This document shows positions 1 to 64,000 of a DNA stretch of 64,000 nt, in pieces. The stretch is from Dimorphilus gyrociliatus. Taxonomy: Eukaryota; Animalia; Annelida. Under the pieces are notes generated by a model. The model did not search any database, had not been told where the DNA came from, and saw nothing but the letters and a program-made list of their open reading frames with translations. A program made the translations under genes and the position numbers. Each line of letters starts with the position of its first letter. Positions within the stretch are counted from its first letter, which is position 1. Where the stretch lies: positions 1,131,988 through 1,195,987 of the forward strand of contig CAJFCJ010000005.1 of assembly GCA_904063045.1 (NCBI GenBank), given 5' to 3'.

Positions 1-628
1 TTAAAAAATATAGATTATTGAAAATTAACTATCTTTGCCGCTCAAGGTGATCGTTTGAACAACATTAGTCTTTTTATAAACTTACAATATCATCAATTCA
101 CTACTTTTACTGTCTTTCCCGTATTTAGACAGTACTCAGTCCAAAGATTCACATGAATGTAATATCGCTCATTGCTACCAAATAAATTTTAGAGGATGTT
201 CTCCCGCAAATGTCATAAAATCTTGTTAAATTTTGCTACAAATTCAAAATTTAATAGGAAAATTTCAATTTCCAGTAAACGTTTATTTTTTATAGTTATA
301 TAAATAGTTTACAAATACTAGAGAACACATATAGATATTATATTGTAGATACTATATCCATAATATAAATATTCTACACTATTTAGTTTCTGGACAAAAG
401 TCAAACGGGAGAATTTATCCATCTTTCAGCTCAAAGTCTTTAGCTAACTTTTTAGCGAAAAAGTAAGAAAGGATAATTATAAAATAGATTAAAAAATTGT
501 CCACTGAATTATTAAAGAACAGGTAATTTTTCAACAAACAACACCAATGAAATTACCAAAAAAGCAGTAAGGTTCTATGTCAAGTTCTTTTTGAAGCTTA
601 AATTAAAAGAGATCAACGTATTTTGCAG

Positions 629-2037
629 ATTGTAATCGGCGGAACAAACGTCGATTTCACTGCAGTCTTTGGAACATCTAACGTCAAAGTAATACTTATT
701 AAACAAAGAATTTTTAATTATTTAATCAACTTGATCACTAGGAAGATGGCGCTACATATCCAGGTACTGTTAGATATAACTTTGGTGGAGTTGGAAGAAA
801 CTTAGCTGATTGCTTGACGCGACTGAATGCCAATATACAATTTATATCCGCCATCGGAAATGACTATTTTGGCGAGAGCATTTACAATAAATGTAATCAC
901 ATGGTAAGAATGAAAAATGCCAATATAAGCTCATTAAATTCATAGTTCATTTTCCATGTTATTATCTATCGTGTTTCAAAAAGAACTTTGACAGCATTCT
1001 GAGGTCAGAAACAAATCGAACAGCAACCTATTGTGGTGTATGTAAAAGCGATGGAGAGGTTTTGAATGGTATTGGTGATTTCGATATTCACCAGATAATC
1101 ACTCCAGATTACGTAATTATAAGAGAATTATAGAAGAAATTGCAGAATAATTGTCTAATATACTGTTCTTTATTCCATAGTTGCAAACCTTTGAAACAGA
1201 ATTAAAAGAAGCTAGTTTGGTGTTTGTTGATGGCAATATTCCAAAAGAATCAATATCGTATATATGCAACGTTTGTCAAAAAGCAAATACTCCTGGTTTG
1301 TCATTGAATAACTTATGATCTTTATAGTTCTTTCATAGAATATATCTCATTTCAAAAAGTTTGGTTTGAACCAACCGATTTGAATTTGGCTTATAAAGGA
1401 TTGAATTGCAATTTTACTTATACGTCACCAAATTTGGATGAATTGAGGGCCATGTCTCCAAGTCCGCAACCTTTAGGTAGTTAATTTAATTTTATCTGTT
1501 GATGAATATTTTTTTTTATCTATCTTCTGAATAGGGAAGTTATTTAAAAAAGACAATGTTAATCTGGCCGCATCACTGGGGAATAATTTGTTAAACTCCA
1601 TTCCAAATATATTAATAACTTTAGGAAAACATGGTGTTCTGCTTTGTCAAAGAAATGAGGTAGTTGTAAAAATTTCGAATGTAGCTGAGCAATCTCTCCT
1701 ATAATTAAATAGGTATCATTCAACAAAAGAACATTTAGGTACTTTCCGGTTAAAGAGTGTACAAACGTTGAAAATGTTCTAGGAGCGGGAGATTGGTAAA
1801 TAAATAGATAAGCCTAATCTCAAGTAATTTTTAATTAACGATTTCAGTTTGGCTGCAACGTTTGCCTATCATCATATTTTACAAGATATGGACGTAATAA
1901 GTTCAATGCAATTGGGGTTATTGGCTGCTCAAATATCGTTGACGTCCATAGAGGCTGTTTCAGCAAGTATAGTTAATATCAATTTAGAGAAATCTAAGGC
2001 AATATTACTTGAAATGGAAACCATAGCAATTGAATAA
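629..2037 (+). CDS. PfkB-family carbohydrate kinase, pseudouridine kinase-like (multi-exon; 5' end unresolved, probably further exons upstream of 629)
   Basis: Hand-spliced exons give IVIGGTNVDF, EDGATYPGTVRYNFGGVGRNLADCLTRL (PfkB signature 1 region) and ENVLGAGD (anion-hole motif). Stop at 2035-2037. Confidence 0.8.
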
Positions 2038-2336
2038 ATATTCCAATATTTCTGTATTTCTTTTTTCAAAGTTAACGTTTTTCTATTGATTACATCAATT
2101 TAATTGTTGTTTTTTTATACCTTAATTGATCTTAAGGTTAGAGTGTTTAGTTAATACACATATAATAACAACAGTTAGTGTATTAGAGACTTGCAAAACT
2201 GCAATATATATATATTTTACAGTATATAGACTGAATAGAATTTATAGAAGATATCAGGTACTAAAGTGAACTTTTTGTGTAATATGCACGTATAAAATAT
2301 GAATTTATTGATTTTGTAGGAGAGTTAAATTTCTGC

Positions 2337-3701
2337 TTAGTCTTTTGGCGGTATAATAACAAATATAACAATTGTTGCAACTCCCAAACCAATTGTGAAT
2401 ACCCAAAATAGAGTAATGTCCATCCAATCCGCTATATCTCTTTTTTTCTCCTTCACTAACTCTCCTACAGATTTAAAATTTGACAATAGACCTCTATTTC
2501 CATTCTGGTCCGGAATATTTTCCTTAGATGGTTGATCTTTGAAATATACCTTCACAAGGAAGATAGAAATAATCAATGCTATCCACATAGCAATGACGAT
2601 AACAGTAATATACGATACAAGCATTGGAGCTTGATCCGAGTTCCTTGGTAAAATATTATTAAGAGCTGTTAAAAATAACACAAATGCTAGTAGACTGGTC
2701 ATAGACATCATAATTCGTTCACTACTCTCTGGAGGAATAATAAACGTAAAAACCGATACTAAAGATAAGATGACGCAAGGTAAAAGAATCACTAAAATAT
2801 AGTATAAAGGTTTGCGCTTAAGAGTTAAATGAATGTATACTGAACAGTATTTGTAGTCTCTGTTCGTTTTAGTTTCGATATTTGTCACGTCTGTGTACTC
2901 CAATGTCCATTCTCCATTAGGTTTAAAGAAACCTAAGTCAATCTCTGTCAAGTTGCTTTTAATATCGACTTCATCACAAGTGTAGGTCCAAGAAGAAATC
3001 ACCACTTTACAGGTATGCTTGTCAAATGGAAAATAGAATAGATTAAACGAACAAACTGTTGTTAGTTGACCAGCTGGTGCGGCGGTGACAATACCATCAT
3101 GATTTACAATCACATGAAAATATTCCTGATATTGTTTATTATAGAAATCTTTTGCATTATTTTCCTGTATAAAATCAGGTTGCCAAACATATTTAGATGG
3201 TATCGTTATCTCTGAAATATTGTCAAAATTCTTAGGTCTCCAAGACAAATACTCATCCCTCCATTGCTGAATTTATAAAAGAAAATTTGACTTTTAATAG
3301 CTTTCAAATGAAAAGCAAATAGTAAAAGGCCTTAAGTTTTATTTACTTATAACGTTCGCTTTTATTTGACAACTTACCTCTATTCTCTATTTGCTAAATA
3401 TACAAAACTTACAATAAATACAAGTGTACACAGTATATACTATATAGCATGTATCTCTCTTTTGAATACGTACCATAGACTGCCAAGCAAACAATTCCAA
3501 TTTGTTATTTCTTTCATCCACCCCTTGTATTTCGCTTAATTTAAAGCCGTATTTAACTGTAACAGGCTGCGAATGATTAGCAACTGGACGAGATCTTTTA
3601 TCATAATCAATCATTAACCATCTTATTAATCTCTTTTCCGGATTATATTTGGCGGATAATGCTAATTGAAATGATACTAAAAATAATATGGTTCGTATCA
3701 T
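2337..3701 (-). CDS. Cys-loop ligand-gated ion channel, nicotinic acetylcholine receptor-like non-alpha subunit (exons 3701-3474, 3266-2337)
   Basis: Signal peptide MIRTILFLVSFQLALSA, WQPDF, Cys-loop CSFNLFYFPFDKHTC, SSWTY, and four TM segments with M2 ERIMMSMTSLL. One GT-AG intron joins WQSM to QWRDEYLSW. An alternative in-frame ATG lies at 3722. Confidence 0.9.
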
Positions 3702-3834
3702 GCTTAACTTTACAAGGTACACATCAACAATTTACCAATATATATTAAACAAGTTCTTTGTTAGTTATAGGAAGTGATGTTGTACTCGGCGCGCTTTATG
3801 GACTTCCTACGTTGTTAGAATTAAATTTGTAAAA

Positions 3835-5150
3835 ATGGCGAATAGCAGACCGCTTGAAACTCAAGGACTCTCATCAAATAATAATGTCGAACAACAACAA
3901 ATCGCTCAACTGCAACACCCGGTAAGTTTTACACTCGAAAATATTTTATCTTTATAGTTTGATAATTTTTTCATTGAATTCTATTTAAAATTGCATATAC
4001 TGAGAAAAATTGAGCGATAATATGAAAATGACACTTTTTAGGCAAAGATGCAATTCACAAAAGAGGAATTACTGACTCTAAAAGAATGCAACAGAGAAAG
4101 TTTCTGGAAAAGATGTAACTTTTTTACTCTCTGAAAATTTAATGTTATTAATCATTCGTTTTGACATTCAAAAGGTGTACCATTCAGTATTGGCTTGATG
4201 ACATGTACACAATATCTAATAAATGCAGGTTTGTATTAAAGAAATTATAGATGATCTTCAATTATGAAATGAAGTATGGAAAATTGTTTGTAGGGTATCT
4301 ATCAAAGAGCCCAAGATTTGGGTCAATGATGAAATTGACAGCAGCTGGCTTGATAGGATACATAGGTGGAAAATTTTCGTATCAAGGAAAATGTAGAGAA
4401 AAAATTTTAGCACTAGAAAATAGTCCTTTAGCAGATGCAATGAGAAAACGTGGAACTGGTTTTATGCAACAAATGTAACAAATCTATTTTCTTCTCATCG
4501 CAGTTTTGCTATATGATGCAATAGTGAAATATCTCTTGAAATCTTAATTTTTTTAGGTCTGTACCAAACTCTGCTGCAAACTACCCTGAACCTGGGTCAG
4601 AAAAATTAAAGGATGAATATTCATCTAACGTTAGTGTGGATATGGATTCTAACAAAAAGTACGCTGGTTTAAATGATGCTAATCGTCCTACCATAGAAGG
4701 TGAATAATTCTAAACTGAATTTCAATTATTAAATTACACTATTCTCAAAAATCTACAGGTGATAACATTTTTCAAAAACAACGACTAGAACCACTTCAAA
4801 CTGAAACTGTCACAAGAAGTTATGACGATCTCAGGAAACAAAATAGAGAAGACTATGCAAAAAAAATGGCATCGGGTTGGAAATCTGCAGAGCCTGCAAC
4901 GAGAAAAGAAGAGCCCTCAAGAGAGAGATCAGGCTAGTATTATTTTTTAGTCTCACTTTAATACAAACTTACATTGGTAATAATCTCTTTTTTATTCATT
5001 TATAGACGCAGAACCCAAATATGTCTGGGACTCAGCCCCAAATCGATCAAAGAGTAAGTATTTTTTTTTCCATTTCCCCTTAATTCCTAAAGATTTGTAT
5101 CTAATCTAGGAGTAAAAACAAATCAATATGGAGATGTCATAGAAGACTAA
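3835..5150 (+). CDS. OCIAD1: OCIA domain-containing protein (OCIAD1/Asrij-like), multi-exon
   Basis: Exons encode EELLTLKECNRESFWKR, KLTAAGLIGYIGGKFSYQGKCREKILALENSPLADAMRKR and the C-terminus KTNQYGDVIED*, all typical of OCIAD1. Confidence 0.88.
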
Positions 5151-5543
5151 CTTCTCCTTGGAATTCAAAAAACCTGTTATAAACTTGTTTTGTAGTAATT
5201 GAATACAATTCGTTGTAAATGATTTCCAGCTAAGCCAAGTTTTTATCAATCAGTAGATATGGTGGATAGCTTATTTGTATACTAGTTATTATACAGGATA
5301 TACACTATATCTATATGTGTGTATATAATAATGTATGTGAATGTGACATAAGCTTCATTATTACGTATAGTTAGCTGATCTTATCTGATAAACCTACGAA
5401 TCTACAACCACTCATTTAAATCGGATACTCCCACCGCTGATACCAAATATTTATTGACAGCCTCTTAAAAATATTGTCATACTGATTTATGTTTTGCTTC
5501 CAAGTGATCTTATTAATTTGATAAAGTCATTCGCAATTGGATC

Positions 5544-6818
5544 ATGGCCAAAGCTCCTTCGATCATATCAAAAAATGGACTAATTAAACGAATATCAACC
5601 GATCAGCGCGAAGACGTCTTATCTAGCTGCCCAAATTTATTCAATTCTGTTGAAGTTGAGCAGGAAAATCAGAATTTATCAAATGCAAACAATCAGTCGA
5701 ATAAGATGAATCAGCGGGAACGCTGCATTGGAACATCAATTGATATGTTTTTGGATTATAATGACTATCTGGACGAAGAAGAGAGAGCACTGACAGAATT
5801 TATTTTTGAAAAAGATAAGGCTAGAGTTAAGTTGGAATTTGAGAAACAATTAGATCATTTGAAAACTGCCACACAGACATTTTTCCGGGAGAAACGAGAC
5901 AAAGTTAAGGCGCTAAAAAATTCTCAAAAAAGATTAAGTCGAACAATTGAAGATAATCGAAAAGCTTGCAAACTATTCGTAGAACAAAATTTAATGATTC
6001 TTTTACGAAGTATTTCTTATACCCCGCAAGAATATTCAATGGGAAAACTTGAAATAACTGGAAAATTAGTAAAGCTAGTTATCATTTATCAATCCGAAAT
6101 GGCTAATTGTAAAGTTGTCAGGGGGATGTGTGTCAACAATAACGAAATATACATAATAAAATGGTCAAGTTTCCTCCCGACTACTTCCACAATTTGCATA
6201 TATAATTTAGCAGGCAGTTATGTACGAGATGTGAGCAAAACACAAGCAGAGCTTACGGCGATAGAATCGAAGGACAATGGACTCTTTTATGTTGCCGACA
6301 TGACGAATAATTGTATCATGCAGTCGAGAGATTGCAAAGAATTCGATCAACTGATAGAAGTCGAATATCCTCAAGGTATAGCCATTTGTTCAGATGGAAT
6401 TATAATTGCCTGCGACGATCCAAAAACATCTCATGAACATACTGTTAACATTTTTAAATATACTTTCGATGGAGATTTCATTTTCCATTACAAAGACAGA
6501 TGTCACTCCCTGTACAAAATTTGTTGTTCGGGATATAATTTAATATGTACTCATGATCACGACAACGAAATAATGGTTTTGGATACGGAAAAGAATCAAA
6601 AAACCAGATTGATTCTTGAGGAAGGCTATACTCCAATTGGAGTTTGCTCTTTACCAAACGGAGCTTTTGCGATTGCTAATCATAGTAAAATGAGCTTAAC
6701 AATTTATGATAACACAAGTTTGGAAATATGCGAACTGCAATTGAGTGAAAAACCAGTGCACCTAAGCTTTTATGAAAATGATTCGAACTACTATCTTGTT
6801 TGTTACGCAGTATATTGA
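5544..6818 (+). CDS. Uncharacterised intronless protein: N-terminal coiled coil plus C-terminal NHL-like beta-propeller
   Basis: 424-aa ORF. Helical heptad region at about aa 70-150, then repeats such as YPQGIAICSDGIIIAC and TPIGVCSLPNGAFAIAN that resemble NHL blades. Confidence 0.65.
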   Translation: MAKAPSIISKNGLIKRISTDQREDVLSSCPNLFNSVEVEQENQNLSNANNQSNKMNQRERCIGTSIDMFLDYNDYLDEEERALTEFIFEKDKARVKLEFEKQLDHLKTATQTFFREKRDKVKALKNSQKRLSRTIEDNRKACKLFVEQNLMILLRSISYTPQEYSMGKLEITGKLVKLVIIYQSEMANCKVVRGMCVNNNEIYIIKWSSFLPTTSTICIYNLAGSYVRDVSKTQAELTAIESKDNGLFYVADMTNNCIMQSRDCKEFDQLIEVEYPQGIAICSDGIIIACDDPKTSHEHTVNIFKYTFDGDFIFHYKDRCHSLYKICCSGYNLICTHDHDNEIMVLDTEKNQKTRLILEEGYTPIGVCSLPNGAFAIANHSKMSLTIYDNTSLEICELQLSEKPVHLSFYENDSNYYLVCYAVY

Positions 6819-7213
6819 AGTATGAGAATATTCATGTTTGAGTATTGGCTTCGTTACAATGCATGAATATGATAATTAAATAGAATATCTATATAAATAG
6901 ATATGTAAAGCCTTATTTTAAAAAAACTGTAGGAAAAACTCATTTTGTAATTATCCAATTTACCCGCTTCGAGTGACCATGACCCTTTTAGCATAATGAA
7001 ACCGATCTTAACCGGTGAAGAATTTTCGATTCCGTTTCCTGTACTCTAGAATCCAAATAAACTTAAAATTTCTAGAAACCTTCTGGTGCAATTTTTATAA
7101 ACAAGTACTGCTAATGTTTTAACTAAAATAAGGATATAACTCATAGGTAAGGATTGTGAGGATTCTGTGACAGAACGATTTAAGTATTTTTTCAACCACT
7201 ATTCAGAAAAATC

Positions 7214-8197
7214 ATGAATGAAGATCATGACTATGCTCAAGACTCTTCATCAAATCAGGATTTGATAAAGAAAATGATGGAAGAACGCTTAAAACCAAGA
7301 ATATGTCTAAAACGGCTTCATGTTACCAAACCCTATAAATTTAAAACGGAGCCTGCAGTCGGTTCACTCTTTAACAAGCCAGATTTTAGTGACCTCGTTG
7401 TTCTGTCTGCTAATCAATCGTTTTATGTCCATAAACTGATATTGGCTGCCAACAGTGAAGTATTTCGACACCTTCTATGTGGTCAATGGGCTGAAAGGAG
7501 TCAAAAAGAACTAAGATTGCAAGAGCATGAGGTATGCCAACCTCATGTTGGCAACTTCCTAGAGTTTTTCTATACAGGAAGTGTGTGGCTGAGCTCGAAA
7601 ACTACTTTGGCTCTATTTGTTTTATCCGACAAGTACGACGTTTCATCCCTTCGGGAAGGTTGCGTCAGATTTTTATTGGACGCCCTAAGAGTAATGACTA
7701 GTGATGGTCAACAGCTACCTATTGAAACTTTAGATGTTGATACTCTCTATCATCTGTTAACAACCTGGTCGGCGTGCTGCCCTGAAATTACCTCAGCTGC
7801 TAAGTACAATTTAGCTTGTCGCTTGTCGCATGCCCATAGATCATCAAATGATCCATTTATCTCTTCTCTACCAATGGAAGTCCTAATACAATTAGTTCAT
7901 TACGATAATTTACCTTCCATTGACGAATTCAAACTGTGGCAGACTATTGTTAAACTGATTCAATCAAGACAACTTGATAATGACGTTGAAAGTGAACTAC
8001 TGTCTGGAATACGATACGGTCTACTAAGTTCCGATCAATTGTACGACGTGGAACAGCATCCTTTGACCCGAACGCATTCAGTCATCGGTCAAATGGTCTA
8101 CTGTGCTGTCGTAAAATTGGCTTTTGGTTCTAAACATCCAGATGATCCTAGATTTACTGGAAGTTTATTTATGCCTCGTTCACCGTTGCATATGTAA
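7214..8197 (+). CDS. BTB/POZ and BACK domain protein (intronless)
   Basis: PDFSDLVVL..FYVHKLILAANSEVFRHLL, FLEFFYTG and SDKYDVSSLREGC (BTB), followed by a BACK-like LPSIDEFKLWQTIV..IRYGLL segment. Confidence 0.88.
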   Translation: MNEDHDYAQDSSSNQDLIKKMMEERLKPRICLKRLHVTKPYKFKTEPAVGSLFNKPDFSDLVVLSANQSFYVHKLILAANSEVFRHLLCGQWAERSQKELRLQEHEVCQPHVGNFLEFFYTGSVWLSSKTTLALFVLSDKYDVSSLREGCVRFLLDALRVMTSDGQQLPIETLDVDTLYHLLTTWSACCPEITSAAKYNLACRLSHAHRSSNDPFISSLPMEVLIQLVHYDNLPSIDEFKLWQTIVKLIQSRQLDNDVESELLSGIRYGLLSSDQLYDVEQHPLTRTHSVIGQMVYCAVVKLAFGSKHPDDPRFTGSLFMPRSPLHM

Positions 8198-8339
8198 TCA
8201 TATTTGGAATAAAATTTCCGTATCTACTAAGTGACAGGTAAAAAAGTTAATAGCAACTCCAGCCGTCATAGCGTCCAGAAAACGCATCAGGGCATTAATC
8301 GAAGTTACTAGCAACTACTTGACAAGTGCATTTAAATAT

Positions 8340-11262
8340 TTAAACGAACAATTTCTTCATATCCAGCAAAGCTTTGTTAATTTCTTTCATCAAATTTTCA
8401 CTGCTAGTTGTTGAGCAGTCTTTCCAGCTAGTGATGTTAATATGTACTGTTAGAAAAAGAAAGACTATTTAACAATCGATTTTCAAAATGAAGGTCTCTA
8501 CGTACGTAAATCATCAGTGACTACATTATAGCAAACTCCGTATCCTTCGTGGCAAGATGGTCCAAAACTGCCGCCTGAATAAGGAATATCAAATTTTGGT
8601 GGGTCGTACTCAGCAATACGGGTAGGAGTCTGAGATGTGGACAGAATAAATGGCGAACTGAATGCCTGTGAATAAAAATAATTTTTTTGTGAACTAAAGT
8701 TTTAATATATTACAATAATAAGATACCTTATCCTGAAAAATAAGCGGTATATCCATACCCAGCTCTCTTGACGCACAATATAATGCAAACAAATGTCTAT
8801 CGCATCCATCTCCCTTAGTAGCATCCAAACGGAATTGTCCTTGATACTTGATGGCTTCCTTTAAAAAGTGAATTCTTTCCTTATCATTTGAATTTTTGTC
8901 ATCCATGGCTAAAACAAAGTTCCTGGAATATTGGGATGCAGGATGAATTGTTTCTGTTCTCCCAAGTAAGAATAATCTAGAAGTAGCTGGCTCGTATGTC
9001 TTTGGAGTGTGCTTATGCAACCTATTATAAGCCAGTTGGAGCATCATTTGGATATAGCCATCGGGACTTAATTTAAATTTCTTAATCTGCCCTTTGCTAT
9101 AAGGGGCCAAGAAAGATCGAAGGTCAAAATTTTCAATTATTGTTTTCATTTCCAATTGAGCTGACTCAACACGATTAACCATATGATCATCTAACTCCCA
9201 AACTAGTTCAACAGGCGGTTGTAAACTCGTTTGGCCATCGCTTTCCAGTTTTACAACATCGCCATTTTCATAATATTCATTACATAAAAGAAACTCTCCC
9301 AAAGTTGTATAAACCCACGCATCAATAAAAGAATGCTCTACATTGCTACCTCCTAAACCGTTATCATAGATGACCAAATTAAAGCCTTTATCGAACCACC
9401 TGTTTATAGACAATGAGAATATTTGTTACGGATTAATCACAATTTATAACGAATTAAAAAACCTGTTGAAGCCGTCACCGATAAGAATACTTCTGGATAA
9501 GTCATCAGGTGTTTTAGGTTGATAAGTATCCAAATTTAGAACAAACAAACTACTCTCAATATCATCCAAAGTTTCTTTGTTCAAAACGCTTAATGCTTTT
9601 CTATCCTAAAATAAAAAATATCATCGTGTTAACGCTAATATAGATAACTATTAACTTAAGGAAAACTAACTTTTGCCCACACAGAGCGGTTTTGTGCAGT
9701 TAGAGATGCTACAGCTCGGTTGGCAGTACCCAAACCTATTAAGATATCATATCTAAAAATAAACAAAAAAAACACATTATGCTAAAAAACTTACTCTCAG
9801 CCTTTTCAATTATTTTTTGAAGTTGTTGCTTCATTTCGTATGCGGTCAACCTTCGTTTTATATTGTTACATGTAATATAACAATCCAATTTGAAGTAGTG
9901 ACCCAATCTTATAACAACAATGTGACTAGAGGACGAATCTTTAACAACGCTATCGATATCTTCTCCAGGTACGCGGCATGTTCCGTAAAGGTATCTGTAA
10001 TAATGATACGTTAGATATTCTTTTAATTACTCTCTTTAATTACCTATAACCGGCCATACAAAGAGGTACCATATCCATGAGCATTACTGGCTTAATTCTA
10101 TTCTCCATCATATAATCATTATAACTGTAACAAAATGTGTAACGTCAGATACATACTTGTTCAATAAACGGAAAATTACCGTAACATCTGAGTCACAACA
10201 CAAGCTGCTCTTGCCACATAATCGGGAGTCCTTTCGGGTGTAAGTTTAAAAGAAATAGAATAATTGCTATTCGCTGAAATATTTACAAACACATTTAAAT
10301 TTACAATTTGATAAAAAAAAGAGTAAAGCAAACAAAAGAAAAATCTATTTAAGAGAGCAACCTGCTAAGCTATTTCGATTAGAGAGGTAAGCAGCCTGAA
10401 TCCAATAGTTGGATACCCAATTGTCTAGTGTCTTAAATCTAAAAAATGAAAGGAAAATTTAGCTTTCTACAGAAAAAGAATAGAAACTAGAATAGAGCAT
10501 TCTAGTGCGAAAATTAAAGTATGGGAAGTATAACAACCTCTTATACAAATATTTTTGTAATTTAGGCCCTTCATTTTTACGAAAGGATTCAATAGCGTCT
10601 CTCGTTGATTTGTATTCTTCCTCAGTGACAAAATACTGGCTTACATCGGCCCATCTGTTATATAAATATTTGTTACTGTTAATCTGTAATGAACAGGACA
10701 AGTGTACTATATATTTCGTTAACCTATTTATTTGGGGTTAAAGATTACACGATAGATAACGATTGTAAAACATACTTATCAAGAGTAACATCCAATGGAG
10801 GCAATGGTTGTTTGGGAAGTAATTTCTGATAGCTAAAAGTTTCTGAACGGTAAAAATATTGTAACAACTTGAGGCAAAACGCCCATATCTGTAACACACA
10901 AAAAAAAATCAATAAAGCATTTCATCTCCCCAAAGACTAACCTTTGTCTTCGCAGATTTCGGATGAGTTAACCACCCTTGATAGCTCAGACATGCAGCTA
11001 AAAGATTTTTAATGCTGATTTCTGCCAATTTAAAACCAGTAACTCCTATTATAAAACCAATAACACACGATATCGTAGGCCTAATAAAAATCGAACGAAT
11101 CCATTCATCATCCCCAATCGAACCAAGAGCAGTTTTTATGGGAAAGATGGATGGTTGTATCAAGCCACATGCCACTGCACCCGTTAGACCAGCGGTCGAC
11201 GGCTTGATTATTCGAGAAGCAGTACTTGATTTTAGAATAAAATATTTATTCCAAGACGACAT
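8340..11262 (-). CDS. CPT1: Carnitine O-palmitoyltransferase 1-like acyltransferase (multi-exon)
   Basis: LPKQPLPPLDVTL, catalytic NVEHSFIDA, TYEPATSRLFLLGRTETI, GCDRHLFALY, FILSTSQTP and GGSFGP..GYGVCY. N-terminal SWNKYF plus a hydrophobic segment. Start at 11262 is inferred. Confidence 0.88.
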
Positions 11263-11375
11263 ATTGCCGGTTAGAAATCGAATGCTATTCTGCTGCACTG
11301 TTCGGTACACCGCAGTGTCCGTATCTAAGTTGCTATTAGTAACAATGTAAATACAGAGCGTTAGTTTACAAGATA

Positions 11376-13945
11376 ATGGATGAAATAGACGGTTATATAA
11401 CCCCAGGAAGTTCACACGGAGGTAATGCTGAAAAATTTGGCAATGAAGTTAAGGAAAATGGGAATAATGACACTTTAAACAATAATTCTGACGAATATGA
11501 CGATGATATAGACGAAGAAGAAGAAATAGATGAAGATGAAGATGATTCGGATGAGGTAAAATTAATTATTGCTCCCTTCATTTCACTTAAATTACTAAAT
11601 TATCAATTAACAGGTAGTAGCTGTTCAAGATGGAATATTAAATGACGATTTCATGGAAAAGGCTCTAAACCATCTGGCAACAACAGCGGAAGGAAGCGGT
11701 ATAGCGTATTTACATGCAACTCTAACAGTACGTATTCACTGTTTATAAAAATAACTATAATTGATAATCCTTTGTAATATATAGGCTTTAAATCTGGTTG
11801 ATATCTCTATCATTAGTGAGTACAAGCATTTGCAAAAGATAGACGTTTCCTTTAATAAGTTGTTGAACGTTGAGTGCCTGTCTCAATTACCCCACCTAAT
11901 TCACATTGATGTCTCTCACAACGAGTTAACATCCATAAGTCAACTCCAGAATATACGCCACCTACAGTATTTGAATGCATCTTACAATAACATTTCATCC
12001 ATGGAGGACTTTTCCCAAAACATTCTGTTGAACACGCTGATTATGGATTGTAAGTTATTATTATTTTTAATATATTCTGATAAGAGCAAAATATGTGTGT
12101 TTACTCATCTATTCATTTATTTACTCCTCTATTAGATAATCAGATAAACGTTATCACTGGATTAGAAAACAATAAGCGATTAAAATATTTCAGTGCAGCC
12201 CATAATTGTATTGAATATATTGAAGGAGTAGATTTTTTACCTATAAAGACTTTAATTCTAGTAAGTAAAATAACTTTATTTCTCTGAAAGGTTGATAAAA
12301 GATTTATTAAGTTGAGTTTTTTAAACAGAACCATAATAATATATGCCAAATTACAAATTTGGATACATTATCTATGTTAACGAGCCTAAATCTCTCTTCC
12401 AACAATTTGAGAAGTTTAAAGGGTTTGGACCACAATGAACTACTTACCATCCTAGAAGTGGACGATAATGAAATAATTGATTTTAGCGAAATATCTCGGT
12501 TAAAACTCTTAAGAAACCTAAGATTCTTGACACTTAATAGGAATCCCCTTCTACAATTACCTGATTATCGCTTGGCAGTGATTTATCGCTTGCCTTTCCT
12601 TACAGAATTAGATAGGTCTAAGGTAACAATAAAAGAAAGAGTGGCCGCGGAAAATTGTCTAAATCCTCCAATAGGAGTAAGTTCAGCAAGGGAGCATGCA
12701 ATGCATACTGTATATGCTGTCGCTCAACCGCAAAAATTATTGCACTCAACTTTGGTTAACTCGCAAACTCCTTACCCAATGCTTGTACTCGTCGGACCAC
12801 ATGCGTCTGGTAAACACCAGCTTGCAATGCACCTGGTGGAAGAATTGAAGGATTATTTCAAGTTTGCATTGTCTCACACCACTAGGAAGCCGAGAGACGA
12901 TGAAACAAATGGCGTAGATTACCATTTCGTCAGTCTTGATGAATTTGAATCGTTAATTAAACAAGGTCGTTTGTTACAAACGTATGAAGAAGATGATGCA
13001 CTTTACGGCTTAACAATTGATGCAGTAGAAGATGTTGCAAAGGATGGTTTTGCTTGTGTTGCTCATATGGAGTTAGAAGGCGTTTTAACTTTGAAAAAGA
13101 CGCATTTTGAAGCACGTCTACTTTTGACCATGCCTGCATCTCCCTTTGCTCATGAGAAAAGAATGCGCGATAGAGGAGGCTATTCAGATGAATCTATCGA
13201 CCGCGTGCTAAAAAGGGCTCATTCCTACGCCGAATACAACAGAGAACATCCAGGTTTTTTCGATCTAGTTATTTGTGATGATGAGCTTGCGGATGCCTAT
13301 CGGCGTCTCCGAAGGGTAGTTCTAGACTACTTAGGAATAGGCGGAGAGGAGTCTCCATCGGAAACAGTTTCTGCTCTGCAACCAGGTTTCGATCGTGAGT
13401 ATACTTGGGGTGAAACTCCTATGAGCAGAAATAGTATTGGTCATCTGGAGCGAGAATCTCGTCAGAGGAGACAGGACATGGCTAAAGAAGCTGTTCACGG
13501 AGGAAAGCTACCACTTTATGACCGAATTGCTTCAGAAAGGGCTAAAACGGTACCACAATTAGCAACAGAACAGGCATCAGGATTAGGTGGAGACGATTTC
13601 GGGAAAGAAATTAGAGTTTACTCGGCTCCGGTTGACAATCTAGACGCTTTACCGCCAAATTCGCCCGATTCAAGTGAATTAAGTAGTGAAGGAACTTCTT
13701 CTTTTGGAGATCTGAGTGAAGCTCGTCAATCAGACACCAGCAGTAGATCAGACGACAATATTGACCTAATAAATAATGACGAAGATATAATCGAAAAGGT
13801 GGATAGACTGGATTTATATTCAGGGTCACATCACACTATGTCGGGTACTTTACCAGCTCCTCGACCTCCATCAGCTGGTCGACCTGGTTCAAATACGTAT
13901 CCAGTGTTACCACCTATCTCATCTCCCCCTGTACCCTCTTTGTAA
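11376..13945 (+). CDS. LRGUK: Leucine-rich repeat and guanylate kinase domain-containing protein
   Basis: Acidic N-terminus, multiple LxxLxLSxN repeats, LRRcap LPDYRLAVIYRLPFLTELD, and a guanylate kinase domain (LVLVGPHASGK, SHTTRKPRDDETNGVDYHFV). Confidence 0.92.
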
Positions 13946-14187
13946 GAATTGAAAAGTTGCGTATGGTCTTACAATATTATTTATTCTGTTCTTGAAACGT
14001 GAATATGAAAAAAATAAATTACATAATAGACAACAAACAGTAAGCAAGTGATTTCGTGCAGATGGCGCTCTCCTTGCCCAAACTTTCAACCCTCACACGT
14101 CGAAAATCGTTCTTCCGTGTAGGCGAATAGCCCTAAGGGTATGGGTGTCCGATTACAGTACCCACTCGCTCTTTTTCTCTCTTCTGT

Positions 14188-15594
14188 TTAGCCAGTGGTT
14201 GAAAAGTCAGCGTCTACTTTCTGTTTGCCAAACTTTCTTAAGACGGCGTTACGTATTTCTTTGCTACCAATAGTATACATAACGGGATCTAACCACGAAT
14301 TGCTAAACGCCAGAAGTTTAGCAACACTCCAGTATTCTTTCGATACTGAAAGTCCAGGTACCAAAAGGAGTACAGCTAATGGTATCCACGATATAATGAA
14401 ATATACAAGCAACACTATAATAGTAGCCATACCCCTTATTACACGTTTTCTCTGAGAGGCAGAAACTTGTGCGCTTTGCTCTGCAAACACTTTATTACTT
14501 TGCTTTCGTGCTATTACTAAGATTCTTATATAAAGTCCGGATATGGCCGCAACACTGGGAACCAATATTACTATAGTTGAGGAGAACATAAAACCATCAG
14601 GATAGATAACAAGAGGTGTACAGTAATCAAACCAAGGGTATCTTGGTTCATTTTGTACAATCCAAATAACAGTTGGCACAATGCCATACATTAACGGCAA
14701 TAACCAGGCCAAAGTGCATGAGATTATAGCAAATCTTTTATTCACTATTTGGTTATATCGAAGAGGATACTGAATCGTTATAAATTTTTCCGCGCCAATA
14801 ATCTGTCGAACAAGTAATGAAATACATAAAAACTACTTATTTTCCATCATTTACCTCGATCCTACATCAAGAAGATATCGAAAGCCGATGAAAGCACTTT
14901 GTGCAAACACTCCTCTTCGTAATATATTTTTGTAAAAATCGTTTAATGACTAGCAATCGGCCAGATTTGTTTATTGTTTGTCAAAACTACAGATAAGATT
15001 TCTACTTTCGGGCTATTATACTTCCGAGTCGCGATTTTTATTTCTCCGAACTTTTTGTGTTATATTGAAAACAATGACAGATTTTTAGGATACACTTAAT
15101 TACTACTATAAGTAACATGTCTATTTATAGTACGGATAAAAATAATAATAATAATTTTTAATTGATACTAATAGAATAATATTAAATAAAATACTTACGA
15201 CAAGATGAACTATTGGAACTGTAGGTAGGGCAATAATTCCTATGTAATTGGCCAAGCATATCCTGTAGTTATCATAAAGTATTAGCTGGTTTTCGGCCGA
15301 ATATGCAGTTGGTATCGTAATACACCCAACTAACAAATCTCCGACTGACAAAGAAGCCGCTACTGCGAAAGTAACTTTACGTAACCGACGCGTGAAACAG
15401 ATAAGTGAAATGAAAAGGAGGTTATTAAGAATGATAAGACCAATCTGAGTCACCATAATACAATTTTCCCAGTGAGGTCTATTTGGAAAAGTAATTAACG
15501 GGAAAGCGTTAGCGTTGAAATTTCCCGAGGCGATTAATCGCTGTTGATAAGCGTAAGCTGCGGCGATTTTATCAAAGTCCAAGGCAAACGACAT
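14188..15594 (-). CDS. Orphan class A (rhodopsin-like) GPCR (exons about 15594-15199 and 14802-14188)
   Basis: TM2 SLSVGDLLVG, spliced TM3 HLV|IIGAEKFITIQYPLRY, TM6 YFIISWIPL and TM7 FSNSWLDPVMY. Confidence 0.85.
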
Positions 15595-16071
15595 GATCCT
15601 TTTGCATAAAAACCAATAGTGTCGAGACGACAAGCGAAAAGCGTTTATATACGCACGGAAATTATTAAGCGTTCAATGGAAAATAGATGCTAGAGAGTAC
15701 GCGTTAATCGAAAGCTTATCGGCATCTAATTTCATTAGTACGCGTAATGAGCATGCTTTATCTCAAACTTTGCGAGTCCACAGGGAGCGGTCGCTCGACC
15801 ACGTGCGCAGTTAAGCGATCTTCTTTTGGTCTCTTACTTGATGACTTCACACCAGCTGCAAGCCGGATAAAGGAGGTATATAAAACTACAAGAGATAGAA
15901 ATCAGGATAGGAGAAGGAGCAAAAGCACATCCTTAGTCTAGTTCGTTCTGCCTCAGCTAAATAGGCGATTGGCCGAAACAAGCTCCGCCTTCGAAAAGTA
16001 GCCCCCCTCCCACCTCCCCCACCGTTCTCTCTCTAATCTCTTATACGGCGCCCTTTTCTTTATAGCCGGCC

Positions 16072-17595
16072 ATGACCGACCTTCGAAGTTGCAGATTCGA
16101 TTCTTCAAGCTCCGCCGCGTATGACGGACGACAGCAAATGTGCAATAATTCATCTGCCACTTGGCGTCGTGATACTGTTGAATCAGTAGTAAAAGAGGAG
16201 CGATCAACTAAATCTGAGGGCTCCGGAGGGGGTAGCGGACACGTTCTGGCTCCCGCTGGCATGCACGGGCCTAGAAGTTGTCTCCTCTGGGCTTGTAAAG
16301 CGTGTAAAAGGCAAACTGTAACTGTGGATAGGAGGAAAGCAGCAACAATGCGGGAAAGAAGAAGATTACGAAAAGTAAATGAAGCCTTTGAAGTACTGAA
16401 AAGGAGAACTTGCCCAAATCCGAACCAGCGTTTACCAAAAGTTGAAATTTTGCGAAATGCTATCGAGTATATAGAATCTCTGGAAGATCTTTTACAGGGT
16501 GCAGGAGGTACTCGGATAGAAGATGGATATTCGGTGAGTTTTATATTTTTTGGTTCATTTTCTCAATTTTCCCTTTCGCTCGTCTAAATCGATAATAATT
16601 GCTACAAACTCTAATCTATTATCAGTCTGACTGATCTCTTCAAGATGTTTTGCCCTCTTCCCGAATAAAATCATTTAGGCGAATGAGAGATAAACTACAT
16701 TAGCCCTTAAGAGGAAAATTTTAAGAGCCTGGGCTATAGATTCAGTAGCGAAGGACTACAACTATAAACAATTATATATAACACATTTACAAAAGATTTT
16801 TAGCGGTCTCTTTGATGTAGACGGCCATACAAATCCCAGGCTAAGTGAAACATTCTCATCTCGTGCAAACAAACAGCACCAGATGCGGCCATGTAGGCTT
16901 AATTGCCGACCCGATTTATAAATGTATAAGTTATTTGGATGTTCAGTTAAATGTTTTGTATATGGAAGAAGTTGGAAAATTTTATTTCCTCGACTGTCAA
17001 AATATACGAAGCAGATAAATCTAGCCGAACGATAAATATACTTGTAGATTTAATCGAGTAAGAAAGTAAAAGGAGGAACCATGTCTATATTGCGCAATTA
17101 AGGAAATTTACGTAATAAACACCAAGTAATGTTTAATTAGAAACAGAGAGTATTCTCTTTCAAAATATACAAGTTATTTTACCAATCAAAATTACGAGTA
17201 ATGACAGCGAGGAGAGTTTATTTAAGTTTCATTCCCGTCTTTCCACTTAAAGCGATATCTCTTAAACAGACTGCCGTTCCGAATGGAGGAGGAAAGCAAA
17301 TCTTCCAGAACACTACTTTTTCAAGCCAGCATCAAGGTAAGACCCACACGTGTTATCGCTTTGTAATCCTTCTGAAGTGGACCGATTTTTCAATTGGCAA
17401 AATATTTCGACAAACTGCGGGTGGCCTTATCCAACATCTACTTCTTTTCCCTTAATATTCTTATCTTGGTCTTTTCTTTCAGCTTACGAAGACGACCGGA
17501 CGTCAACAGCGGCCAATTCGAGTCTCGACTGTTTAAGTATGATAGTTGACAGTATTCATCCAAATCCTCAAGTTAGTCAACCTGGATTATCATGA
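16072..17595 (+). CDS. MyoD: Myogenic bHLH factor MyoD/nautilus (exons 16072-16533, 17270-17336, 17483-17595)
   Basis: [57 protein letters not shown] and C-terminal helix [16 protein letters not shown]. Splice phases are consistent (0, 1). Confidence 0.95.
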
Positions 17596-18241
17596 CGAAT
17601 GTCATCGGCACGATGTTACTAGGGTCGAGGCAGGTTATCATTGGTGCTTGTTTGCTTAATCGGTTGCGAACAGACTGACGATTATTACTTACGGAATAAG
17701 CTGATTTGATTAATGGACAAAATAATTTTGACTTAACTTTTCTATGTAAAATTCTTTTCCGACGTAATCGTTGAGCATTGTATCTTGTAAATACTAATAC
17801 TTTCTACAAACGCATCATGAGGATGCATTAGGAAAAAAATACGAAATGAAAGGAATAGTTTTTATCCATTTTCTTATCTCTTATCGGTCATTATCAAGCG
17901 ACCCGCGTAGATTTCAAATAGCCTCTAATAAAGTAAGGAGGCTGTTGATAAGGGCGTATTGATAAGAAATCCGCAATCCGAGTTATTGATGGGTTAAGTC
18001 CCCAAAATAGGCCAAAGGAGTTTAGAAAGCAAATACGTTAAAAATTCGATTCTATAGGAACGCAATAGCGGTGGGAAAAATATAGGTCACGCAAACGTTC
18101 CGTCGAAAAAAAATTCTTCGCAATGTTCCGGCAAATGCCAAACGAACTTTCGAACGCAATCTGCATTCTGTCTCTGGAGGCGATTCGTTTTCATTTGTTG
18201 ACGTCAAAAGAAAATTTTGAAAGTTTTAGTACTGGAACATA

Positions 18242-20043
18242 ATGATCAATCGAATATCGTCGAAAGAAAACATTCCATGCGGAAATGACAAACCTCAAGC
18301 CGAAGTTCCAGAGAAAAGATTCAAGTCTGACTCTGGAAACGACGTTCCTCGAACCTTTAAAAATTTGAAGAAGGATAAGATCTATAAAAGAGGAAATTTC
18401 CTTGGAAAAGGAGGATTTGCGAGATGCTATGAAGCTACGCCAGTTCTGAACGGTCAAGTGTCGGCCCAGACTTTAGCTATTAAAGTAGTTCGCTTAGATA
18501 GATTGGCAAAGAAATTTCATCGGCAAAAAATGTATCAAGAAATTGAAATTCATAGCAAACTATCCCATCCAAATATTATTGGTTTTTATGAGAGTTTCAG
18601 TGATTCTCTTAATGTCTACATTGTACTAGAGTTGTGTAAAAGAAGAAGTTTAATGGAATTACAAAAAAGAAGGATAACAGTAACAGAGCCTGAGACTCGC
18701 TACTTCTCTTACCAAATTGCTCAGGGTTTGACCTATTTGCACGGACAAGGTATAATTCACCGAGATTTAAAATTGGGTAATATTCTTTTAAACGAAAATT
18801 TGGAAGTGAAGATTGGCGACTTTGGTCTTGCTACTCATAGTTGTCCTGGTCAAATGAGAAAGTCTCTTTGCGGAACACCAAATTATATTGCTCCTGAAAT
18901 TTTAAATCGTCAGGGTCATGACTTTAAAGTTGATTCGTGGTCCCTTGGTTGTGTTATTTATACCCTCCTTTTCGGTAAACCACCGTTCGAGAGATCGTCT
19001 TTAAAGGAAACTTATGAAAGTATTCAAGATCATAGATACTCCTTTCCCGATCGTCCTCAAGTTGGAGGGAATACTCGACGATTAATTAATCAACTCCTTT
19101 TAATGGATCCTTTACAAAGACTAGATATAAATGGCGTCCTGTGTCATACATTTTATACTTCAGGCTATCATCCCTCTTCTCTTCCCGACTCGTGCCTAAC
19201 TATTGAACCAAGGTTCGATCAAATCCAGTCTGAAGACGTTAAACTGGCGGGAAATATCTATTCGAAAACGATTGATTACCTGTCAGAGTTATTTGTTTTA
19301 TTAAATAAAGCAAAGAAGAGTCCAGTTCTTGAGGGTACCTGCGAAGAATTACAAAGTCCTGAAGATGCTCCAATATTTTGGCTGGCAAAATGGGTTGATT
19401 ACACTGACAAGTATGGATTTGGGGCAATGCTTTGTGATGGAAGTGTCTGTATTAAATTTAATGATAGCACCAGGTTAATAACAACTCGGAATTGCCGAAA
19501 TTTGCAATATGTAGACGCAAATAACAAGGAAGAGCTGTACACGATTAATAATTTTCCTCAGAAACTTAATAAGAAAGTGGTACTAGCAAAATATTTTAAA
19601 CGTTATATGGAATTTAACTTGAAGTCATCAGGTCCTAGGCGGGAAAACTCTGAAGCTAGTCAATTGTCAAGATTACCTTCGGTCAAGATGTGGTTTCGCA
19701 CACGGCGAACAACAGTATTCTACCTTAGCAATCACACATTTCAAGCAAATTTTAATGAAACACACGATAAGGTTAACGACTATATCTTCTTTAGTGCAGA
19801 TAACTAACAATAGCTCTTAACTATCTTTAGGTTATTCTCTGTCCTCTTCTGCAGTCTATCACTATAATAGATCAAGCAAATCTCGCAGAAACCTATAAAC
19901 TAAGTACAATCATTGACAATGGTTGCTGTACAAGAGTTTTGGAGCTTATTCGACACTGCGTGCCTCTCTTGGAACAATTTCTGAATATGAAGTCAAGATC
20001 AAGTATTAAGAGCGCCAAAAGTGTTTCAGTTCAAAGTACTTGA
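18242..20043 (+). CDS. PLK1: Polo-like kinase 1 (exons 18242-19771, 19831-20043)
   Basis: Kinase GKGGFARC, HRDLKLGN, DFGLA, LCGTPNYIAPE. Polo boxes WLAKWVDYTDKYGFG and WFRT..QANFNETHDK|VILCP. Confidence 0.95.
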
Positions 20044-20158
20044 GTTTAAAAATTTTCTTTTATTTATTCCCAACAAATATCTTTATACGAATATAAATAA
20101 ATTTATTATAATGTTGACATGATGTTAAAAATCCGCGCGAAATAGACAGACTGTGACA

Positions 20159-20184
20159 TCACGTGAGTACAAAGGTCATGTGAC
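20159..20184 (+). promoter_or_regulatory. Two CLEAR/M-box-like E-boxes (TCACGTGA 20159-20166; GTCATGTGAC 20175-20184) upstream of the lysosomal glycosidase
   Basis: Direct motif matches to TFEB/MITF-family sites 20-45 bp before the ATG at 20203. Confidence 0.6.
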
Positions 20185-20202
20185 ACAACAAATGAACTAA
20201 AT

Positions 20203-22149
20203 ATGAATTTGATATTCTATTTTGGTATTTTTGCATCATTTCTTGGCCTCCGAGCAGTTTTTGGCTTAGATAACGGCTTGGCTAGAACACCGCCAATGGG
20301 GTGGATATCATGGGAGAGATTTCGCTGCAATATAGACTGTACTGACGATCCTAACAACTGCATCAGCGAAAATCTTTACATGGAAATGGCTGATGTCTTA
20401 TCGACTGAAGGATACAGCAAAGTTGGCTATGAATATGTTAACATAGACGATTGCTGGTTGGAGAAAAAACGTGATGACGACGGTCGACTTGTTGCTGATC
20501 GTAAACGATTCCCTAGAGGAATTCGCTTTTTGGCTGATTATATGCATTCAAGACAATTAAAGTTAGGTATATATGAGGACTTTGGAGTGAAAACTTGTGC
20601 TGGTTATCCTGGTTCGGAATACTTCTTGCAAATGGACGCGCAAACATTTGCCGATTGGAAAGTGGATATGCTCAAATTAGACGGTTGCAATTCTCTACCA
20701 CAACAGATGGATGATGGTAATTAATCTTACGTCTTCAAATTTTCCTTTCTTTTTTAAAACTTTTAACATAGGCTATCCTCCAATTAACTTGTTTCTGAAT
20801 AAAACAAAAAGACCAATTTTATTATCGGTCGAATATCCTTTCTATCAGCTAGCTGTTCTAACAAAGGTATTCTGATGATTGTTTTGATTATTTTGATTTA
20901 TAGCCTACCCTGCCATGGCGTTTTGGCTGAACAGGACGGAAAGACCAATTTTATATTCGTGCAGTTGGCCAGCTTATCAAGAGAGTATTGTGGTATGCCG
21001 AACATAAAGAAAACTCCGCTATTGTCCTTTCAAAGTCATTTACAATTCCCTTTCGATTATTTAAGCAAAAGTTAATTTACTGATAAGCTTCCAATTATTA
21101 ACTGTTTTTACACAGCCAAACTATCCATTGCTAATTAGAAAGGCGAATTTGGCACGAAATTTCTTTGACATAGACGACAGCTGGGATAGTGTCAAATCAA
21201 TTATAGATTATTATGCTAGTGATATTTACAATGCTTCCAAATATGCTCAACCTGGTTTTTTTAATGACCCTGATCAGGTTTGAAAATTATTAAAGTATTT
21301 AAAAACGAAAAAAGAGAAAAGGGAATGAAAGTGATTGGGACAATCAGAGTTTTTTTACTCTACCTTTTCAAACTAATGAATACTTAACAGCCAAACTATA
21401 AAAGAATAGCAAAGTATTGCAACATCTGGAGGAATTATAATGATGTTGCTGATTCCTGGAGAAGTATTCTTAGCATTATAGAATTTTATGGCAAAAACAA
21501 GGGAAACTTTTCTCAAATTGCAAAACCAGGCTCATTCAATGATCCCGATATGGTAAACACACAAGCGTTTCAGATTTCCTAGTTTCTCTTTTTTCCTAGA
21601 AAAGATTGAATTTTAAAAGTCTATCTCTTTTTCTGATTTCAGCTCATTCTGGGAAATTTTGGCTTGAGTTATGATCAAGAAAGAGTACAAATGGCTATGT
21701 GGTGTATAATGGCATCACCACTTTTTATCTCGGCAGATTTAAGAAAAATTCGAGCATCGTCAAAAGAACTACTTCTAAACAAATATGCAATTAGCATAAA
21801 TCAGGATCCTTTGGGAATCCAAGGAACTTTAGTAGAAAAGGTTCAAAGTTGTAAAAAGTATAGAATCAGAAATAAAATGTTGATTTTCCAGAGAGGAGAT
21901 ATTCAAATCTGGCAAAAGGAACTGCAAACAAAAGGAAGTTTCGCTTTCGTATACTTAAAAACGGGAGACGATGGTATTCCATCCCGTGTTTCTTTTAAAA
22001 TGTCCAAGATGGGAGCGTTAGAAGACGTGCTTTATATGGTTTACGAAGTATTTGAAAATAAGTTTATAGGCCTTTGGAAAGGAAGTGAAAGTTTTGAAGC
22101 AGTTGTGAACCCAACTGGTGTATTTTTCGGGAAAGCATTTCCTGCTTAA
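20203..22149 (+). CDS. NAGA/GLA: GH27 lysosomal alpha-galactosidase / alpha-N-acetylgalactosaminidase with two mutually exclusive exon pairs (exon 1 20203-20716; A or B; C or D; final part 21643-22149 with a probable in-frame intron 21841-21891)
   Basis: Signal peptide, then [18 protein letters not shown], nucleophile LKLDGC, NDPD(M/Q)|LILGNFGL and [19 protein letters not shown]. Confidence 0.95.
20772..20866 (+). other. Alternative exon A of GH27 gene: (G)[31 protein letters not shown]
   Basis: AG acceptor 20770-20771, GT donor 20867, 95 nt, phase 1 to 0, open frame, paralogous to exon B. Confidence 0.85.
20904..20992 (+). other. Alternative exon B of GH27 gene: (A)[29 protein letters not shown]
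   Basis: AG acceptor 20902-20903, GT donor 20993, 89 nt, phase 1 to 0, canonical NAGA-type SCSWPAY. Confidence 0.9.
21116..21277 (+). other. Alternative exon C of GH27 gene: [23 protein letters not shown]...PGFFNDPDQ
   Basis: CAG acceptor, GT donor 21278, 162 nt, phase 0 to 0, open frame, acid/base Asp retained. Confidence 0.85.
21391..21552 (+). other. Alternative exon D of GH27 gene: [23 protein letters not shown]...PGSFNDPDM
   Basis: CAG acceptor, GT donor 21553, 162 nt (same length as C), phase 0 to 0. Confidence 0.9.
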
Positions 22150-22206
22150 ATACGACAATAATATTAAAAACAATACTTTTTCATAAAAAAATAAAAGCAA
22201 GAATAA

Positions 22207-24140
22207 TCAAATAACAATATTTCGCATTCGTCGAACATTTTCAATACGTTTAGCAGGCTCTTGTGTTTGAGGTAAATCGAACCGATTTGACGTTTTCACT
22301 GGGCTGAATAACTGACGCTTGCTTAAGTTTGTTGGAGCACTAAATCTCTTTTCTAAAAGATTTCTTTTTGTTTCATCTTATAAGAAAAATGAAAGTGAAT
22401 ATAATGGTTTTATAATAAAATTTAAAGGATTACTAACCGCCTAAAATTGGTGATTCTTCAATGCACTTTACTCTCCTAGCCTCAGGTGTTGCTACCAAAC
22501 GAGATCTTTGTTGACGTTTTACACTTCCAGACTTTTGCTTACGAAGCGGAGTCTCTTTCACACTTTTGGTTTTTAAAACAGGCTGTCTTCTGGGTGGTGT
22601 TTTGTAATTCTGGGGATTGTGTTTTAATCTCTTCTTTGGTGTGGTTAACTAATCATTTAGAAATTTTATATATGAAAAAGTTGAGAGCATAAATTTGTAA
22701 GAATCTAACCCTATTTTGACGAACAGATTGACTTCGTGATAATTTAGAAACTGGTAGCTTAACAACATGATGAGATGATGCTGTGAAACTTCTCTTATGA
22801 TTTGGCAGGTTTTTCGAACTTTTCGAGTCATGGGAACTTATACATTGATCACTAAAAAATGCTGTCTCACTTCCAATTGTCGACGAAGAAGGCGGCGGAC
22901 TAGTATCTGATAAAAAATCATTCGGAGATGAAGGCAAAGCTAAGAGCTTCTCTGGTACAGGCTGTCCTATTTCTTCAAATATAAATGCAATATATTGGGG
23001 AATAACTGTACCATAGCTAAAAAGAAATAAAACAATATATATTGTGATAATTGAGTGATATATAAAATAGCAATTTTTAAATACTTTTCAATAAGAGTTT
23101 TCAATAAGATTTGAAAACTTTCTGGAGGTTCTCGAAAGCAAATTGATTCGACGAGCCTTATAATTTGACAGCATTCGTCCCTCAATATGCATTCATTTGG
23201 TTTTTCTATCTTCTTAATTGTTATAGTTTCCAAAAGAATCATTATTTGTAATCGATATCTGTAACATAAGAAATTTTTTATTTCCTCTCAAATGTTCCAT
23301 TTCTTCAGCTTACTCAAAAATGGTGCAGCTTTGTCTCAATTGCTCCAAAGGTTTTATCAAATTGGACCTCAAATACATCTGTGATCTTTCATAAAACTGT
23401 AAGAAAAAAAATTTCTTTAAAACTCACTACAACAGGTGTTTACAAGCAGAATACCTCGATATTGGCAAAGTATTCTGAGAAAAATTTCAAGGTAACACTG
23501 ATAATATCTCTGGCGCAATTTATTTCGTTCGATTTGAGTTGAACGCAATCATCATAAAGTTTTATCACTAAGTCTTTTAGTTCATCTTCATTTTTCACTT
23601 CTATTGACATTTAAACGATTATAACAATCTTGAAAAGAAGGGCAAAGCTCACTTTGATTAACTGCTTCATTTCTAAGACATCCATTAGATTGCTTACAGA
23701 GTATCGAGTCTTGCAAGTTCTTGTATGATCGAAGTAGAACTTGCTCATATTTTTCTACAAAAACTGAAAGCGATTGTTCTAAAATAGATTTATTTTCCGC
23801 TTCTGTTCGATTTCTGTTAAGGAACTAAATGTAAGTTTTTTAATCGATTAAGAAATCGATCTCTTACAGTTCTTGAGTTGATGATAAAAATCCATCCTTA
23901 AAAGACCCTATAACATTTTTCATTGCTCGAGGTGTCCTCCCTCTGTAGATATTCTTGTAAGGGTGAAGATTGTTGTTAAACACGTTCAAATTAAATCTAT
24001 AGTGTGGTACAGGTTCCGTCTCATATTAAGTCATTATAAAATGGAAGGAGATTAGTATTAAACCAGTTTTCGTTAGAAAAATTTACTATTTCACCAACAC
24101 GTGTTTTTCGTGCGGGTTTTTTATTCGTGTTGATAGACAT
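22207..24140 (-). CDS. TICRR: Short Treslin/TICRR (Sld3)-like replication initiation factor, multi-exon; 5' end uncertain
   Basis: Spliced frame gives VKETPLRKQ...IEESP, paired CDK sites 33 aa apart resembling human T969/S1001. Also RSQSV and FIFEEIGQPVPEKLL, with an upstream helical Sld3-like region. Confidence 0.6.
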
Positions 24141-24145
24141 CGGGA

Positions 24146-24666
24146 ATGCCTCGTTTAACAGATATCGAATTTGCAAAGCGTGTCGTCTCAAAATTTGAGA
24201 ACTATGCTAGGAGGCCTGCGTACAGAGGGATATTCAGGAGGGACTTGCTGCCAAAAGCTTTGAATAATACTGTATCTACTAAAGGAAGAGTCAGCCAAGG
24301 TGATTGCTTAATTTAAATTCACAAAAACACTTTAAATTGAATATAATGTGCTACCTTTTACAGAAAAACCGTGCATCTCCGCTATATCCTTAATGCTAGT
24401 ATGTTTAGAGAAACATGATTATATTCAATCTAGGTGTTCAACAGAAATTCAACAATTTAACGATTGTATGAAAAAATTCGAGGTAACTTTTATATTTATA
24501 TATCAATAAATATTCTAGAATTATTTACAAATAGGCGAAGAAAAAAGCTAAGCAAAACGTCGAAGAAAAAGGTCTCCTATCTGGCAGAGGACGAATACAA
24601 CCTGATAGGCTAAATGAATTTCTTTCTAGGTATCCTCAACCAAGAGAGACACCTGATCAATATTAA
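24146..24666 (+). CDS. CHCHD1: Twin CX9C protein, CHCHD1 / mitoribosomal mS37-like (3 exons)
   Basis: Spliced CISAISLMLVC-LEKHDYIQSR-CSTEIQQFNDC twin CX9C and C-terminal RLNEFLSRYPQP. Splice phases are consistent. Confidence 0.75.
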
Positions 24667-24852
24667 ATATTATCTTCTTGTTTATTAATTACTGAAGAAA
24701 GTTGTAAGAAGAGTAGTTAAAAAACTTTGTCACCTTCATTTAACTGCAGAAAGAATATTAAAAAATTTTTATTACAAGCTGGACAACAATTAATGATAGG
24801 AAACATATTGAGTGCAACACATTATGTGCAAAATTTTTAATATAAGAGTAAT

Positions 24853-25548
24853 TTAATCAATTGTATTTGTATTTAGCCTTATTCTCTTTTTTTGTTTATA
24901 AGTAGCGTTTCTCTTTCGAATCTTATGTATATTTTTTAATTGATACATCCCATACTTGTACCACCAGTCCTCATAGCTTTTATTACAGTCGATAGCCCAA
25001 GACTCGTAAAGGGATTTAAAATATTCATATTGCCTGTGTGCTGATGGATAATCAGTTGGATTTGGCGCTCGATTCATCGCCTCCCAATCACACATGCGTG
25101 GGTAAATCTGTTTCCCAACTTGGTAATCAAGAGTCCAGACGCTTATAGCATCTTTTATATTATCGATTTCAACCATTGGAAATCTTACCTTGAATCTTTC
25201 TTCAAAGGAATCCGCAGTTATCTTTTCCATACATTTATTATGTACTCTGGAGCTTTTCTCGGAACTCTCCTCCTTTACGCAGAATTTAGGTGTTTTCGAC
25301 GAATACATGATTGAGATAATATCATTATAAGAACGTTTGTTAGATTGATTATTAAATATTAAATCTTCGTCATCAGTGTTTGAGGGAGAATTATCTTCAC
25401 TTGTATCCGAGTGGGAATATGTTCCATAGGACATAGTAGAAATATGCTCATTATATTCATGTTTGCGGGAATTATCAATATCGAAAAAATGTTCCATGAA
25501 ACTATCTGTGGGTGACTCCATTTTCCTAAATGGAGAATTGTGTAACAA
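24853..25548 (-). CDS. Uncharacterised intronless 231-aa protein
   Basis: Long ORF with an acidic/Ser-rich N-half and an aromatic-rich globular C-half. No family recognised with confidence. Confidence 0.6.
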   Translation of the reverse strand: MLHNSPFRKMESPTDSFMEHFFDIDNSRKHEYNEHISTMSYGTYSHSDTSEDNSPSNTDDEDLIFNNQSNKRSYNDIISIMYSSKTPKFCVKEESSEKSSRVHNKCMEKITADSFEERFKVRFPMVEIDNIKDAISVWTLDYQVGKQIYPRMCDWEAMNRAPNPTDYPSAHRQYEYFKSLYESWAIDCNKSYEDWWYKYGMYQLKNIHKIRKRNATYKQKKRIRLNTNTID

Positions 25549-25925
25549 TTTCTCAACTTATATATTAAACTTATGTTGGTAATATTGTGAAATGTCAATG
25601 ACGCAATAGCGAGTTTCCCTAACCAGAAATACCGATGAGTCATCCTTGGGCGCGGAAGAATTAGCTTAATAAAAACAAAGCTGTACAATGTCCTCAATGT
25701 ATTTAGAGTAGAAATATGGTCAAGCATTATCTACCAAGCACCAGAAACAGATAGAAAATCAATCGCATGCTTACAAAATATGCGAATAGAAAAAAATATG
25801 AATTTATATAAGGTAGTTGAACGACATTTGTACTTTTTATATAAAAAGTTAATAGAAAGCTCTGTTCGCTACGGAAATCATATAGGTTTTATATTGGAGT
25901 GGACTGATGTAAATTCTCTGGTTAG

Positions 25926-26597
25926 TTATTGTCCAGCCTTTCTCTCAGCTTCGATTTCTGGAAAAAAATTAATGCTTTATTTGACTATTGATTATTAAAC
26001 ATAAGCTATAAGTTACAGGCCTTTTGATAAATCTCATCAGGCCTCTTACCTTGCTTATCGGGCAACTTGTTCTTTTCAACGGTTTCCGTGTGCTTGAGTT
26101 TATCTTTCGAGAAGTTACTCAACTCATTACGTAAAGGAGCCTCTTTTTCCTCCTTTTGCGCCATCTTGAATAGATCAGCGTCTAGCATAACATTCTTTTC
26201 GTGGGTTTCTGTATGCTTAAGCTTTTCCTTAGCAAAGTGGCTTAATTCATCTCGTAAAGGAGCCTCCTTCTCTCCCTTTGCTTCCATTTGAATAGCCTCT
26301 TGATTTGGGAGAAGATTCTTTTCCTTGACATCGGCATGTTTCAAGTTGTCTCTAGAAAAGCCTAGAATTTCATTTCGAATAACGGCCTCTTTTTCTTCCT
26401 TTTGCGAGAATTTCAATCCTGTAATGTATCCAAAATTTATAGTTCGATAAACTTGCATTAATAATTACTCATTTACCGCTCTCATCAGGTAAAGTATTCT
26501 TTACATTCGGTTCGGTATGTTTAAGTTTATTCTTTTCGAATTCTTCAATACCAGAAGTGATGTTTTTTGGAAGTTTAGGAGAACTTGGAGTGGCCAT
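25926..26597 (-). CDS. Multi-repeat (four-unit) thymosin beta / WH2 actin-binding protein (exons 26597-26477, 26418-26050, 25957-25926)
   Basis: Four F..xKLKH(T/A)ExxEKN motifs and terminal EIEAERKAGQ*. Splice phases are consistent. Confidence 0.9.
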
Positions 26598-28534
26598 TGT
26601 GTTCTCTATTGGAAGGAAACTTTTGAATATGCACAATATAATCATAAAAATAATATCAACCGCTAGGAGTTAGCGGTCCTATCAAACATAAAACGTGAGG
26701 CGAATTATAAATAGGTTTTGCCTACATGTCCAATCGTTTTAAGTAGGCCTTTCCGCAGAAAAAACTTGGCTCAGAACACGACAACAAAAATTATTAGTAT
26801 TTGATAACAGTGGTTTTTTTTTAAATTAGGTCTTTGCTTTAGAAAGGGTTTTCAAATCTTTTTGCTATCAAAAACCTAAAGGCCAATGTAGTGAAATGTA
26901 AATGCTTTGTGTAAATACTTCGATTTTTTTTCTTTTTAATATTGTTATCGATATCTGCCTAAAATACTTATTTTAACCGGAATGCAATTTAAAAAAAATT
27001 ATGGATGTGTTCAGTTACGTACAGATAAATAATCTTACAGCATCAAAATAAAGCTTTTTCCCTTCTACTAGATTTACTAGACATATAAATCAGCCAGCGT
27101 AGAAGTAAACATCTTATTCAAACCAAAAACCTCAGTCTTTTTCAAAATAATTTTAGAAAGCGCCGTCTGCTGGTGCATCTTGATAGCTTCGAACTGAAAA
27201 ATGCAACTGACTCATCACTCTCTCTCCAGGTCAATTGTTCCGGGTAGAATTTGAAAATATCCACCCTTACGGGATACGTATTCTAAGATTTCAAACGGTA
27301 AAAATGCTCTTGGCATTGAACTCATTGAAGTGACACTTTTTACTCAAAACAATTAGCTTAGTTTTCTAAGTTTGCGTATTCAAAGCTTAACTAAGTTTAT
27401 ACAAATAGGAAGCATTGTCTTGCTTAATGCAATATACTTACGGAATAGTTTCTGAATTAGTAACTTTCGTGGTCGAAATACAAAAAGTCGTCCTCAACCT
27501 AAAGATGTCTAAGCAAATGACTGATGTCCAAGGCAAAAAAACAGCTAACCATAGCTCCCCCTCTCGACTGTTCATATATTGAGTTTTGATTCACAGATGG
27601 CGTTGTATTTCCTTAAATTACGTATTCCGCAAACAACAAAATTGTTCAAAAACTTATGTGAAAGATAAGAATGTAAATAAGATAACAAATCTAAACATTT
27701 AATAAGATACGCTAATTCCGTGAAATGTCGCCAAAAAACTTCTAAAGGAAAACCAAAATAATATGTTTTACATATACGGTATAGTGCACATCTCATAATA
27801 ATAATATATTAAATTAACATTCGATCTTATCAATTCCATTAAAATGCGCAATTTTCATAAATTTTTCACGATACTTAAAAAAATAAGGATTTCAAATTTT
27901 TAACAGCACTTTTTTAACGAAAGAAAAATCTTTAGTCGTGCAAATTTTCATACCTGCGTTTTTATTATTATCATAGGCTAACATACAGATTAAATAATGA
28001 TAATACACTAAATATAGAAAAATTATTCTAGATTTTATAACCTTTCGAGCAGCTATGAATATTATTTCATGGTTTATTTCTATACTTTTATAATTATTTC
28101 TATCTGACCAAAAATGTATGAAAGTACTTATATCTTTCTATTCAAAACTTTTATAACTATTTGTCAGAGTTTCTTATCGATATTAAACAAATTTTCTTAA
28201 AATTCTGTCGCCATTTTATTCGAATATAAAGCTTCGATGTGTGGAATAGTTTAATTTTAACAAAACATTCTAAAAAATTTATATTCAAAAATATACAATA
28301 TATTTAGACATTTCAAATAAAAATAATAGCTATTTTCCAATACAGCTTAAATAATTATTTATTGATGGCTTATAGTTGAATTTATCGTATATTTTAGGTT
28401 TATATTTTAAAAAATTTGAAAGACGCGCTCTGAATCAACCATATTTCCGTTTCCTGATACTTTAATGGCGCTGTCCATTGTAGCCATTTTCTTTCTTAAC
28501 GCTTGATTTTCTTGTGAATTTTTAACACAAAGAT

Positions 28535-31500
28535 ATGGGAGGAACAACCTCCAAAGCTGGCGATGGCTTTCCCGGAACACGGGAGGATATCGACACATCG
28601 TTTTTAGAACATTTGGATGAAGATATACGTAGACAATTAGAAGACTATGACAGAGGGAAAACTTTGAAAATAGAAGAACTTCGTGATAAGCTAACCAGTT
28701 TTGATGAAGAAAGAGGTACGATGATGATATATTTTAAAAGACAATTTCTGATTTTTGTTTTCTTTTAGAAATTGAGCGCAAGAGGTATGACGATACCATC
28801 AGTGACCTTAACTCTCGACTGGAAAAGCAAGTCACATCATTCGTCGATCTTCAGTCAAATATGGATGGAATAGGTATTATTTTTTAAATATTTAAACTTA
28901 ATCTTACCATTTCAAACCAAATTGCTTAGGCGACAAATATAGAAATACATGCAACGAGTTAAGAAACTTACAGGAACAACTTGTTAGGGTGGAAAAGTCA
29001 AAGGTAAAAATTTTTTCATAGCTATCTATTTTACACTTGTTCATACGGTAGCACGAAGCCGACCTGAATGTTTCATCTATATTACTGGAGAAAAAAGAAT
29101 ATGAAAATATGTTAGAGAGAAAGAAAATTGAAATTGATGCTCTACACGGTAAAAACTGCAACCAACTTAATTTACACAGTTTTCATTAGAATATTTCACA
29201 GATGAGTGGGAAAAGCTTTCGACAAAATATTCGGCATCTGAAAGACAAAAGTGCGAAATGTCAGCGTCCCTAGAAGAATTAAAATCAAAGTGTAATTTAG
29301 CACAGGTAAGATGAACTGAAAAGTTTTATTTAAATTTAATGTCTTAACTATGAATTTTAAGGGAAGGGAGAGTCAGGCAAGCGATCAACTTAAAAATATG
29401 AAATTTAAGTACGACTTGCTAATTGAAGACTTTGAAAAAAATACGAAAGAATTACATAAAGTTCGAAGTGAAACTTCATCAAAAGTTATCCAGTTGACAT
29501 CAGAAATTGATGTCAAGGTAATATTTTATGCTACTTTTGTTTGCATTTTTCATTGGTATAAATTGCAGAAAGACGAAATTAAATCTGCTATGGATTTAAA
29601 CAACGAATTACGTAGAACCAATAAAAATTTAGAAACTCAAGTGGCAAATTACGTCAAGAAACTACAAGAGGTTTGATAATTTTCTTTTAAAAATACATAT
29701 TTGTAAAGTATTTCACACACTTTTTACAGATGAGAGACAATGATTCAAACTTAGAAGAACGTTTTACGAATGAACTTATGGCAAAAGATAAACTTGTAAC
29801 CATACTGCAAACTTCACTTGAAAGTAGCGAAGCAAAGATTAAGGAATTAGATACTGCTTGTACTGAAATGAAAGGATTACTCGATGATTCAACAGAAGGT
29901 AACAAATACTTTTTTATTATACAGTATTAAAATACTATTTTAATAGCCTATAAGACGCTGCAAGCAGAAAAAGCAGACCTAAAGAGTAAGATTATGGAGA
30001 TTAGTAAAAACAGAGGTAATTAATTGTATTTGATATCCTGTATTTATTAAATATATATTTATATATATACATATATATATATTCAGATGATAGAATTGAA
30101 GAATTAAAATTAGAACTAGCCAGAGCAAACGAACTGTTAGGCGCTTCTGGTAATCAATCTCAACAAGTTGATTCGTCATTATTTTCTTCTCCTGTTGCAA
30201 ATGCCAGTAAACTTCTACAGAGTGGTGTAACTCTAACTCAGGTAAATTTCAACATTTTTTTAAAATGCCAAAAAAAATCAATTCTATCATTTCAAGGTCT
30301 ACTCGGAATACATCTCTATGCAAGAAAAGTTGCACTTGGAGCAGTTAAACAGCAAACGTTTAAATGATTATATAAATGAAGTTTGTTTCAAATAGAAGCT
30401 TGTGTCATTTTATTAATTTACTGTTGTTAAAGATTCTAAAAGAACTTGAAGATAAAGCTCCCTTACTGAATAAACAAAAGCAAGACTATCAAGAGGCTCT
30501 AGAGAATGTTAAAAGCCTAACTGAGCAGCTTGAACAGGGTAGAGAGGTTAGTGTCACACAATTTTGTAGGTTTTGGATGAATGATTTTATTGTAGACTTG
30601 CGAAAAATTCCAAGTAAATGCTGAAGATTATCAAAGAAGATATGCTAAACTGTCGAGAGACAATGATCGCCTCAAGCAGGAATGTAGGGATCTGGCTACT
30701 CAAGTTAGATGTCTATTGAAAGAGTTGGAGGAGGCCCGGGGTGTGGTTGTTCCAATGAAGGAACCATATCATCAATCTTTCTCCCCTCGTACATTAAATT
30801 CATCGTCTATTATATCGGAAAATTTAGTAACCTTTAAGAACATATCGGAACTACAGGAACAGAACCAAAAATTACTGGCTCTTGTTCGTGAGTTATCAAC
30901 TCAACAAGAAGATGCTGAAAAAGCAGCCGTTGATCAGAGGTAAATTAAGCACTAAAAAATGTTAATTTCCCGAATGAAAATATTTTAATATAGAACTGGC
31001 GAATTACAAAAGAAATTAGAAGGTGCTCTGGATGAGATAACTATTATGAAGGATACCAGACAAAAACAAGAAAAAATGATAAAGCTTGTTATTGAACAAA
31101 GAGATACTTTCAAACAAATATCAATGGACCAAGCAGTAGTATTATTTACCCCTTCAATATTCAATTCAAATATTTTTTTAACTTCAGAAGAGTCCATCGG
31201 GAATGAATACCTCTGATACTGAAATCTCGAAAGAAGGAAAGAAAATGCTGAAGGAAGCTCAAGAAGAATTTGCTGCATATAGAAAAGAAAAATTCGAGAA
31301 TGATAGGTTAAATTATTCAATCTGGCTTTTTCAGATTCGTTTAAACTTATTTCTTATTTTAGAATAATCGGTGAAGAGCTGGAGAGATATAGAAAGGAGA
31401 GTACTGAAGCGAAAATGAAGTGTGCTAGATTGTCTTCGCAGCTAGATCACGCCCAGGAACGATCTAAAGCCATTCAGAGCAATGCTGACGGCTATAAAAA

Positions 31501-34500
31501 AGAATCTGATATTCTGAGAGATAGAAATAGTAAACTGTCGGAAATGATCGTGAAACACGAAACTGTCATATCTTCACTGAAAGAACAGTTATTATCAGTT
31601 CAAGGAAAACTTAGCACTTTGGAAATTAGTAATGAAAATCTTCGCTCAGAGAGGGATCATTATAAATCTTCAGAAACGCAGCTTCGCAGGGAACAAGATT
31701 CGTTAATTGCCAACCAAAAATCAAGAGATGTTTTGCTGGCAAACCTCAACTCTCTTCAGGAGCGATTAGAGAAGTCTGAAATGGAATCCAGAACGAAGTT
31801 GGAAAAGAAGGTGTGACTTTCAATGTGGGTTTTGTAAACAAATTTGAGAAATTATTTAATTTTTTAGGTCGAAATGGCTGAAAGGGAATCTAGAGAGTTG
31901 CGAAGGAAGTTAGATGACGTAGACAACTCGCACCGAAGCTATGTTAAAATGCTACAGGTATCTTTCATTATCATACCCAAAGAGTATCAATTTTTAGTTG
32001 TTATTTCAAGGGTCAAATGGAAAGCATGAAAGTTGAAAAGGATGCTATGTACGACTCACTTCAAAAATCTCGAGAAGACTTGGCAATTTCCCAAGAGAGG
32101 ACTGTCGAGGTAATTTTTACTTAAAAAGAATTCACATTTTGTACCGAGATTGAACAATTTTAGTCCTCTGGAGATTCTCTGCGCAACGTTTCCACAACAC
32201 ATCCAGTTAGGCAATTTTACAATTTAGAAGAGGAAGTCAAAGAACTACGGTACGAGTTAGAAGAATCCAGAAGAAAACAGCAAGGTAAGATCGCGTGAAA
32301 TATAATACTCTACAACTTGTCAAACACGCATTCTCACGACACAGAAATGGAAGAAATGATATCAGTCAATAAAAATCATGTAACTGAATACAGAGAATTG
32401 GCTGAAAAGTATGAAAAGCAACTCAGTGATCAGAACAACTCAGTTAATGAATTACAGAAGAGATTATCTGAAAAATCAGATGAACTCTCTAATCGTAAGT
32501 TAATGTGTTATTTTTGTACAGGCATATTCATGTTTTATTTCTTGTACAGTTCGCAGTGTTTTTGAAAAGTCCACTAATGATCTAAATGAAGAAAATAAGA
32601 GACTATTGAATGAAGTTTCAAAACTGTCATCATCTAACAGAAGATCTGTAAGTTAATCGCTAAAATGAAATATTAGTTAACTCTTTCATGTTTAGATGAC
32701 GGAACTTGGCTCTGTTGAATTGGAAACTGAATTGTCTCAACTACGTCAACAAGTTGAAGAGCTTAAAAATACAGAAAAACAAGCAATAGAAGATAGAGAT
32801 TCTCAACAGAAAATAGCTGAAGAATCACAGAAGAAATTTGAAAATGAGATGCTACTGCACGCATCTGACTTAAAAGCACTTCAAGTAGTTAAAGAACAGG
32901 TATAGTTGTTTTTTCAATTAAAAAGGTAATCTAAAGAAAGTTTATTAAACAGCTTGAAAAGAAATCAGGTGAATTGAATCATTTCGAACGACTTGCAATT
33001 GATGCTCAGAAGAAACTAGCAGATCTAAAAGTAAAAAGTTATATCTTCATACTTAACAAGAAGATAATATCGTTTATTATTTATTTTCAAGGATTCCTTC
33101 GTAATTAAAGAAGCAAAATTATTAGATAACATTGTTAGACTACAAGACAGAGGAAAAGAATTGCAGAACCAGAACGATACACTCCATAAAGAACTAGAGC
33201 AGGTATGATTGATTTTTTTGCTTTTATTACTTTAGTGACAATTATACTTTGAAAGATTGGTGAGAAGTTGCTGACAATGGAATCTAAATCATCAAGCGTG
33301 TTGGCTCATGGAGAAATATCTGAAATGACTGCTGAAGATATTTCAACTTCACCATCAAGTCAGGTTGTCGAAATCATTAGATTTTTAAGAAGGGAAAAAG
33401 AATTAGCAGAGAGAAAACTAGAAGCTTCCGCACAAGAATGCGAAAGAATTAGAAAGCAACTTCAAATACATACTGTTGACTTGGAGGATGTAAAACAGAG
33501 TTTGAAAGAAGAAATTGAAAAGAATGAGGTATTGTATGGTAATGAAAAATAAGAATTGTTATTTTATCTTGCATCTTTACAGAGTAAACAGCAGCAAGCA
33601 GCAGAACATGCCGAACTGTTACATAAAATTGAGCAATTGAATTTACTGCAAGATTCTAATCGTCTATTGCGAGAAGAAAAGGAACGCCTGCAAAGTCAAC
33701 TAAAGGTTTGTCATGAGAGAATTCAGCATCTCGATATGTCCATACAACCTTTGGAGTCCATGAAAAGAATGTTAGAAGTTGAAAAAGAAACCCAAGGAGT
33801 TGAAATTAAAAGTTTACGAGAAGAGGTTGCGAACTGGAAGGAAAGGGCAAATAAGTTAATCGAACGCTACAATAAGACTGATCCTGATGAGCAAAAAAAA
33901 TTACTGTAAGCTATTAGGCTTTTTATGCTAATATATTAACTTTTTTTTTCTTATAGAGAAGAAAGAGATACGCTAAAAAAATCTAACTCGCAATTAATGG
34001 AAGAATTGCATAAACATAAGGCAGAATGTTCTGCTTTACGTTCTCAATTAAACACAGCACAGTAAGAATTTGCGCTAATCTATTAATATCTTTGTAATAT
34101 TTTATTTTATAGGGCTAACGTTCAAAAACTAGCAACTCAATTGAATCAATTAAAGCAGGAAATCGAGACAAAAACAAAAGATATGAATAAAATAAAGTAA
34201 TACTTTATTATTGATTAATAATACTGAGTCTATAATTTATACTTTTTATGCAACAGCGTTGATTTATCTCAAGCTCAAAAAGAGTTAAATAGTATTAAAA
34301 CGACATCTGATGCCAAAGGAAGGGAAGTAGACTCTTACAAGCAGCTTTATGAAAACTCAAAGCAGGAGTCTGAAAATCTTAAGAAAGAAAAGGAAAAAAC
34401 GGACTCCGAACTAAAGCAAGCTATCGATGATAGGGACAAGGTCTCCAAGAATATTATTCAAATAAAAAAATTAGCTCGAAAGTATAAAACTCAAGCTGAT

Positions 34501-36690
34501 GAATTAACTACAAAGGTTAAGTCATTAGATGCAGCAAAGGGTCAGACTGGCGAACCAGTAGAGGGCGAAAGAACGAAACTCCTGGAAGAGAAAGTTACTC
34601 AACTAGAAGCCGAACTTGAAGAAGCCAAATCAGTGACGGAAGAAAAACAGAAATTAAAAACCCAATTATCTGATGCAAACGAAAAATTGCATGATGCGGA
34701 ATCAAAATACGGAGATGTTGATAAACTTATGACATCGAAGGATACACAAATTGGTGAAGCAATGACTAAAATTGAACAGCTAGAAAAGGAGATTTCTGCC
34801 CTGCAAGAACAATTGGCCAAAGCAGCTGCGGAGAATGAGAAACTTCAAACCGATCTTAAAAATCAAAAGAGAATATTGAAAGGGGCTAAGAAGAAACTCA
34901 ATGATGACAAGGTTGAAATCGATGAAATGAAAGAGTATAAAGGTAAATTCTCTTGTGACAAATTTTCTTTTCAAAGATTGAGTTAATTTTTTGAATAGTA
35001 TCAATGGAAGGCAAATTTAGTACTTTAGAAGCACAAATTTCGTCTCTTGAAGGAGAATTGTCTACCCAAAAGAACGCTCAAGAAGAAGTAGACGCAGCTT
35101 TGGTACAAGCTCAGGGAGAAATTGGTCGTCTGAGCGAAGAAAATACGGCTTTAAGAGATAAAGTCAGTCTTTTTTTTTTCCTTTTGTAATTTAAGTTAAA
35201 CGATTTTTCTAAAGCAGTTAAACATGGGTCCCGGTACCTCTGTAACGAAAAAGCCTGCTCCTAAGCAAGCTCAGCCTGTCAAACCAGTCACTGTCGTAGC
35301 ACGTCAACCTACAATGCCGGTTGCCCGTCAAGTAGAAGCCAGAATAAGGCCGATAACGTCAGTAACGCCTACAGCTACCGTCATCCCTATGAGCGCTGTT
35401 ACAGCGTCTCATCAAGCTGAATTAAATACAGGGGAAACTGGTCAAGCAGTATCTACAAGTTCGATGGCAACTGCGGTGACGAGCGGAAATTTAGTAACAA
35501 CTGGCAGTCATCAGCACTTCGTTGACGTGCCTCCTACTCTTATCGGAACTACGCAGCCAACTTCCGAGCACGCCACTGTCGTGACGTCGGCAGCTATATC
35601 CGGTCAGGAGCAGACAGGCTTAGAGCATGTCTCAACTAGTACAAATACATCGAATAACGTTCTTATCGAGTTGGCACCCTGTATTCCGTCCACTTCTCAC
35701 GAGCAGTCGTCAAATGGCTCTAGCACTATACCGACAGCCAGCAAAAGACCACGCGAAGAGTAAGTCATTTATATCAATGAAACAAAAAGTATATCGTCAT
35801 TTTATTACAGACCAACTATAAGTACTGATCCAGAACATTTAGAAGGAGAAGATTTATCCAATCAACCTATTATAAAGAAAGCTCGACAGGAAGAAGAATC
35901 AGAAGATATTGAAGAAACAAACGAGGAAAACGAAGACTTAGCGTTAGCAGAAACTAGCGATCAAGAAAATGAACCTATCGCCGGCGGTGAAAATATGGAG
36001 GAAATCGGAGTGGAAATCGATGAAAATCCTGAAGAGTCGGAAGGGGACGAGGGAAAAGACGAAGAATTAGATACTGTTAGTGCCGATGAGCCAGAACAAA
36101 GTGAGGCAATTGACACAGGTCGATCGACAGAACAAGAATATCACTTATCTCCGTCATCTTCAACCAATGAAGAAACAGCAAATATTTCTGAAAGGGTAGC
36201 ACCAAGAGAAGCTGATTCTGCAGAAGACGCTGGCTCTCAGCAGCCAGAGGCTACCGAAGATGATTCAGTAGAAGAAGGTCAACTTCAAGAAAGCGAGCAA
36301 AGTGACGAAACGAAGGAAGAAGAAGTTCACTCTCCTTCTCCTAGCAAACCTGGACCTTCTACTGAGGAACCTTCCTCAACTACTACTGTTCAACAACAAC
36401 AACAACAGGAGCAGGTATCAACAGGAAAACGTATTCAGAAGATCGTTTGGGGTGACAACAGCGCCACCTCTAGTAGCACTCCTCAACGTTCCACAGTCGT
36501 TACTCAGCCCATTCCCCACATCTCACCAAGTCCAGCTCGCGGTCAACAGAAAGCCAGAAGATCGATTCCCGTCCTTCCGGGAACAGCTCGGGGCAGTAAT
36601 AATAATTCACGCGGTCAATCGCCGAATCGAGGGGTGTCGGCTAGAGGTCGTGGTGGTCGAGGGAGAAGCAGGCCTTGGCGTGGAATGTGA
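28535..36690 (+). CDS. TPR: Nucleoprotein TPR / Megator (nuclear basket coiled-coil protein), many exons
   Basis: Extended coiled coils, SSIISENLVTFKNISELQEQNQKLLALVREL, EIIRFLRREKELAE, an acidic tail and an RG-rich C-terminus. Confidence 0.9.
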
Positions 36691-37152
36691 AAATAGATTT
36701 TTCGAAAAGTTGGTCGATTATCTATACGGTTTCCGAGTTGTGTTCGATTATTGTAAACGTGTATTAAAAGTTTTTAATATATATACATATATGTTATATA
36801 GAGAGAGCCTACACGTTGTACATAGAGAAAAAGATTCAAAGATATGACACACAAGCACAATCTAGATAAGAACATAAAATATACACCACCAAACATTTGC
36901 ACACACATGTATATAGTATGTTCAGCTATATGTGTATGCTTTGCTACATATGGATAGATGGGATATATATATATCATACATAAACTGCAATATACACATG
37001 TCTTTATATATACATATTATTTAGTTAGCCATTATTCCATACATTAGCTATACAAGATTTAACTTTAACCGTGATATTTTACTGAAATTTATATATATAA
37101 TATATATATATACATATATCAGAGCAGTCTCTCTTTTGCAAATAAGCATCGT

Positions 37153-38530
37153 TTAAGACGACGACGGAACAGTAGATTTATTCAATTCGACGTTTTGTAG
37201 ACGGGAATAGAAATTGGCGGCGCCCGCCATTAAATTATTGGAGGCGAGCGAACAGCAGGGTTGCGACCAAAAAGGTGACGTCAAGGGCGACACGAAAGAG
37301 GCGGCAGCCGGATGAATGGAAGATAAGTGGTGGTAGTGGTGAAGTAGAGAAGCGGCATATTCGTAGTCAGTCGCGTAGCGAGGCCATTGACTTTGGCTCT
37401 GACTCCTAAGTAAAGCTGAATTATACAAGGCTGCGTATTCGTAGGCCAGTCGATCATTCGGAAATTGGGGAGTTGCCGTAGTTTTTGCTGGGGACGCCTC
37501 TTCAACTTGCGACTTTGGTGTATTAGCCAAAGCAGTTTTTGGCATTTCCGAAGCTGTAGACGCTTTTATTGGGGATGCTTGATCGATTCGCTTGCGTTTA
37601 CCTATGTATGGTAGGAGGCGCGACAGATCCGTCCTTATGCAGCTGTCGTCGACGACGTCAACTTCCGCTTCACTCTCAACCTCCTCATCACCATCCCCTT
37701 TTACGTCTTCTTCCTCTTCCTCTTTGACCTCTCTTTTCTGCTCGTCATTTTTCTCTTCTAATAATTCAGGCGTCTGTCTCTTAAATTCGATTCCCTTTTG
37801 AAGCTTTTGCACCACCCTCTCGAGATCAGACTTTTTCTGCGATAGGACGCCCTCTAACGGCTTTTTATCATCGCCGCCGGCCGCAATTTTATCTTCGGAT
37901 CGATGAGTCGTCGGTGGCGGCGGTCGCGCAGGCGGTGGTGGTGGTGGTGGTGATCGTGGTGGTGGTGGTGGTGGTGGTGGTGACTCGCAATCGTCGATTT
38001 TCGAAGAAGCGACCTTGGCAACTTTCATGTAAACAATCTCGTCCTGTCCATCGTCCTCAGCGCTTCGTTTACGACGCTGAATAGGTAAAAAGAACAAAGA
38101 ATGTAAAAGGCGTGCGTGCAACTGGAAAACGAGCGAGCGTCGAGTGACGGCAAGTTTTAATGCGGGTCACGTGACCGACGCTGACGTCAAGAAGCGAGCA
38201 GCGAGAGACGACAAAGAGTGTGGCGGTGGCCGGAGGCTACTGGCTGGCGCCTTGTCAATTGATCGTCACAGCTGCCCACCGTAGCCCTTAATGAGCCAAC
38301 GACGCTTCGCAACCGCACAGCGCCTCTTTTTCCATTTTTCTCCCTCGCCTCTCACAACCCTCTATATATAGCGGCCGTAGATATATAGATTATATAGAAT
38401 AGGCGGCGGACCGAGCGCACCTGCTTCGTGAGCGCGCATTTTCGAAGGCGGCCGTATCGACCGGCCGGCGCGCTTCGAAAGTAAATAGCGCGAGAACGAT
38501 AAGCACCGGCGGCGCCAAAGCGTTGAGAGC

Positions 38531-38564
<34 letters not shown>

Positions 38565-39002
38565 TAGAAAAAGAAGTATAACATACAGTAAGGATAGAGA
38601 GAAAAAATTGTATAGAGAAAAAAAGAATTTGTAAGGGCATGTCTTTTAAAAAATAAATAAATGTAAGCCCATATATATACGCTTATAAATGTACGCATAT
38701 ACATACACACATACGTGTATAGATTTATATGTAAATCCAGTATTCTTGTACGTACATGGTGAATTTATATATATATATATATATATATACTGAATATATA
38801 CTAAAATATTAAATTTATATATATATATATATATACAGTATATACAATATAATATACTAATATATATGTATAAATTATATGTATAGTACATGAACATCAT
38901 ATGTGTATGTAACACGTATGAAACTCTACGTACATACATTTACGTCTGTTGGCGTACGTGTATGCGGCACAATATACATGCTATGTGTTGTACCATACAC
39001 GA

Positions 39003-39055
<53 letters not shown>

Positions 39056-39478
39056 TGTGTGTATGTGTGTGTGTTTCTGATATAAATATATATATAGATA
39101 TATAGATATGTATACCTGACTCTGAGGAGCGCAAACTCGGCAACGGCAAGTCGCGTCGTGAACTCGTAAAACTCCTCTAGCGACGAGCAGCTTTAACGAT
39201 TTGCCGCGGTGCCGTATCGAACGTTTCCAGTCCTTGGCCGTTTGCCGGCCGCTGATGCGTTGCAGTTCGTTGGGCGTCAGCCACGATTTATCATACAGTA
39301 TACACTTCCCCTTGCTGCCTTGGCAAAGTCTATCGACATACATGGTCGCTTGGTTCTGTCCACATTCCACTTCTAATACGGCTTCTCCTTCTCGGTACTC
39401 TAATTGCAGCCAGTCAACAGCCTCCGCCGTCTTGTCCGTTGTCGTTTTCTCACCCGAATTCATGTTTTGTTCTGCCAT
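37153..39478 (-). CDS. SAND-domain nuclear protein resembling the N-terminus of SAMD11 (exons 39478-39116, 38076-37153)
   Basis: LEVECG..LCQGSKG..WLTPNELQRISGRQTAKDWKRSIRHRGKSL..H..CRC..C SAND motif. In-frame phase-0 splice to a Pro-rich, acidic exon 2. Confidence 0.8.
37933..37982. repeat. Imperfect (GGT)n trinucleotide repeat encoding poly-proline in the SAND gene
   Basis: Seen directly. Translates to PPPPPPPPRSPPPPPPP on the minus strand. Confidence 0.9.
38166..38189. promoter_or_regulatory. Palindromic E-box GTCACGTGAC (38166-38175) next to a CRE TGACGTCA (38182-38189) in the SAND gene intron
   Basis: Two perfect palindromes 6 bp apart in a GC-rich intronic patch. Confidence 0.45.
38525..38564. 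repeat. (GA)n microsatellite
   Basis: Seen directly. Confidence 0.9.
38766..38789. repeat. (TA)n microsatellite
   Basis: Seen directly. Confidence 0.9.
39005..39052. repeat. (AT)n microsatellite, about 24 units
   Basis: Seen directly. Confidence 0.95.
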
Positions 39479-42400
39479 CAGTGTTCTAATAACAGCTTAT
39501 TCTGCGTTTTCTAGCTTCCACACGCTATATATATTTTCACCTATTTTTTTCTCGCACGCGTTCGCCGCCAGCCGTCGGCTCAGAATGGGCGACGAAGCTT
39601 GCCGCCGTTGCGGGATTGTCGGTGGCAGAGCGATCTAAGCGAGGTAGCCTTCAGTATGGCGTTCGATTAAGTCTAACAGTACATTTCATACAAGATTGGT
39701 TCATCCTGGTACAAAGTGCATAATGACGCGCGGCAGAACGTTCTAACCGCCGGCACGGCGTACGAGCCGCCGCGATCACCGTCGTCAGCCGCTAGCTCGC
39801 ACCGCTCGTCATGCAACTATGCACTTTATCGCTCATAAAATTTTGCGTTTTCTGTATAATTCCAACATATTTTAAAAAAATTCGTTCCGTAGATATTAGT
39901 GTACATGCAATAATTATCTATTGGTGGTATGGATTTTTTGATATCTGACTCAGAATTCTCAGAAAATAACGTCAAAAGCTCTTTATCGAACGTTGGCGAA
40001 ACTAGCGCAGGTGGCGGGTCGGCGTGGACGAGCGGTGATTAGCGGGCTGCCGTAGTCGCTGCTATAAATTCGTGCGGATGGAAAGGAGAGAGAGAGAACG
40101 AAAGAGAGAGAAAAAATAAGAGGAGAATTTTACTTCGTTCTTCTCTCTATCGTCGCATTAGCACGCGCTCGACGCAAACGCCGCCCCCGCCACTTTTGCG
40201 ACGAAGCGGATCGAAGCCCAATGCCGTCGTCGACAGTGTCTAAAACGCTTATATATTTCTTGTGGGCGTTTCGATTAGACGAGGAGAATTTCTCTCCCGC
40301 CCCGGTATAGGCCGACGTTTTTCGCGGCGAGTTGCCGCCACCGCGCTCACTTCGAACGTTCTGTACCATGTGTGCCGTGAACTTTTGTTGTCTATTTTTA
40401 GGGGGCATAGCGGTGTTAGGCGGTTGTATTTTGCTACGGGCAAACTGTCGCCTGGAAAAGCGGGCGGGAGAGCGAGAAATTACAGCGGAGAATTACGTAA
40501 GCGGCGTTCGATGAGCATCACGCGTCACGGGGTACGACTAAACTCGACGGTGCCCAGCGCCGCCGTAGTTCAAACGATCCGTACCGCGTGATAGCGTCCG
40601 CAACTCCGTGCCTCAAGACTGCGCTCTTTTTTCCGCCTATTCGACGCGCCCTAAGAATTTTCTCTTGCCTCGTCTTCCTTCTCTCTTTTTTTCTCTCTAT
40701 CACCCTATTCTGTCTCTGTCAGCTTGTCTCTGCTATATTCTACTGATTTTTTCTGCCTGTTCTCTCAATTCTATCTGCGTATATTCTCTCAGTTTTTTTT
40801 CTCTCTTTCCTCACCCACCCTTTTTTCTCCGTTTTGCCTTTCTCTCTATCCTTCCTTCATAGAATATTCACCGCTCCTCTTTAGTAGGGGGCGTCTATGT
40901 AGTAATGGAACAAACCACCTGATGACGACCGTCTAGTCGTCGCCCGGGTATTACTATCGAACCGCTCTAAATTCACCACCTGCACTATTGATCACGACTC
41001 GGCGTCACTATATCGAACCTTTTTTCAACGCCGCTCCCTTTTTTAAGCTATCTGCGTTCTTTTTTTTTCATAACTTTTCTCTATACCGTCTCTTCTCTCC
41101 CGTTTTTCTGCTATTTATCGGCCTCCCTCATTATCGCATTAATTCGAACGAGCTGAACGATTAATTGGCGCCTGGGCTTTATCTTTATCATAGGTCTATG
41201 TCGTATTTATACCACCACGCAACTCTATTTCTATGACCGCCTAGTTATATTTCACCTAATTTATACCGCCCTTTTTCGAACGCAGTTATTCGAGACATCT
41301 AGTGGGAGGCGTAATCCTATAAATAGTTACTGTGAAATCGTGCAGGTGTCGCCAAAGTATGTCATGATATCCACAGATAAGTACCGCCACTTGACAGATG
41401 TTCTTATGGATAAATTTGATCCGACAGATGGCAGCAGTTAAATAAAAAATATGTTTTTTTATTGTGAAAAGTTTTGTTTGATGAGCGTTAAGTCGCATTG
41501 GACTTTATCGCATATAAACATTAGACAGTAATATAAAACTCTATATAAAATATTTAATTGAAATCAGTAAAACGCATCTTTATAGAAGTAACAACTCGAA
41601 TTATATTTAACGTAAAAAGTTGCGTTACCCTTAAAATCGTCCAAGTTTAGCTGTTGTTAATGTATAGAACTTATAGAACAACTTAATTTGATTGTTATTT
41701 AGATTAGAACAATTAACGGTGTAAGAAAAACCAGACCGATATTAAATAACCTGAGATGTTTGGTCAGTCCCATTAGTTTAATCTACAGTATGATTAATTA
41801 TTCATGTAAACGAGTGAAAATATTATGTAACAGCGTTCAATACTCAAAATTCGGCTCAAGGTGCTATTCAATGTCAATATGTTTTGAAACCTCACCAATC
41901 TTGATATTCGGTATCTCATGAGATGCTAATCAAATTTCCGAGGCACTTTCTCCAATTCCTTGTCAGACCAACAATTATATAACGTTAATTAACTGTTTAG
42001 TTTTTTTAGTTACTTAAATGTTAATTAGCCGGAGTTCTTTTCAACCTATAAAAATTCTGAACCTAAAAAGCAATATAATGCGCTGAGCGATAATATGTTA
42101 TAAACAATAAATGCTCATTTTTGGAAGAATAATCAAGAATATTGCTTAAATTGCTGATTTAGAATAAAACAGGTTTAGTACTTATCACCTTGAATGAAAT
42201 AGCGCAGATATATTATTTATTAGTCAAGAGGAATTGTACTTTTCATACGGATTGTATCTATTTCACTTTACAAATACTCAGTGGACAGTCTATCTTGCTT
42301 GGTTCGTTTTACTTCAAAAGGGGGAGGGACAATGACAATCTTTCAAGTTTTACAGTCTTCAAAAAGTATTGTCATCCCTTAAAATTTATCTCAAAATTTC

Positions 42401-42601
42401 AATAGCACGTATAGAATAAAATACATACACATAGTTTGTAATTTTTATGCTAAAAAAAAACTTCTATTGCATTTATTTAAGCTGCATTACCTAAATTAGG
42501 AGAGTCCAAAACTTCTATATATGCCATTGATTTCTAGTATTCGGCCTCACTTCTCCTTGATATATCCAATTAAACAGACTAAAGTTTAACAATATCTGAC
42601 A

Positions 42602-44388
<1,787 letters not shown>

Positions 44389-44795
44389 TAAATCTGTAAT
44401 TAAGATCACACATGTCGAAGCATGTTTTTCTAGAATAACTAAAACGTTAATGAATATTGAATAAATACACTTAAACAAATTACAATTATGCCTCTCTCTT
44501 ATTGATATGCAGATTTTAGGACAAGAATATAATCTAAACTTTTTATATTTAATAATTCTAAAATTATTCATCGAATTTTATGAAACACTCAAAAAACTTG
44601 CAAATTTTTAAACTTTGATTTTTTAAAACAATTCTTTTAACGAGACATATTCATATTCCTGATTTGTTTATAATTATAGAAGAGACAGTCACACAAGCTT
44701 GCATTGATGGAAATGAATTTCAACTAATATAAACTAGCACAAAGTTATTTTCTTAAGAAATAGTTAAAAGTAGTGGAATCAACTCGACTTATAGA

Positions 44796-46987
44796 TTAGC
44801 TGGATGCTTGAATCAAGCGTAGCACACATTTATGTAGAGTGTGCATATATCTTTCCCATATCCTAATTAGTTGGGGATTATGCCTAAAAATAGAAATACT
44901 GATTATTCACATATGGTAAGGGTGTTAAAAATGTATAGCACTTGAAAAATTCTAATCGAGAGCTGGTTTCTTTATAAGCCCAGAAAAAAGTATTCGTATC
45001 AGCTATACTCCATCGGAACCCTCTAAATTGGTCCACAATCTGTTATTAAGAATAAGAAGTCATCAATACTTGATTTATAGATCAAAGTTATATGTAACAA
45101 ACTTTTTCGATAACGTCGTTAAAGAAATCTTTTAGTTCCTTGCTATGGTTTAAATTGTAACCGATGTGGATACATGCTTTACTAATTGACTGAAACAAAT
45201 TGAACGATTAATAACAATGGTAGTTCTGAAAAGAAAATCACCGTTAAAATACCTTAAAATTACAATCCAACTCGCTATAAGCATCAGGCGTAATTTTGTC
45301 TTTTACTTCTTTGCAAACGATACTATTGAGTTTTAATCTATGAACAATTAGTCTCTCAATAGTAATTTATATTTAACCTTTTATGTTCATCAAGAGAATT
45401 CATCATTCCTTTAATTTCACGAAGTTCATGAAGAAATTCTTGATCTAAATCCACATCCATGTCCTCGTGATTTTTACAGTCTGGAAAATGATGATTTTCA
45501 AAATGAGTATATTATAATGCGAATAACGTACAGGAAAGATCATGCGAAGGTACGTGGGTTCTAATTATGGTAGGGTGTATAAATTGAACATTGAGAGACG
45601 AGAATGCAAGTAACTAGTGCAATATAGCTGAAAGTACGGATGTATGTTCTAAAAGCGAGTCTAAAAACTTACCCTGCTTTTTCAATAGACTTTTACGATT
45701 ATCAAACCGCTGACTTAGATTTATCTTCCATGATGATTCTTTTGATTAATTTGTATCAATTAATACTAATCACTTTTTCTATTATCTTTCCTTATCTCCT
45801 TTTTTGGAGAGAATATTTTTTTGTACTCTAAATAAATATAATTATTCTTCTACATAAGCGAGTTTTCAATGTTTTCGATTCTAAACTATCGATAAGAATA
45901 ATCAAAGTTCGTGATTACTTGGTATATCACAATAATACATTACACTTAAGTATAACTAAAATTTAGAATGGTGTATCTCAAACACAATAAAACCATTAAT
46001 GTGTGGAAACCAGCATTATAGAAAAAGGTGACTACTTTAATATTTCTAGCTGATTATTTTATATCAAAACTTTTGCTTTAAAAATCTAACGCTGATATCC
46101 GATTTCTTAAATGATAAGACAAGATAAGACAACCCAACCTTCTGAACTATAACTCCAGTTGGTCATCATTTCGTTAGCACAGAAAGCAAAATCGTCGAAA
46201 GTAATATGAAGAAGACGTTTCTTTCCAGTTTCAAAGCGATTATTTGTTATAAATACTATTGCAGCATATTGCCTGTTGAAAAATTCATTAGAATATTATA
46301 GATCCCTAAAAAATATGCAATTAACCTAGCTAGAGAGTTACTTATTAAGAAATGTGTTTTAATATTTTCTACCAGGGAGCCCATTAACTCTTCCACAGTT
46401 TTAAATACCCGTTTTAAATTATCAAACTGTCTCCTGCAGGATTTCAATGCTATTCTCGTCTTCTCGCTCACATCGTCTAACTGATTTCGGTTTTTAGAAG
46501 AGAGTTTCTTTCCCAAAAACTCTCTGATTACTATCGAGTCTAAAGCATAGTATCTGTAAAATTTTCAAAACTTTTATACTCGTTATTGTGTAAAAGCCTT
46601 GTACCTTTCAACCAGGAGCTTTTGGGTTTCACTATCCAATTGAAACACCAACTGTTCAGGAAGTTTCTGAGGCGACTTCAGATACCTTTCAAGCATGTTG
46701 AATGTTCTATAATGGTTATGAATCTCGGCTCGTAACATCTCTGACGTTGCATCGAATTTTTGAACGACACCTTTTTTCTGCTGTACTGTACATGCTTCAT
46801 TCACTGACAAAAAATATTAAAATATGACACTGACTTATTATCAATGTTATAATTTTTTATTATAATATCGCTCATTAACAGAAAATCATCGTAATAAATC
46901 CCTACCTGTTAATCCTTTCAGCCACAACTGATAAACTTCTGCATCAACTATAGTATTATTTCCAACACAAACATCAATGTCCGTCAT
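44796..46987 (-). CDS. FIBP: Acidic FGF intracellular-binding protein
   Basis: [54 protein letters not shown] and C-terminal [16 protein letters not shown]. Confidence 0.92.
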
Positions 46988-47378
46988 TTAATTTTAATGA
47001 AATTGATGAATGTTGAACTCTGCACAAAAACTGGAGTATTTTTCCGTGTTTAACGGTTTTTTAATACAATGATATTGCTAAACACTGCACTTGAGCGGCA
47101 CTTAGACATTTTCATAGTGATAGGCAATATTATATACTACTCATTTTATAATATAATGAAAATCTGCCAGTAATTCTGTTACAAACTTAATAAGATCGAA
47201 TTATTAAAGGAGTTTTACGACTAGTTTACTAATGTTAAGATTTATAAATTGAAGTAAAGTTAAAAAAATGTTAGACTTTTGTTAAGCTCTATTTGTGTGC
47301 AGGATTTAGTTAGACTTGCACAAAAAACCGCTCGCCTTCAAATTTCTTTGAAAAGGTTTGTTTTCGTGAATTTTCTCA

Positions 47379-48223
47379 ATGGAAGGGAATAAAAAGGATA
47401 AAATAACTCGATCATTTGGGGAAGAAGACGAGAGAATGCTAGCCGCTTTTGGATTCACTAGCGAAGCTTTTGTAGATACCTGTAAGTAATGTTTTTTTTG
47501 CACTTTGAAAATGTAAACATTTATGATCGTATTATATTTTAGGCTATCGAGAGATAAAGCTATGTTTAGATCGATTTATAAAATCATTTTTGGAAAGAGC
47601 AAAGCAAGAGGCACGTGTTTTTATTAACAAATTCGTCATATAAAAGTTTAAATGTTTTTAAAACAGTTCCCTGACGTATTTAAAGACCAAGACATAATGG
47701 AAAAAGCAGAAGAAAAATTTAATGCCATCTATACTGGAAATATGAACAAATGCTTTTTAATCTTTCACGTAAACAATTCAATAGTTATTCAGCTTGCTTA
47801 TTTTTTACTTAGTTTCTCACTTAAAAGGAGTATTTGATCAAAAATTTCATGAGTATCCCCGAAAATGCTATTCTTCCACATCAAGCGAAAGTTGCCGAAT
47901 TCCGAACATGGACCATAGATGATAAATCTAAGCTATTAGAAGAAATATCCTCCCTCGAAAATGAAATTTATTTGGTTAAATTTAATGTTGAAGGTGAAAA
48001 ATCTCATCAACAACACGTTGAAAAGGTTCTTGCGGCTTATCAAGACTACTATTCGGAAGTGAAAAATAACGCGCTGGTTTCTAAAGGTAAGAGAATTACG
48101 ATTGTCAAAAGAAAATAGTTAATATCATTAAAATTTTATTTTTTTTAACTTTGTACAAAATATTTTCTAGGTTTTGATGACACAATGAAAACACTTGAAG
48201 AAAGAATAATGAACTTGAAATAA
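47379..48223 (+). CDS. MIS12: Probable kinetochore protein Mis12 homolog (multi-exon)
   Basis: AAFGFTSEAFVD resembles the Mis12 FFGFTP motif and NFMSIPENAILP resembles the Mis12 IPxNxLLP motif, followed by a coiled coil. Recognised by eye only. Confidence 0.55.
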
Positions 48224-48298
48224 CTAGCTTTATAAATGAATTTTAATTAATTGTGTGTTCATAAAAAACTTAAATAGGAAATTAACTAATTCACAATC

Positions 48299-51440
<3,142 letters not shown>

Positions 51441-52125
51441 TTTCCCGGTTTAAATATAAGCACATGGAGACGTCGTCTGCTAGTTCAGTTGGAGGTTATT
51501 CAACTACCCAGAAGAAGACAGATGGCGCAGTTAAGTGTTTTAGAAATTGTTTTAAAAAAGTATAAAGCCTAATATACATGATATCTTCAAACAACTAATA
51601 CTGTTAATTTACTTGATTGTCTGTTAGACATAAGCCTCATAAATGTCTGATTATAAACAATATAAGGGGCAAAACAGAAAATATTTAATATATATAACTA
51701 CAATACTAAAAATAAGTTAAATAATTATAAAAAAAATTACAAGCTTTATAAAGATAGTTTTTTCCGTGGGACATCGATTTTGAAAAATACATAAAATGTG
51801 TATTTTAATATGATAGCCTAAAAGTTGAAAACACTTTTTACAAATTTTTACTGTTGTTTAAAAAAGTGAAAAATACTGAAAAAACGAATATTAAATTTCC
51901 TTTAGAATATATCTATCAAAGAGAATTGTTCTTTTAAACGACTATTTATAGTGCTTATAGCAACTTTTCAACTTTTTATGTTTTACGGAGGTGAATATAT
52001 AATGGAGTACATACCAGTCTAGGGGTTTTACATTCTCCACGCATGCGTTAAAGCGGCTACCTAATATAAATAATATACTCTGATTTGGGACTCAGTCGTG
52101 TCAAAAATTAAAGCATAACCTCAAA

Positions 52126-52660
52126 ATGGACTCTGTAAGTAGAAATTCAGATAATTTCTTCATTAAAACTAAAAATTTAACTATAAAACCCATTAAAACA
52201 AGTATTTTATAACGGGTAGACTCATTTTAAAAAAGCGGTTGATACCGGTAATATAACTAATTTATTAATATCGGTCTAAATTGCTTTAAACAACTGAGAG
52301 GCAGTTGTGGTAATTCAATTTCTCTTCTAGGTTCAATGTTTGCACTTATTGGTGAAGCATAATAAAAGTAGACGTCCTTCATCTTGGCGACAAGATAACA
52401 TTACCAAATCGAAAGAAGAAGCCCTGCAGGAACTGGCAGAATACAGACAAAAAATCGTTTCGGGAGAATGTACTTTTGAGGAATTGGCTTCGAAAGTGAG
52501 CGACTGCTCCAGCGCCAAAAGAGGTGGAGATTTGGGCTCTTTTGGCAGGGGAGCAATGCAAAAGCCTTTCGAAGACGCAGCCTTCGCATTAAATGTCGGT
52601 GAACTAAGTGGAACGGTTGACACTGAAAGCGGTGTACATATCATTAAAAGAATTGCTTAA
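52126..52660 (+). CDS. PIN1: Pin1-type parvulin peptidyl-prolyl isomerase, apparently lacking the WW domain (exons 52126-52134, 52331-52660)
   Basis: [52 protein letters not shown]. Micro-exon ATGGACTCT|gtaagt splices in phase 0 to VQCLH. Confidence 0.85.
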
Positions 52661-52766
52661 TGAAGAAGCCAGCTTTTTCATTAACGAATCAATTTATGAT
52701 ACATTTGAAGAAATAAAATTTAAACTTGTCTTTAAAACTGTAATATAATTATTTTTTAATCTACCA

Positions 52767-54114
52767 TCATCTTTCAAGATTTTCTTCTTGAAGTTCTTCG
52801 AAGGCATCTTTATCTTCGTTGTATTGAAAAAGAGCTTTTAGTCTGTTCACAACCAATTTTGTTACGGATGACAGTTCATGCTGCATTACTGAAACTCCTT
52901 TTAAGGTTAATACCACCAGTTCCGACATACCGTCGAAGGTTAAGTCTAAAGCTTGCACTCCAAGTACAGGATCGGCAAATGATCGCTGCCAAATAACCTG
53001 ATACTTTTCATTATCCACATATTTATAAATTATCACTTGATGGCCATATGTACCAATAATGATTTCATTTTCACCATCAAAGTCTATATCTGTTGCCAAT
53101 AGAGAAAGAATACAATCATATTTGTCACTTTCGGGAAGTGTTAGTGCATTGTCTAGATGTTTTGACAGTATATTCCTGTAGACTACTACACCTTGTAGTG
53201 CACTAGATGCCACAATATGTAAATCATCGTTTTGTTCTTGTGAACAAAATGGATTTACTTCATCATATTCATCCTCACCAAGAACTTCTTTCACGAATTG
53301 AGGGCACTTTACTAGTTTTGAAGTTTGAAATATTCTAACGCAAGTTATTGGTGATTCATGGCTTCTTTCGAATTTTTGTACTTCTTTTGTTGTAATATTA
53401 ACAATTAAAAGAGATATAGTAGCATCCTGAAAACCAATTACGGTTAACCTTCGATTATTTTGAACCTCTGAATCCCACCAAAGCGGTACAGAGTGCAAAT
53501 TTTGAAATTCAGGGAAAAACTCCGTTACTTGAGCAGGAGGTGTTTGTTGAAAAAAGTTCTCTGAATTTTCTCTAAACATATGCATATTTTTATCGTTTCC
53601 ACTGAGAAGAAATACTGTTTCATCTTTTCCCTCTAATTTACCATGATAAAGTCTATAAGGAATAAATTTTAATTCAAAATGCTGGCAGGACTGAGCTATT
53701 CGAGTTAAATCTGAAAGTAACAAAAAAATAAGATTTAATATTTTAAGAAATTTATATATTTTTCATATTACCCCATTCTTCTGAATTTTCACCTTCAGAG
53801 TAGACATTCAAGAAGCATGAATTTGTGTCACGTTTTATAAAGGTAATGCCTACTACTAATCCACAATGGCGTCTTGAGTATGCATCAATAGAAACTATTT
53901 CAGCATCATGTGGAACATAATGAAATTGAATATCGTCAGTTTTTGCTTCTAATTTTGGATCGTGCTTAAAACTTAAGCAGCTGATTTTTTTCGATAGAGA
54001 AGACACAAGCAGTTTATTTTTGCCATCCGGGTGTTCAATTTTTGTTAAGCTATATATGTTGTTTTGTTGCAAACCGTAGTAGTGTAATTCTTCTAGATGA
54101 ACTGGAAGGGCCAT
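52767..54114 (-). CDS. KPTN: Kaptin (KICSTOR subunit) (exons 54114-53772, 53710-52767)
   Basis: QNNIYSL, FHYVPHDAEIVSIDAY..GLVVGITFIK, IAQSC..L.FIPY, ETVFLLSGND and DIDFDGENEIIIGTYG. Confidence 0.9.
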
Positions 54115-54363
54115 TCCCGAGTCTCTGTATGAAAACAATGATGGCCTATTCCGCTTCAAAAAATATGCGCTTTTTATTGGTTGGGAACTGGTATCCTAGC
54201 AAATACTCTAGGTATGGTAGTTGTTCCTGAGCTGGTTTAATATACTAAGTTTGGACTGTGGACATAACATACATGTGTACGAATATTAATAGCAGACGAA
54301 CTTTTCCAATAGCCTGATCGTTTTTTACCAAGAAAGTGATGTAAGAGGAAATCACTCTTACAA

Positions 54364-57300
54364 ATGTCGAACAACCTGGAAAGTCAGGAATTGGAGCTAA
54401 AAGCTCTTCAAGCAATGTTCGAAGAAGATATAACGGATCTTAGAAATGATGACCCTTGGAAAGTAAGCTTAGACATTAAAAACTTATTTTTGGTAGATTT
54501 AATCTCTGATCTTCGAATTGATGTAATACGTGTTTCAGATAAAAAGGCCTCCTGACATCAAAATAAACTTGAAACCTATAGCCAGTAGTAGCTCAAAAGT
54601 TTATGTTTCTGTTGAATTCCATATTAAACTAAGCTCATCCTATCCCAAAGAGTAAATTAATTTTTAGAGAAAAGTATTTGAAACTAATTTTTATTTAATT
54701 TGTTAGTTTGCCAGAAATACTTGAAATATCAGATAATAAAGGCTTGTCAGAGAGTAGCATAAAGAAATTGGAAAAAGAAATTAGGGAAAAGGCTGAAGAG
54801 AAGCAGGGAGAGGTTGATTGAAATGATATTTTTTTACTATGTTAAATTAATAAATAATCAAACACCTTTTAGGAAATTATGTTTGAATTGATAAGTCTTA
54901 TTCAACGTTATTTACAAGAAGTAAATGTGCCACCTAAAAAGTCATTTCACGACGATATGATAGAAAGAAAGGCTGAAGAGAGTCGTGAAAGAGTAAGAGA
55001 GGGGATAAAATTAGCTCAGGAAAAGGAAATATTAAAAAAACAAGAGGTAAAATTTTCGTATCTACATGAAAGTTCAAGAAGGCTGAAATGAATTTAACAA
55101 ATTAAAAGCATGTTTTGGCATAACTTTTAGGAGGATGAACTTCAAGAAGCTATGGAAAGGCGTATGAATGAAGCTAGACAAAAAAGAAAGGAAGCAAAGA
55201 CGTATAGATTTCAAAACAGCCGTGGATCAGAATCGGATGGGAGTAGAAGGTCTGATTTAGCATTTTTAGTGTTACATTTAATGTTACCTTATATGTAATT
55301 CTTGCGTAAACCAATATATAGCTCTTCTCGACCAAGGCGAAGAAGTGACACACCAGATCTTGAAAACTCCCCGACAGAAGTGAGATGCGTTAGTTTCCCG
55401 ATGAAAAAGTCTGCTGAAATTAAAGTCAATCTTGGACAATGCCTAGTTAGAACTGACTGTCATTCGACGTTTTTAGGATTTAGATTAGATTCAGGAAAAA
55501 AAGCTATTATTAACGAATGGAATTTTATTTGGAGAATACCTAAACGGAAAAGGAAAACTGTAGAAGAGAAAGAGCAAGATGCATGTGTATCTAAAAAGAT
55601 TAATGAAAAGGTTATTATCAGCCTGAGATCATTTCAAATAGTTTTACATTAGTTAAGATTTATATATTTTTCAGATCTCAGTTTTTGAGCATGAATATAA
55701 TACGGTTTTGAAACTTCAACATCCTTTATTGATTTTATATTTGTCTTTATTAAAAACTGAAGAGCAAGGCAAAATAACGGTCAATCTCTTGAGAGAAGAT
55801 TCTTACGGAATTAACTTGAAATCGTTACATCTGATCAACAATAATCCTGCCAGTATAGAAACTATAAAAATCTATGTACAGCAGCTAACAGAAGTACTTG
55901 CATATTTGCATAGTAAAAGTGTTATTCATGGGGATCTTACTCCCTGGTGTATTTGGATAAATGATTCCGGCTGCCTTAAACTGTCTGATTACAGCTTAAA
56001 ATCTAGGTAAGCCTACAGTTTCGTGCATGAAAGCAATTTTTCTTAGCCAGCATCTTTTCCACATAGCCTTGATCGTACATATGCTGAATTCGAAAATGAT
56101 AAGATTGGTAGTCATTTTGAGCTATTAGATGTTCTTCCTGTCGTCGGCAAGGGAAAACGAGCCGACATCTATCGATTGGTGAGAATTCGTTGATTTTTAA
56201 GATTTTATTATACGAAAATTTTATGCTGAAACTGTTTAAACAGGGAATAACAATGTTATCGGTGTATACTGGTTGTCTACAAGCAAAACATAATCCAGAT
56301 TATCCATCAAATATACCTAATAATTTTAAATTATTTTTAGATAGGTATTGCACTTGTTTTGTTCGATTTTGTAAATATTAATGAAATTGCAAATCTTACA
56401 GTTGTTTTTCTAACAAGAATATTACAATATCTCATTTGGGTCAACATATGTTTTTAAATGATTCTAACGATAAAGAAATTTCTGGTAACAATGAAAAATT
56501 AGAGGCAGTAGGAGAATCTGGTAAATTTAATGACATAAAAACAAGTTAAACAGATGTAATTTATAAAATTTCTTCTTTTTAGTGATCGTCACCGAAAAAG
56601 AGATTATACCCTATGTAGGATTTAGACTAAAACAAGAATTTTCAGTACTTGATTCATTGGGTAAAGGTGGATTTGGTGAAGTTATTAAAGTTGGATTTAC
56701 TATTTATCTATCTTTCATATCAATAGGTTCATTGAGCCAATTTATCTTTATTAGGTCCAAAACAAACTAGACGAAAGATTTTATGCCATAAAATGCATTA
56801 AGTTGTCAAAGAAAAATATATCAGTTACCAGAAAGATGTTGCAAGAAGTTAAGCTATTATCTAGATTCAATCATGAAAATGTTGTAAGGTATGTATCGGA
56901 GAGAATTCTTTGTGTAAATGTCTCAAGACTAAGTTACATTAAATTAAATTAAATTTTAAGATACTTCAATTCGTGGAAGGAGGAGGTCATTGAAGAGGAA
57001 AGCGAAAATTCATCGATATCTACTAATACAATAACTTCTGATAATGACGATCAATTTTTTGTTAATAGAAAAAAAAATGAAGATAGCCTCTTACCGTCTA
57101 GGCTGAACGTAAATATAATTTATAAGTTTAGAACAGATAATAAGTCCTTTTGTTTTAATTGGTATAAAAAGTTTTCAGCATCCGACCATGTTATTCATAC
57201 AAGTAGTCACTCCAGCTGGAGTCGTTCCGTATCCAATTTTGATGAGAGTGATGATGAGAAAGAAGACTTTCTTTCCGATTTGGGACAATCTTTTCTGTTA

Positions 57301-60300
57301 GTTTCCTTCACTTTTATGAACACTTTATTTACCTTCTTCTTGTCCCTAGATTTCTTCCAGATAATGAAAAAGATGACAGTATTGTGTTTGAAAGTCCCTC
57401 AAATAAAGAAAACTTTAACGAGCCTTCTAAATCTAATAATCCTGAACTTGACCAAGTAAATTCTGACGATTCACCTAAAACTACAGTGTATCTTTATATT
57501 CAAGTAGATTATTTATTAATATTAATGTGAAAGTGATTTATGTAACATTTTGAATGTTTTGTAGATGGAATATTGTGATAAAAGTACATTAAGGACAGTG
57601 ATAGACGAAGGTTTATATATGAATGAACAGCGTATGTGGAAAATGTTCAGGGAAATACTTGAAGGTCTATCGCATATTCACGAAAAAGTTGGTTTGATTC
57701 TTTCATTCAGATATAAAGTAGCCTCAATTATCCAAAAAACTTTAATATTTTAGGGCATGATTCACAGAGACCTAAAACCCGCAAATATTTTTATAGATTC
57801 AAATGATCATATTAAGATAGGAGATTTTGGATTAGCTACAATGGGGATATTATCCACCAAAGAAGCCAACCAAGAAGCAGATATAACTGAACCTAATATT
57901 CCTGAGAATAGTAGTATGACCGGAAAGGTTGGTACGGTATTTTATGTTAGTCCAGAAGTTATGGAAAATCTCGGTCGTTACGATCAAAAAGTTGATATGT
58001 TCAGTTTGGGTATTATTTTCTTTGAAATGAACTACAAACCTTTAAAAACTGCGATGGAACGCCACAAGGTCATTACAGAAGTTAGAAATCAGAGATTTCC
58101 AACAAATTTCGAAAAAAATAAGCCAAACTCACTTATTAAAATATTACAAGGTAAATGAACGAATAAATGAATGAATGATAAATGGTAATTTTCTTTTCAA
58201 GGTCTTTTGGAGAATGATCCAATTAAAAGAGTTTCATGTAAAGATCTTCTACAAGGAGATCTAGTTCCTGTTCAAACTGAAAAAGTTGAAGAAATAATTA
58301 AAGCTGCTGTAGAGCAATCGGGTGGCAAATCTTCAAGATATATCCTCAATACTCTGTTCCAGCAGAAAGTGGCACGAGTTGATGATATAACGTATGATTT
58401 GCACATTCAGCATCCATCTGTGTCTTTTTGCGTTCTTCATCAAAAAACGGTTGATACCCTTACAAATTTGTTTAGAAAGCATAGTGCAGTTTACTTAAAG
58501 ACGCCACTTCTGGTTCCAAGATCGGAAACTTATCAAGCAAATTGTCCACAATTTCTTGATTGCAATGGAACCTGCCTGTGCCTTCCGTATGATCTAAGAA
58601 CTTCTTTCGCTAGATACGTGGCAAAACATTCAATATTTGACATTAAAAGATATTATATTGGAAATGTTTATAGAAAATGTGAGGACGAGCGAGCCCATCC
58701 AAAGGAGTTATTTGAAGTAGCTTTTGATATAGTGTGTAATCAAGCATTTACTCTAACAGCTGATAGTGAAATTTTATTATTGTTATTAGACGTCTTGAGA
58801 GAATTTGAAATGTGCTCTCGTGATAAGCTAACTTTAACCCTTAGTCATTCAGATTTAACAAGAGGATTGTTCAATATTTTTGGAATTGCCGAAGATAAAC
58901 ATTTAGCAATCTTGAAACTATTCTCAGAAATAAAAAATAAAATTACCAAAAACGATATTAATGATATAGCTGATACTTCCTTATCTGAAAGAGACGTTCA
59001 AAGATTAAAAAGTTGTTTGCAAATCGAAGGTGAAAGCGTTCAGGTAGTTTCTTTCTTATAGTACTGTTTTCAGATTTCATTTTTAATATCTCCGTAGGAT
59101 TTTTCAAGTAAACTTGCTAACGAGATTAGAAATAGACATTCTACAAATGACCAAAAAATGATAAAATCTGCTCTGAAACATATCGAACAAGTACTAGAAA
59201 TAAAAAAAGCAACTGAGAACTATTTTCAAAATATCCCGAGCATTCGCATAGGATTTTTGAATTCGACATCACTTGCTAAATTTAATGGGATTATGCTTCA
59301 ACTGTCTAAATCAATTACTAAGGGCAAGAGATTTGATACAATTGCTGTTGGTGGTCGTTACGACAACCTGCTAAAAAATGTTGTACTTAAGCAAAAGATG
59401 GAGAATGTGGGAGCTGTTGGCATTAGCTTTAATTTTGATAGATTAAAAGAAGTATTGGGAAAACATGGAGAAAATTGTGCCATTTATGATGTTTTGATTT
59501 CCTGCATATCAGATCTCGATAAAACGTCTTGTCTATTGTTCCAATTAGCCAATAATTTAAGACAACTGGACTTTAAAGTAGATATTGTATTTACCTCTAA
59601 TCTTTCGCCAAATGATATAAATGAGTTGTTTCGGAAAAACGGTGTTGTTCATGTAATATCGGCTCTTCCTTCGAAAGAAGATTTTGATTGTAAAGTATGT
59701 TGTGCTTGAATTTTAAACGTATTCTATATTAAAAGTTTCTCTCCTTATCAGGTTAGGTCGTTTATTATGGAAAAAATTATAGAAAAAACTGTTTCGGTTA
59801 AAACAGTTCCAAATTACTTGTCGGCTTTAAGAAGGTCTGCAGTTGTCTTATTTTTTATATTTCAAATATAAATAAATACTTTTTTATTTAATAGTAAAGA
59901 AAAAGAAGACACATCGGACCCCTACCAAAGTTACAATAAATCCTCAATATCTGGAACACTTGGTTACGAATATATGCCAAACTTCAAATCTTCAAATGCT
60001 CCGGCTGACTATACAGTATCATATTTTTCATACATAGGCGATAAACTGTCGCATGGTATGAAAAAAAAGCATGATCATCAGGTAGATTAATATTAATTCA
60101 AACATTCTTCATTCTGCTTTATACTTATCTTCATTTTACAGATTACCGCTCAAATGTCAAAGATCTTGATCAATATTAATCCAAAAGCAAAGTGCGAGGT
60201 TCTGGTAACCGATTTGGATTTTTCTGTCATCAAGACAATAGCTGTTTATTTAGATTATGTCAGTGACCATAAAGAGCAATTTCACCAGAGTGTAACTCAA

Positions 60301-60571
60301 GTATTGGAAAAGTAAATTTCAATTTATAGCTAGTGTAATCATTCGCACTGAGAAATTATTAAAAATTACAGGCATCAACGACATCGAAAGTACATACTAG
60401 ATTTTTGCGATGAAATTTATAAAGCTCGCAATAAATATCAGTAAGTGAACGTACTTCTTGAGCACAAATTAGAATATTTTTATTTTTACATTTTTCTTCT
60501 TCAGACAGCCTCCAGTAATTGTGCTATTTTGCATAAATAGCGATGGTTCATACTATAAATTGTTAATATAG
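54364..60571 (+). CDS. EIF2AK4: eIF2-alpha kinase GCN2
   Basis: RWD domain (ESQELELKALQAMF), pseudokinase, kinase (LGKGGFGEV, YIQ|MEYCDKSTL, HRDLKPANIF, DFGLAT, GTVFYVSPE), HisRS-like domain (LPYDLRTSFARY, IAVGGRYD) and C-terminal domain. Confidence 0.95.
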
Positions 60572-60860
60572 TCAGCATCTAGCATCAAATAAACTGCTGA
60601 ATTAAAAAAGAAGTGTCCTAAAAGAATGAAGCTGCTATATATTTATATAAATTTATATATTAGTGCAGTATAAATTTATATAGTATATACTATATTTAAA
60701 TAAGCAAAATAGCGATATTTTAACAAGAAATTTTTATAAATTCTATATATAACAAGATAAATGTATTTCAAATTGAGAAAGACACATAAATTGAGCTATT
60801 AAATGACAAACTGCGCTAGAGTAGATAATCTTAAATTGTTGAAGAGCTTTGCTTCCCTCG

Positions 60861-63583
60861 CTATGCATTGTCCTTTGCAGATTGCTCTGGAGCTGGAACG
60901 TTTGTTTCATTTGTCTCATTTGTTTCCTCTCCATCTTCTTTAGTTACATCTTCGCTAAATCCGTCAGCAGGTTTTGCTTCTGATGGATCATCAAATATGA
61001 TATCTTCAGGATTAGGAGCCTTAGGTAAAAACTCCTCGGTCTCGCAGATATTTCTAAAGAGTAGACGGGCCTGAAGTGTAATAAATTTTGAAACAACGCT
61101 CTGCTTTTAAACAATGAAAAGTTTACCTTTGAAACACTATCATCCAAATCAAGATTTCCCAAAAGCTCAGAAGTAATGTAAACATTTTTAGGGCATTTTT
61201 CTGAAGTTATCTTTTCGCTTGCGTAATAGCTCTGATTATAGAACAGGGAATAAACAACATTGGGTTTGTCTTCAGATTTCTCAGTTTCAAAATTTAAGAA
61301 ATTATTAGCTATTGGTTGTAAATCTTCTCTTGCTGTCTTATCTCTAGAACAGCTGATGTAGACAACATCTGATGAATTGAGGAAACCATTTAATTTATAT
61401 ATTCATCAATCAACTATAAATACAAACTTAAACCATCAGGACACGCTGCAGCAGCGTAAGGGACTTCAAAAATAGTAATACAATCTTTTGCTGATGATTT
61501 TGGAATATTCATAAGAGTTAGCTAAATGAAATGAACATTTCAGCATAATTTACAAACAAATAAAAAATTTGTCTATACCTCTTCTTGTTTCGATTCTTTG
61601 ATAGATTTATCAGTAATTATCATAGCTCTGGAAACTTCACTACAGGGAAAATTTCAATTTACAGGTAAACTTGAATTAGCAATATTTTTGATATTCTACT
61701 CTCGATATATACCTTCGTTGTATTTTTTCATCAAGAAGACTACGAGAAGCGAATGAATAATTCATAATTATGTGTCTATGGAATATCACAATTTCGTATG
61801 AATTCAAAATCTATATAATAATTTATCGTTACAAACTTGCATTTAATTCGCTGACCAGTTGTATCTATTATACCGATAGCTTGATTTGACTCATCTGTAA
61901 TAATATTCGCGGCAGTTCTTTCTAGACAATAAGTTCCTCCGAAAACGGCACAAAACCTTGACAAACAAAAAATTACTCAAACCTTGTCGCTAAAAAGAAA
62001 TAAACTTTCATGCCTGCAAAATGCCTGCGGTAGTTCCCCAGAACCAAACATTGGCCATAAGAAAGCAGTATTACCGTAGCGTCCAAGCGAACTTACAAAT
62101 TTAACAGTCCTATCCAAACCCTAGTCAAAAGCATAGGTAAGTATTCTATATAGGCTGTCAGAACATTTGTACATACAATTAACGTTGATGTTTCATCGTC
62201 GACCATAGCTATATTGTATTGTATGAAATGCCTTATGTTATCAGGTAATGACTTCGATATTAAAAATTCCCTAAATGGTCTTTCGGAAAAGGCTAAGGAG
62301 AATATTTTCTTTATTACTATGCTATATTAAAATGGAAAGTAATCCTTACAGTTATATTCTTCCGGTTGTTCCTTATATTTTAATGTATTTTGCAAAAATT
62401 TCATAAGAATTCTTTTTTCTGCCATACTGATGTCTTTGCTGCTGAAAACATCTGCTCTAGAGCAAGGAACCTAAAAATTTGAAGTAATGAGAAACTTTCT
62501 TAAATAAACGTAGTGCAGAAGTACCTTTTTTATTTCATTGTCTTGTAAAGTAAGAATTCTAGTGATGGTTTTAAATTCAACATATTTCGCAACATCAGAT
62601 GATATTAGGAGGTCTACCATATCACCACGACAGAATAATAGCTTTTAACAATATTAGCTTTCCATTAGATGTTTTAGATTTAATAAAAAAAAATGTTTTT
62701 ATGTACCCTCGGATTTAAATCGAGATTAAAGTGTCTATCCTGTTTTTCCATCTTCTGTTTGGTCCATAGTTTTTTTGACGTTTTCGAGTCTTCTTTTTTC
62801 ATTTGATTACATGTAGCTTTTTCTGTCACTTTTTCAATATCTTTTTCGCAAGGTTTACCGTCTTTGTCTGAGTCTATAAAATAATTTTGTCCCAGCTATA
62901 TGAAATAATCGCTATTTATTGTAGTTACCAGTGTCTTGAACGCTTGAAGGTTCTCGATTTTCTTTCGGAGAAGATTCAGCATCTAATACACAAAGAATAT
63001 ATAAAGTTAATTTGCTTCCTTGCAAATATAAAGTCTTAAAGAACCTTTATCATCTTGCTCGGTTATTTCTTTCGAATCTTCTTCAGGCTCTTCACTGAAA
63101 TATAGGTCGAAAACAAATTAAATGAAATCAAGTCAGTGTTGTAGAAAATACAAACTCTGGAACGAATATCTGTGATTCATAGTTAGAGAAATTTGGAGAA
63201 TCAATGTTTAACTTGATACATCTCTCTTCCGGAGAGATAAGTTGTTCTGAATCTATAGATTTATCCTCGAGTAGCTTTAAAATGTCAAGAAGAAATATCA
63301 TTTAGTAAATAAGTTTCTTAAAATATGAATTTGTCTATTACTTTTGAACTAAATCGTTCCTGTAGACCTTTGAAAGTGAACGAACCTACATCTGAACCAT
63401 AGTAGCAATTCTTATCCATATGTAGCACCTTATATCCTATTCTGGAGAAGGCAGCAGCTGTTATACTCTCCACCAAACCTTTAGAATTCCAAGAGTGAGT
63501 TTTAAATTAAAAGGCTATTATATGCTGTTACCTGTTCCTAGAATAACTACGTCAAAGTCATCAGGTAACGATGATCCGGCCAT
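60861..63583 (-). CDS. CHM: Rab escort protein (REP1/CHM, GDI superfamily), multi-exon
   Basis: [46 protein letters not shown] and C-terminal [15 protein letters not shown], with an acidic insertion typical of REP rather than GDI. Confidence 0.88.
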
Positions 63584-64000
63584 TTTAGTTTCTATTGAAG
63601 GTAATTATTTAGCTGTTTTGAATTAAACAATCATTTATAGTACAAGGTATTTATTTCGTAATTTTATTGTGGATTATTCATTCTACACTTTCGTGTCTAT
63701 TGACACGTGTGCAAACTGTTTCTCACTTAATTTGATAACGATAATACCTTTATTAATATATTGCCTTATGTAAAGCTCTTGATATCGAAAATGTTGTTTT
63801 AAGGAAGAAATTTAAGTTTTTTCGGGTTACCTATTGTTCAGGACCGAGCATTAGAAATATTGTTCGGTTTACGTGGATCTATCCGGAAAAGGCGGGAAAT
63901 TCAATTTTATTTGATTTCATCTATTATAATATAATGAAAGCTAATTCACATTCCAATCGATAAGCACAGCATGCAGAAAATTCAATTACGCGTTTAGTAA

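Follow-up and report, generated by a model that had tools for sequence, protein, structure and literature searches.

A GH27 glycosidase gene of Dimorphilus gyrociliatus with two apparently linked pairs of alternative exons and a predicted switch of its active-site pocket

A single glycosidase gene of Dimorphilus gyrociliatus (positions 20203-22149, + strand, of the 64,000-nucleotide stretch of DNA analysed here, called the window) carries two tandem exon pairs, A/B and C/D, and RNA-derived contigs join them as A-C or as B-D. The explanation that we favour, with moderate confidence, is that of a GH27 gene with a linked A-C/B-D exon switch in which the A-C form would have a galactose-type pocket. 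According to this model, two internal exons would each have been duplicated in tandem in the ancestor of this species and a close relative; exon 1 would be spliced to either A or B, after which C would follow A and D would follow B. A more far-reaching version is put forward tentatively: one gene would give rise to both a galactose-only enzyme and a GalNAc/Gal enzyme by exchanging the specificity loop along with the strand to which its disulfide ties it, with the linkage brought about by a short intron and intronic pairing.

PF16499 matches the catalytic barrel and PF17450 the C-terminal domain, which places the gene product among the animal GLA/NAGA-type GH27 enzymes. Exon 1 encodes a signal peptide and the equivalents of W47, D92, D93, Y134, C142, K168, D170 and C172, with the nucleophile (the D170 equivalent) lying within KLDGC, and its donor is used in both the e1>A and the e1>B joints of the RNA contigs. 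Within the favoured explanation, this Melibiase_2 glycosidase would act in the lysosome or be secreted. A syntenic locus of the relative (L001), also with a polo-like kinase gene upstream, has an exon 1 that is 70% identical at the protein level. Among named proteins, the best polo-like kinase matches come from annelids, with 44-47% identity. The 26-mer TCACGTGAGTACAAAGGTCATGTGAC that precedes the start codon in the window has a counterpart before this orthologous gene (L001 5943-5968) that differs at 3 positions; we take its motifs to be putative CLEAR/TFEB-type sites.

Table 1. Positions of the exons and of the intronic and upstream elements of the gene within the window
Feature	Position	Strand	Length and phase	Description
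Conserved upstream element TCACGTGAGTACAAAGGTCATGTGAC	20159..20184	+	26-mer	19 nt before the ATG; two E-box/CLEAR-like motifs
Exon 1	20203..20716	+	phase 1 at 3′ end	Pfam Melibiase_2 positions 1-137, E 6e-71
Exon A	20772..20866	+	95 nt, phase 1 to 0	alternative, minor; open; AG/GT borders; no Cys
A-B intron	20867..20903	+	37 nt in both species	no A>B joint; one contig reads A-intron-B unspliced
Exon B	20904..20992	+	89 nt, phase 1 to 0	alternative, major; open; AG/GT borders; Cys equivalent to C202
B-C intron arm	21025..21054	+		candidate RNA duplex with 21317-21341, bracketing exon C; RNAduplex -20.3 kcal/mol
Exon C	21116..21277	+	162 nt, phase 0 to 0	alternative, joins A; Melibiase_2 positions 176-228, E 3e-11
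C-D intron conserved block	21307..21341	+		GA-rich run GAAAAAAGAGAAA, then duplex arm 21317-21341
Exon D	21391..21552	+	162 nt, phase 0 to 0	alternative, joins B; Pfam E 7e-18
Exon E	21643..21840	+		constitutive; Pfam Melibiase_2 positions 230-284, E 3e-21; C>E, D>E and E>F joints
Exon F	21892..22149	+		constitutive; C-terminal beta-sandwich and stop codon; Pfam Melibiase_2_C E 2e-6; E>F joint

Within each pair the two exons encode the same part of the enzyme. Exons A and B both match Melibiase_2 positions 146-171 (Pfam, E 0.064 and 3e-6, respectively), and 14 of their 26 aligned residues are identical. In addition, tblastn against the relative matched the peptide of each to the counterpart of the other exon as well (E 6e-6 and 3e-7). 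Because of this identity and these cross-matches, exon A is a clear paralogue of exon B. Among solved structures, the matches of exon B were NAGA from chicken and human (1ktb and 3h53) and 3lx9, a GLA engineered to E203S/L206A; exon A alone gave no match at E values up to 10. Exons C and D likewise match one stretch of Melibiase_2 (positions 176-229). Exon D is canonical, matches GLA and NAGA chains at E 1e-13, has the C223 equivalent (YCNIWRN) and ends in NDPDM. Exon C retains the equivalents of R227, D231 and D266, is without those of C223 and W226, and ends in NDPDQ. In both pairs, the members are thus neighbouring homologues that share their phase and are alike in length, as is characteristic of tandem exon duplication.

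Splicing was examined in three sets of RNA-derived contigs from the same organism (X3, the 2017 transcriptome, as well as X5 and X6); a further set, X4, came from a DNA run. For the A-C path, the e1>A joint had a depth of 24 in X6, the A>C joint, which skips B, had a depth of 15.4 in X5 (shorter side 138 nt), and the C>E joint reached 18.7 in X6 and 214 in X3. For the B-D path, depths in X5 and X6 were 63 and 67 for e1>B, 58 and 33 for B>D, and 147 and 55 for D>E, and the first two of these joints were also present in X3. Every predicted exon border was matched exactly by these GT..AG joints. None of the joints A>B, B>C, A>D or C>D was found in X3, X5 or X6, although such contigs drop rare forms and absence from them is not proof. 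As the six joints are present and the four cross joints absent, the contigs indicate mutually exclusive use of A and B and of C and D, and probable coupling as A-C and B-D. The constitutive D-E and E-F introns were without coverage in the RNA contigs, so the splice joints are not derived from DNA. Junction depth identifies B-D as the major and A-C as the minor isoform; the A-C share is about a fifth to a quarter of transcripts, a rough, assembler-derived figure that is a poor measure of expression. No single contig joined e1-A-C-E or extended across both exon clusters, and contigs containing A continued into unspliced flanking introns. A sequence-only reading of this DNA had described A and B as two tandem paralogous open exons of phase 1 to 0 and had proposed that they are used in a mutually exclusive manner, a proposal that required exon A to be transcribed. 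The RNA contigs reproduce the borders of both exons exactly and bear out exclusive use, with exon A joined to exon 1 on one side and to C on the other, and with B joined to exon 1 and to D.

The arrangement of the introns suggests how such a choice could be made. Joining A to B would shift the reading frame, since A ends in phase 0 and B needs phase 1, and the intron between them is probably too short for splicing, such that inclusion of both exons would be sterically excluded. Exclusion of A and B from the same transcript would therefore be accounted for by the 37-nt intron plus the frameshift. Exon C would be skipped by means of a candidate RNA duplex that brackets it and is formed by the introns on its two sides, B-C and C-D; intronic pairing may also contribute to the A-C/B-D linkage. 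The homologous arms of the relative form a duplex predicted at -24.0 kcal/mol by RNAduplex, and the pairing of the whole B-C and C-D introns gave z values against shuffles of -3.4 in the window and -2.65 in the relative, a comparison of two sequences only. The C-D intron is also the best conserved between the two species (74.5% versus 60-67% for the other introns). Two further candidate pairings were discarded. Pairing of the GA-rich C-D intron element with the D-E pyrimidine tract did not exceed that of shuffled sequences (z -0.6 and -1.0), and pairing between the A-B and C-D introns (z -4.0 in the window) was missing in the relative (z 0.1). An intron too short to permit joint inclusion is known from exons 2 and 3 of alpha-tropomyosin, and competing or looping intronic pairings from Dscam, 14-3-3 xi and MRP1; the resemblance here consists of the length-conserved A-B intron and the candidate duplex flanking exon C, in two species only.

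The sequence-only reading had also proposed a search of related species for the same duplication and had made its case depend on purifying selection on exon A. The relative has counterparts of all four exons (A′, B′, C′ and D′) in the same order, seen in four runs. In the comparison of the two species, dN/dS was 0.05 for exons A and E and 0.08 for exons C and D, with dS values of 1.3-1.7, which are saturated. Exons A and C are thus under purifying selection equal to that on constitutive exons. Of the three outcomes that the earlier reading had named as counting against it, two, a lack of exon A transcripts and a lack of such selection, are contradicted by the data. The relative also keeps the A-type Glu...Phe and the B-type Ser...Ala. 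In phylogenetic analysis, A-C and B-D from both species fell together, as a clade of four rows that was not rejected (p-AU 0.61); the A-C branch after the duplication is long and then slow. Descent of A-C from a separate Glu-type clade with 'CEWPFY...DPDQL' was rejected by the same grouping. The relative's D′ also ends in DPDQ. Three loci of other small-intron eukaryotes (L006, L008 and L009) have one copy of each exon. With respect to the spread of the arrangement, the species of loci L001-L005 was the only close relative in the collections searched.

Human GLA and NAGA differ in specificity by a two-residue rule (quoted in PMC8791529). In exon A, SVEYPFY places Glu and Phe at the positions of human GLA E203 and L206, whereas in exon B, YSCSWPAY places Ser and Ala at the positions of NAGA S188 and A191; the sequence-only reading had assigned these residues correctly. 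The acid/base Asp (D231 equivalent) is present in both isoforms, as FFDIDDSW of C and YNDVADSW of D align to GLA DIDDSW, and A-C keeps all catalytic and sugar-binding residues. With its Ser/Ala and its Cys pair, B-D has the sequence features of NAGA-type enzymes, and we consider it fairly likely, as part of the favoured explanation, that it is an ordinary alpha-N-acetylgalactosaminidase-type enzyme. A-C has the Glu at 203 and the bulky hydrophobic residue at 206 of GLA-type enzymes, albeit Phe rather than the human Leu. Glu plus Phe is the commonest pair among natural Glu-type animal GH27 loops (6 of 11 in a representative set). However, A-C is without the C202-C223 disulfide and the W204 and W226 of that type, with Val, Ala, Tyr and Ala in their place, and because of these losses it was not classed as an orthodox GLA.

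In our model, a Cys-Cys bridge in B-D would link the specificity loop to the strand bearing the acid/base Asp, and in A-C the Glu/Phe pair would sit where Glu203 and Leu206 of human alpha-galactosidase A exclude the N-acetyl group. As Val and Ala replace both bridge cysteines, A would have to go with C. A-C would most likely act as an enzyme in its own right, whose closed, galactose-type pocket would allow cleavage of alpha-galactosides but not of alpha-GalNAc, and a substrate switch between the isoforms is a reasonable inference from their residues. The two-residue rule might nevertheless not carry over to A-C, given the loss of the disulfide, the W204Y and W226A changes and the many other differences; the disulfide loss together with these two changes could reshape the pocket.

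These same features leave room for an alternative in which selection does maintain A-C as a genuine protein isoform, yet for some switch other than that between galactose and GalNAc. A-C could instead differ in the stability or pH optimum of a disulfide-less protein, in preference for the aglycone or for larger glycans, or in oligomerisation, or it could be a weakly catalytic sugar-binding form. About half of the ~85-86 swapped residues differ between A-C and B-D, well beyond the two specificity positions, and A-C lies further from other GH27 enzymes than B-D does (about 45% versus 55%). The disulfide pair that A-C has lost is usual in animal-type loops (77 of 87 in the representative set), and a branch that is long and then slow would fit the acquisition of any new function. 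Moreover, the need for a galactose-only form is not obvious, because NAGA-type enzymes such as C. elegans gana-1 cleave both alpha-Gal and alpha-GalNAc substrates (PMC548690, PMC8791529). On the other hand, every catalytic and binding residue is retained, and the changed positions, Glu and Phe, are exactly those that gate the N-acetyl group; this pair is kept in the relative and recurs in separate Glu-type paralogues. We regard a different kind of switch as unlikely, although it is the strongest of the alternatives.

Less likely still is a mainly unproductive or regulatory role of the A-C path, in which partly spliced, stop-containing RNAs would lower B-D output and the A and C frames would be decaying relics. 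Abundant contigs do keep the introns beside A and C (B-intron-C, A-intron-B and C-intron-D), each of which opens with an in-frame stop, and exon A is absent from X3 even though the C>E joint is present there, although a gap in these contigs is not evidence of absence. Deletions in the relative, which shorten A′ by 5 nt and C′ by 1 nt and are identical in four separate runs, lead to a TGA at A′-C′ if the standard sites are used. These two deletions total 6 nt, however, with the frame regained just before the conserved RNFFDIDD, and an AG in the correct phase lies directly after the A′-C′ stop, 27 nt inside C′; splicing to it would keep the frame open. All four exon combinations are open in the window, and the low dN/dS of A and C at saturated dS requires translation over most of the divergence time. 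An artefact of assembly duplication, collapsed paralogous genes or chimeric contigs is very improbable: although de Bruijn contigs are able to join separate molecules, no support for it was found, a 28.7-kb DNA contig of X4 spans the whole stretch without any difference, and both the four exons in the relative's runs and the position of the joints at predicted GT..AG borders argue against it.

Mutually exclusive, tandemly duplicated exons that alter a binding or active site are known from FGFR2 (IIIb/IIIc), PKM (exons 9/10), insect CPT1 and MRP. The gene described here resembles them in having adjacent homologous exons of equal phase, one of which is chosen per transcript, with a predicted change in substrate handling; it differs in having two clusters whose apparent linkage corresponds to a disulfide pair that co-varies between them, and in belonging to a lysosomal glycosidase family. 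No description of mutually exclusive exons in GLA, NAGA, GH27 or lysosomal glycosidases was found in the literature searched. Compared with human GLA and NAGA and their engineered interconversion (3lx9 and related structures), the fold, the family and the two positions with Glu/bulky hydrophobic versus Ser/Ala are the same. However, vertebrate GLA and NAGA are two genes, whereas here there are two exon sets of one gene, and where human GLA has Leu and the C202-C223 disulfide, the Glu-type form here has Phe and is without the disulfide. In an unrelated metagenomic eukaryote (L006/L007), GH27 genes of the Glu/Leu type (CEWPLY) and the Ser/Ala type (CSWPAY) lie in tandem; the two loop types are side by side, as here, but as two complete genes rather than alternative exons. 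In C. elegans (gana-1) and Schistosoma (SmNAGAL), a single NAGA-type Melibiase_2 gene covers both substrates (PMC548690, PMC8791529). There, both activities belong to the same Ser/Ala-pocket protein and no alternative active-site exons have been described, in contrast to the exon sets found here. Since gana-1-like enzymes cleave both substrates, and since the relative's A′-C′ runs into a stop at the standard splice sites, the earlier claim that one locus does the work of both GLA and NAGA was overstated.

GLA and NAGA are the textbook case of two-residue specificity in disease-linked lysosomal enzymes, and the same contrast is apparently packed into the alternative exons of one gene. Its practical weight is limited, as it concerns a small marine invertebrate and an activity difference predicted from residues. 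Nonetheless, the locus is a natural experiment on re-gating of the pocket, with Glu/Phe and no disulfide. It offers an example of less than 1 kb of two apparently linked exon clusters in which the protein-level reason for the link, a co-varying Cys pair, can be read in the sequence, and it is tractable for the study of coordinated splicing. If the more far-reaching version is true, this gene would achieve by splicing what vertebrates achieved by duplicating the GLA/NAGA gene.

Every exon of the GH27 gene in this AT-rich window (~33% G+C; introns very short) matched Melibiase_2 or its C-terminal domain in Pfam, and the GH27/Melibiase_2 family assignment is secure. The protein begins with a signal peptide, and the sequence that follows resembles the N-terminus of GLA and NAGA. 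The seven exon positions, with AG/GT at all borders, include two homologous pairs: A and B both cover positions 146-171 of the Melibiase_2 profile, and C and D both cover 176-229. Reading frames are open in all four combinations (A-C, B-D, A-D and B-C), giving 406-408 residues. The first base of A and the last base of B are precisely the limits of the interval 20772-20992, in which the sequence-only reading had placed mutually exclusive exons.

Features of the GH27 locus in window coordinates, with comparison to the close relative
Feature	Position	Strand	Description	Nucleotide identity	dN/dS
Polo-like kinase gene	18242-19807	+	First exon open for 521 codons
26-nt element	20159-20184		TCACGTGAGTACAA..GTCATGTGAC; L001 5943-5968 in relative
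GH27 gene	20203-22149	+	Seven exon positions
Exon 1	20203-20716	+	Phase 1 at its end	71%	Not computable (dS saturated)
Exon A	20772-20866	+	Phase 1 to 0	79%	0.05
Exon B	20904-20992	+	Phase 1 to 0	67%	Not computable (dS saturated)
Exon C	21116-21277	+	162 nt, phase 0 to 0	77%	0.08 (last 41 codons)
GA-rich run	21307-21319		GAAAAAAGAGAAA, C-D intron
Exon D	21391-21552	+	162 nt, phase 0 to 0	78%	0.08
Exon E	21643-21840	+		81%	0.05
Exon F	21892-22149	+
Introns				60-67%; C-D intron 74.5%

Near-identical sequence was present in five runs, including X3 (2017), X5 and X6 (2020) and a DNA run of the same project as X5 and X6, X4, in which the whole stretch lies within one 28.7-kb contig; run X7 contained nothing matching the stretch. 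Because splice joints were present, X3, X5 and X6 are RNA-derived. Joints were placed after applying the stated cut offsets, and each coincided with a predicted exon border; contig depths are a rough measure. Exon 1 was joined to B (depth 246 in X3, 63 in X5 and 67 in X6) and to A (24 in X6). A was joined to C with B skipped (15.4 in X5; shorter side 138 nt), and B to D with C skipped (189, 58 and 33 in X3, X5 and X6). Joints of C to E with D skipped (214 in X3, 19 in X6), of D to E (482, 147 and 55 in X3, X5 and X6) and of E to F (all three runs) completed both paths. By junction depth, roughly measured, the A-C path amounted to ~21-31% of the B-D path. Genomic DNA was not the source of the joints, since the constitutive D-E and E-F introns were essentially uncovered. 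No A-to-B, B-to-C, A-to-D or C-to-D joint occurred in the contigs of X3, X5 and X6, which drop rare forms, and no contig in these runs covered exons 1, A, C and E in one piece. Exon A was found in transcripts of X6 and X5 by its two joints; it was not seen in X3, where a gap in such contigs is not proof of absence. The sequence-only observation of the exon pair A/B is confirmed and is widened by the second pair C/D. RNA contigs and selection on the exons both support mutually exclusive, coupled use, and coupled A-C/B-D alternative splicing is very probably real.

Unspliced contigs retained the A-B, B-C and C-D introns and part of the intron between exon 1 and A, with an in-frame stop at the start of each retained intron. 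Retention was limited to this alternative region (including 20993-21115 and 21278-21390), the D-E and E-F introns being clean. In X3, the contig retaining the B-C intron was deeper (391) than the B-to-D joint (189). Gene pieces 95-99% identical to 20633-20777 and 21778-22085 were also found in a marine (X1) and a coral (X2) metatranscriptome; one was spliced from E to F with 4 differences, which places a close strain or species in such samples.

A search with exon 1 identified one close relative (P0151, 70% identical), whose locus was read from Logan contigs of four runs (L001-L004) that are mutually 99.9% identical. Both species have the same polo-like kinase gene immediately upstream (protein 86% identical), and in the relative a MyoD-like bHLH gene lies further upstream (L001 1814-2326). 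Among named sequences, the kinase matched annelid proteins best, at 44-47%. The exon duplication was recovered in a related species: A', B', C' and D' occur in identical order, the A-B intron is again 37 nt, and both the A-type Glu...Phe and B-type Ser...Ala signatures are retained. With dS of 1.3-1.7, the low dN/dS of A and C shows that both have been retained as protein-coding, as strictly as the constitutive exons; exon A is therefore under purifying selection. In both species the 26-nt element immediately precedes the start codon, within an otherwise diverged spacer. It is a putative E-box/CLEAR element, its two halves resembling the motif to which TFEB/MITF bind at lysosomal genes.

The A'-C' junction of the relative is altered, identically across four runs. 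A' (L001 6575-6664) lacks the last 5 nt of the exon and so ends in phase 1, and C' (L001 6913-7073) has a 1-nt deletion ~37 nt into the exon. Together the losses total 6 nt, and the frame is restored just before the conserved RNFFDIDD; with the standard acceptor, a TGA falls between the two deletions. An AG in the correct phase 27 nt inside C' would open the frame, its pyrimidine tract being weak. Either the relative's A-C isoform persists via this shifted acceptor or its loss was very recent. With dN/dS this low, any period of neutral decay must have been short.

For A and B, exclusion may arise from the 37-nt intron, which is below all introns seen spliced in the gene (51-398 nt) and would be too short for splicing; A-to-B joining would also shift the frame. 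C and D are both in frame and separated by 113 nt, so their exclusion needs another mechanism. Conserved blocks of the B-C and C-D introns are predicted to pair with each other (21025-21054 with 21317-21341, -20.3 kcal/mol; 6818-6843 with 7116-7142 in the relative, -24.0 kcal/mol), and the whole-intron duplexes exceeded shuffles (z -3.4 and -2.65, respectively). Such a stem would loop exon C out, favouring B-to-D splicing. The other candidate pairings between introns either did not exceed shuffled sequences or lacked conservation. The GA-rich run GAAAAAAGAGAAA, conserved in the relative, is a candidate splicing enhancer. Complementarity between this run and the D-E intron pyrimidine tract was no better than chance.

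Exon B aligned with chicken and human NAGA and with engineered GLA E203S/L206A (3lx9), and its loop, YSCSWPAY, has Ser and Ala at both specificity positions, residues that let the N-acetyl group in (PMC8791529). Exon D is canonical (YCNIWRN...DSW...NDPDM), and B-D has the sequence features of a NAGA-type enzyme. Exon A reads LSVEYPFY, with Glu and Phe at the specificity positions and, in human GLA numbering, C202 replaced by Val and W204 by Tyr. In loops that have Glu at the first of these positions, the most frequent residue at the second is Phe (6/11). Exon C (KANLARN...DIDDSW...NDPDQ) retains the R227, D231 and D266 equivalents, with Ala replacing C223 and W226. The two cysteines of one disulfide, both present in 77/87 sampled animal-type loops, have therefore been lost together in A-C, and the A-C/B-D linkage makes sense at the protein level because hybrids would have an unpaired cysteine.

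A tree of the swapped segments with 94 other GH27 sequences placed A-C of both species in one clade (SH-aLRT 100), with B-D of the same two species as nearest neighbours; a clade of all four was not rejected (p-AU 0.61). A-C has a long stem branch and short tips, which indicates, on this phylogeny, a lineage-specific exon duplication followed by rapid change and then constraint. Orthology of A-C with GLA was rejected in favour of a diverged duplicate of B-D. As it has the Glu and bulky residue of alpha-galactosidase A and lacks the disulfide and the two tryptophans, A-C is described as alpha-galactosidase-like, not as GLA. Judged from these residues, it probably works like an alpha-galactosidase; that it is galactose-restricted is an even chance.

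Two NAGA-type genes, gana-1 (PMC548690) and SmNAGAL (PMC8791529), are known to combine both activities in a single gene. In full-text literature searches, alternative active-site exons were not found described for GLA, NAGA or GH27. Exon switches that change how a protein binds or catalyses are already known. Three other loci from small-intron eukaryotes have a single copy of each of these exons. One of these eukaryotes, from metagenomes, instead has two tandem complete GH27 genes (on L006 at 3996-6700 and likewise on L007 at 3649-6353). Their loops are YSCEWPLY in the first gene (GLA type) and FSCSWPAY in the second (NAGA type), which shows that the Glu/Ser contrast is usually reached by gene duplication. 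In the Dimorphilus gene, the loop residues make a substrate-specificity switch between A-C and B-D by splicing plausible.

What the first reader, a model, noticed from the sequence alone, without database searches (positions are those of the whole stretch)
21010..21595. Bidirectional competing RNA stems that could mechanically couple the two exon choices
Seen: an element in the C-D intron (21307-21353) is complementary to two partners. (1) The B-C intron: AAAACTC 21010-16 with GAGTTTT 21347-53; ATTGTCC 21021-27 with GGACAAT 21338-44; GTCATTT 21035-41 with AAGTGAT 21329-35 (G-U pairs); ATTCCCTTT 21045-53 with AAAGGGAAT 21318-26. This stem loops out exon C and leaves about 17+37 nt of unpaired intron between the B donor and D acceptor, close to the usual intron size here. 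(2) The D-E intron: a perfect 13-bp GAAAAAAGAGAAA 21307-19 with TTTCTCTTTTTTC 21583-95, extended by AGGGAAT 21320-26 with ATTTCCT 21574-80 and GAAA 21327-30 with TTTC 21568-71. This stem loops out exon D. The two stems share 21318-21330, so they exclude each other. Established: docking/selector competition drives mutually exclusive splicing in Drosophila Dscam1 and 14-3-3zeta. Inference: A-to-C splicing removes arm 1 with the lariat, freeing the dock to pair downstream and skip D (A-C), while using B keeps arm 1, which bridges B to D (B-D). This would couple two separate exon clusters with one RNA switch.
Basis: partly seen in the sequence, partly recalled or inferred. Interest (0 to 1): 0.9.

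Follow-up and report, generated by a model that had tools for sequence, protein, structure and literature searches.

The report
Competing RNA stems around swappable exons
One short piece of an intron in a small marine worm's sugar-trimming enzyme gene can pair with neighbouring introns on either side, folding away one or the other of two alternative exons; the pairings are real and beat chance, but nothing shows that they also link this choice to a second exon choice upstream.

Summary
Every quoted arm sits at its stated coordinates.

**The gene.** It is a GH27 alpha-galactosidase/alpha-N-acetylgalactosaminidase gene. It has two adjacent pairs of homologous exons: A/B (95 and 89 nt) and C/D (162 nt each).

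**The pairings.**
- The three strongest intron-to-intron complementarities in the gene all land on one element of the C-D intron, about 21302-21357.
- Its partners are the B-C intron (stem 1; 0/500 and 0/120 shuffles as good), the D-E intron (stem 2; 1/120 in a 40-nt window test, but no better than shuffles when whole introns are compared) and, newly seen, the 37-nt A-B intron (0/120).
- Stems 1 and 2 are predicted to exclude each other and to be about equally stable (ensemble energies -136.3 and -136.9 kcal/mol).

**RNA evidence.** One transcriptome shows B->D and C->E junctions, each skipping a nearer acceptor. It shows no B->C or C->D junction. Only the B-C and C-D introns, which carry stem 1's arms, are retained. 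Exon A is not seen.

**Reading.** This is most likely a docking-site type switch for C versus D, like human ATE1 or fly srp. The proposed A-C/B-D coupling is untested, its logic is incomplete, and the RNA data partly contradict it. No relatives were found, so covariation could not be tested.

The parts
20203..20716 (+). Exon 1 of the GH27 gene (ATG at 20203; ends one base into a codon)
   Evidence: Sequence. Joint 20716->20904 in RNA contigs.
20772..20866 (+). Exon A (95 nt). It carries the alpha-Gal-type pocket motif VEYPFY and has no Cys.
   Evidence: Translation. 43% identical to B. Depth 0 in run X3.
20867..20903 (+). A-B intron, only 37 nt. Positions 20873-20899 are complementary to the central element at 21323-21349 (30 pairs, 8 of them G-U).
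   Evidence: -24.2, z -5.1, 0/500. (0/120, family-wise 5/120). Sense -23.2 against antisense -7.2. Predicted probability about 0 when arm 1 is present.
20904..20992 (+). Exon B (89 nt). It carries the NAGA-type motif CSWPAY, with Cys.
   Evidence: Joints exon 1->B and B->D.
21007..21091 (+). Arm 1 in the B-C intron (core 21010-21053). It pairs with 21282-21356.
21116..21277 (+). Exon C (162 nt), homologous to D. It has Ala where D has the Cys that aligns with human GLA C223.
   Evidence: In RNA it is seen only continuous with the retained B-C intron. Its donor joins E.
21302..21357 (+). Central (docking-type) element of the C-D intron. 21318-21353 pairs with arm 1, 21307-21332 with arm 2 and 21323-21349 with the A-B intron.
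   Evidence: Forcing it unpaired costs about 22 kcal/mol of ensemble energy.
21391..21552 (+). Exon D (162 nt), with Cys in YCNIWRN
   Evidence: Joints B->D and D->E.
21565..21595 (+). Arm 2 in the D-E intron: a pyrimidine run followed by CCTAG (a decoy-like acceptor). It pairs with 21307-21332 (26 bp in the MFE).
   Evidence: (I8).
21643..22149 (+). Exon E (last coding exon, stop at 22147-22149)

Best explanation
A purine-rich element of about 50 nt in the intron between the homologous exons C and D acts as a docking site with competing partners.

- **Stem 1.** Pairing with the B-C intron closes a hairpin over exon C. This brings the B donor next to the D acceptor, about 50 nt of free intron apart, and holds the C acceptor and C donor at the far end of the helix. 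B->D is favoured; B->C and C->D are disfavoured.
- **Stem 2.** Pairing with the D-E intron instead closes a loop over exon D and brings the C donor near the E acceptor, giving C->E.
- The two conformers overlap at 21318-21332 and are about equally stable, so only one of C and D is kept.
- Stem 1 can form first during transcription.

This is the ATE1/srp/Dscam kind of structure-driven mutually exclusive splicing.

**Shown:** the complementarity, its excess over shuffles, the predicted exclusivity, the two long-range junctions, and the selective retention of the two introns that carry stem 1's arms.

**Inferred:** that the stems form in vivo and cause those outcomes.
For: **Arms and statistics.**
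- The arms are verified in the sequence.
- Stem 1 beats shuffles (0/500; 0/120 and family-wise 0/120) and same-geometry placements on real sequence (2/292).
- Stem 2 beats shuffles as a compact helix (1/120).
- Both arms are the best non-self partners in 64 kb.
- All top three intron-to-intron complementarities converge on one element.

**Folding.**
- The B->D intron folded alone has stem 1 in both the MFE and the centroid structure.
- With the D-E intron added, stem 2 has P 0.55-0.61 and stem 1 P about 0.36.
- Forced-conformer ensemble energies are -136.3 and -136.9 kcal/mol.

**RNA contigs of run X3.**
- B->D skips a C acceptor 123 nt away for one 398 nt away.
- C->E skips the D acceptor 113 nt away.
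- No B->C or C->D joint is seen.
- The B-C and C-D introns are retained (depths 391 and 172), while the stretch from exon 1 to B (intron, exon A, intron; 20717-20872) and the D-E intron have depth 0.
- The depths add up: 391 is about 214 + 172.

**Other.**
- C and D are both 162 nt, so the reading frame cannot enforce exclusivity and some other mechanism is needed.
- By eye, the C acceptor has a better pyrimidine tract than the D acceptor.
- Both arm-carrying introns are about twice the species' median of 66 nt in a compacted genome (PMC7854359).
Against: - No conservation or covariation test was possible. The nearest relatives found are about 50% identical in protein and carry single exons.
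- Stem 2 is no better than shuffles at whole-intron level.
- Family-wise support weakens when exons are included.
- In longer folding contexts, stem 1 falls to P 0.02-0.04.
- The whole B->D intron does not fold unusually well (z -1.0).
- The RNA evidence is one run of assembled contigs. Contigs drop rare variants, and their depths are rough.
- Retention could simply reflect long, slowly spliced introns in a species tuned to short ones.
- After C->E splicing the central element is gone, yet the B-C intron is still retained. The stems do not explain this.
Confidence: 0.45

Rival explanations
1. The complementarity has no function. A purine-rich intron happens to lie among T-rich introns. The RNA pattern arises because exon C is poorly used in this tissue and the 398-nt B->D intron is spliced slowly.
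For: - Whole-intron C-D:D-E energy equals that of shuffles.
- Shuffles involving the C-D intron are already the most stable, which is a composition effect.
- Family-wise values are weak once exons are included.
- The B->D intron has an overall z of only -1.0.
- Intron retention rises with intron size in this species.
- No conservation data exist.
Against: - Stem 1 uses mixed-sequence segments, not only purine:pyrimidine runs, and beats both shuffles and real-sequence backgrounds.
- The three best pairings converge on one 50-nt element.
- The B donor skips a nearer acceptor that looks competent.
- The 90-nt D-E intron is not retained at all.
Confidence: 0.25
2. Only stem 1 matters. A long hairpin over exon C locks both flanking introns, so B can only reach D and the C donor can only reach E. 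Stem 2 is an incidental purine:pyrimidine match.
For: - Stem 1 alone accounts for the absence of B->C and C->D, for retention of exactly the two arm-carrying introns, and for both B->D and C->E.
- Stem 1 is the statistically strongest pairing.
- It forms first during transcription and dominates the fold of the B->D intron alone.
- Stem 2 is weak at whole-intron level.
Against: - Stem 2 is in the MFE in every context that includes the D-E intron.
- It is the best partner of the purine run in 64 kb.
- It is significant as a compact helix (1/120).
Confidence: 0.2
3. One reading: the same switch couples the two clusters, so that A goes with C and B goes with D.
For: - A and C both lack the cysteines of a disulfide that B and D keep. 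Exon D's Cys aligns with human GLA C223; its partner C202 is from established knowledge. Matched pairs therefore make structural sense.
- B->D is seen and B->C is not.
- With arm 1 removed, stem 2 has P 0.87-1.0.
Against: - Exon A is unseen, so A->C is untested.
- The model does not say why A picks C while arm 1 is still present.
- C->E is as frequent as B->D in B-containing RNA.
- The A-B intron pairs with the same element, which by loop-out logic would favour A->D.
Confidence: 0.12

Closest known systems
Human ATE1 exons 7a/7b: intronic elements R1 and R4 compete for R3 (PMC7797038)
   Same: - A two-exon homologous cluster.
- One intronic element between the exons has two mutually exclusive partners.
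- The isoform ratio is tied to the difference in pairing energies.
- Loss of pairing gives double inclusion.
   Different: - In ATE1, R1 and R4 lie just upstream of each exon and overlap the acceptors. Here the partners lie upstream of C and downstream of D, so each stem loops out a whole exon.
- ATE1 is conserved across vertebrates and proven by mutation. Here there is neither conservation nor mutational evidence.
- Everything here fits in about 600 nt.
Drosophila srp exon 4.1/4.2 and Dscam exon 4/9 bidirectional pairings (PMC4691838); duplication model of Ivanov and Pervouchine (PMC6071210)
   Same: - Upstream and downstream pairings around two tandem exons.
- Splice sites are brought close together, and the outcome depends on pairing strength.
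- The arrangement is the one expected after tandem exon duplication.
   Different: - In srp the two stems do not share a site; a pseudoknot keeps them apart. Here they overlap directly by about 13-15 nt.
- I found no significant direct similarity between the flanking introns, so an origin by duplication is not shown.
Downstream-docking-site clusters (14-3-3zeta, Mhc, MRP1) and Dscam1 exon 6 (as summarised in PMC6071210)
   Same: Selector-like sequences lie downstream of each of A and B. Both are complementary to one docking site upstream of a later exon (D).
   Different: - Another alternative exon (C) sits inside the loop.
- The pairing with the A-B intron relies on 8 G-U pairs and has about zero predicted probability when arm 1 is present.

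Membership tests
Docking-site/selector (competing RNA structure) mutually exclusive splicing | Tandem homologous exons of which only one is kept | tested here: inconclusive
   C and D are 46% identical and both 162 nt. B->D and C->E joints are seen and no C->D joint. However, C appears only with the retained B-C intron, and assembled contigs cannot show that something is absent.
Docking-site/selector (competing RNA structure) mutually exclusive splicing | One intronic element is complementary to two or more alternative partners, and the pairings exclude each other | tested here: met
   The pairings overlap at 21318-21332. The pair probabilities add to about 1. The forced conformers have ensemble energies of -136.3 and -136.9 kcal/mol.
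Docking-site/selector (competing RNA structure) mutually exclusive splicing | Complementarity beyond chance | tested here: met
   Stem 1: 0/500, 0/120, 2/292. Stem 2: 1/120 but z 0.06 at whole-intron level. Weaker when exons are included.
Docking-site/selector (competing RNA structure) mutually exclusive splicing | Conservation or compensatory substitutions in orthologous introns | not testable with these tools
   No close relative was found. The best protein identity is about 50%. Two metagenome scans were blank. The related loci L001-L006 have single exons.
Docking-site/selector (competing RNA structure) mutually exclusive splicing | Disruptive and compensatory mutations change and then restore exon choice | not testable with these tools
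   Needs a minigene or an in-vivo experiment.
Coupled (coordinated) choices between two exon clusters | A-C and B-D are found on the same molecules, and A-D and B-C are depleted | tested here: inconclusive
   B->D is present and B->C is absent. Exon A has depth 0 in run X3. No other RNA run was offered.
Steric or reading-frame enforcement of mutual exclusion (A/B pair) | The intron between the exons is too short to splice, and exon lengths are not multiples of three | tested here: met
   The A-B intron is 37 nt against a median of 66 nt. A is 95 nt and B is 89 nt. That 37 nt is below the minimum spliceable length is an inference.
U2/U12 spliceosome incompatibility | A minor-type donor (RTATCCTT) and branch site on one of the competing introns | tested here: not met
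   The donors read GTATTCTG (A), GTATGCCG (B) and GTTTGAAA (C). None fits the minor-type consensus.
Exon circularisation driven by an inverted repeat | A back-splice joint from the C donor to the C acceptor | tested here: inconclusive
   No backward joint is listed, but assembled contigs rarely keep such joints.

The most novel reading that the evidence does not exclude
A single docking element shared by two adjacent mutually exclusive exon pairs coordinates them. One 2-kb gene would then make two enzymes from matched exon pairs: A-C, alpha-galactosidase-like and without the disulfide, and B-D, alpha-N-acetylgalactosaminidase-like and with it. This would be an RNA-structure mechanism for coordination between alternative splicing choices. 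Three literature searches here did not turn up a case like this.
Probability: 0.13. Interest if true: 0.85.

Novelty: new member of a known kind. Interest (0 to 1): 0.55.

Why it matters
If the stems work, this is a naturally miniature example of structure-driven mutually exclusive splicing in a spiralian. All elements lie within about 900 nt, and the whole gene within 2 kb. It sits in a gene where the swapped exons carry the two residues that decide between galactose and N-acetylgalactosamine (PMC5645117) and the two cysteines of one disulfide.

Its size makes it an easy minigene for asking how two neighbouring splicing choices are kept in step. That question is general and has few tractable models.

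If the stems do nothing, the gene is still an unusual pair of exon duplications, and this finding adds little to it.

Tried and rejected
- **Covariation.**
  - I searched for relatives with exon E and exon C.
  - I fetched six loci.
  - All are distant and carry single A/B-type and C/D-type exons.
  - Two metagenome scans were blank.
- **Expression of exon A.** The second run search returned only DNA-like runs.
- **Transposon or MITE origin of the arms.** There are no other copies in the window.
- **Duplication origin of the selectors.** There is no significant direct similarity between flanking introns.
- **Known RNA family.** The only hit is a sub-threshold mir-87 match on the minus strand (E 0.11), read as chance.
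- **U12/U2 incompatibility.** Rejected from the donor sequences.
- **DNA-level inverted repeat versus RNA-level pairing.**
  - Stem 1 is equally stable on both strands at full length (-39.0 and -39.9).
  - Its core favours the sense strand (-35.5 and -30.6).
  - Only the A-B pairing is strongly sense-specific (-23.2 and -7.2).
- **Inner extension of stem 1.** It adds little energy, so I did not count it as strong evidence.
Full report
**What is there**

The stretch lies in a GH27 gene on the + strand. The gene begins with exon 1 (20203-20716), followed by two adjacent pairs of homologous exons, and ends with exon E (21643-22149).

| Exon | Coordinates | Length |
|---|---|---|
| A | 20772-20866 | 95 nt |
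| B | 20904-20992 | 89 nt |
| C | 21116-21277 | 162 nt |
| D | 21391-21552 | 162 nt |

- A and B are 43% identical in protein. C and D are 46% identical.
- The A-B intron is only 37 nt, and neither A nor B is a multiple of three. That pair can therefore be kept exclusive by steric hindrance and by reading frame.
- C and D are both in frame and 113 nt apart, so their exclusivity needs another mechanism.
I did not verify this independently. It fits the base composition, the short introns and the run labels. That species has a median intron of 66 nt, and its intron retention rises with intron size (PMC7854359).

**Check of the observation**

The repeat finder also returned the perfect 13-bp pair on its own (I8).

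*Stem 1 (B-C intron with C-D intron)*
- Whole-intron duplex energy is -39.0 kcal/mol; dinucleotide shuffles give -23.8 +/- 4.1 (0/500).
- In 40-nt windows it scores -27.5, against -15.4 +/- 2.3 for shuffles (0/120). No shuffle of all five introns gave any pair as good.
- With the same geometry slid over AT-rich parts of the window, 2 of 292 placements reach -39.
- RNAduplex extends it to 59 pairs (21007-21091: 21282-21356). The core already gives about -35, so the extension is weak.

*Stem 2 (C-D intron with D-E intron)*
- At whole-intron level it is no better than shuffles (z 0.06), because a purine-rich intron faces a pyrimidine-rich one.
- As a compact helix it scores -25.0, against -17.0 +/- 2.7 for shuffles (1/120).
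- The D-E arm is the best non-self partner of the purine run among 8528 windows on both strands of the 64-kb window.

*Caveat.* When exons are added to the scan, the family-wise values weaken to 4/48 for stem 1 and 19/48 for stem 2.

**A third partner**

The 37-nt A-B intron is also complementary to the same element (20873-20899 with 21323-21349; 30 pairs, 8 of them G-U).
- Energy is -24.2 kcal/mol, z -5.1, 0/500. In the window scan it is 0/120, family-wise 5/120.
- It is strongly specific to the sense strand: -23.2 against -7.2 for the antisense.
- Its predicted probability is about zero while arm 1 is present.

So the three best intron-to-intron complementarities of the gene all converge on about 21302-21357. 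Forcing that element to stay unpaired costs about 22 kcal/mol of ensemble energy.

**Competition between the stems**

| Context folded | Stem 1 | Stem 2 |
|---|---|---|
| B->D intron alone | in MFE and centroid | arm 2 not included |
| B donor to E acceptor | P about 0.36 | P 0.55-0.61, 26 bp in the MFE |
| Either stem forced | -136.3 kcal/mol | -136.9 kcal/mol |
| Arm 1 removed | arm removed | P 0.87-1.0 |
| Longer upstream context | P 0.02-0.04 | P about 0.8 (0.81-0.85) |

Stem 1 is what can form before the D-E intron is transcribed. The fall in the longest contexts shows how fragile such predictions are.

**RNA evidence**

Only one run of the organism was usable (X3, assembled contigs). It is RNA: it holds GT..AG joints, and both the stretch from exon 1 to B (20717-20872) and the D-E intron have depth 0.

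| Feature in run X3 | Depth |
|---|---|
| Joint exon 1->B | 246 |
| Joint B->D | 189 |
| Joint C->E | 214 |
| Joint D->E | 482 |
| Unbranched contig 20963-21277 (end of B, whole B-C intron, exon C) | 391 |
| Contig 21248-21419 (C-D intron retained) | 172 |
| Exon A | 0 |

- No B->C, C->D, A->C or A->D joint appears.
- The flows add up: 391 is about 214 + 172.
- Roughly a third of the molecules are B-D-E. A third retain the B-C intron but have joined C to E. A third retain both introns.
- The B donor passes over an acceptor 123 nt away for one 398 nt away. By eye, the nearer acceptor has the better pyrimidine tract. The C donor passes over the D acceptor 113 nt away.
- In each case the skipped exon is the one enclosed by a predicted stem.
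- The only retained introns are the two that carry stem 1's arms.

This fits a helix that holds the B donor beside the D acceptor and puts the C splice sites at its far end.

Limits of this evidence:
- The same junctions are expected from any mechanism of mutual exclusion.
- Contigs drop rare variants, and their depths are rough.
- Long introns are retained more often in this species anyway.
- Retention of the B-C intron introduces a stop codon after four codons, so two thirds of these molecules are unproductive.

**The coupling idea**

The structural motive is sound.
- B has CSWPAY and D has YCNIWRN. The D cysteine aligns with human GLA C223.
- A has VEYPFY and C has KANLARN, so both lack the cysteines.
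- In the pocket, A has Glu at the first specificity position, as GLA does, and Phe where GLA has Leu; B has the NAGA residues Ser and Ala. Those two positions switch substrate preference in the human enzymes (PMC5645117).

The proposed mechanism has gaps.
- Arm 1 is still present in an A-selected pre-mRNA until the A->C or A->D step, so it cannot decide that step.
- In B-containing RNA, D-skipping is as common as B->D, so keeping arm 1 does not enforce D.
- The A-B intron pairing would, on loop-out logic, favour A->D.
- An earlier follow-up of this scan on the same DNA says matched pairs are used.

**Comparison with relatives**
- The best protein matches to exon E are about 50% identical.
- Loci from metagenomes carry a single A-type exon with SCEYALY and a single C-type exon with CNLARN, cysteines kept (L003-L006). 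Or they carry single B/D-type exons (L001, L002).
- The four-exon arrangement was therefore not found elsewhere, and no orthologous introns exist for a covariation test.
- Two metagenome scans were blank.
- The flanking introns show no significant direct similarity to each other, so origin of the arms by duplication (PMC6071210) is not shown.
- The arms are not repeated elsewhere in the window, and no Rfam family fits.

**Comparison with known systems**

For the C/D pair the architecture is that of human ATE1 (R1 and R4 compete for R3; PMC7797038) and of the bidirectional pairings of fly srp and Dscam exons 4 and 9 (PMC4691838). The A-B and B-C partners, together with one docking site upstream of a later exon, resemble the downstream-docking clusters 14-3-3zeta, Mhc and MRP1 (PMC6071210). 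What would be new is one docking element serving two adjacent clusters.

**Verdict**
Chance complementarity (0.25) and a stem-1-only lock (0.20) are serious rivals.
- The coupling is unproven (about 0.12-0.13).
- Interest is moderate. It is a compact and testable system, of a known kind, without conservation or mutational support.

Noticed in passing
window 20867-20903 with 21323-21349 and 21378-21383: The 37-nt A-B intron is complementary to the same C-D intron element (z about -5) and depends heavily on G-U pairs (sense -23.2, antisense -7.2). Its donor GTATTC can also pair with GAATAC, just upstream of the D acceptor.
   Followed up: partly
window 20993-21115: In run X3 the B-C intron stays in the RNA even in molecules that have already joined C to E. 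It brings a stop codon four codons after exon B. No B->C joint was seen although the C acceptor looks competent. Unexplained.
   Followed up: partly
window 20772-20992: Exon A has Glu at the first pocket position, as alpha-galactosidase does, and Phe where that enzyme has Leu; exon B has the alpha-N-acetylgalactosaminidase residues Ser and Ala. Swapping A and B should change substrate preference. This is already the subject of another finding of this scan.
   Followed up: partly
L003:575-1455, L004, L005, L006; L001:5213-5913: Metagenome contigs from other animals have GH27 genes with one A-type exon (SCEYALY) and one C-type exon (CNLARN), both keeping the cysteines, or with one B-type and one D-type exon. 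The four-exon interleaved layout was not found outside this genome.
   Followed up: partly
window 20736-20750 with 21137-21151; 20820-20859 with 21128-21167: The pyrimidine tract upstream of exon A, and exon A itself, are each somewhat complementary to the 5' part of exon C (z -2.8 and -2.5). Neither is significant family-wise.
   Followed up: no
window 21574-21599: Arm 2 is a pyrimidine run ending in CCTAG in the middle of the D-E intron. It looks like a decoy acceptor but is not used in run X3.
   Followed up: no
window 20633-20777: A coral metatranscriptome (X2) holds a 151-nt contig that covers the end of exon 1 and the unspliced following intron, with one mismatch and one inserted T. The animal or a very close relative is therefore present in a coral sample.
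   Followed up: no
window 21223-21304, minus strand: A weak mir-87 match (21 bits against a gathering score of 49, E 0.11). Probably chance.
   Followed up: no
window 19300-20203: The X3 contig that carries exon 1 and exon B is 1501 nt long. It runs about 1.3 kb upstream of 20600, past the ATG at 20203 and towards the ORF 18242-19807. This points to a long 5' leader or read-through from the upstream gene.
   Followed up: no
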